IMG/VR virus record: IMGVR_UViG_3300009602_000064
Span: 1 to 28,143 of that record
Origin: a virus
Taxonomy: Duplodnaviria > Caudoviricetes
Direction: 5' to 3' (one strand)
Length of the DNA stretch: 28,143 nucleotides
Shown here: positions 1-28,143 of the stretch, one piece after another
Layout of the letters: every line of letters starts with the position of its first letter
How positions within the stretch are numbered: the stretch's first letter is position 1
Notes under the pieces: generated by a model
The model's database searches: none
What the model saw: only the letters and a program-made list of their open reading frames with translations
What the model was told of the DNA's origin: nothing
Made by a program: the position numbers and the translations under genes

Positions 1-1
1 G

Positions 2-895
2 TCCGGCTGCGGCAACCTGTGTAAACGGGGTTGTGCCGGTCATCAGCGCGGATAGCTCGCTCAAGGGCTGCTGACGCAATCGTATCGCTTCAGCGATTTG
101 CCGATCCCGAGCCTCTCTGTCCAAGGCAACCTGACGCTCGCCTTCAGATATGCCCTGAGCACGACGCCGCTGGGCAATATCGTATTCACTGGTGATCTCG
201 CCTAGCTGCTGACCGCGTCCGGCCAGAATGTTCGCCATGATGTTGCTTTGCAGCCTTTGGCCTTCAAACATCGACCGACTCGCGAGATCAGCCAGGGCAT
301 CATTTTTCTGCTGGTCGAACAGCCGCATTTCCTCGTTATAAGCGTCAGATCCTTCGGGAATGCCGGAATTGATAAGCTGCGTTCTCAATCCGCGCTGCGC
401 TCGATCAAATTGCGGATTCAACCGGGCCATAGCCCTGTTGAAAAACTCATCGGCAGCATTGCTCGTATAAGTATTTAGATCGGCATATCCCGGCAGCGCA
501 TAAGTCGCTGCCTCGGTGGAATAGGCTGGCTGCGCGCCTACGGTAGAGTATTGAAACGAAGCCGGTTCCTCAGTCATCCCCTCGGTCGTGAATGGCGATG
601 CCGGAACATCCCTCAGCCTCTGCTGGGCCAGTCCTTGCAGCCCCTCCTGAATACCCGCCTCACCGGCTCGTAGCCGCTCATATTCCGGCGCAAGACTGGT
701 CGCTGCGAGATATCGATCCGGCTCAGTCTCCCGAAAGGTCGTGGTTTGATAAGGCGAAACCACATCAGGCCGCGCTAGCCTCGCACCGAGACGCGCCGCT
801 TCTAGGTTGGCAGTATTTTGCTGCTGCCCGATAGCGCCGTAATCAACCGGCGGTGGCGGTTTGGGGGAGCTAAATAGATCCCTAATGAAGCCCAT
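2..895 (-). CDS. Putative internal virion / DNA ejection (pilot) protein, runs off the window edge
   Basis: Absent from the ORF track because there is no stop in the window. ATG at 895 follows GAAAGGAG; the frame MGFIRDLFSSPKPPPPVDYGAIGQQQNTANLEAARL... is open to the edge. Gln/Ala-rich and downstream of the tail nozzle gene. Confidence 0.7.
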   Translation of the reverse strand, partial: MGFIRDLFSSPKPPPPVDYGAIGQQQNTANLEAARLGARLARPDVVSPYQTTTFRETEPDRYLAATSLAPEYERLRAGEAGIQEGLQGLAQQRLRDVPASPFTTEGMTEEPASFQYSTVGAQPAYSTEAATYALPGYADLNTYTSNAADEFFNRAMARLNPQFDRAQRGLRTQLINSGIPEGSDAYNEEMRLFDQQKNDALADLASRSMFEGQRLQSNIMANILAGRGQQLGEITSEYDIAQRRRAQGISEGERQVALDREARDRQIAEAIRLRQQPLSELSALMTGTTPFTQVAAAG

Positions 896-1232
896 GACTT
901 AGCTCCTTTCTCAGCAAAACAGCCGTCCTCTCGTAATTCGGAAGCACCCTTTCCCAACCCGGACGGCCTATGATCTCTACGCTAGAAAATCCCTTTTCAC
1001 GGGCATACAAACAAATCGCTTTTTCCATGCCCAAGAGTTCGTCCAACTCGCCCCCTGCTAGGCCGACTCGCAGAGAACTGCCATACGAACAGGTCACCGC
1101 TATGGAACGCTCACCCTTGAACATCACAAACTCACCGCTCTCCAAACCGCTTTCAAGATCTTCACGGGTGATATCTTCGTAAGGCTCGGTCGAGGGGGCC
1201 AAGATGTCCCACATTTCATCGGATATGATCAA
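882..1232 (-). CDS. Phage GNAT-like (acetyltransferase-fold) protein
   Basis: 116 aa with a LAGG...GRPGWERVL pattern typical of the small gene after podovirus tail nozzle genes; overlaps both neighbours. Confidence 0.55.
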   Translation of the reverse strand: MIISDEMWDILAPSTEPYEDITREDLESGLESGEFVMFKGERSIAVTCSYGSSLRVGLAGGELDELLGMEKAICLYAREKGFSSVEIIGRPGWERVLPNYERTAVLLRKELSHGLH

Positions 1233-2755
1233 AACCCACCTACTCCTTGCTCAAATCGAACGTCTGTCGCCAGCCAACGCACCGACTGGGCTGATGTCTG
1301 GGTGCGAAGCCGCACGGCAGCATTCCATCCAATCTCGGATACGCTGAGCCATTCGAGTTTAGTATTTATTGGCGCGGCCCACGCCGCCGTATCCCATGCA
1401 GCGACATCCCAGGTTGCCGCATCTGATGTCCCGGTCGACGGCGTCAGCGTCGAAGTGCCGTCAGCATAGTCAACGTCAAATCCGATGCTCACAGTAAGCG
1501 CCGCATCAGACGCCATCACAGGACGAATCGCGGTATAGCGGTTCGGCCCGGTACGACCTCCGAAATAAATAAACGCCGTCTTGGCCGATGCCGCAATCGC
1601 AGTTCCGCCATCGTCTGGGCCTGAATCGGCCTTGTGAACCTTGGTATTGCCGCCGAAATAAAGATCACTGTTAAGTACGGCCCAGGTATAGGCATTCTGA
1701 TCGGTAAATCTCGCCCAGGATCCCGTTTCGAGATTCACAACGTATTGATTGAAATTGCCGCCAGTGCTGGCCGGGACATTGAAAAGACCGTATCCACCGC
1801 GCGGATATAACTCGCCCTCCCAACCAAAAGTGGCAGCAAAGCTCACCACTGCTTCATTATATGTGGCGCTGATTTTGTCGGTGATCGCGAGGTTTGGCGC
1901 AGCCTCTCCGGTGCCCAGCACCTGAGTCATCGGCAACACGCCGTTCTCGGTGATCAGATAGCAATCGCTGCCAACATTCAGAATACAGCGCCGTCCAATC
2001 GGACGGCCCACGTTATAAACGCCAACCAGCGACCATTTGGTTGCGTCCGCTGGATCGGTCCCGGCGTACATCGCTATTTCGCCTTCATCGGTCCAGAACA
2101 GCGCGTTATCTTCCGGCCCTGCGCCGCCGTCCCGTGTCCACGTTCCGATAGCCTGTAGCTGACCACCACGACCAAAAACGCTGCCCAGATCGAACTCTGC
2201 AACGGTGCCCGCGACAGCGTTGACCGGCAGGAATCCGAAAGTCAGAGAGTCGTTAAATACGAAAAACAGACGTTCCTTGAATAGCGTTACATTAACGATA
2301 TTCGCCGCCGTGACACCCGAGAGGGTCGGCGTGGCCCAAGCACTGCCGTTCCAATGGCGTGGGGCATCCTCGCCGTTGCAAATCCACAGGAACGCCCCGC
2401 CAGAGGTGGTGATATTGCTCCACTGGAACTGGGCATTGCTCAGACTGGTGATAACCGCCGAGCCAACCGCCCCGGCAGATGTCACGTCGTAAACCGCTGC
2501 GCCGGATGCTGCGAACATCGTATTCGCGGTGCCGGAATTATAAACCATCAGGCTTTGAACGGTGCTTGGAAGCCCCGTCACATGATCGTCGTAACCGTTG
2601 CGGACCTGAACATGAGACCGAGCCGGGAAGAAATTATCGAGCCTGATCGCATCCGTTGGCGGCAATAAATCCACAGAATCACGCGTATTCAACCCCCCGA
2701 TTGGGGCTGGAATTGTGGCGTTAGCGCCAGTTATGCGAAGAGGCGATGTACCCAT
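1229..2755 (-). CDS. Tail nozzle / packaged-DNA stabilization protein (P22 gp10 / tail tubular B-like)
   Basis: 508 aa, beta-rich, N-terminal PAPIGGLNTRDS...AIRLDNFFP motif; position downstream of the adaptor. Confidence 0.75.
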   Translation of the reverse strand: MGTSPLRITGANATIPAPIGGLNTRDSVDLLPPTDAIRLDNFFPARSHVQVRNGYDDHVTGLPSTVQSLMVYNSGTANTMFAASGAAVYDVTSAGAVGSAVITSLSNAQFQWSNITTSGGAFLWICNGEDAPRHWNGSAWATPTLSGVTAANIVNVTLFKERLFFVFNDSLTFGFLPVNAVAGTVAEFDLGSVFGRGGQLQAIGTWTRDGGAGPEDNALFWTDEGEIAMYAGTDPADATKWSLVGVYNVGRPIGRRCILNVGSDCYLITENGVLPMTQVLGTGEAAPNLAITDKISATYNEAVVSFAATFGWEGELYPRGGYGLFNVPASTGGNFNQYVVNLETGSWARFTDQNAYTWAVLNSDLYFGGNTKVHKADSGPDDGGTAIAASAKTAFIYFGGRTGPNRYTAIRPVMASDAALTVSIGFDVDYADGTSTLTPSTGTSDAATWDVAAWDTAAWAAPINTKLEWLSVSEIGWNAAVRLRTQTSAQSVRWLATDVRFEQGVGGF

Positions 2756-3987
2756 TACGCCAACATTCCCATTCTTCGAAGCCGCTCCTCTGCTGCGGCT
2801 GCATTGGCCTCTAGACGGGCCAATATTTCGGGCGATACCTCGCCTGCCACCTCTTTCCCGCCTTGCGGGACCTCGCCTGAACCAATCACACCCGGGGAAC
2901 CCCCCGCATAAGGGACAGGTTCAGGCTGCGGTGGAACAAACGGGGGATCAAATCCACCCTCCGGCAATCCAGCCATCGAACGTGAGAGCGCGCCGGAATC
3001 CGCTACAACAGGATCACCGCTTCCTACGCCCCCCAAAACATCTCCTAATCTTTGTACCCCCGCTGTAAGTGCCCTACCTACCGGCGCGAAGCCCTGGCCT
3101 GCAAGATCCGCCGCCAGCCGACCCGGAGCGGCGAAAAAGTCGGCCACTTGACCAATTTCAGGGATTTCCTCCCTAATTCCACGCATTGCCCTAGCTCCCA
3201 AGGTTGGGTAGCCAGCAAGCATAGATGCGGCTCCTATAGCCGGATTCGCCATGCCGATCAGACTGCCCATTACCGACGGGAACCATCCCATGTGGTATCC
3301 CGCCGGAACCGATACGTCTGACGATGGATCGTTTATGGCATATCCACCGGACTCTGACTGTTGGTTAACATCATAGGATTGTTGTGCCGTAGCACCCTGA
3401 CCGGACAACATCGCAGCCGGTGAATATTGGCCAGTACCGTAATCGCTAATCGGTCGAGAAAATAAAGCCTGATTCTCTTCGTCCGCTCGCGTTTCATAAT
3501 CAGGATCAAGCGTCAGCGCTCTAGCATTCAATTCCTGTAGAGTAGAAAGGTTCCAGTCTTCTCTTAGATTATTGTTCCTGTATGCCTCCACAGCCTCTAC
3601 CGCCGCCTCATGCTGACCGATTCGGTCGGCCAGCCCATACTGGGCCATTGTCTCGTGGAATCCCCCGGCCCAACCTGCTGGGGTTGGGGATGGGGCAGGC
3701 GGCGCAGCTGGCGCTGTCGCTTGAACCGTGGCTAATGCGGCAGCCAAAGGCCCGAACTCAGCAGTCGTAGCCACACCAGACGGACCAGACCATGCTTGTT
3801 CGCCCACATCTTCTATAAATGCAGGCAGTCCGTTCGCCATATACTGGCCGCCGCCCGGAGCAACGCCGCCGCCTTGCGAGCGCAGCATCGCAGCCTCTCT
3901 GGGGTTGATATAGGCGGCAAAATGGTCCCGTGGCGCTTTCCTGTTCAGCGCATTCGAGAGCAGTTCGCCGTAGAGATCTCGCGCCAT
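2755..3987 (-). CDS. Hypothetical virion-associated protein, Ala/Gly/Pro-rich
   Basis: 410 aa ORF in the structural operon; N-terminal AYINPREAAMLRSQGGG...NGLPAF motif; 1-nt stop/start overlap with the next gene. Confidence 0.6.
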   Translation of the reverse strand: MARDLYGELLSNALNRKAPRDHFAAYINPREAAMLRSQGGGVAPGGGQYMANGLPAFIEDVGEQAWSGPSGVATTAEFGPLAAALATVQATAPAAPPAPSPTPAGWAGGFHETMAQYGLADRIGQHEAAVEAVEAYRNNNLREDWNLSTLQELNARALTLDPDYETRADEENQALFSRPISDYGTGQYSPAAMLSGQGATAQQSYDVNQQSESGGYAINDPSSDVSVPAGYHMGWFPSVMGSLIGMANPAIGAASMLAGYPTLGARAMRGIREEIPEIGQVADFFAAPGRLAADLAGQGFAPVGRALTAGVQRLGDVLGGVGSGDPVVADSGALSRSMAGLPEGGFDPPFVPPQPEPVPYAGGSPGVIGSGEVPQGGKEVAGEVSPEILARLEANAAAAEERLRRMGMLA

Positions 3988-3990
3988 TGG

Positions 3991-4224
3991 CTAGGCCGTC
4001 TTGGCACCGCCGGGAAGCGTCGCACTGCCTGAAGCGGCGTAGTTATCCGTCGCGGATGCCGCATTGAACGTGCCCGGATTGACCTTGGCCTTGTCCGCCG
4101 CTGCATGCCCCGGCCCAGTAATGGAAAACGGACTCCCTCCAGCAGAGGTCGTCGCTTTGGGGTTGGCTTTCATGCTGCTGTTCCCCTTTTTCGAATACGC
4201 CATACCACCAAAATTCGGCATCAT
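3991..4224 (-). CDS. Small hypothetical protein
   Basis: 77 aa, GAAGGAGAG SD upstream, fills the gap in the operon. Confidence 0.65.
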   Translation of the reverse strand: MMPNFGGMAYSKKGNSSMKANPKATTSAGGSPFSITGPGHAAADKAKVNPGTFNAASATDNYAASGSATLPGGAKTA

Positions 4225-4237
4225 TTCTCTCCTTCAG

Positions 4238-4948
4238 TTAAACGCCGCCATAACTTCCTTCTGGCTCGTTAAGCGCCAGAATTGCCCGACTCGGACCCCC
4301 CATTCGTACGATGGGACTGGCTCCGTCGTGACCGGAATATTCCGACACTCGATTCTGGTAATCAACGAACTGTTGGTCGTAAGGTAGGCCCTTGAGCTTG
4401 AGGAATCGCCAGACCACGCCCAAAATCACCAGTTCTTCTTCCAAAACTGTCGTTTGCGAGTCAGCGGTGAACTTATCGGCATTGGCCGTCGTCCCGCCCG
4501 ATGTATCCACCCAATCCGTGGATACGTACTCGAATTTGACCGATTCTCCCGCCGTAGGAGTCGGGTGCATCAGTAAATTACCGCCCCGAATCCTGAAATA
4601 ATTTGTAATACCTCCGCTCACGACCGCGAGTATCCGCTGCCACTCCGAATCGGTAATCGGGCCGAAATACCGCCGATTCGTGGTGCGATTCCACATCGTG
4701 TTATTGCTGAAACGTCCGAAATCCGTAGCGATGGTCGTCATTGCCCCCTGGCTCTCGGCGGCAATTGTCGTATGGCTACCTTCCTTGATCAGGACTTCCC
4801 AGCGATATTTCTGAACCTGGGCGCGGCCTTCTTGATTCGCCACTGCCTCAAGCTGGATTGTCGAAGTATCGGTCGAAGACGTAACCGCATCCGGCGCAGT
4901 AATGCCGATTAGCTTGGCGGCGTCCTGACAGATCGTAAGTAGGGTCAT
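4238..4948 (-). CDS. Head-tail adaptor (tail tubular A / P22 gp4-like)
   Basis: 236 aa starting MTLLTICQDAA, helical ends around a beta-rich core; ATGA overlap; synteny. Confidence 0.7.
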   Translation of the reverse strand: MTLLTICQDAAKLIGITAPDAVTSSTDTSTIQLEAVANQEGRAQVQKYRWEVLIKEGSHTTIAAESQGAMTTIATDFGRFSNNTMWNRTTNRRYFGPITDSEWQRILAVVSGGITNYFRIRGGNLLMHPTPTAGESVKFEYVSTDWVDTSGGTTANADKFTADSQTTVLEEELVILGVVWRFLKLKGLPYDQQFVDYQNRVSEYSGHDGASPIVRMGGPSRAILALNEPEGSYGGV

Positions 4949-5340
4949 CCGACTGCCTGTACCGGCCTCATTCCTTCACGATCAGCAATATAATCTCGGG
5001 CCTTTTTACGAAGATCGATGGTCCCCGCGCCTAGCGAGCCAACCGAAGCATCCGATAGATCGGCAAGCTCCTCGACCGTGTTCACGTCCTGGTGAATCAA
5101 GACTTCTTGCTTGCGTGTCCCAACGCCCTTCAACTCAGTCAAGGGAGTGCCTTTCGGTCGCACCTTCCCGCTGCCGCCCTCTTTGTAGGCGGCATATTCG
5201 GCGGGGAAATTCTCCTTTAGATAGCCTTCTTTCTCAGAGACTTTGTACAAAACGGTATTCATATCTCCGACCCTGTGTATCTCAACCAGATCAGGAGATC
5301 CGTCCTCGCCCGCAAATATCTCAACGCGAATATTGCTCAT
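4945..5340 (-). CDS. Helix-hairpin-helix domain protein
   Basis: PLTELKGVGTRKQEVL...VNTVEELADLSD is an HhH-type motif; located downstream of the capsid genes. Confidence 0.65.
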   Translation of the reverse strand: MSNIRVEIFAGEDGSPDLVEIHRVGDMNTVLYKVSEKEGYLKENFPAEYAAYKEGGSGKVRPKGTPLTELKGVGTRKQEVLIHQDVNTVEELADLSDASVGSLGAGTIDLRKKARDYIADREGMRPVQAVG

Positions 5341-5348
5341 AAGCAGTT

Positions 5349-5372
5349 GCGGGGGGCCACAAGACCCCCCGC
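5349..5372 (-). promoter_or_regulatory. GC-rich stem-loop between the SD and start codon of the HhH gene
   Basis: Minus strand: TAA-GAAAGGGA-GCGGGGGGTC-TTGT-GGCCCCCCGC-AACTGCTT-ATG; 10-bp stem, no U-tract. Confidence 0.55.
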
Positions 5373-5380
5373 TCCCTTTC

Positions 5381-5851
5381 TTAGATCACAAACGACTTGG
5401 GATACGAAGCAAGACCAGCAGCACTTCCTGCTGTTCCTCCTCGTGCCGTTGTCAGCTTGATCCCATCAACTCTCGTTTGAGAAGTTGCAGTATCATCCAG
5501 GCTTCCAGCAGTCGCGCTGGAATACAGGATCGCATCAGCGGCACAAGACGCCAGCACGTTGATCGTGCAAACGCCTCCCATCTGAACCCATCCATACTCC
5601 CCGCTCGAAATCGCTTCCGGGGCCGATGCGACAAGTTCGCCCGAATCAACAAGCGCTTTGGTAATCGGAACAGCAGAATATGCCTCAGTAACGGCGACTA
5701 CGTCATACTGGGCGATAGCGCTGCCCGCTGTTACATAGAGCCACTCAGAAGCATCGTTTGCCACCATTCTCGTACCAATCGCCTGCGACGCGGTTGATTC
5801 CGTCCCGCCGTCGAAGTCAATGCCAACCGCGCTTTGGGTTGTATATGGCAT
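5381..5851 (-). CDS. Capsid decoration/cement protein
   Basis: 156 aa, Ala/Ser/Thr-rich, GEYGWVQ motif, directly after the capsid gene, GAGGAGG SD. Confidence 0.65.
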   Translation of the reverse strand: MPYTTQSAVGIDFDGGTESTASQAIGTRMVANDASEWLYVTAGSAIAQYDVVAVTEAYSAVPITKALVDSGELVASAPEAISSGEYGWVQMGGVCTINVLASCAADAILYSSATAGSLDDTATSQTRVDGIKLTTARGGTAGSAAGLASYPKSFVI

Positions 5852-5862
5852 TAAATCCTCCT

Positions 5863-6819
5863 CTAGGCTTGGATGACACCCTGCCGTGCGCGGTTGCTGA
5901 CGGCCATATTACCGGCCCATGCAACTGGCATAACAAGAGCATCCTGATTGACAGAAGCCTTCTCACCAAGAGGCACAAATTCCCGTCCCTCGGCATATCT
6001 GAGGAACAGATAATCCGTGTTGAGGAAGTACATCTTAGTCGTCGGGCACTGATCGTCGTAGTACACCGGAGCATCCATGAACATCAGATTCATAAATCCT
6101 GCCGATGCCGACTCATCGCTGGTGAACCGCTGGTTTGTCTGAAGCGACGCCCAGTAGTATCCGAAATAAGTCGTGTCCCCAACGATCACATCTGGCCGAT
6201 CCGCGCCGCGAATGCAGGCGAGCCACAAAGTATTCATGGCCGTCTGAATCGTGGTTGCGGAAGCGGTGACGGTTTCCGTCGAGAAGTCGTAAACCTGATT
6301 CGCCCAAAACGTGTAGGTGCCGCTGTTGATGCCGCCAACCGTGTTACCCACGGTGCCGGGAACCAGCAGTTGCAGCCCACCAATTTCCTTCGAATCAGTG
6401 CCGGTGCCGTCCGCATAGAGTGCGGTCGCCATCGTGTTCTTGAGCGATTTCTCAAGGTTCCGAATGCGACTTTTAAGCAGATTGAATATCTGCTCTGGGC
6501 CGGAATTCTCGACCTGCTCAAGACCGGAAATCACCACGTTCCCCGCCAACTGCTTGTAATTAAACTCGGCAGCGGTGAAGACGTTGCTGGTTGAAGTATC
6601 AAGCACCTCGTAACCCGAATACCACTTAGTAGTCGAGTTCGTAGCGTACTCAAGTTCCTGAACGATGGTACGACCTGTCGCGGGCATCTTGTTCCCGTTC
6701 TTGTCGATGTGACGCAGCAACGCATTGTTGTTCGTCACATTGTCCGCCATCGTCTTGGAGTAACCAGCAAGTGTCGTGGTCACAATCTCCGTATAGGTAC
6801 TATTTGGAGAAGTAGCCAT
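5863..6819 (-). CDS. Major capsid protein (HK97 fold)
   Basis: 318 aa; ADNVTNNNALL...GRTIVQELEY...LYADGTG...IGGLQ...MYFLNTDYL; follows the scaffold gene; GGGAG SD. Confidence 0.88.
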   Translation of the reverse strand: MATSPNSTYTEIVTTTLAGYSKTMADNVTNNNALLRHIDKNGNKMPATGRTIVQELEYATNSTTKWYSGYEVLDTSTSNVFTAAEFNYKQLAGNVVISGLEQVENSGPEQIFNLLKSRIRNLEKSLKNTMATALYADGTGTDSKEIGGLQLLVPGTVGNTVGGINSGTYTFWANQVYDFSTETVTASATTIQTAMNTLWLACIRGADRPDVIVGDTTYFGYYWASLQTNQRFTSDESASAGFMNLMFMDAPVYYDDQCPTTKMYFLNTDYLFLRYAEGREFVPLGEKASVNQDALVMPVAWAGNMAVSNRARQGVIQA

Positions 6820-6851
6820 TTCTGTTTGCTCCCATCAAGGGGCAACAAAAC

Positions 6852-7934
6852 TTATCCAGACACGGCTGATCCAATCGAATTGCGTAGAATGTTGTCGAGA
6901 TCGGCCTGTTTCACAGTACCGCCCGGAGGCGATCCGCTGCCGTGTACGGGTTGCGACTTCTTGGCTTTTTCGACAGCCGCCTTACGTCTGCCATTTTCCT
7001 TTTCCGCCACATCCTTGCGTTCGTTAGCGATGATCTCTTTGTAAAGCTCGTCGTCTAATCGAAGCGCCATGCCATACGCAGCTTCCAGATCCGTGGTCTC
7101 TCCAGCATTTACCAATCGCCCCATTCGCTCACGCACTTTTTCAAAATGCGGGTGCTTGAGATTCCCCTTCGCATCCTTAGATGCGGCGAAAGCCTCAACC
7201 TGATCCACAAGTTGTTGTTGCTGAGCGTTGACTTGCGATTGCTGCATCGACTGAACGTGTGCTTGTGTCTGAGTCAGTTGCTGTTGCAGTTGCTGAATCT
7301 GTGGATCGGAAGTTGTTTCCTCATTCCAATCCACACCCGAATCACCAGACGAAAAATTAACTCCATAGTGCTGGGCGAGATGTTGAAGCGCAGCCTGCGG
7401 GTTCTGCCTAAGCGCATTGTCATAGCTCATCAGCCGCGAGATATACTCAGCCTCGCTGATGCCGTTGGCCTGCATTTGCGACTTATACGGTGCCAGAACT
7501 CCCTGCAATGTCTCCACTTCACGTCGCTGCTCTGCGAGTTCAGTCGTCTTGCGAGTGAACGCCGCATCCCGTTCATGCTCCCGTTTCAGCATAAATCCCT
7601 GCTGATCTTCGGGTAGATGCTCGAACGCTTCGCGGTGTTCAGCGGGCCATGTTTTTGGCGCAGAAAGGGCATCAGGCACGGGCTCCGCATCAGGAGTGGC
7701 CTCGACCTCTACGTCATCATATTGGCCCTCGGCGGATTCTTCCGATGAGTCCGGCTGGACTTCGATATCTTCCGCACTTGATTCTCCGGCGAGTGGTCGT
7801 GGTTCGCTAGGAGTTGATTCCGGTTCGCCGCCCGTGAATACTCCGCCAATTGCGCTTTCCAGAACTCCGTCAATCGTAATTGATGTATCTGACGCTGGCC
7901 CCGCCTCCGGGGTGCTGGTCTCAGTTTCTGCCAT
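6852..7934 (-). CDS. Capsid scaffolding protein
   Basis: 360 aa, acidic disordered N-terminus, Gln-rich coiled coil, APKTW motif; between portal and capsid genes. Confidence 0.75.
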   Translation of the reverse strand: MAETETSTPEAGPASDTSITIDGVLESAIGGVFTGGEPESTPSEPRPLAGESSAEDIEVQPDSSEESAEGQYDDVEVEATPDAEPVPDALSAPKTWPAEHREAFEHLPEDQQGFMLKREHERDAAFTRKTTELAEQRREVETLQGVLAPYKSQMQANGISEAEYISRLMSYDNALRQNPQAALQHLAQHYGVNFSSGDSGVDWNEETTSDPQIQQLQQQLTQTQAHVQSMQQSQVNAQQQQLVDQVEAFAASKDAKGNLKHPHFEKVRERMGRLVNAGETTDLEAAYGMALRLDDELYKEIIANERKDVAEKENGRRKAAVEKAKKSQPVHGSGSPPGGTVKQADLDNILRNSIGSAVSG

Positions 7935-8193
7935 TCTTTATTCGATCCCAGTTGGATGGACGTTCGCTTCCCGCCCAATCATTACCGATTTGGCGAACAT
8001 TATGCCGCCTTTCATGGTCGCGCAATGACGAACGACTACCGACCATCTTTCCATCAATGGGAGAGACGAACGGATCGATGTCCTTCATTACGACGAAAGC
8101 CTTCTCTGATTTAATTGAATTACCGCGAGGCAATGGCGCTGACTGCGTCCATTCAATCGCATCGTAATTCTGCCGATACTTATCTAAAGTCAT
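7921..8193 (-). CDS. Conserved phage hypothetical protein
   Basis: 90 aa, DIDPFVSPIDG...SRSSLRDHERRHNV; overlaps portal stop and scaffold start. Confidence 0.65.
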   Translation of the reverse strand: MTLDKYRQNYDAIEWTQSAPLPRGNSIKSEKAFVVMKDIDPFVSPIDGKMVGSRSSLRDHERRHNVRQIGNDWAGSERPSNWDRIKNGRN

Positions 8194-10121
8194 CGGTTTT
8201 CCATCATTTTAAGTTCTGCGTCCAACATCGCCAGATCTTCCTTGGACTGAACGCGCTCTGACGAGGCACGGGATTCTTCTTGGATTTCCGCTGACTTGCT
8301 ACGCTCCCGAGAAGTGATATCTGCCAGCTTGCCTTCCTGTTTCAACTTCTCACGTTCCAGTTCAGCGGCGATCTTCTGCTGCTGGATGCGTTCCTCGGGG
8401 GAAGGCTGCGGCGGTTGCTGCTGGGCTGCTTGTAGCTGCTGCATGATCTGCGCTTCAGTCTGTCCGATCACGTCCTCGAAGTTACGCCCGATCTTCCAGG
8501 CACCTGTGACAAATTTGAGTATCTCGAAAGCAATCGGCGTGATTTCCGGCGCGGCCTTGGTGGCTTCGATAGCCTGAACCAGAAACGAACCCATCGTATT
8601 GGCAAACTCTACCCGCGTTCGCTTCATCTCCTCTTCGTCAGCAAACACGGTACTGTCGGTCTCGATATCGATCTGGTAGCTGCGCAGCTTGTCGCTTCGC
8701 ATGATCTCCAGCATCTCGTCGGTTACTTCCATCCCGGTGATGCGCTGAAGGATATCCGGCTCGTAATTCTCCGCGATCAATTCCGCCTTGATGCGAAAAA
8801 GCTCGCGGATGTATTTTTGGATGGCGTCCTGCCGCAAGCGCAGCCGCATCGATCCGTACTGCGCTTTGAGTTGCTGCGCGGTCGCTGATTCCGATGCCTT
8901 GGTGCCGCCGCCGCGAATGATGTCCGAGATGCCCGTAACTTCATAGATGATCTGAAGAACCTGGGCGCGTTGGGTATAAAGACCCTGAAGCACGGCAGAA
9001 ATCTGAGAAATATCCTCGGTCTGGAAGACGACCGATAACCCGCCTTTCTGAGCCAGCGATGCAAAATTATCCGACGGAACGAAATCGTTGTCCCCGGCGT
9101 TCGCCAGATGCGCCAGTTCAGGCACCGATGAATCGTAGACCCCGCGCCGCTTCAATCCTTCGATCAAATAGGCAATGCGGCTGGTTACGCGGTCCAGTTC
9201 ATCGGCTTGATCTTGATAAAGGGTAAATTCTGGCACCGGAACGGAAGTGTTATTAGTCCGCACCGCAATCAAAGGCGTCGGCGTCGGGAAGAAATTGATC
9301 AACTGGTAGGGATCGTCGTCCTCAGCCAGCACTTCCTTGTAGCCGGTAGCGATAAACAACCGCTTGCGAGTTACCTTGTCCCAGATCTCCCAAACTTCGG
9401 CACGATTATAAATCTCATCGAAGTCCTCGCTATGTCCCGAATCTGGCATCCATGACAGCGGAATCTCATAAGCGTCCTTGAATCCGCGCCCAACCAGATC
9501 GTCGCGAGTATAAAGATGGCGGCGCGCTCGCCACGTCACATCTTCCGGGCGACGGCTCGGGCTTTCCCGATAATCTTGCCAATGCACGTATTCAAGACGG
9601 CATCGCTGGTCGCCAAGCCGCTCAATTTCTTCTTCTTCAACGATATCGACATCGTCGTCTTGGATCTCGATCTTGATCTTTTCTTTGACGATAATCGGCT
9701 CGTATACAACCCAGACCACACCGCGTCCGGGCAGTAGGTAGTCCTCCAGCGCTGCCATCAACGGGCGCGTTGAATCATAAATATCCAGATCGTAAGAAAG
9801 CGTGCGCTCAAGAAGAATCGCAACCTGACGCGCAGCCGGATTGGGATCTGGGAAGCGCCGCCGCACATCGGGCTGAGCCATACGGGCAAATAACGCGCCC
9901 TTCAATGTCTCGGTATTGGCCCATAATATGTTGAAGCGATTGCTGAGCGGTCCGATGACTCCGCTATTGCTACGCTCGTCGCGGTAGCGTTCGACCACGC
10001 GCATGCCGCGCTCGCGCCAATCGCGCTCGAACTGGCCAGCCTGATCAAGCTCGTTCTGCCAGTAACGCGCTGGGCCGAGGAGTTTTTCCTGCTCGGCTCG
10101 TGTGTCGTCTTTGTCAGACAT
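8190..10121 (-). CDS. Portal protein (P22-like)
   Basis: 643 aa; FNILWANTETL, IYEVTGISDIIRG, ESATAQQLK motifs and a C-terminal coiled coil; after terminase. Confidence 0.88.
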   Translation of the reverse strand: MSDKDDTRAEQEKLLGPARYWQNELDQAGQFERDWRERGMRVVERYRDERSNSGVIGPLSNRFNILWANTETLKGALFARMAQPDVRRRFPDPNPAARQVAILLERTLSYDLDIYDSTRPLMAALEDYLLPGRGVVWVVYEPIIVKEKIKIEIQDDDVDIVEEEEIERLGDQRCRLEYVHWQDYRESPSRRPEDVTWRARRHLYTRDDLVGRGFKDAYEIPLSWMPDSGHSEDFDEIYNRAEVWEIWDKVTRKRLFIATGYKEVLAEDDDPYQLINFFPTPTPLIAVRTNNTSVPVPEFTLYQDQADELDRVTSRIAYLIEGLKRRGVYDSSVPELAHLANAGDNDFVPSDNFASLAQKGGLSVVFQTEDISQISAVLQGLYTQRAQVLQIIYEVTGISDIIRGGGTKASESATAQQLKAQYGSMRLRLRQDAIQKYIRELFRIKAELIAENYEPDILQRITGMEVTDEMLEIMRSDKLRSYQIDIETDSTVFADEEEMKRTRVEFANTMGSFLVQAIEATKAAPEITPIAFEILKFVTGAWKIGRNFEDVIGQTEAQIMQQLQAAQQQPPQPSPEERIQQQKIAAELEREKLKQEGKLADITSRERSKSAEIQEESRASSERVQSKEDLAMLDAELKMMENR

Positions 10122-10512
10122 CGTTAATACTCGCTCCGCTTATCTTGCCACGCACCGAGATCCCGGCGCTATGCACGGTATCGGCGCTGCCAGAAACCAG
10201 CGGGTGCCACCATTCGAGATTCTCGCCCCGCGCCCGCTTGATATAGGCGCAAGTATCGGGAAGCCAGTCACAGTTGCGGATGAATTCCGGCGATAATGTG
10301 ACACAGTTCGGAACTCGCTGCTGGCGATCTGGATAATCAGTGCAGCGAATCGTCTCGTGATCGAGCAAACGGCAGGCCAGATCGGTATAAAATACCTCTT
10401 CGGTTTCATCGCTTCTGATCTTGATCAAACAGCACTTTCCGCATCCATCGCATAAATCCTCCCATTCCTGGGGGGATAGCTCTTCAAGCGTTTTTTCTTC
10501 CCAAAAACTCAC
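10114..10512 (-). CDS. ycgN: YcgN/UPF0260 family CxxCxxCC cysteine-cluster protein
   Basis: FWEEKTLEELSPQEWEDLCDGCGKCCLIK...ACRLLD...CTDYPDR...WLPDTCAY...WWHPLVSG matches the bacterial YcgN signature; GTG start overlaps the upstream stop. Confidence 0.88.
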   Translation of the reverse strand: MSFWEEKTLEELSPQEWEDLCDGCGKCCLIKIRSDETEEVFYTDLACRLLDHETIRCTDYPDRQQRVPNCVTLSPEFIRNCDWLPDTCAYIKRARGENLEWWHPLVSGSADTVHSAGISVRGKISGASINDV

Positions 10513-10943
10513 GCCTGCCCAAATTGCTGCATCACTTGCTGGGCCGCTTGCGCGCCCATTCCAGTTCCCATTCCCGGTCCTGGCATCGGTCCGGGCATCG
10601 GTCCCGGCATTAGCGGCATTCCAGGCATGGGCATCCCAGGCATCCCAGCCATAGGCATTCCTGCGGGCATTGGTTGCGGCAATGCCATCCCAGGGGTCGG
10701 AATTGCAGGAATGCCCATGCCGAGATCTTCGGGCGGAGCGACCGGCATCATCATCGGTGCCGGACCCGGCAGCGGTATGGGTATTTCTTCGACGGTTTCG
10801 GGCAGTTCTTTTTCCACGCCACTGTAGTCCCCAGGTGTCTCGGTGGTTTTCACCGTTACCTTGGCCATCAACACGCCGCCCATCTCGGCCGCGTCTTCCG
10901 GGGCAAAATCAAAACCATCGTCCATGCCGTAATCAATCGCCAT
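10509..10943 (-). CDS. Pro/Met/Gly-rich low-complexity protein
   Basis: 144 aa coupled to terL (TGATG) and to ycgN; GMP/PGPM repeats. Confidence 0.6.
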   Translation of the reverse strand: MAIDYGMDDGFDFAPEDAAEMGGVLMAKVTVKTTETPGDYSGVEKELPETVEEIPIPLPGPAPMMMPVAPPEDLGMGIPAIPTPGMALPQPMPAGMPMAGMPGMPMPGMPLMPGPMPGPMPGPGMGTGMGAQAAQQVMQQFGQA

Positions 10944-12274
10944 CAGATGCGCGGCTCCGTGTGATTTCGCTCATCAAAATCATGTATTTCCCACAGGTCG
11001 TCAAGACATGGTTTTTTCAGCATTTCTTCTTGCCAGTCCGTTTCGGGTTCTTTGGGCTTCAAATTACGGTAGGCAATCGCCAGATATCGGAAAGAATCAG
11101 AGGCATGAGAAGCCCAGTTATGTAGCGGCGTCTTGCGAAATACGCGCTTAACATCGTCCCATTCGCGCTGATAAGAGCGCAGCGCGTTCAAGCCCTGCTC
11201 GCAATTTAGCTCATCGAAATAACAATGCTGCAATAGCAACCGGGCGGCGTTAATCCCGTCCGCGATCTTATGCGAGGGCACGATCTTGGGCTTGCGGCCC
11301 ATATTAACAAGCGTCTCGGCGCGGGTTCTGCCGGTGCCAAGCTCACGGACCTTGGCATCATGGGGCAGCCAGTCGTCGCCGTACCAGTAACCTTTCTCCT
11401 GCATCACCTTGACGTAATGCTCAAGTCCTACGTTGTTGTGTTCGTAGTAATCAATGACACGCACTTCGCCCATAGTGACTTGAAAAAACCATAAAGCGCA
11501 CGAATCGCTGATGCCAAGATCCCAAGCAACATGCACGGGCAGCGCTTCATCATACTCAACCCGGCAAATACGCCCTTCCTTGTCCGCGTCATCCACTAAT
11601 CCCCCGTAATAACTACCCTTGATCGCTGCCGTCCAAGAACATTCAAACTCCTGTTGATACTCATCATCCCCCATCTCGCGCTTGGCAGCGTCAAGCTCGC
11701 TGGGCTCGATCACATCCGTCTCGGAGGCCCGGTACATGGCGCTGTGCCACTCGCTGTCGTCAGCGGCATTCTCATAAAGCCGCCAGAAATGATTGCGGCC
11801 CTTGGGCGTGCCGATAAATATCGCCCAACCCTGGCGATCCACCAGCGCAGGACGAACAATCTCGCTCCATACCCGAGGCGACATATCGGCATACTCATCC
11901 AATACAACGCCATCAAGATAAATTCCCCTCAACGCATCGGGATCATCCCCGGCACCGGCCAAACGAATGCGGCTGCCATTGATCAAATCAACCCGTAGCT
12001 CGGACTGATTAATCTTGGTGCCGGGCAAATCGCGGGCATAATAAACCAGATAATCCCACGCAACCTGCTTGGCCTGACGATAATACGGCGCGAGATACAT
12101 AAACCGCCCATCATGCCGCTCGGTCTTGATCTCCAACGCCTTCGCCAATAGCTCCGTCACCGCGTAGACGGACTTGCCCCAGCGACGGTGGCTCACGCAA
12201 ATCTTGAACCTCTTGGCATTCCGGTGCAGGTCAAGCTGCTGGGGCCGGGGCGTATAAGGAATCTCAATATCCAC
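10943..12274 (-). CDS. terL: Terminase large subunit
   Basis: Walker A HRRWGKS, Walker B VVLDEYA, FIGTPKG coupling motif, RNase H nuclease AWDLG...SHASDSFRY. Confidence 0.95.
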   Translation of the reverse strand: MDIEIPYTPRPQQLDLHRNAKRFKICVSHRRWGKSVYAVTELLAKALEIKTERHDGRFMYLAPYYRQAKQVAWDYLVYYARDLPGTKINQSELRVDLINGSRIRLAGAGDDPDALRGIYLDGVVLDEYADMSPRVWSEIVRPALVDRQGWAIFIGTPKGRNHFWRLYENAADDSEWHSAMYRASETDVIEPSELDAAKREMGDDEYQQEFECSWTAAIKGSYYGGLVDDADKEGRICRVEYDEALPVHVAWDLGISDSCALWFFQVTMGEVRVIDYYEHNNVGLEHYVKVMQEKGYWYGDDWLPHDAKVRELGTGRTRAETLVNMGRKPKIVPSHKIADGINAARLLLQHCYFDELNCEQGLNALRSYQREWDDVKRVFRKTPLHNWASHASDSFRYLAIAYRNLKPKEPETDWQEEMLKKPCLDDLWEIHDFDERNHTEPRI

Positions 12275-12283
12275 CCAGTAACC

Positions 12284-12739
12284 CTAATTCTCGATTGCCT
12301 TCTCCGGCGTCACATCAATCATCTTGGCCTGCTTATCCACCGGAGGCTCCAGCGCAAACGTCACCCGAATACTCTCGGGCAACCCCTCATGCACCGTCTT
12401 GGTCGTATCCTGCCAGCCAGCGCGGGCCTTCAACCAGAAGATACTCGCAATCGTATCCTTGCCACCGCTGGCCCGTCCGTAGAGACTCTTCGCCACACTA
12501 AAATTAGCCCGCGCGGCACCCGTGTCCAATTCCTCACGATAAAACTTGCGCAGCGTCTTGGGCGCAATGTCCAGCAACTTGCTAATCGACGGCTGGTCCA
12601 ACCCCATCCCGACAGCAGCCATCACCGTCTTACGTGTAACCTCAGAGGGCTTGTGATACGGGCGCTTCGGTCCGGGTGCCTTTTTTGGATTTTCCACCAA
12701 ATCAGGCAAATCAATAGGCGTTATCTCATCCATGACCAA
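12284..12739 (-). CDS. terS: Terminase small subunit (start may be ATG 12733)
   Basis: HTH (ISKLLDIAPKTLRKFYREEL) plus ASIFWLKARAGW; immediately upstream of terL. Confidence 0.8.
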   Translation of the reverse strand: MVMDEITPIDLPDLVENPKKAPGPKRPYHKPSEVTRKTVMAAVGMGLDQPSISKLLDIAPKTLRKFYREELDTGAARANFSVAKSLYGRASGGKDTIASIFWLKARAGWQDTTKTVHEGLPESIRVTFALEPPVDKQAKMIDVTPEKAIEN

Positions 12740-12831
12740 AACTTAATAACCCGAGGCCCACAAATATGTCCAGAGGCAATACCTGTACCGGATAATAGGG
12801 GTTTAGCGGTCCATGTAACATTAAGCAGTCT

Positions 12832-12879
12832 TGGTGGGGGTTCTGGTGAGGGTTCTGGGATGGGTTCTGGGATGGGTGG
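12832..12879. repeat. Four imperfect 12-bp G-rich tandem repeats
   Basis: TGGTGGGGGTTC TGGTGAGGGTTC TGGGATGGGTTC TGGGATGGGTGG. Confidence 0.85.
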
Positions 12880-13053
12880 GTATATGGCCCGTATACGCCA
12901 ACGACGACGACCCCGGCCGTCGAACCGGCCCGGCGTCGCCGGATCGGAACCCGGGCCAGGGACCCATGCCGAGACTGAGCCGACGGCCGCGCCGCCTGGG
13001 CCAACCGTCCCTCGCCGGGTCGGAAACACCCGGCCTCGCGACCAGCGCCCGGC

Positions 13054-13076
13054 CGCCCGGCGCCCAGCGCCCGGCG
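13054..13076. repeat. 23-bp direct repeat, copy 1
   Basis: CGCCCGGCGCCCAGCGCCCGGCG, identical at 13377-13399. Confidence 0.85.
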
Positions 13077-13124
13077 TCCGAGCCGAGCCGCGCCGCGCTG
13101 TGCGACGCGCCCGGAGCGAGGGGA

Positions 13125-13337
13125 CTAGACACCAGACTCTTCAGGGTAGTCGCCTTCGATAATATTTCCCCAATATTCGCCCAACCCAAGGTCCAGCACG
13201 ATTTTGTCAAATGCTTGGCAATGTACCCAACCTTCGTGGCCCTTCAGCCAGGGCTCGCGAGCCTCGCTATCGCTATCGGCTAGGTTCGCCACGTAATAGA
13301 GCCGAGCGATGGTGTCGATGTATTCGCGCTTGGTCAT
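13125..13337 (-). CDS. Hypothetical protein
   Basis: 70 aa, GGAGGCTAATCAG-ATG start signal. Confidence 0.7.
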   Translation of the reverse strand: MTKREYIDTIARLYYVANLADSDSEAREPWLKGHEGWVHCQAFDKIVLDLGLGEYWGNIIEGDYPEESGV

Positions 13338-13376
13338 CTGATTAGCCTCCTGATTGATTGATTAATTAACGAAGCG

Positions 13377-13399
13377 CGCCCGGCGCCCAGCGCCCGGCG
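13377..13399. repeat. 23-bp direct repeat, copy 2
   Basis: Identical to 13054-13076. Confidence 0.85.
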
Positions 13400-13596
13400 C
13401 GCAAACATTCGCACAAACGCAGAGCCACGTCAACCCATGCCAACCCACGCATGAGCGGGTTCGGAACCGGGTGCTCTGATACCTTTTTTCAGGCGCTCAG
13501 CGTAGAGCCGGGCTCATGCCCGGCCCCACATCCAAGGGATTCCGCCACTCTCCACGACTCTCGACTCAGCACGTTACCGCCAATCAAAATCAATCC

Positions 13597-13637
13597 AATC
13601 ACCAGGGTGGTCCTGTGGACAACTCACCCTGGTGATT
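13597..13637 (-). terminator. Stem-loop / probable terminator after the initiator gene
   Basis: Perfect 13-bp inverted repeat AATCACCAGGGTG...CACCCTGGTGATT just past the stop at 13644; T-rich flanks on both strands. Confidence 0.55.
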
Positions 13638-13643
13638 TCTTTG

Positions 13644-14153
13644 CTACGCCTTGGGTCGATGGTCGCCAGCGATTAGCGCTCTACCAGCCGCACGTTCCCG
13701 CTCGTATTCGTCTATCAGTTCCTGGCGAGTACGCCGGAATCGGCGAGGTTTAGAATCGCCAGACCAACCGGAATCCGAATTAAAAGAATCATAATCCTTC
13801 TCACTAGGATAGTTACTAGGTCTTACTTTACTAGGATTGTAGGTCACTGTGGGCCTAGTGGGTGGGTCACTGTGGGCCTTAACGTAGGTCACTGGCGACG
13901 GCACCACGCTATAGCGAATCGTGCCCTTACGTCCTTTACCCTGCGGCGATATCAAGCCGCGGCGGATTAGCGACGCGAGGGCGCGCTTGATTGTCGAACG
14001 GCTACAGCAACACATTCTCGCTAGCGTCGCCTGACTTGGGTATGCGTTCGCTCCGCGTTGATCGGTAAAACTAGCCAGCGCTAGCAGAACGAGTCGCTGG
14101 GATGCCGTGACGTCCGGCAGCCGCCAAATGGGTCGCAGCAGCCGCCACGTCAT
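13644..14153 (-). CDS. HTH_36-type winged-helix replication initiator
   Basis: RLVLLALASF...AYPSQATLARMCCCSRSTIKRALASLIRRGLI is the typical phage initiator N-terminus; internal iterons. Confidence 0.75.
   Translation of the reverse strand: MTWRLLRPIWRLPDVTASQRLVLLALASFTDQRGANAYPSQATLARMCCCSRSTIKRALASLIRRGLISPQGKGRKGTIRYSVVPSPVTYVKAHSDPPTRPTVTYNPSKVRPSNYPSEKDYDSFNSDSGWSGDSKPRRFRRTRQELIDEYERERAAGRALIAGDHRPKA
13803..13894. repeat. Iteron-like repeats, putative replication origin
   Basis: GGTCACTGTGGGCCT at 13842 and 13865, partial GGTCACTG at 13887 (22-23 bp period); ACTAGG at 13803, 13815 and 13830 in an AT-richer tract. Confidence 0.65.
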
Positions 14154-14350
14154 GCGACGTTATCGAGTTCGTAGCGCGCCATGTACTTCCTGATTTTGAG
14201 GATCGTAGATCGCCTGATCGGCCGGCCGTCCCGAATCCGCTCCAGAAGATGACTGTCATTCAGGCAACGTATTCCGAATGTCGAGTCGGCGATCCCGTGG
14301 CGCGTCATAAATTCGTCTAACTCCGCGATAAGCGATTCTTGGTTGTTCAT
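14150..14350 (-). CDS. Small Cro-like HTH regulator
   Basis: ATG 14350 after AGGAG; STFGIRCLNDSHLLERIRDGRPIRRSTILKIRKYM resembles alphaproteobacterial phage HTH proteins. Confidence 0.65.
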   Translation of the reverse strand: MNNQESLIAELDEFMTRHGIADSTFGIRCLNDSHLLERIRDGRPIRRSTILKIRKYMARYELDNVA

Positions 14351-14366
14351 TATGGTGACTCCTAGT

Positions 14367-14954
14367 TTAAATATCCATAACGTGTCGGTGGATAGGACAA
14401 ATTGGGGGACCACCGGCTTCTAGCCATTTCGCGGACAAGCGGACTGTGTAGCCTTTGCCGTTCTCGCTTTCATCCCGGCAATGCCAGCACTCGGCTTTAA
14501 TCATGCGAGTCCCTTGTTTCTTGACGCTGGAATAATCAAGCTCAGCGTGGGGATATTCGCCTAGGCGATCAAGAATCGGTTGCACGAATCGTTTAAACGA
14601 CTCGCTCGGTGTCGTTGCGGTCATTTTGCCTTCGAGTCCGATAGCCAGCGCGAGCTTGCGGAATGGGGCCTTGTGGCCAGCCTCTAATCCTACGCAGGCG
14701 TGGACTAATTCATGCGCTAGCACGTGCGCAACATCCATCGGATCATCGACAGCAGGCGAGATAGATATCTCGTAATGATTATCTTTCGACGCGGACGGGT
14801 CGAAACATTGGCCAAGCGCCTTACGACGCGAGCCAGCGCCTTTACTGGGCCAACCGCAAGTATAACGGACTCTCTCTGGATAGGTCGCGCCGCTGCTATG
14901 AAACAGCGGGCGCAACTCAGTCGCTAGTGCGTTAATGTAAGATTCACGATTCAT
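14367..14954 (-). CDS. SprT-like zinc metalloprotease domain protein
   Basis: HVLAHELVH (HEXXH) plus downstream GHKAPF; C-terminal CxxC...CPIH zinc ribbon. Confidence 0.75.
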   Translation of the reverse strand: MNRESYINALATELRPLFHSSGATYPERVRYTCGWPSKGAGSRRKALGQCFDPSASKDNHYEISISPAVDDPMDVAHVLAHELVHACVGLEAGHKAPFRKLALAIGLEGKMTATTPSESFKRFVQPILDRLGEYPHAELDYSSVKKQGTRMIKAECWHCRDESENGKGYTVRLSAKWLEAGGPPICPIHRHVMDI

Positions 14955-15193
14955 TTGATTAGCCTCGCTACCATTCTCTTGAGGTCGGCGCTCGCCTCGG
15001 TAACCACATCATTTTCGCGTACGTGGCGGCGCGTCTCTCCGGCCACATATTTCTCGCTTTCGTCGGCCCTGTCTGTGTGGTAGTCGGCTTCGCGCCATTC
15101 GTCAGCCCATCCATCTTCGCTCGCCTGAGCGAGGCTGTAGCGACAAGTCAAATTCCACATCTGGGCGTAGGTAATTTCGCTGTTCGGGTTCAT
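14951..15193 (-). CDS. Hypothetical protein
   Basis: 80 aa, GGAGGCTAATCAA-ATG start, ATGA overlap with the next gene. Confidence 0.7.
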   Translation of the reverse strand: MNPNSEITYAQMWNLTCRYSLAQASEDGWADEWREADYHTDRADESEKYVAGETRRHVRENDVVTEASADLKRMVARLIK

Positions 15194-15222
15194 TTGATTA
15201 GCCTCCTTTGTTAGTCACTTGT

Positions 15223-15251
15223 TATATACGCGCCACACGCGACCACGTCAA
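15223..15251 (-). promoter_or_regulatory. Sigma70-like leftward promoter
   Basis: TTGACG-17 nt-TATATA on the minus strand. Confidence 0.6.
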
Positions 15252-15264
15252 CGCGAATAAAGAC

Positions 15265-15292
15265 TTGACGACGCTTTTTTATGCCGTATGAT
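15265..15292 (+). promoter_or_regulatory. Sigma70-like rightward promoter
   Basis: TTGACG-16 nt-TATGAT at the strand switch. Confidence 0.6.
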
Positions 15293-15328
15293 CGCAGTCA
15301 TTCGAGGCTAATCAGTGAGGCTAGGGCT

Positions 15329-15658
15329 ATGAAAATCGGAACAGTAAGAATCGAAGAAGCGCGAGTTTACGACTCGCACGCTGGATATCACCAATTCCAT
15401 TCGCCAGAAACTCAGGAACCCTTCGGGTCGTTCGAGGTCTTCTGGCACGATGGCGATCACATGGTTGAACGCGATGGAATGGATGGGTTCACCGACACCA
15501 TGCCACTAGACGACTGGCGTAAGCCGGAACCGGCTGGTTGGTATTGGGCAGCGGGATTCCCTGGTTGTCTTTTAGATGGCGAGCCATCTGGACCCTTCGC
15601 CTGCTCCTGTCAGGCACATCAGGACGCTGACGAGTGGTCGCCTGACTACGACGACTAG
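15329..15658 (+). CDS. Hypothetical acidic protein
   Basis: Start moved to ATG 15329 because 15281 lies inside the promoter; GWYWAAGFPGCLLDGEPSGPF motif. Confidence 0.7.
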   Translation: MKIGTVRIEEARVYDSHAGYHQFHSPETQEPFGSFEVFWHDGDHMVERDGMDGFTDTMPLDDWRKPEPAGWYWAAGFPGCLLDGEPSGPFACSCQAHQDADEWSPDYDD

Positions 15659-15743
15659 CGACTCGGTATGCGCTGGGAACGATCCCAGCGTATCCACGGC
15701 CGCTATGGGTCGATAGGCGAAACCAAACAAGAGGCTTGAGGCT

Positions 15744-15881
15744 ATGAAAATCATCACTATCGAAAAGAGTCGCCTGGACGCGTTCAAAGCGTCCCGACGC
15801 GATCACGGCATCAATCCCAATCTCGCCGACAAGCTGAACGCTGTCGCGCGATACCTCCTGCCGGCGAGGGGGCAGCGATGA
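15744..15881 (+). CDS. Small hypothetical protein (45 aa)
   Basis: Below the ORF-track cutoff; GAGGCTTGAGGCT-ATG; MKIITIEKSRLDAFK...; ATGA overlap with the next gene. Confidence 0.55.
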   Translation: MKIITIEKSRLDAFKASRRDHGINPNLADKLNAVARYLLPARGQR

Positions 15882-16123
15882 AAAATCTACGACGGTTCGT
15901 CGACTACACCAGACCTGTCGGTGACGACATCCACAGTCCGATCATGATCTACAGCACCAGCGAGGACGGCGACCATTATTCGGAGGTGATCTGTGAGTTA
16001 TGCAGCGCATCGCTCGATGCGGTGATGTTCGCGCACCCGTCGATTGATCGCGACGGACGAGCGTATTCAGAATCGTGGTGCGGGGCTAACGCCGCGCCGT
16101 ACGTGATTAGGCGCAACAACTAG
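15878..16123 (+). CDS. Hypothetical protein
   Basis: 81 aa in the operon, contains CELC. Confidence 0.55.
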   Translation: MKNLRRFVDYTRPVGDDIHSPIMIYSTSEDGDHYSEVICELCSASLDAVMFAHPSIDRDGRAYSESWCGANAAPYVIRRNN

Positions 16124-16137
16124 GGGGGAGGGGCAGG

Positions 16138-16290
16138 ATGACGAAATATGACCCGATCACAGGAACTCGACTTCAGCGCCTGCTATTCGTTTCGCTGATT
16201 CCCGGCCCAGCAAAGCGCCGCCACGCGGCCAACGTACTGGGATTCTTGGTCATTCTTGGGCTTGGCGCTATCGCTATGTTCGTGTTGTGA
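16138..16290 (+). CDS. Small membrane protein (50 aa)
   Basis: GGAGGGG SD; MTKYDPITGTRLQ...VLGFLVILGLGAIAMFVL, hydrophobic C-terminus. Confidence 0.55.
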   Translation: MTKYDPITGTRLQRLLFVSLIPGPAKRRHAANVLGFLVILGLGAIAMFVL

Positions 16291-16301
16291 TGGAGAACAA
16301 A

Positions 16302-16655
16302 ATGAGAAAACAGGACGGGCAGACATCTGGAATCGGATTCCCGCTAAGCAGACGGCTCACTCTTCTGGAGAGGACCATGGACGACGCGATCAGAGAAGAT
16401 CCGACGCTGTCGTCCATGTCACCGCATATGGACCTCACCGGAGCGATTCACTTTCCAACCGACGCCCAGCAGAAGGCCGATTATCGAGAAATCGATGACG
16501 ACGGCGTCGCGGAATCTCTCGGGGATGACCTGATGGCGACGCTAAATCGCCGCGCCGTCAGCAACAGGGCCATTCAGCGGCATATCGTTGAGCGGCTTCG
16601 GGACTGGCTGGAAGTCAGAACCTGTGCCGAGTCGAATGGGGAGCCGAATGGCTGA
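16302..16655 (+). CDS. Hypothetical protein
   Basis: GGAG-6 nt-ATG at 16302; in the operon. Confidence 0.55.
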   Translation: MRKQDGQTSGIGFPLSRRLTLLERTMDDAIREDPTLSSMSPHMDLTGAIHFPTDAQQKADYREIDDDGVAESLGDDLMATLNRRAVSNRAIQRHIVERLRDWLEVRTCAESNGEPNG

Positions 16656-16911
16656 CTTTAAGGTCACCAATCACTGCGACGAATGTGATGGCGAGGGAAT
16701 TATCGAGCGCCGCACGTCAGTGGATTCCTTTCGCGCCAACCCATGCGAGTGGTGCGATGGGTACGGGGAAACCATCGACCAAGTCGAGTACGAAAGCGTA
16801 GACGAAGTGCGCGACGATTATCCTCGCGCAACATCGATACGACGCATTCCCAGCGCCAATGGCGCAGTGCTGGAAATGCCTGTTGAAAACAGCGCCCCAA
16901 CGCGGAGGTAA
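16648..16911 (+). CDS. DnaJ-type zinc-finger (CxxCxGxG) protein
   Basis: CDECDGEG and CEWCDGYG; GGGAG SD before ATG 16648. Confidence 0.7.
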   Translation: MADFKVTNHCDECDGEGIIERRTSVDSFRANPCEWCDGYGETIDQVEYESVDEVRDDYPRATSIRRIPSANGAVLEMPVENSAPTRR

Positions 16912-16915
16912 AAAA

Positions 16916-17557
16916 GTGACGAATATTATCATAGCGGCCCCGAGAATTCGGGAGCTGCATCTGGGAATCACCGGCAAAAGTGGCTTGATTTGCCACAATT
17001 TCTCCGAGAAATCGCGTTTGCAAATGCAGGAGACCCAGGCCAAGGCGGCGAAGGGCCCAAAGATCGCCCGCGATCCAGAGGCCGAGTACGAGGGTGCGTT
17101 CTACAGGCTGGAAGGGGGCGGCTACGGATTCCCCTGCGCGGGGTTCAAAAAGTCCGCCATCCGGGCGGCCAAGATGCTCGACGGCGTGAACATGACGGAC
17201 GCCAGACAGATGTTTTTTATCTCGGCTGACGACCGGGACACCACGGGCGTAGATTGTGTGCGGATTCACGGCACACCGGAGATGCGAACGGACACGGTTC
17301 GGCTTGCCAAGGGTGTGGCCGATCTACGCTATCGGCCAGAGTTTCGGGATTGGTCTTGTACGCTCAAAATCAGCTACGACGAAGACCTGATCAGCGGTTC
17401 TCAGATCGTGAATCTGTTCATGCGAGCGGGTTTGCAGGTCGGCGTTGGTGATTGGCGTCCCGAAAAGGATGGCGATTTCGGGCGCTTTCTTGTCGGTGAA
17501 CAAGACGTTCTTGAGACCGGCCTGGAGACAGTCGAGAAAGAGAAAGCTGCTGCTTGA
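16916..17557 (+). CDS. Solitary Cas7/RAMP-like (RRM-fold) protein, Vipr-like effector
   Basis: GTG 16916 after GGAGG; N-terminal strand ITGKSGLICH, FPCAGFKKS (RAMP 'IPgssfKG'-like), RYRPEF..W, and a C-terminal Gly-rich loop AGLQVGVGDWRPEKDGDFGRF; no other cas genes in the window. Confidence 0.72.
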   Translation: MTNIIIAAPRIRELHLGITGKSGLICHNFSEKSRLQMQETQAKAAKGPKIARDPEAEYEGAFYRLEGGGYGFPCAGFKKSAIRAAKMLDGVNMTDARQMFFISADDRDTTGVDCVRIHGTPEMRTDTVRLAKGVADLRYRPEFRDWSCTLKISYDEDLISGSQIVNLFMRAGLQVGVGDWRPEKDGDFGRFLVGEQDVLETGLETVEKEKAAA

Positions 17558-18030
17558 TGGCAGCACGGGAAAGCAAGATTGCGGCGGCTCTGGGCGAGAT
17601 TGCCCAGGGCCAACCGCTCACCCCCGATGCCGTGGTTGAAGTGGCCACGGACCCTGATCATGTATTGCACGATAGCTTTGAGTGGGACGACACAACCGCC
17701 GGTCACAGCTACCGCGTATGGCAAGCGCGGCGCTTGATTCGCGGCGTGAAAATTGTCACTCCCGAAGGCCAGAAGACCTCAAGATTCGTCTCGGTGAAGA
17801 TCGGAGCGCAACGCCAATACGAAGACATCCGTGTGGTCGTACAAGACGCCGACATGTGGACGGCGGTGTTGACCGACATGGCCCAGCGGTTTGGTGAGTA
17901 TGAGACCACGCTTAACGGCTTGGTTTCGATGGCTCAGACTGAAGAGCGCGGAGAAACCGCGCAAGAGCTACAGCAGCGGGTTACACGTTTGCGAAACCGG
18001 TTGGAAGAAGCGGCACAGCTACCGCTATGA
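17557..18030 (+). CDS. Conserved phage protein coupled to the RAMP-like gene
   Basis: TGATG overlap; LTPDAVVEVATDPDHVLHDSFEWDD...YRVWQARRLIR; C-terminal coiled coil. Confidence 0.7.
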   Translation: MAARESKIAAALGEIAQGQPLTPDAVVEVATDPDHVLHDSFEWDDTTAGHSYRVWQARRLIRGVKIVTPEGQKTSRFVSVKIGAQRQYEDIRVVVQDADMWTAVLTDMAQRFGEYETTLNGLVSMAQTEERGETAQELQQRVTRLRNRLEEAAQLPL

Positions 18031-18035
18031 CCGTT

Positions 18036-18349
18036 TTGACAAGGTGGGGCGAGGTCGGGCTTGTCGAGGTCGGGCCAGGATGGCGTGGCGAGGCGAGGCA
18101 GTCGAGGGGGGCGTGGTATGGCAAGGCGCGACAGGGTTAGGCACGGCGAGGCAGGCGTGGCTTGGAATTGCGGGGCACGGTCCGGCAAGGCTCGGCGAGG
18201 CGAGGTGTGGCAAGGCAGTCGAGGAGGGGCGAGGCAAGGCGCGGCGCAGCGAGGCGCGGCGCGGCGAGGCGCGGTGCGGCAGTCACGGTTCGGCGAGGCG
18301 TGGTAAGGCGAGGCTGGGCGTGGCTGGGCAAGGTCAGGCGAGGCGAGGT
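18036..18349 (+). repeat. Array of 58 NN-GGY pentamers in five units separated by 4-nt AGTC/AGGC punctuation
   Basis: Parsed by hand: units start at 18036, 18100, 18153, 18217 and 18281 (64, 53, 64, 64, 69 nt). Example: AGTC ACGGT TCGGC GAGGC GTGGT AAGGC GAGGC TGGGC GTGGC TGGGC AAGGT CAGGC GAGGC GAGGT. Ends at AATTTTT. Confidence 0.93.
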
Positions 18350-18356
18350 AATTTTT
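18036..18356 (+). ncRNA. Putative guide-RNA precursor (vrRNA-like) from the GGY/NN array
   Basis: Fills the intergenic space of a co-oriented operon downstream of the RAMP-like gene; 5-nt period is not codon-compatible; transcription is inferred. Confidence 0.6.
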
Positions 18357-18367
18357 AAGGGGAAGTA

Positions 18368-19117
18368 GTGATGGAAATTATTAAAATGCTGGGCGGGACG
18401 CTGACGTTCCGCCCCGGCAACCACCGATACGAGTGGAACAACGAGAAAGTCGACCTCAGCGTGTCAGCCGTGGCGTCGAGTTATCCTCTGGCATTCGGCG
18501 CGGCTAGCGGCTGGGCCGCAAAAGTTATTCGCGAGGAGCTTCTGCGATCCAACGGCCCCGGCGATGACAGGTTGGCGTGGGCCAAAGACGTTTGCAAAGC
18601 GCCATATAGAGCCACCAAGTCCGCCGGACATGTCGGCACCGAGGTTCATCGCTATGTTGAAGATCTTGCCCACGGCCTGAATCCTGAGCTATCGAACGAC
18701 GAGGACATTGCCAAATGTCAAACCGGCATCGGCGAATGGTTTGCGTCCAATATTGCGGAGGTTATCGATATTGAGCGCCGACTCTATTCGCTGCGCTGGC
18801 AGGTGGCCGGAACGTGCGACATGGTGGCCCGTTTAAACGATGGGAAAACGTACGTTTTGGACTGGAAAGGAGTCACCGATCTCAGCGCCAGCATCAAAGC
18901 GGGCCACATCGGCCAATTAACGGCCTACCGACATATGCTGGGCGAAACGGGCGAGCAGATTGACGGTTGCCTGCTGGTGCGGTTTTCCCGCGCTACCGGC
19001 GAGGTCGAGGCGACGCTGCTTCGCGATCACGATGCCAATGTCGCGGCGTTCGCGGCGGCGCTGCATCTGGCCCGCTATGCGGCTCAAACAGAAATCTTTG
19101 GCGCGGTTGTTTCTTAG
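18368..19117 (+). CDS. PD-(D/E)XK exonuclease
   Basis: GTEVH...ERRLYS...VAGTCDMV...VLDWKG...QLTAY motifs. Confidence 0.8.
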   Translation: MMEIIKMLGGTLTFRPGNHRYEWNNEKVDLSVSAVASSYPLAFGAASGWAAKVIREELLRSNGPGDDRLAWAKDVCKAPYRATKSAGHVGTEVHRYVEDLAHGLNPELSNDEDIAKCQTGIGEWFASNIAEVIDIERRLYSLRWQVAGTCDMVARLNDGKTYVLDWKGVTDLSASIKAGHIGQLTAYRHMLGETGEQIDGCLLVRFSRATGEVEATLLRDHDANVAAFAAALHLARYAAQTEIFGAVVS

Positions 19118-19132
19118 CCTCTCAACCGTGCC

Positions 19133-19170
19133 GGTGCGGGGGTCCGGCCAAGCCCCCGCGCCACCTTTTT
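19133..19170 (+). terminator. Rho-independent terminator-like hairpin
   Basis: GGTGCGGGGG...CCCCCGCGCC followed by ACCTTTTT. Confidence 0.5.
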
Positions 19171-19196
19171 CCGGCCAATCAGGAGACAATTAAATA

Positions 19197-19712
19197 ATGG
19201 CGGCAAACATCATCACGATGGACGTTGAGCGCATCGATCAGGGGCAGGGCAACGCCCCCGGTACGATCACCGGCATCGACGTAGACTCCGGCGAGCGAGT
19301 TTCTCTGAAGGGTTGGGCGGATACGCTTGCTGACTTCCGACCGGGCAAAACTTTCCAGTTCCAGTGGTATCTCGGCAAGGAATATCGCGGCGAACAGGAC
19401 ATGCTTGTGTCCAAACGCGGCGATGTTAAGGAAATTTTCGGCGCTGTCGCCTCGCTCGACAAATCAAATGGGTCTCAGAGCCCCTCAGACGACCTCCCAC
19501 CGGCCTTCTACGAAAAGAAGGCACCTGTGCCCCCCGCGCCCCCTATACCCGCTCCAACGACGCCACAGGGCGTTATGACGGGATCCCCCACGATCAAAGA
19601 TCGCACGATTACTTGCTTGGCGGTGATGAAATCAGTCATTGAATCGGGCGGCACCGAGGCCGATTTCGACCGCTGGATGGCTAAGCTCGACGCCACGGTG
19701 TCCAGAAGATGA
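19197..19712 (+). CDS. Hypothetical protein, possible OB-fold ssDNA-binding protein
   Basis: AGGAG SD; beta-rich N-terminus, Pro-rich linker; between the exonuclease and RusA. Confidence 0.5.
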   Translation: MAANIITMDVERIDQGQGNAPGTITGIDVDSGERVSLKGWADTLADFRPGKTFQFQWYLGKEYRGEQDMLVSKRGDVKEIFGAVASLDKSNGSQSPSDDLPPAFYEKKAPVPPAPPIPAPTTPQGVMTGSPTIKDRTITCLAVMKSVIESGGTEADFDRWMAKLDATVSRR

Positions 19713-20197
19713 TTCCGTTTTTCCATCTCACGATCCAGGGGACGCCCGTCGCGAAGGGGCGTCCCAGAGTGGCACAGAGCGGGCACGTTTACACGCCGGA
19801 GAAAACGCGCAACTACGAGCAGCGAATTAGAGAGATGACGGCCATTACGATGGCCGGTAGGTCGGCAACCAAGAGCGCGGTTATCGTTCATGTCGCGGCG
19901 ATCTTTGAGCCCCCGCCAAGCGCCCCGCGCACCCGGAAAGCGGCGCTCTTGAAGAGCGGCACGCACGCGATCAAACCGGACCTCGACAATGTCGTGAAGG
20001 CCGCGATGGACGGGATCTGCTTTGAAAATGGTGCGATCCGCGACGACAAGCAAGTCATTGAGTTATGCGCGTTTAAGCAGTACGGCGAGAACGCTTGCTT
20101 GATGCTCGACGTTTTCGAGGCCGAGAGCGTCGTGGAGCGATTCTCGAATCGCTGGCGAGCCTGGGAAAGCGGCGATGTTGCGGTGAGTCCCATATGA
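19709..20197 (+). CDS. rusA: RusA-family Holliday junction resolvase
   Basis: GTPVAKGRPR...YTPEKT...KPDLDNVVKAAMDG...DDKQV. Confidence 0.9.
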   Translation: MIPFFHLTIQGTPVAKGRPRVAQSGHVYTPEKTRNYEQRIREMTAITMAGRSATKSAVIVHVAAIFEPPPSAPRTRKAALLKSGTHAIKPDLDNVVKAAMDGICFENGAIRDDKQVIELCAFKQYGENACLMLDVFEAESVVERFSNRWRAWESGDVAVSPI

Positions 20198-20706
20198 GAT
20201 ACGGGGCGATTCTGGCAGATCCGCCGTGGGACTTTCGGGTCTGGTCCGACAAGGGAAAGGGGCGCTCACCCAGCTACCCAACAATGGTGTTCGAGAGTCT
20301 ATTTTCGCTGCCGGTCGCGGAGAAAGCGGCCCCAGACGCCGCCCTGTTTCTTTGGACGGTCGATTCCCATCTCCAGACGGCGCTCACATTGATAGATGCC
20401 TGGGGATTTATCTACAAAACCATAGCGTTCATATGGGTCAAGCCCTCCATCGGCATGGGATACTGGTCACGCAAGGAAGCGGAAGTGTGCCTGCTGGCGA
20501 CGCGGGGGAAGCCAAAGCGTTTACACGCTGACGTGCGGCAGGTGATCTCTGCGCCACGGCGGGAGCATTCGCGAAAGCCTGATCAGATTTATGCGAGCAT
20601 CGAACGCCTTGTGGGCGGTCCATATCTGGAGATGTTTGCCCGCCAACGATGGCCGGGATGGGATCAATACGGCGATCAGGTCGATAAATTCGAGGTAGCG
20701 GAGTGA
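20194..20706 (+). CDS. MT-A70 family N6-adenine methyltransferase
   Basis: ATG 20194 (ATGA overlap); ILADPPW, LFLW, WGFIYKT, GMGYWSR, HSRKPD, LEMFAR. Confidence 0.9.
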   Translation: MRYGAILADPPWDFRVWSDKGKGRSPSYPTMVFESLFSLPVAEKAAPDAALFLWTVDSHLQTALTLIDAWGFIYKTIAFIWVKPSIGMGYWSRKEAEVCLLATRGKPKRLHADVRQVISAPRREHSRKPDQIYASIERLVGGPYLEMFARQRWPGWDQYGDQVDKFEVAE

Positions 20707-20981
20707 AGGACGAACAGATCAGCCGACTCGCCCCGAGCTACGATGGGTCGATAAAGGCGCGCTGTCCCCAGTGCAGTGCCAAGCGGAAGAAAAAAACCGA
20801 TACGCCTTTGTCGATAACGCGCCAAGGGTCAGAAGTCGTTTGGTACTGTCACCATTGTCAGTTTAAGGGATTCTACGATGAGGCTAGACGCTCGTACGAT
20901 TCAGTGGGCAGCGCGAAGAAAAATCAGCGCCGAAACCCTGCGCGCGATGAACGCTGGCGGCGATCTCATACTGTTTGGTGA
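20703..20981 (+). CDS. Primase zinc-binding domain, stand-alone
   Basis: CPQCS...PLSI...WYCHHCQFKG as in Twinkle/T7 gp4 zinc-binding domains. Confidence 0.7.
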   Translation: MKDEQISRLAPSYDGSIKARCPQCSAKRKKKTDTPLSITRQGSEVVWYCHHCQFKGFYDEARRSYDSVGSAKKNQRRNPARDERWRRSHTVW

Positions 20982-22359
20982 TCGCAAACTCCCGGCCATA
21001 ACTTTCAACTATCTTGATGCTTCAGGCGAAACCGTCAACTGGAAGGCGCGGCCGCTTACCCAAAAAGACTACCGCCAGAAACCCGGTGGAACTCAGCAAT
21101 TCTTCAATCAAGCAGCGGTGCTTAATGGGCCTTTGGAAGAGGTCTATGTCACTGAAGGCGAAATGGACGCGCTTGCGCTGGTCGAGGCGGGAGTCCCCGC
21201 CCATTCCGTTCTCAGCGTGGTTGGCGGCGCACCGGCCAAGGCTACAGAAGACGCTCCCAGCGCCAAGCGTTACGAATATATCGGGGCGGCCTTGGCGGCT
21301 GGGCTGGACCGCTGCCCAAGGTTCATCTTGGTAACCGATAGCGATAGTCCAGGGCGGCATTTGCGCGCCGATTTAGCCTCCATCCTGGGGGCTGTTAAAT
21401 GCCACTGGGTGGATTTCCCCGACACGATCAAAGACGCCAACGACTTGCTGGTGGCGTGGGACGCAGAAAGACTCCATGCCTATTTACGCGCAGAGGTTCA
21501 GGAGTTTCCAATCCAGGGCGTCTACCGCCTTTCCCAGATTCCCGAGCCACCGGCCCTGGTTCTTTGGCGACCGGGATGGGCAGAATTCGAAAGCCGAATA
21601 CATCTATCGCCAACCTGTCTCAGTGTATTATCGGGCTGGCCCGGTCACGGGAAAAGCCATCTCAGCCAGCAGCTATGGGCTCAGATCGTCCGGCAGTACG
21701 ACATAAAAGTCGCGCTGATGAGCATGGAGACTCGCGAAAAACCGTTCGTCAGAAGAAACCTCAGAAGCGCCTATCACGGCAAACTAGAAACGGCGATGAC
21801 CGATTCGGAGAAGGATCAGGCAGATGCCTGGATCGAGGATCATTTCCTGTTTTTGCACCATGAGAGGAACTCCCCCGAATGGGGATGGATCATGGAAACA
21901 GTCAACGACTGCCATGCTCGCTTTGGCGTCTCGGCTGTCAGCATAGATCCATTCAACATGATCATTCCAACCTTTGACCGGCGACGCCAGACCGAGACGG
22001 AATGGATTGGCAGATGTCTGGACGACTGCACCTATCTATCGAAAGCGTGTAATTTGCACCTTCAAATCATCGCCCACCCGGCCAAGCCAATCGGGGCCGG
22101 GGTTAGAGATCCGATCACATATTCAAGCATCGCGGGCTCGCAGCACTGGGCCAATAAGAGCGATCAGATTCTGTCCATCCATCGCAATGCCTTTCAAGAC
22201 GATGACGGGACCAGAAACACCGAGGCTCGCCTGATCGTTCACAAATCCCGCTACGAAGAGCTTGGCTATCCCTGTGAAATCGCCATGAAGCTCGCTTTGG
22301 ATACTGGCTGCTTCCGCTGCACGGAATACGATACGGGCGGTTGGCGGGGGCGCGTTTAG
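20878..22359 (+). CDS. Twinkle/T7 gp4-like TOPRIM primase plus SF4 helicase
   Basis: VTEGEMDAL, DSDSPG, KDANDLL (TOPRIM); GWPGHGKS Walker A, IDPFN, IAHPAK, IAGSQHW. Confidence 0.9.
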   Translation: MRLDARTIQWAARRKISAETLRAMNAGGDLILFGDRKLPAITFNYLDASGETVNWKARPLTQKDYRQKPGGTQQFFNQAAVLNGPLEEVYVTEGEMDALALVEAGVPAHSVLSVVGGAPAKATEDAPSAKRYEYIGAALAAGLDRCPRFILVTDSDSPGRHLRADLASILGAVKCHWVDFPDTIKDANDLLVAWDAERLHAYLRAEVQEFPIQGVYRLSQIPEPPALVLWRPGWAEFESRIHLSPTCLSVLSGWPGHGKSHLSQQLWAQIVRQYDIKVALMSMETREKPFVRRNLRSAYHGKLETAMTDSEKDQADAWIEDHFLFLHHERNSPEWGWIMETVNDCHARFGVSAVSIDPFNMIIPTFDRRRQTETEWIGRCLDDCTYLSKACNLHLQIIAHPAKPIGAGVRDPITYSSIAGSQHWANKSDQILSIHRNAFQDDDGTRNTEARLIVHKSRYEELGYPCEIAMKLALDTGCFRCTEYDTGGWRGRV

Positions 22360-22622
22360 TGGCCCAGAAAATGGAGATTCTTCAGGGCGCTGCCGAAGCG
22401 GTCCAGAACCGCCACGGTAGACACGGGGACTATCGGGCCTGCCATCGGCGCATCGCTGATCTCTGGAGCGCCTATCTTGGAAAGCCGGTCACGTCTACCG
22501 ATGTGGCCCGCATGATGATCTTGCTGAAGGTCGCGCGCTCCCAAGTGGGGGACGAGTCAGATCCCGATCACGCGACCGATATCGCCGGGTACGCGGATCT
22601 TCTACAGAAGTTGGCAAGCTAA
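22359..22622 (+). CDS. DUF6378-like phage protein
   Basis: HGDY...IADLWSAYL...DVARMMILLKVAR...DIAGYA; GTG overlaps the helicase stop. Confidence 0.7.
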   Translation: MAQKMEILQGAAEAVQNRHGRHGDYRACHRRIADLWSAYLGKPVTSTDVARMMILLKVARSQVGDESDPDHATDIAGYADLLQKLAS

Positions 22623-22762
22623 CCAACCATTAGCTTACTAACCATTAGAGGCCAAAATCAAAAAAAAGCGATTTCTTTGCTTTTTTGAAAAAAAGATTCT
22701 TTGCAATTTCAAAGAGTTATTTTTGGGATCGCCCCGAAACCTATGGAATCCGGGGGGTTCAG

Positions 22763-22857
22763 CCGATTCCGAGAATCGGGGATGATATACTCTTAGTGTT
22801 AATTGCTCTTTGACATTGTGAATCAGGTTAGCGCTCTCGCGCACAAAGGAGTGTGCG
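22763..22857 (+). promoter_or_regulatory. Promoter/leader: palindrome, extended -10, boxA-like element, SD hairpin
   Basis: CCGATTC-CGA-GAATCGG (22763-22779); TGATATACT (22783-22791); TGCTCTTTGACA (22804-22815); CGCGCAC-AAAGGA-GTGTGCG directly before ATG. Confidence 0.5.
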
Positions 22858-23607
22858 ATGAAACTAAAACTAAGAGCCATCAAAGATGGTGCCGACAAGA
22901 ATACATTTTGCGGCCCATCCGTAGTCTCGGCCCTTGCCGGTATAACGACAGGTGAGGCCGCAAGGCTCATCCGAAAGAACACGGGTCGCCGGAGGATTAC
23001 CGGAACCCACTGGAGTGAAATTTTGGATGCCTTGCGCTCGTGCAATATCAAAGCTACGCCGTATAGCGCTTGTGATGACGACGGACATCGTGTGTCGTTA
23101 AGCAGGCGCGCAGGGCCAACTTTGGCACGATGGCTGAGGCTGTCAAAAAAGGACAGAACCTCGGATCGTGTGTTTCTTGTAAGCGCCGGATACCACTGGC
23201 AACTAATCAGTGGACGACGTTACACATGCGGACGGATACGAGAGATTGTATCTATCAAGGACAAGCGTGTGAAGCGCAGGGCGCGGGTTGTTGGGGTTTG
23301 GGAATTAACTTCTGATAACGTAAGAAAACCAGAGGTTGATATATCGAAGCCGAAAGACCCATACGCCAGTTCTCGTGCAGAAGCGCACAGGTTTGCGAAA
23401 AGATTGGGTTGCAGTATTGAGGTAGAGCGCCTCGACGGCTACAGAACCATCTGGATAGACGGACCCGACAGCCTGCCGCCTCAAGAGGACTTTGAGGGCA
23501 GTTATGCAAGCTATGATTGGGACGAAGCGCTCTGGCGTCTCAGGGAGTACGAATATTTGTTGAAGGAAAGAGAAAAGGCCGCTGGGGAAACAGCGACCTC
23601 TTCATAG
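22858..23607 (+). CDS. Basic protein with a C39/papain-like Cys-His motif
   Basis: FCGPSVVSAL...AGYHWQL; AAAGGAG SD. Confidence 0.55.
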   Translation: MKLKLRAIKDGADKNTFCGPSVVSALAGITTGEAARLIRKNTGRRRITGTHWSEILDALRSCNIKATPYSACDDDGHRVSLSRRAGPTLARWLRLSKKDRTSDRVFLVSAGYHWQLISGRRYTCGRIREIVSIKDKRVKRRARVVGVWELTSDNVRKPEVDISKPKDPYASSRAEAHRFAKRLGCSIEVERLDGYRTIWIDGPDSLPPQEDFEGSYASYDWDEALWRLREYEYLLKEREKAAGETATSS

Positions 23608-23648
23608 CTAAAACTTAACCATGCGAGAGGCTAGCCTGATCCGAACCC

Positions 23649-23678
23649 AAAAGGAAGCCCGCCCTTGTCGGGGCGGGC
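23649..23678 (-). terminator. Rho-independent terminator of the lysis operon
   Basis: Minus strand GCCCGCCC-CGACAA-GGGCGGGC-TTCCTTTT between convergent genes. Confidence 0.65.
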
Positions 23679-23718
23679 CTAAGTTCGTCATAGGGAGGTA
23701 CTACACGGGGATATCTTA

Positions 23719-24165
23719 TCACTGTTCCCGGCGGACTCCAGACTTATCAATCCGCAACCGTTCCCGGCGGTTTGTTTCACGTGAAACATAGGAAACGTGG
23801 ACCCAACCGCTGGCGGGCTCGCCGCTGTAGAACTCCAAGATTAGCTGATCGAATTCCACGCTCTGCCCGATCCAGTGATAAAGATCGAGATTGTCTACGC
23901 CAGGGATCTCGATATCAGCAGCTTGACCCTTGGTGTGCTGACTGGTGTTTTTGCCGCCGATTGCTTTGTTGACTTCCGGGGCGCGGAAGGCGCTGCTGAC
24001 GATAACGGGGCGGTTCCAGTATTTGCGGATTGGCTCCAAGACGTACTCGCACAGATCAACCATAGCCTCAAGCTGATCGCCATCTGGATTGTTATCGAGA
24101 CCTTTCCGCAACGCGGTCTGGCTTTTAATCATCTCGTCGAGGGAGAAGTGGGGCGATAGTTTCAT
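23719..24165 (-). CDS. Endolysin, peptidase M15A family
   Basis: LSPHFSLDEM...SSAFR..EVNKAIGG...SQHTKGQAADI...WVHVSY. Confidence 0.9.
   Translation of the reverse strand: MKLSPHFSLDEMIKSQTALRKGLDNNPDGDQLEAMVDLCEYVLEPIRKYWNRPVIVSSAFRAPEVNKAIGGKNTSQHTKGQAADIEIPGVDNLDLYHWIGQSVEFDQLILEFYSGEPASGWVHVSYVSRETNRRERLRIDKSGVRREQ
23773..23788. promoter_or_regulatory. parS: parS site (canonical ParB-binding palindrome)
   Basis: Exact TGTTTCACGTGAAACA inside the endolysin gene. Confidence 0.75.
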
Positions 24166-24632
24166 TTCTTGATCGCCGCTCGCGCTTTACCCATCGCACG
24201 ATTGCCAAACCAGAACGACATGATGGCGGCAAATAATGCCTGGGTTTCTCCGTCCCAAGAAACTTCCAGGGCTGTCGTCCAATCGACGCCTTGCATAAAT
24301 ATCAGCGAGTAAACCATGCCTGCCTTGACGGCCAGGAACGCCAGCATGAACAAATAAGTGATGACGGGCCGGACGCTGGCTTGAAGGCCCACCACCCAGC
24401 CGCCCTTTGCAGCAAGTGCAGTGTCGTGGGCGTATAGCCCTTTGGTTTCGGCTATGTCGGCTTCGGCGTCTAATTCTTGGAGCTTGAGGGTGGATAGCTG
24501 GGCGGCGTACTGGGCCTTTGCCTCCAGCATCTTGAGTTCTTGTTTATTCGCTTGGCCTTGTTTGAAAAAGCCAAGAATCTCGGGAACGATACTCGTTCCA
24601 AATCCCAGCAGACTGCCAAGCAGGGTGAGGAT
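24162..24632 (-). CDS. Holin-like membrane protein, apparent ATC start
   Basis: Frame open from 24632: ILTLLGSLLGFGTSIVPEILGFFK...SVRPVITY...AIMSFWFGNR; first ATG only at 24530; adjacent to the endolysin. Confidence 0.7.
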   Translation of the reverse strand: MLTLLGSLLGFGTSIVPEILGFFKQGQANKQELKMLEAKAQYAAQLSTLKLQELDAEADIAETKGLYAHDTALAAKGGWVVGLQASVRPVITYLFMLAFLAVKAGMVYSLIFMQGVDWTTALEVSWDGETQALFAAIMSFWFGNRAMGKARAAIKK

Positions 24633-24863
24633 TTACTTGCCCTTTTTGCGCGACACCAAAGCATCTGCGCCGAAGAATCCCATAATCACGCCCGCAAGCG
24701 AGATATAGATCATCTCTGCCGCTGGCACTTGCGCGGCCCGTTCCGGCCAGACGAAGCTGGCTGCGATAGTCACCAGAATCGCAAGCATGGCGATGTATGC
24801 CAAGCGACGGCGGTTTTGTTGCCACGCCAGTTTATCGGGTACGCCAATGTCATCGGGCATCAC
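24633..24863 (-). CDS. Two-TM membrane protein (holin/antiholin-like)
   Basis: RRRLAY followed by two hydrophobic segments and a basic tail. Confidence 0.65.
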   Translation of the reverse strand: MMPDDIGVPDKLAWQQNRRRLAYIAMLAILVTIAASFVWPERAAQVPAAEMIYISLAGVIMGFFGADALVSRKKGK

Positions 24864-25063
24864 TTCAGCTTTCGCAGCGTCTTGGCCAGATTCGCCCGCC
24901 GCTTAGTGGTCGAACTGAATTTAGACCCAGGCTTTGTCACCAAGCTCGCGAACTGATTAGTCGTCAGATTCTTGCCCTTATGGGTTTGATTGTAACGGTC
25001 GCGCTGGCGTGTAAACGCTCCCGGCTTCTTGATCGCCCCCTTTATCCAGTTCTTGTTTGCCAT
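24860..25063 (-). CDS. Small basic phage protein
   Basis: NWIKGAIKKPGAF...KRRANLAKTLRKLK; coupled overlaps on both sides. Confidence 0.7.
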   Translation of the reverse strand: MANKNWIKGAIKKPGAFTRQRDRYNQTHKGKNLTTNQFASLVTKPGSKFSSTTKRRANLAKTLRKLK

Positions 25064-25371
25064 CAGAACGATCCTAGAGATGAGAACATGGAGCCGTTGC
25101 CGGTGACTCCGTTGGATTCTCCGAACGCTGCCGCGGCCTCGTTGATGTTGGTGTGGTCACCACCAGCACCGTCCCACAGCACCTCGTCCCATGCCGCAAC
25201 CCCCCACGTCGCACCAAGGGCGGCATTGAAATAGTTCATCAGGCGTTCGTTGATCGTGCCGGTGGTAAACCCGTTATCCGCCGCCATCGCCAACCAGTCG
25301 CCATTGACGTCTAGCGCGGTCCCGGTGGCCGTGCGGCACGTTGCTTGGCGCGCCTCTTGGTTGGTGGTCAC
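25063..25371 (-). CDS. Hypothetical protein, paralog of 25368-25619
   Basis: Shared QExRQ...DWLA...NER...TNIN...FSSxGxF pattern. Confidence 0.7.
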   Translation of the reverse strand: MTTNQEARQATCRTATGTALDVNGDWLAMAADNGFTTGTINERLMNYFNAALGATWGVAAWDEVLWDGAGGDHTNINEAAAAFGESNGVTGNGSMFSSLGSF

Positions 25372-25619
25372 GGTGTAAACGTCCCCATCGAACTAAAATT
25401 GTCTGCGCTCTGGTTTGCTGCCAGCGCTTGCTTTGCGTCGTTGATGTTGGTGTAGGACGTGGACAGCAGGGTGTTGATATAACTCAACATCCGTTCGTTG
25501 TACTCGCCTGCCGGGGCGGATCTTTCCGTGAACAGCGCCAGCCAGTCCTCATCGTGCGTCCCCGTGGTCGAGGTAACCGCCCGAATTGATATCTGCCGTA
25601 ACTCCTGAGTAGTGGCCAT
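25368..25619 (-). CDS. Hypothetical protein, paralog of 25063-25371
   Basis: Same shared pattern as 25063-25371; in the operon. Confidence 0.7.
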   Translation of the reverse strand: MATTQELRQISIRAVTSTTGTHDEDWLALFTERSAPAGEYNERMLSYINTLLSTSYTNINDAKQALAANQSADNFSSMGTFTP

Positions 25620-25623
25620 AGGA

Positions 25624-25824
25624 CTACGCCTTGCGGAGCTTCATCCCGAAGGTGCCGGGCTTGTCCGCGCCACGCTTGACGCTGCGGCCCTTCGAGCGGA
25701 ACCCTAGCTCGTTACCAGCGCGGATATCCAATCCTCCAGGCCAGTTCTCGGCTTTCTGGATGCCCTTGTAGGCCCCCATTTGTCCTTTGGTCATCGGACC
25801 GGGGAATCCCTTACGTGCCTTCAT
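25624..25824 (-). CDS. Small basic hypothetical protein
   Basis: 66 aa, AAGGAGG SD. Confidence 0.6.
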   Translation of the reverse strand: MKARKGFPGPMTKGQMGAYKGIQKAENWPGGLDIRAGNELGFRSKGRSVKRGADKPGTFGMKLRKA

Positions 25825-26500
25825 CGTCGTCCTCCTTTTCGGACAGAATGATGTTCATCGAAAAACTACGCCGTTCGCCAGCCGATTTAAACGGGTAGAC
25901 CGTATGATACATATCGGCGGGGAATATAAAAAAGTCACTGGGTTTCGGCCTGACCATAAAACTGGCACGATTCAGGAACGTGGGACTGCCGTGCATGAAC
26001 TCGACATGGCCGTATGCCGGATAATGATCTTGATCGTCTTCGTTCCATTCCTCTTCAATGCCGTCCGGCATCTTCAGGTAACCGATGCAGGATAATTCGG
26101 CGTTAGTGTGGAGATGGATCGGATTGAAGTCCCCCGGCCCCTGACGCACGTACCACGCGCTGTGGATGGTCACTTGCGGCCTGACATCGTCTGCTATCGG
26201 ACGGCAGTAGCGCGACGCATAGTTCGACACATATCGTAGCGCCGCGTTGGTGAAGAACTTTTTGTGCGGTTCCAGCACCTCAGTGGGAATCAGGCGTTCT
26301 TCATCGACCTTGCCGACCAAACGACTTGACCAATCTTGGCCATCCGTTCCGCCGTCGATATCGTCATTGAACGCCTTGACGACTTCGTCCGGCATGGTCG
26401 CATGACCTACCGCTGGCCCGAATGGACGCAGACATACGAGGTCATCGGAAGATTCGATGATCGGCGTCTCGTGGTAAACCAGATGCTCCAGATTAATCAC
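25811..26500 (-). CDS. Putative 2OG-Fe(II) oxygenase
   Basis: FNPIHLH...LSCIGYL...IFPADMYHTVYPF...RRSFSMN double-stranded beta-helix motifs. Confidence 0.8.
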   Translation of the reverse strand: MINLEHLVYHETPIIESSDDLVCLRPFGPAVGHATMPDEVVKAFNDDIDGGTDGQDWSSRLVGKVDEERLIPTEVLEPHKKFFTNAALRYVSNYASRYCRPIADDVRPQVTIHSAWYVRQGPGDFNPIHLHTNAELSCIGYLKMPDGIEEEWNEDDQDHYPAYGHVEFMHGSPTFLNRASFMVRPKPSDFFIFPADMYHTVYPFKSAGERRSFSMNIILSEKEDDDEGT

Positions 26501-26856
26501 TATTCGTCCCCATTAATGTCGCCAACATCGCGCAGCACTTGCATTGCTTCGTCGTACTTTTCTTTTCGAGTCTGATCATATGCAACTCGTGCGATTCCTA
26601 TCTTAACCGCTATCGCGTCCTGAAATCTGTAGATATTGCGCTCTAACACCCGGATTCTATCAACCTGCTGGATTTGAATTATCTGTAGTTTTTTAAGACT
26701 TGTCTGAAGATCTCGATCATGCGTCTCCATGTCCGATCTTAAATCTTTCAGGATATACTGAAGCAGCCGCCAAAGCAGAAACCCCATCGCAGCGGCGGTC
26801 GCGGCTGGAATCCCAACTGCCTCGACTAGCTTGGTGAGTTGGGTAACTGTCATCAC
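26500..26856 (-). CDS. Membrane-anchored coiled-coil protein
   Basis: N-terminal hydrophobic segment VGIPAATAAAMGFLLW followed by a coiled coil. Confidence 0.6.
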   Translation of the reverse strand: MMTVTQLTKLVEAVGIPAATAAAMGFLLWRLLQYILKDLRSDMETHDRDLQTSLKKLQIIQIQQVDRIRVLERNIYRFQDAIAVKIGIARVAYDQTRKEKYDEAMQVLRDVGDINGDE

Positions 26857-26859
26857 AGA

Positions 26860-27060
26860 TCATCGGAACATCAATGCCACTAGAAGTGCAATCGTGAATG
26901 TGGCGGAAGATATCAAGATTCTCTCCAGTCGGGCCAGCCGCGCATTCTGGGCCTTGCCCTCCATCGAACACGAGGCGGTATGCTTGGTTACGATCAACAG
27001 AAGATCGTCAATTCGCAGATGCGCCGACTTAGAATCGCGCCTGGAAGAATCATCGGTCAT
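26860..27060 (-). CDS. Small coiled-coil protein with C-terminal TM
   Basis: RLARLERILISSATFTIALLVALMFR. Confidence 0.6.
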   Translation of the reverse strand: MTDDSSRRDSKSAHLRIDDLLLIVTKHTASCSMEGKAQNARLARLERILISSATFTIALLVALMFR

Positions 27061-27352
27061 GCGTTTGAGGCGCTATCGGAACTGTCTGCGCTAACATCTC
27101 GCTGTCATTTCCAAAGGCCACGATGCAAGAAATCGCCCCTGGATTTGTCGATATCACCGTCCATTTATTTGTCGTTGGATGCACAAGCAGCATCACTAAG
27201 TTGGCCATGGATACCCCCCGCCACCGTAACTTCTCTCCCTGGCTATTCAGAGCCGTGATTAAATACTGGGACGGCATACATTGCATCGCGGCAGTTGCGG
27301 GATGCACCGCTAACAAGCAAAAGATGGCGGCAAAACAGCACCACTTTATCAA
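27050..27352 (-). CDS. Putative secreted protein (start uncertain, TTG)
   Basis: Signal-peptide-like IKWCCFAAIFCLLAVHPATAA; the longer called ORF overlaps the upstream gene. Confidence 0.5.
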   Translation of the reverse strand: MIKWCCFAAIFCLLAVHPATAAMQCMPSQYLITALNSQGEKLRWRGVSMANLVMLLVHPTTNKWTVISTNPGAISCIVAFGNDSEMLAQTVPIAPQTHDR

Positions 27353-27374
27353 GGTTTGCTTGGCCAATTGAGGG

Positions 27375-27626
27375 CTAGCTGGCCTGAGAAGCTTCGTAAG
27401 CCGCAACGACTTCTGCCGTCCATGCTGCGCCTGCAATCGCCTGAACGACGGCTGACTCGCCGGAAACATCGTCGCCCGGACTCAAGACGCGCCGATGCCA
27501 ATTTCCGCGACTTTCAATTTGATCATTCGCGTCGTCAACAATCTGATCGTCTTCGCGAATTTGAATGCAAGAGAACTCGCCGACGACCTCGATTTTGTCG
27601 GCCACTCTTCGTTTCACCAACGCCAT
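27375..27626 (-). CDS. Tail-fibre-associated small protein
   Basis: DKIEVVG...WHRRVLSP...VQAIAGAAWT; AAAGGG SD; follows the fibre gene. Confidence 0.65.
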   Translation of the reverse strand: MALVKRRVADKIEVVGEFSCIQIREDDQIVDDANDQIESRGNWHRRVLSPGDDVSGESAVVQAIAGAAWTAEVVAAYEASQAS

Positions 27627-27642
27627 AGATCTAACCCTTTCT

Positions 27643-28143
27643 CTAAACGTAGTATGTGCCGTTAATTGAAAATGATTTTCCTGCTCCGCCGTCGTTCAGG
27701 CTTGTCTGGGTTAAGTACCCCAGAGTGGCGCTGGTAGTTGCCGGAGCGACATAAAAAAGAACAGCAGCCGACCCAGCGGAAGCAAACGCTAAAATACCAA
27801 TGTCTCCATCAACACGGTCGCCGGTAGTCCACGTTATCGGACAATTGTGCGTTCCGTTCACCGTAAATGGCAATCCGCTTATAGCAACCTGACCAGTTCC
27901 AGATAAAGAATCGTCCATCGCGCAATACGTTGTGATTACTACTTGGTTTCCAATTTTTGTGTATTTTCCAGTCGGGGTTCCGGCAGTATTGTCGGTTCCA
28001 GACTCGCCTCCCAAGCGAATTACGGGAGTCCAAGAACCCTCTTCATAGTCGTCCAGTAAATTCGCCGCTGTGGCAGCGGTTACGCCCAGATAGACGCCCT
28101 TGCTTGCGGTTCCAAATAGGATATTTCCTGCTGAAATTTCAAC
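27643..28143 (-). CDS. Tail fibre protein, C-terminal part (start outside the window)
   Basis: Frame open to the edge: ANLLDDYEEGSWTP...GKYTKIGNQV...ISGLPFT. Confidence 0.8.
   Translation of the reverse strand, partial: VEISAGNILFGTASKGVYLGVTAATAANLLDDYEEGSWTPVIRLGGESGTDNTAGTPTGKYTKIGNQVVITTYCAMDDSLSGTGQVAISGLPFTVNGTHNCPITWTTGDRVDGDIGILAFASAGSAAVLFYVAPATTSATLGYLTQTSLNDGGAGKSFSINGTYYV

What the first reader, a model, noticed from the sequence alone, without database searches (positions are those of the whole stretch)
18153..18216. Unit 3 dinucleotides read as NNx codons spell the terminase motif VFIGTPK
Seen: U3 begins GT TT AT GG AC CC AA. As codon positions 1-2 with the third base skipped this is V-F/L-I/M-G-T-P-K/N. 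This phage's terL at 11801-11821 (minus) reads ATA TTT ATC GGC ACG CCC AAG (IFIGTPK): 13 of 14 specified bases match, in frame, from the first pentamer of the unit. The last five dinucleotides do not match. Inference: the guide targets a conserved terL motif of related phages through a gapped code that ignores wobble positions, blocking synonymous escape. The partial self-match may be tolerated or regulatory. Caveat: found by eye, and pentamers 2-3 (TTGGA, ATTGC) deviate from GGY.
Basis: partly seen in the sequence, partly recalled or inferred. Interest (0 to 1): 0.9.

Follow-up and report, generated by a model that had tools for sequence, protein, structure and literature searches.

The report
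VIPR guide spells rival terminase motif
This stretch is one guide of a phage VIPR array (a CRISPR-related RNA-guided gene silencer described in 2026), and its first seven two-letter units match a conserved motif of phage DNA-packaging genes while skipping every third base, so it likely aims at rival phages, but its last five units fit no packaging gene well and no exact target was found.

Summary
U3 (18154-18217) decodes to GT TT AT GG AC CC AA TC GA GA GT AA. Its first seven dinucleotides match this phage's terL in frame at 13/14, but the whole guide matches only 14/24.

The array is a staggered vrRNA array of a VIPR system: the upstream gene hits SUSP1 Vipr (E 2e-8 to 1e-10). The wobble-skipping code and the anti-synonymous-escape argument are already published.

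The self-match alone is chance-level (115 of 400 array shuffles). The match to the terL family motif is not: dinucleotides 1-7 hit about 2,100 IMG/VR stretches, 103 of 121 sampled are terL, and the chance per array is about 1e-4 before correcting for post-hoc choice.

However, 102 of those 103 diverge at dinucleotide 8. The best terL found scores 20/24, which is unremarkable given the first seven, and no exact target was found.

Likeliest reading: the guide is aimed at a rival phage's terL, and the 3' mismatches spare its own gene. Self-regulation is unsupported. This is a new member of a known system with a plausible, unproven target.

The parts
16916..17557 (+). vipr gene (RAMP-like effector, 213 aa; the frame is open from 16859, start chosen by alignment to homologues)
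   Evidence: Only significant PDB sequence hit is SUSP1 Vipr 36pp_D, E 2.2e-8 and 1.3e-10 with alignment A1; phrog_4652; R140, W180, R181 invariant in 33 sequences
17557..18030 (+). accessory vap-like gene (157 aa)
   Evidence: phrog_15946; 45% identity over 65 aa to the gene after vipr in locus L155; directly follows vipr. Vap number not assigned
18031..18042 (+). conserved array leader containing TTGACA (18036-18041)
   Evidence: Same leader before the array in 7 of 11 close loci checked, 3 of them the same phage; function not tested
18043..18351 (+). staggered GGY/NN vrRNA array, five units, phase shifting by -1 at GGCA junctions
   Evidence: same architecture in relatives
18043..18100 (+). 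unit U1 (one pentamer is 1 nt short at 18078-18081)
   Evidence: the matching unit in L059 is in phase throughout
18101..18153 (+). unit U2 (second pentamer is 1 nt short in a G run)
18154..18217 (+). unit U3, the guide in question: 12 GGY/NN pentamers plus GGCA junction
   Evidence: identical in L001, L004, L056, L057
18218..18281 (+). unit U4 (low-complexity GA/GC guide)
   Evidence: no convincing target
18282..18351 (+). unit U5, last unit, followed by TTTTT
   Evidence: shorter 5' end in L004/L056; no clear target
11786..11821 (-). own terL site under U3: codons 152-163; codons 152-158 match 13/14, all twelve match 14/24
10943..12274 (-). terminase large subunit gene
   Evidence: PF03237 E 6e-10; phrog_2 E 1e-44

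Best explanation
U3 is one guide unit of a phage VIPR array whose first seven dinucleotides match codon positions 1-2 of a conserved terminase motif, and it likely directs the neighbouring Vipr protein to silence the terL gene of a rival phage, while its five 3' dinucleotides, which mismatch this phage's own terL, would spare the phage itself. Steps: (1) shown: vipr-vap-array anatomy and the 14/14 match to the V-form terL motif of other phages; (2) published for SUSP1 and inferred here by homology: the RNA is expressed, cut at the staggered junctions, coated by one Vipr per pentamer, and pairs NN with DNA skipping every third base, blocking transcription; (3) inferred: the real rival carries a terL variant whose codons 8-10 fit the guide better than the common G-x-N-x-F form. 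Candidates are a VFIGTPKS-F/Y-N subfamily (17-18/20 over dinucleotides 1-10) and a VFIGTPKP-D/E-A subfamily (18/20, 20/24). The last two dinucleotides are likely filler in this clade.
For: Vipr homology. Dinucleotides 1-7 hit about 2,100 IMG/VR stretches, 103 of 121 sampled are terL by HMM, and the skipped base varies freely. Of 1,788 seven-NN windows from 388 related guides only U3's first window hits one of 804 strongly conserved strings in 80 terL loci; shuffle mean 0.010, about 1.3e-4 for this array's 23 windows. The same test on vipr loci recovered two guides with near full-length targets in rival VIPR genes (21/22, 19/20) and lower self scores (17/22, 15/20), so the test finds real targets. 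The 24 closest terL relatives all have I (mismatch), while 27 of 56 motif-bearing relatives match 14/14. In the close clade the last two NN are low-entropy (2.2 and 3.0 bits) and homologous guides keep NN1-7 (0.86-0.95) better than the 3' end (0.54-0.77). Listed strain differences in U3 fall in scaffold positions and NN9. SUSP1 filaments resolve first at the 3' end (720927), and a six-unit natural guide exists (759431).
Against: 102 of 103 sampled terL hits have GG at NN8 (guide TC) and score 15-17/24. No exact hit for NN2-12 in metagenome or GTDB contigs. The 25 viral hits to NN1-8 and 9 to NN4-11 reach at most 20/24. The 20/24 terL is unremarkable: 27 of 129 clade tails reach >=6/10 against the same 40 terL tails. 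The two calibrated guides match almost to their 3' end, unlike U3. The 5'-versus-3' sign test is only 15 vs 6 families, p=0.08. Chance motif hits do occur: 70 of 120 GTDB hits are one unrelated bacterial family matched on the opposite strand. No target was found for any other close-clade guide. terL was chosen after the fact. No expression or binding data.
Confidence: 0.55

Rival explanations
1. The terL likeness is chance. U3 has a full-length target that is not a terminase and is absent from the collections searched.
For: 115 of 400 array shuffles give a 13/14 self-window and wrong skip rules do too. Calibrated guides match nearly end to end. The same string hits an unrelated conserved bacterial motif in 70 of 120 GTDB hits.
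Confidence: 0.2
2. U3 is a relic: a former terL guide whose 3' part was overwritten by generic GA/GT/AA pentamers through slippage or recombination, perhaps favoured because a complete guide would also silence the phage's own terL. It no longer silences anything.
For: U3's 3' half resembles parts of U1 and U5 (repeat families D6, D7). U1 and U2 carry 1-nt phase slips. NN9 varies among strains, and tails expand and contract in relatives. The own terL continues with the same G-R-N-H-F as many V-form terL genes, so a complete guide to them would match self almost fully.
Against: The 5' part recurs in other strains in 4 of 4 runs laid, which suggests retention. The tail fits the P-D/E-A subfamily profile better than all 129 close-clade tails (0 of 129 reach its score; family chosen from the best hit, so biased).
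Confidence: 0.15
3. Seven 5' dinucleotides suffice in this staggered-array clade, so U3 binds a very wide set of terL genes including the phage's own, where binding would be tolerated or would delay packaging.
For: A six-unit natural guide is published. The single self mismatch in NN1-7 is guide G against target T, a possible wobble pair (inference). 3' ends are relaxed in this clade.
Against: Full self score 14/24 is below random best. No self-target at >=80% in the clades tested in the discovery paper. SUSP1 assembly proceeds from the 3' end. Calibrated guides score lower on self. No integrase was recognised in the 15 and 12 ORFs scanned or by eye in the extra G001 region, so there is no evident lysogenic state in which self-silencing would be harmless.
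Confidence: 0.1

Closest known systems
VIPR systems (Vipr + vap + vrRNA), bioRxiv 10.64898/2026.04.26.720920; staggered arrays of its fig. S18 (whole main text read in six parts; supplement PDF searched for four terms; figures and Data S3/S4 not seen)
   Same: Two-gene vipr-vap operon in a phage; GGY/NN pentamer repeats, 9-14 per unit; units offset by 1 nt; 1-nt skip that falls on the wobble base
   Different: No SUSP1-type 3' tail between units; A/G-rich terminal dinucleotides; the word terminase does not occur in the main text or supplement PDF; type I-VII not assigned here
SUSP1 type II VIPR: structure 10.64898/2026.04.26.720927 (parts 1-2 of 6 plus term passages read), PDB 36pp
   Same: Thumb arginine and G-loop Asp-Trp-Arg align (R138, D177, W178, R179 of SUSP1 with R140, D179, W180, R181 here; my count)
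   Different: Only the C-terminal ~60 residues align by sequence; 3' pseudoknot tail absent; direction of assembly in this clade unknown
SUSP1 vrRNA4 on the satellite recombinase and vipr-targeting guides, 10.64898/2026.10.15.759431 (parts 1-2 of 8, section 17 and term passages read)
   Same: A short guide reading codon positions 1-2 of a conserved catalytic-region motif; self scores lower than rival scores
   Different: There the six-unit guide matches about 89% over its whole footprint; here only 7 of 12 units match, and the candidate is a packaging ATPase gene of other phages

Membership tests
VIPR | Vipr RAMP-like protein with thumb and G-loop | tested here: met
   SUSP1 Vipr E 2.2e-8 and 1.3e-10; key residues conserved; AlphaFold model pLDDT 76; no fold comparison was obtained
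VIPR | vap gene next to vipr | tested here: met
   17557-18030, phrog_15946, homologous to the gene after vipr in L155
VIPR | Flanking non-coding tandem GGY/NN repeats, 9-16 per vrRNA | tested here: met
   five units between vap and the exonuclease gene; arrays found in 124 loci
VIPR | No CRISPR array or cas operon at the locus | tested here: met
   no Rfam match in the window; no CRISPR-type repeats in 16500-20500; the downstream exonuclease has only a weak Cas4-like PHROG hit
VIPR | Natural targets follow the 1-nt skip rule at >=80% NN match | tested here: inconclusive
   met for two guides of distant relatives (21/22, 19/20); U3 best terL 20/24 is chance-level given NN1-7; no skip-1 excess for 130 close-clade guides in local loci
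VIPR | vrRNA expressed, processed and bound by Vipr; RNA-guided repression | not testable with these tools
   needs small-RNA sequencing and reconstitution
VIPR type II (SUSP1, P. fulva) | Each vrRNA ends in a conserved ~40-nt structured tail | tested here: not met
   units abut at GGCA junctions with a -1 phase shift; this is the published staggered architecture instead
VIPR types I-VII | Type set by Vipr phylogeny and vap family | not tested
   reference sets (Data S4) not available

The most novel reading that the evidence does not exclude
In this marine staggered-array VIPR clade, specificity sits in the 5' seven or so dinucleotides and the 3' end is largely filler, the reverse of SUSP1. 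U3 is then a broad-spectrum guide: one 14-base, wobble-blind code covering an estimated ~1,800 terminase genes in IMG/VR, which blocks DNA packaging in rival phages and possibly throttles the phage's own terL.
Probability: 0.12. Interest if true: 0.65.

Novelty: new member of a known kind. Interest (0 to 1): 0.3.

Why it matters
The code and the wobble logic are known, so the main value is a testable natural guide. If U3 does silence rival terL genes, it adds DNA packaging to the known VIPR target list; no terminase target appears in the text of the VIPR preprints searched, though their target tables were not visible. It also gives a clean test of an open question the papers leave: which end of a vrRNA sets specificity and self/non-self discrimination (the structure paper has no occurrence of 'seed' or 'mismatch'; the competition paper applied no seed rule). 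U3 matches rivals and self at the 5' end and differs at the 3' end, so one reporter series separates the models.

Tried and rejected
Self-match as evidence: rejected, chance-level.
Exact full-guide target (NN2-12): none in metagenome or GTDB contigs.
NN4-11 in viral contigs: 9 hits, none terL by eye, best 20/24.
Host target: 120 of about 150 GTDB hits to NN1-8 plus a degenerate NN9; no terL by eye; best 22/24 (L334, a Bacteroidetes MAG, over a start codon) judged chance; 70 are one bacterial family on the opposite strand.
A better terL: 117 motifs from 120 proteins, 34 from 36 further cluster members and 120 from 150 representatives give at most 20/24.
Targets for U1, U2, U4, U5 in local loci, the window and G001: none convincing. 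U5 core scan: 120 of about 160 hits, no coherent in-frame family.
A conserved guide of relatives L063/65/69: no viral hit.
Six-NN conserved-string test in the close clade: 2 of 223 guides against a shuffle mean of 0.54, one being U3.
No shuffled-pattern scan of IMG/VR was run; the 18 of 121 non-terL hits served as background.
No RNA holder listed. No sigma-70 promoter called in 16000-19300. No Rfam match. No fold comparison was obtained.
Dropped rows: one spurious L249 motif row and 24 loci whose motif my pattern did not recognise.

Full report
OBSERVATION. Unit 3 runs 18154-18217 and decodes to GT TT AT GG AC CC AA TC GA GA GT AA. The phage's terL (10943-12274, minus) carries ATA TTT ATC GGC ACG CCC AAG at codons 152-158, 13 of 14 read bases, the only site in the window within two mismatches. 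Over all twelve dinucleotides the site scores 14/24 (pattern 1 2 2 2 2 2 2 0 0 1 0 0). The motif lies 28 residues after the start of the VLDE Walker B; calling it the ATPase coupling motif is recalled, not from a call.

WHAT THE ARRAY IS. It is a VIPR locus. The gene at 16916-17557 has one significant PDB sequence hit, SUSP1 Vipr (E 2.2e-8; 1.3e-10 with a 33-sequence profile). By my count on the alignment, SUSP1's R138, D177, W178, R179 correspond to R140, D179, W180, R181 here. A vap-like gene follows, then five GGY/NN units that shift phase by one base at GGCA junctions, matching the staggered arrays described in the discovery paper's fig. S18 legend. That paper establishes the 1-nt skip rule, reports that skips fall mostly on the wobble base, argues that this defeats synonymous escape, uses >=80% NN match to call targets and found no self-targets in the clades tested. 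A later preprint shows the same wobble logic for a six-unit guide on a satellite recombinase, and lower self scores for anti-VIPR guides. The window is most of a roughly 33 kb (my estimate) marine phage genome. No integrase was recognised in the ORFs scanned (15, 12) or by eye in the extra G001 region.

IS THE SELF-MATCH MORE THAN CHANCE? Not alone. 52 of 1000 shuffles of U3 and 115 of 400 shuffles of the whole array give a seven-NN window at >=13/14 somewhere in the window. Skips of 0 and 3 also give 13/14, and one 14/14. The full-length self score (14/24) is below the best random site (15/24) and below the best site of 996 of 1000 shuffled guides.

IS THE terL FAMILY MATCH MORE THAN CHANCE? 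Probably. The seven-NN pattern hits about 2,100 IMG/VR stretches. Of 121 sampled, 103 are terL by an HMM built here, with all four bases at the skipped positions of four-fold codons. Enrichment over background is partly circular, because the pattern was picked for spelling a terL motif, so I asked how often guides do this. In 80 terL loci (the best 80 of 597 confirmed), 804 gapped strings occur with >=10 wobble variants. Of 1,788 windows from 388 related guides only U3's first window hits one; shuffles give 0.010 on average, about 1.3e-4 for this array's 23 windows. Allowing for the other conserved genes that could have been noticed, I estimate about 1e-3. The same test on vipr loci found two guides in distant relatives with clear targets in rival vap (21/22; self 17/22) and vipr (19/20; self 15/20) genes, 5 windows against a shuffle mean of 0.19. 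Among terL relatives the motif was recognised in 56 of 80 loci. The 24 closest (74-100% identity) all have I and score 13/14; 27 of 56, all among the more distant, score 14/14.

THE PROBLEM: THE 3' FIVE. All 56 relatives and 102 of 103 sampled terL hits have GG at position 8 where the guide has TC, and full scores are 15-17/24 for the 102. Exact NN1-8 gives 25 viral hits, 7 of them terL by eye with S-F/Y-N after the motif (17-18/24; 17-18/20 over NN1-10). One terL, L462, scores 20/24. It belongs to a subfamily whose loop is one residue longer ([V/T/L]FIGTP[K/E]P[D/E]A..F), and every guide position occurs somewhere in that subfamily. U3's tail fits its profile better than all 129 close-clade tails (0 reach its score) and all but 1 of 324 tails overall, but the family was chosen from the best hit. 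On the unbiased best-hit measure, 27 of 129 tails do as well. No member exceeds 20/24. Exact NN2-12 is absent from metagenome and GTDB contigs. In GTDB, 70 of 120 hits are one unrelated bacterial family matched on the opposite strand, a reminder that an eight-NN string can land on a conserved motif by chance. The two calibrated guides match nearly to their 3' ends, unlike U3.

ARE 3' ENDS INFORMATIVE IN THIS CLADE? Partly not. In 152 close-clade units the last two NN carry 2.2 and 3.0 bits against about 3.8 inside, mostly AA and GA; in 236 distant units the effect is small. In 27 families of homologous guides, identity is 0.86-0.95 at NN1-7 and 0.77, 0.64, 0.54 at the last three, but the sign test is 15 vs 6, p=0.08, and ungapped comparison inflates 3' differences. 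Contigs from four public runs cover U3; the differences the tool lists are three scaffold positions and NN9 (GA to GT or TT by my reading), none in NN1-8, though several differences near piece ends are not listed. The TT variant would extend the match to the S-F-N terL subfamily by one codon, which is suggestive only. So filler plausibly explains two of the five unmatched dinucleotides, not all five.

MECHANISM. Shown: anatomy, homology, and the 14/14 family match. Published for SUSP1 and inferred here: one Vipr per pentamer holds GGY and presents NN; target DNA is read two bases in three; binding blocks transcription from either strand; protomers resolve first at the 3' end. Inferred: U3 has the sense-strand sequence of terL, so it would pair with the template strand of a rival's terL and cut packaging. 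The single self mismatch in NN1-7 is guide G against T, which could wobble-pair, so self-tolerance would rest on NN8-12, where self matches 1 of 10. That fits 3'-first assembly and the lower self scores of the calibrated guides. I put this at 0.55, chance at 0.2, a decayed relic at 0.15, and 5'-only binding with self-regulation at 0.1.

NOVELTY. A new member of a known kind. A search for VIPR + vrRNA + terminase returned one paper, where the passages shown use the word only in satellite-calling methods; the discovery text and its supplement PDF have none, nor has the Evo-PIN preprint (term passages only). Their target tables were not visible and may list terminase targets. Earlier notes of this scan describe the same code and similar motif-spelling guides; they are leads, not support.

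VERDICT. Observation confirmed; interpretation partly supported; interest 0.3.

Noticed in passing
L164:11165-11220 (+): A guide in a distant relative's array matches the vap-like gene of other VIPR phages at up to 21/22 (L155, L159) and its own at 17/22; vap as a target was not seen in the passages read.
   Followed up: partly
L171:10619-10668 (+): A guide matches the vipr G-loop codons of other phages at up to 19/20 (L179), its own at 15/20, and this window's vipr at 16/20 (17463).
   Followed up: partly
window 18031-18042: Leader with TTGACA directly after the vap stop, kept before the array in 7 of 11 close loci checked; looks like a -35 box but no -10 was called.
   Followed up: partly
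window 18078-18081 and 18106-18109: U1 and U2 each have a 4-nt pentamer (1-nt loss) that breaks the register; the matching U1 in L059 is intact. These guides may be damaged.
   Followed up: partly
close-clade arrays L058-L148: Homologous guides sometimes differ by changes that are synonymous or conservative under NNx reading (CT/TT, AG/CG, TT/TA), hinting at sense-frame coding targets not present in the loci fetched.
   Followed up: no
window 18169-18191: The middle of U3, including the rare TGC scaffold, resembles the middle of a different guide family (L065, L069 and an abundant contig), suggesting recombination between units.
   Followed up: partly
L105-L108 arrays: 3' ends of units expand and contract as GA or AA pentamer runs between strains; arrays hold up to about 12 units.
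   Followed up: partly
window 16588-16911, 19709-20197, 20095-20706, 20878-22359: The VIPR operon sits in the early/replication module: DnaJ-type zinc-finger gene upstream; exonuclease, RusA, MT-A70 methyltransferase and primase-helicase downstream.
   Followed up: no
phage collection: Vipr homologues occur in 152 cultured phage records, including Gordonia and Mycobacterium phages (best hits about 40% identity), annotated as hypothetical in the 20 rows shown; these are tractable test systems.
   Followed up: no

Follow-up and report, generated by a model that had tools for sequence, protein, structure and literature searches.

A predicted VIPR guide array in an uncultured marine phage, with one unit matching codons of a primase TOPRIM motif

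We analysed a stretch of 28,143 nucleotides from an uncultured marine phage (IMG/VR record IMGVR_UViG_3300009602_000064, positions 1 to 28,143; hereafter the window) and observed that the first nine variable dinucleotides (NN) of one of its repeat units, unit 4, agree with positions 1 and 2 of the codons that specify EGEKAADAA, a TOPRIM motif, in hundreds of primase-type open reading frames (ORFs). On sequence grounds, the region at 18040–18350 is a VIPR vrRNA array, and unit 4 is one guide of 12 repeats within it. As described in the main text and supplement PDF of 10.64898/2026.04.26.720920, VIPR combines a minimal RAMP protein (Vipr) and an accessory vap with vrRNAs of 9–16 YNNGG repeats. 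By its 1-nt-skip rule, the NN of each GGYNN pairs with bases 1 and 2 of a triplet in the dsDNA target, while the third base, usually the wobble position of a codon, is skipped; the outcome is a CRISPRi-like repression (10.64898/2026.04.26.720920). The 'codon-register code' that a preliminary description had read from the letters of this DNA turned out to be this published rule, and the window holds the genes that it requires, for a homologue of Vipr and an accessory protein, along with the array (Table 1). We consider it probable that unit 4 is a guide for the neighbouring Vipr, which it would direct to EGEKAADAA codons in the primase genes of other elements, silencing them while sparing the phage's own primase with its EGEMDALAL motif.

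Table 1. Positions of the VIPR-related and primase features in the window
Feature	Position	Strand	Description
vipr gene	16859..17557	+	232 aa from first ATG; homology to Quico gp57 and SUSP1 Vipr
putative vipr-accessory gene (vap)	17554..18030	+	homology to Quico gp58
vrRNA array (predicted)	18040..18350	+	~55 GGYNN units, five guides
unit 4 of vrRNA array	18220..18282	+	12 YNNGG repeats, CAG at end
resident primase/helicase	20878..22359	+	Toprim + DnaB_C/AAA_25, Pfam + PHROG
resident TOPRIM motif EGEMDALAL	21154..21180	+	GAAGGCGAAATGGACGCGCTTGCGCTG; homologous site, unmatched by unit 4

The repeat array and its neighbouring genes

The G-rich 5-nt repeats occupy a 340-bp gap between the ORF at 17554–18030 and a PD-(D/E)XK exonuclease gene at 18368–19117. 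TRF reported a period of 5 with 31.4 copies at 18194–18348. Between 18030 and 18360, 34 of the 39 spacings of successive GGC triplets were multiples of 5, and 23 of the 39 were exactly 5. The remaining five spacings (9, 13, 4, 14 and 14) mark register shifts; the five guides are set apart by 4-nt CAGT or CAGG units, which shift the register. The guides have ~10–14 repeats each (12 in unit 4) and are joined by GGCA running directly into GGC at 18150 and by GGCAG followed by T elsewhere, CAGT being present in three of the four junctions. Within the scaffold, GGC is commoner than GGT, and the commonest NN of the array is GA. A search for a conserved ~40-nt 3′ tail after the guides found only 4 nt between them and no match in Rfam, and a promoter scan of 16600–18500 detected no promoter.

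Positions 18217–18280, which contain most of unit 4, read AGTCGAGGAGGGGCGAGGCAAGGCGCGGCGCAGCGAGGCGCGGCGCGGCGAGGCGCGGTGCGGC. With the first NN at 18221 and steps of 5 nt, the unit gives the series GA GG GA AA GC GC GA GC GC GA GC GC; the first nine of these 12 dinucleotides are those used in the preliminary description, which had read them correctly. Repeats 1 and 2 have atypical scaffolds, namely GTC and GGA instead of GGY. Furthermore, CAGTCGAGG opens unit 2 as well as unit 4, so the first GA of unit 4 may be a junction element. At its other end, the unit is closed by GGCAG at 18278–18282, followed by T. TRF additionally reported a 15-nt sub-period at 18233–18314, and unit 4 is internally repetitive, with 79% matches at period 15.

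Three frames are open across the repeats (ORFs 17891–18358, 18061–18306 and 18162–18368), and the annotated gene 52 of mycobacteriophage Philus starts within the equivalent array. Both observations would suit a region that codes for protein, or that acts as a DNA-level structure (for example an origin, or a stretch that is bent or rich in G), and is not a guide array. We regard this as extremely improbable: codons are incompatible with a 5-nt period, and the Quico counterpart of Philus gene 52 is annotated from an ATG that lies behind the array. A related locus, L147, has one changed scaffold base relative to the window and lacks 10 nt of unit 5, a deletion that would put any reading frame out of register. 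Moreover, unrelated phages have such an array together with a Vipr homologue, either before or after the gene. Two other candidate explanations of the repeats, a TRAP-like ring protein on triplets spaced 2 nt and an R-loop origin, were dropped given the VIPR papers and the Vipr homology.

With regard to the predicted guide array, we compared 21 related loci on viral contigs. In 17 of them, arrays of GGY-NN with different NN adjoin vipr; of the four without an array, three lie on contigs that end exactly at vipr and one (L159) has none within 2.5 kb. The locus L145, whose Vipr is 81% identical to that of the window, keeps the GGCAGT junction and the GGY and has no guide in common with the window, and more distant loci likewise keep GGY and junction and share no window guide. 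The unit 4 dinucleotides are unchanged in L144 and L147, where Vipr is 100% identical. The stretch itself was present in ~20 marine or seawater metagenome DNA runs, with no RNA run among those listed. On metagenome contigs, the flanks agree and the array interior diverges. None of the contigs from four of the DNA runs spans 18256–18327, so the prevalence of unit 4 cannot be judged from those contigs.

The vipr product is 39% identical (E 2e-41) to gp57 of mycobacteriophage Quico, the gene behind Quico's own array, and comparison with its relatives suggests that the conserved part of the protein starts near residue 20. A tblastn search of cultured phages with this protein returned 150 records. 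These included Escherichia phage SUSP1, in which the match is the gene flanked by that phage's upstream and downstream GGTNN arrays (pairwise E 6e-14, with the BLAST similarity confined to the C-terminal 57 residues). A profile built from 15 viral-contig relatives together with the protein of the window matched PDB 36pp_D, 'SUSP1 Vipr protein', over chain positions 2–183 with an E of 1.6e-11. Residues H46, R159, D198, W199 and R200 of the window protein align with H17, R138, D177, W178 and R179 of SUSP1 Vipr, which are given in 10.64898/2026.04.26.720927 as the contacts to GGY (G1, G2 and Y3). Across 16 relatives, H46, R159 and R200 are invariant and W199 nearly so, and the G-loop motif GVGDWRP can be recognised in the sequence of the homologue.

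The putative vap gene likely starts with the ATG at 17557, which overlaps the stop codon of vipr. Its product shares 37% identity (E 5e-19) with Quico gp58, which follows vipr in Quico, and matches phrog_15946, a group of unknown function; it has no similarity to SUSP1 vap1, and a Pfam search returned no family. At the nucleotide level, a distant BLASTN of 17000–19500 against cultured phages matched only 27 Mycobacterium phage records, all via the repeat region, and in Philus and Quico the matched region is an intergenic GGCNN-type array. With regard to the host, the best cultured relatives are Bradyrhizobium, Myxococcus, Rhizobium, Stenotrophomonas and Brucella phages with ~30% identity, which is too distant for naming one.

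Matches of unit 4 to TOPRIM codons

Read as NNx, the first nine dinucleotides of unit 4 give the target pattern GA.GG.GA.AA.GC.GC.GA.GC.GC, which we found exactly in ~450 stretches of viral contigs. Among the 120 of these viral matches that were listed, 108 encode EGEKAADAA, nine EGEKAAEAA and three another peptide. All 120 lie in open reading frames with the skips at codon position 3, and a hydrophobic run such as PVLIV usually precedes the motif. The same 120 matches comprise 100 distinct 27-mers, with all four bases occurring at the skipped positions. The view that EGEKAADAA is a common phage variant of the TOPRIM motif, which the preliminary description had put forward, is thereby supported. 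We take the Glu of EGE to be the catalytic TOPRIM glutamate.

For 58 of the 120 viral loci listed, we compared the ORFs with Pfam and identified a primase or helicase family in 50 of them, counting as such DnaG-type or primase-helicase Zn-ribbon, Toprim, VapE-like, DUF5906, D5_N, DUF927, DnaB_C and AAA_25/AAA_16. A direct Toprim match starting at the motif was present in 19 of the 58 ORFs and a Zn-ribbon in 20. Four ORFs matched DUF6371 alone, and four had no family or another one, including a scaffold protein with DGDNAADAA. In the locus L005, for example, the motif occupies residues 388–396 and the Toprim match residues 384–454. Similarly, the TOPRIM domain encoded on contig G007 matches 'DNA primase/helicase' genes of cultured Pseudomonas, Burkholderia, Verrucomicrobia and other phages. 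Many of the target architectures (VapE-like, D5_N/DUF5906) are typical of phages and equally of satellites and integrative elements, so the rival element could be a satellite.

The pattern search proposed in the preliminary description thus led to TOPRIM genes, with EGEKAA(D/E)AA in 117 of the 120 viral matches listed; scatter over random Ala/Glu-rich ORFs, which the same description had named as the outcome that would speak against its reading, was not seen among these 120. In bacterial genomes, the pattern occurs in ~990 stretches from very diverse taxa. Among the 120 of these that were listed, 71 encode EGEKAADAA and seven EGEKAAEAA, and the other 42 vary in D/E and K/N and mostly belong to unrelated ORFs.

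The same nine dinucleotides in reverse matched 18 viral stretches with scattered peptides, and a second other order matched 17, so that the order found in unit 4 gives ~25 times more viral matches than two orders of the same composition. We also shuffled the guide and scored it on G007, which was picked for this null because it holds the match: none of 500 shuffled nine-unit guides reached 18/18 (maximum 17), and one of 500 shuffled twelve-unit guides reached the observed 21/24. The conserved motif spelled by unit 4 is unusually abundant, and by rough reasoning it is unlikely that a guide would spell the TOPRIM motif by accident.

The exact match covers nine of the 12 repeats (18/18 bases), and the last three repeats do not extend it. 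Over all 12 units, the best score among the 120 viral matches listed was 21/24 (87.5%), at 19 loci. Both values lie above the 80% NN match that serves as the target threshold in the main text and supplement PDF of 10.64898/2026.04.26.720920, and they identify a natural target for unit 4 at that threshold. In metagenomes, the exact 12-unit pattern was found only on two near-identical contigs, where it falls in a linker rich in Ala and Glu within a GH85 glycosidase ORF. Among the bacterial matches listed, one MAG had a 24/24 match in an Ala/Glu-rich, low-complexity part of a non-TOPRIM ORF. The 3′ half of the guide is of low complexity, and the earlier caveat about the GC/GA-rich tail was a fair one.

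This tail raises the question of whether unit 4 might be a real VIPR guide whose TOPRIM match is a low-complexity coincidence. In that case, GGCGA/GGCGC repeats would have slipped and expanded the unit, which would be degenerate filler or have its true target, if any, elsewhere. The 15-nt sub-period inside unit 4, the abundance of GA in the array, the three non-extending repeats, the restriction of the exact 12-unit matches listed to Ala/Glu-rich linkers and the one twelve-unit shuffle that reached 21/24 on G007 would all fit such a coincidence. We nevertheless consider it unlikely, given the ~25-fold excess over same-composition orders, the concentration of 117 of the 120 viral matches listed on one motif of one domain and the failure of all 500 nine-unit shuffles to reach 18/18 on G007. 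In addition, the target peptide has an xAA-xAA pattern of its own, and this rhythm accounts for the 15-nt sub-period of the unit. As to the length of the match, the main text of 10.64898/2026.10.15.759431 describes SUSP1 vrRNA4 as acting via an 18-bp footprint of six units; if this is enough for vrRNA4, the 27-bp exact footprint of unit 4 is ample.

Proposed action, self-sparing and the other guides

How unit 4 might act on primase genes can be proposed from the work on SUSP1. The array would be co-transcribed with vipr and vap; the scan detected no separate promoter. The transcript would be cut into guides at the CAGT/CAGG junctions. Each repeat would then be bound by one Vipr protomer, with GGY hidden and NN presented. 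The resulting filament should pair with the template strand of the target gene, because the guide has coding-strand sense, and an R-loop triplex would block transcription of the primase gene and of the genes downstream of it. Because pairing leaves out the wobble position, synonymous changes within the motif would be tolerated by a single guide.

The resident primase appears to be exempt. At its EGEMDALAL motif, unit 4 matches five of nine dinucleotides, as noted in the preliminary description, corresponding to 12/18 bases, and 16/24 (67%) over twelve repeats. A search of the window outside the array revealed no self-target of at least 80% for any unit, with top scores of 62–71% for the five units. 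The sparing of the phage itself, which had been proposed earlier, is in line with these values. More speculatively, unit 4 could be a broad-spectrum weapon, in which a single vrRNA shuts down replication genes across hundreds of phages, satellites and integrative elements that are unrelated to one another and leaves its carrier immune. The broad spectrum would arise because only codon positions 1 and 2 are read and the catalytic motif is common to very different primase architectures; the carrier would be immune because its own primase uses another TOPRIM variant. We offer this wider reading tentatively, as a possibility that falls somewhat short of even chances.

For the other guides, exact scans of viral contigs with the first 9–10 dinucleotides gave one match for unit 1, none for units 2 and 3 and two for unit 5. 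The two matches of unit 5 are AT-rich and do not extend (20/28), and we rejected them as chance-like; no target for units 1, 2, 3 or 5 was identifiable by exact scans of viral contigs. The 12-dinucleotide pattern of unit 3, with up to three mismatches allowed (≤3), was found in none of 50 target-bearing virus records, which are mostly fragments. On eight target contigs scanned over their full length, units 1, 2, 3 and 5 reached at most 65–75%. Neither in the 50 target records nor on the eight target contigs did several guides converge on the same element. We also compared 334 nine-unit segments of arrays, taken from the window and 24 other loci, with the primase loci; these were matched only by unit 4, by its copies in L144 and L147 and by one single match from SUSP1.

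The best-matching target contigs, G005 and G007, have their own vipr and arrays. According to the main text of 10.64898/2026.10.15.759431, some vrRNAs redirect the VIPR machinery of another element. Both points would be compatible with unit 4 recognising EGEKAADAA-coding DNA in the role of a decoy, or to regulate an element that the phage needs, for instance by soaking up a competitor's Vipr as described for solo vrRNAs carried by satellites. This seems very unlikely to us, as unit 4 is not solo and lies within an array beside its own vipr. The two systems also differ: the array junctions of G005 and G007 are GGTACRT as opposed to CAGT in the window, and their Vipr proteins are 39% identical to that of the window over just 70 residues. 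In the reciprocal direction, the guides of G005 and G007 reached at most 15/18 on the window, which equals the reversed control (15/18).

Comparison with known systems

The first description of VIPR dates from 2026. Few clades have known natural targets, which comprise a satellite recombinase, regulators of prophages and further vipr genes. The kind of system, its code and the aiming at active-site codons are already in print. The present case adds an uncultured marine phage to the carriers of VIPR systems, its guides abutting without tails, and a guide whose footprint is a primase TOPRIM motif. It also offers a concrete example of how skipping the wobble base lets one guide cover ~100 DNA versions of one peptide motif, and it links the experimentally studied SUSP1 system to unannotated loci in well-known mycobacteriophages. 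The word 'primase' is absent from the main text and supplement PDF of 10.64898/2026.04.26.720920 and from the main text of 10.64898/2026.10.15.759431; on this basis we do not claim primase targets as unpublished.

The SUSP1 system (type II; PDB 36pp) resembles that of the window in its gene order of vipr, vap and downstream array, in a homologous Vipr with conserved GGY-contact residues, in GGYNN repeats with ~12 per guide and in a target that fits NNx with the wobble base skipped. It differs in having a ~40-nt conserved 3′ tail (a pseudoknot), whereas the guides of the window have none and abut via 4-nt CAGT or CAGG, and in its vap1, to which the vap of the window is unrelated. The window further differs from SUSP1 in its GGC-dominated scaffold and in its carrier, a marine uncultured phage. 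An assignment to type II (the SUSP1 / P. fulva clade) was considered and rejected: without the ~40-nt 3′ tail and with a vap unlike vap1, the array is not filed there.

The array fits the 'staggered' arrays that the legend of fig. S18 in 10.64898/2026.04.26.720920 (PMC13142463) describes as abutting guides with a 1-nt overlap. As far as that legend goes, both have tail-less guides in sequence with a 1-nt register shift at each boundary. Three of the four junctions in the window have CAGT in place of the overlapping CAGG. The 1-nt overlap given in the legend fits the junction at 18150, where GGCA meets GGC, and the arrays of Cluster F.

Cluster F mycobacteriophages (Cheoctovirus: Quico, Philus, Donkeykong and others) and some Gordonia phages carry unannotated VIPR loci, which are not mentioned in the main text or supplement PDF of 10.64898/2026.04.26.720920. 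They hold the closest cultured relatives of both proteins (Vipr 39% and vap 37% identity), and their GGCNN arrays are the sole BLASTN matches of the window array. Their order is array, vipr, vap, as opposed to vipr, vap, array in the window; their junctions consist of GGCAG followed by GC, and their hosts are Actinobacteria. Unlike unit 4 of the window, Cluster F guides have no match to TOPRIM loci.

A further system to compare with unit 4 is SUSP1 vrRNA4 with the recombinase of the F5 satellite. The main text of 10.64898/2026.10.15.759431 places the vrRNA4 footprint on active-site codons of the catalytic core, read at positions 1 and 2 as by unit 4, so that synonymous changes offer no escape. 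The target of unit 4 is a primase TOPRIM motif rather than a recombinase active site. Its motif is spread over very diverse elements (VapE, D5_N/DUF5906, DUF927, DnaB and AAA_25; many phyla), whereas vrRNA4 addresses one satellite family. The case of unit 4 is known from its sequence, while vrRNA4 has been studied experimentally.

More distantly, Class 1 CRISPR (Cascade with its Cas7 backbone), when used as CRISPRi, likewise places an RNA-guided RAMP filament on DNA and blocks transcription, and in both systems thumb domains interrupt the base pairing periodically. Unlike Class 1 CRISPR, VIPR has no CRISPR repeats, spacer-acquisition genes or PAM, and its pairing involves two in five positions of the RNA and two in three of the DNA, compared with five in six in Class 1 CRISPR.

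Guide content of the window array

Contigs from four further marine metagenome runs match the window on either side of the array but break off within 18040-18350, and their loose ends lead into other GGY-NN guides, for example past 18103/18107. Because contigs with agreeing flanks diverge inside the array, the guide sets of co-occurring strains seem to differ. Unit 2 and unit 4 share the opening CAGTCGAGG (18099-18111 and 18216-18229), and GTCGAGG was found again in L148, a viral contig locus with a related vipr. This opening could represent a variant junction or a shared 5′ element instead of free guide sequence.

VIPR in the contigs matched by unit 4

The two viral contigs G005 and G007, each with a primase gene that ranks among the best matches of unit 4 (21/24), also carry a vipr homologue of their own. 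The junction in their arrays is 7 nt long (GGTACRT) and differs from that of the window array. When the guides of both contigs were compared with the window, no match exceeded the level of the reversed-guide control.

Arrays and neighbouring genes
Feature	Sequence	Coordinates	Strand	Context
GGCNN array	G007	20551-20860	(-)	
GGCNN array	G005	9678-9910	(-)	
PD-(D/E)XK exonuclease	window	18368-19117		3′ of array
RusA resolvase	window	19709-20197		3′ of array
MT-A70 DNA methyltransferase	window	20095-20706		3′ of array
Philus array	L001	3000-3250		two genes (vipr, vap) downstream
Quico array	L002	2965-3225		two genes (vipr, vap) downstream

Cluster F loci and the genes after the array

A Vipr homologue is present in 27 Mycobacterium and 5 Gordonia phage records. 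In Cluster F mycobacteriophages (Cheoctovirus), the VIPR locus is unannotated, lies flanked by the antirepressor and xis, and has the gene order array, vipr, vap. Annotated gene 52 of Mycobacterium phage Philus starts inside the array; its counterpart in Quico starts behind it.

Elsewhere in the window, a gene for a CxxCxxCC domain protein (putative zinc- or iron-chelating) sits at 10114-10512 (-), between those for portal and terminase, and the late region holds a gene of the 2OG-Fe(II) oxygenase family (phrog_81) at 25811-26500 (-).

Three window genes 3′ of the array are listed in the table. In Cluster F phages, the genes behind the VIPR locus are annotated otherwise than those of the window, as Xis/excise and hypothetical proteins, so the exonuclease probably does not belong to the VIPR system.
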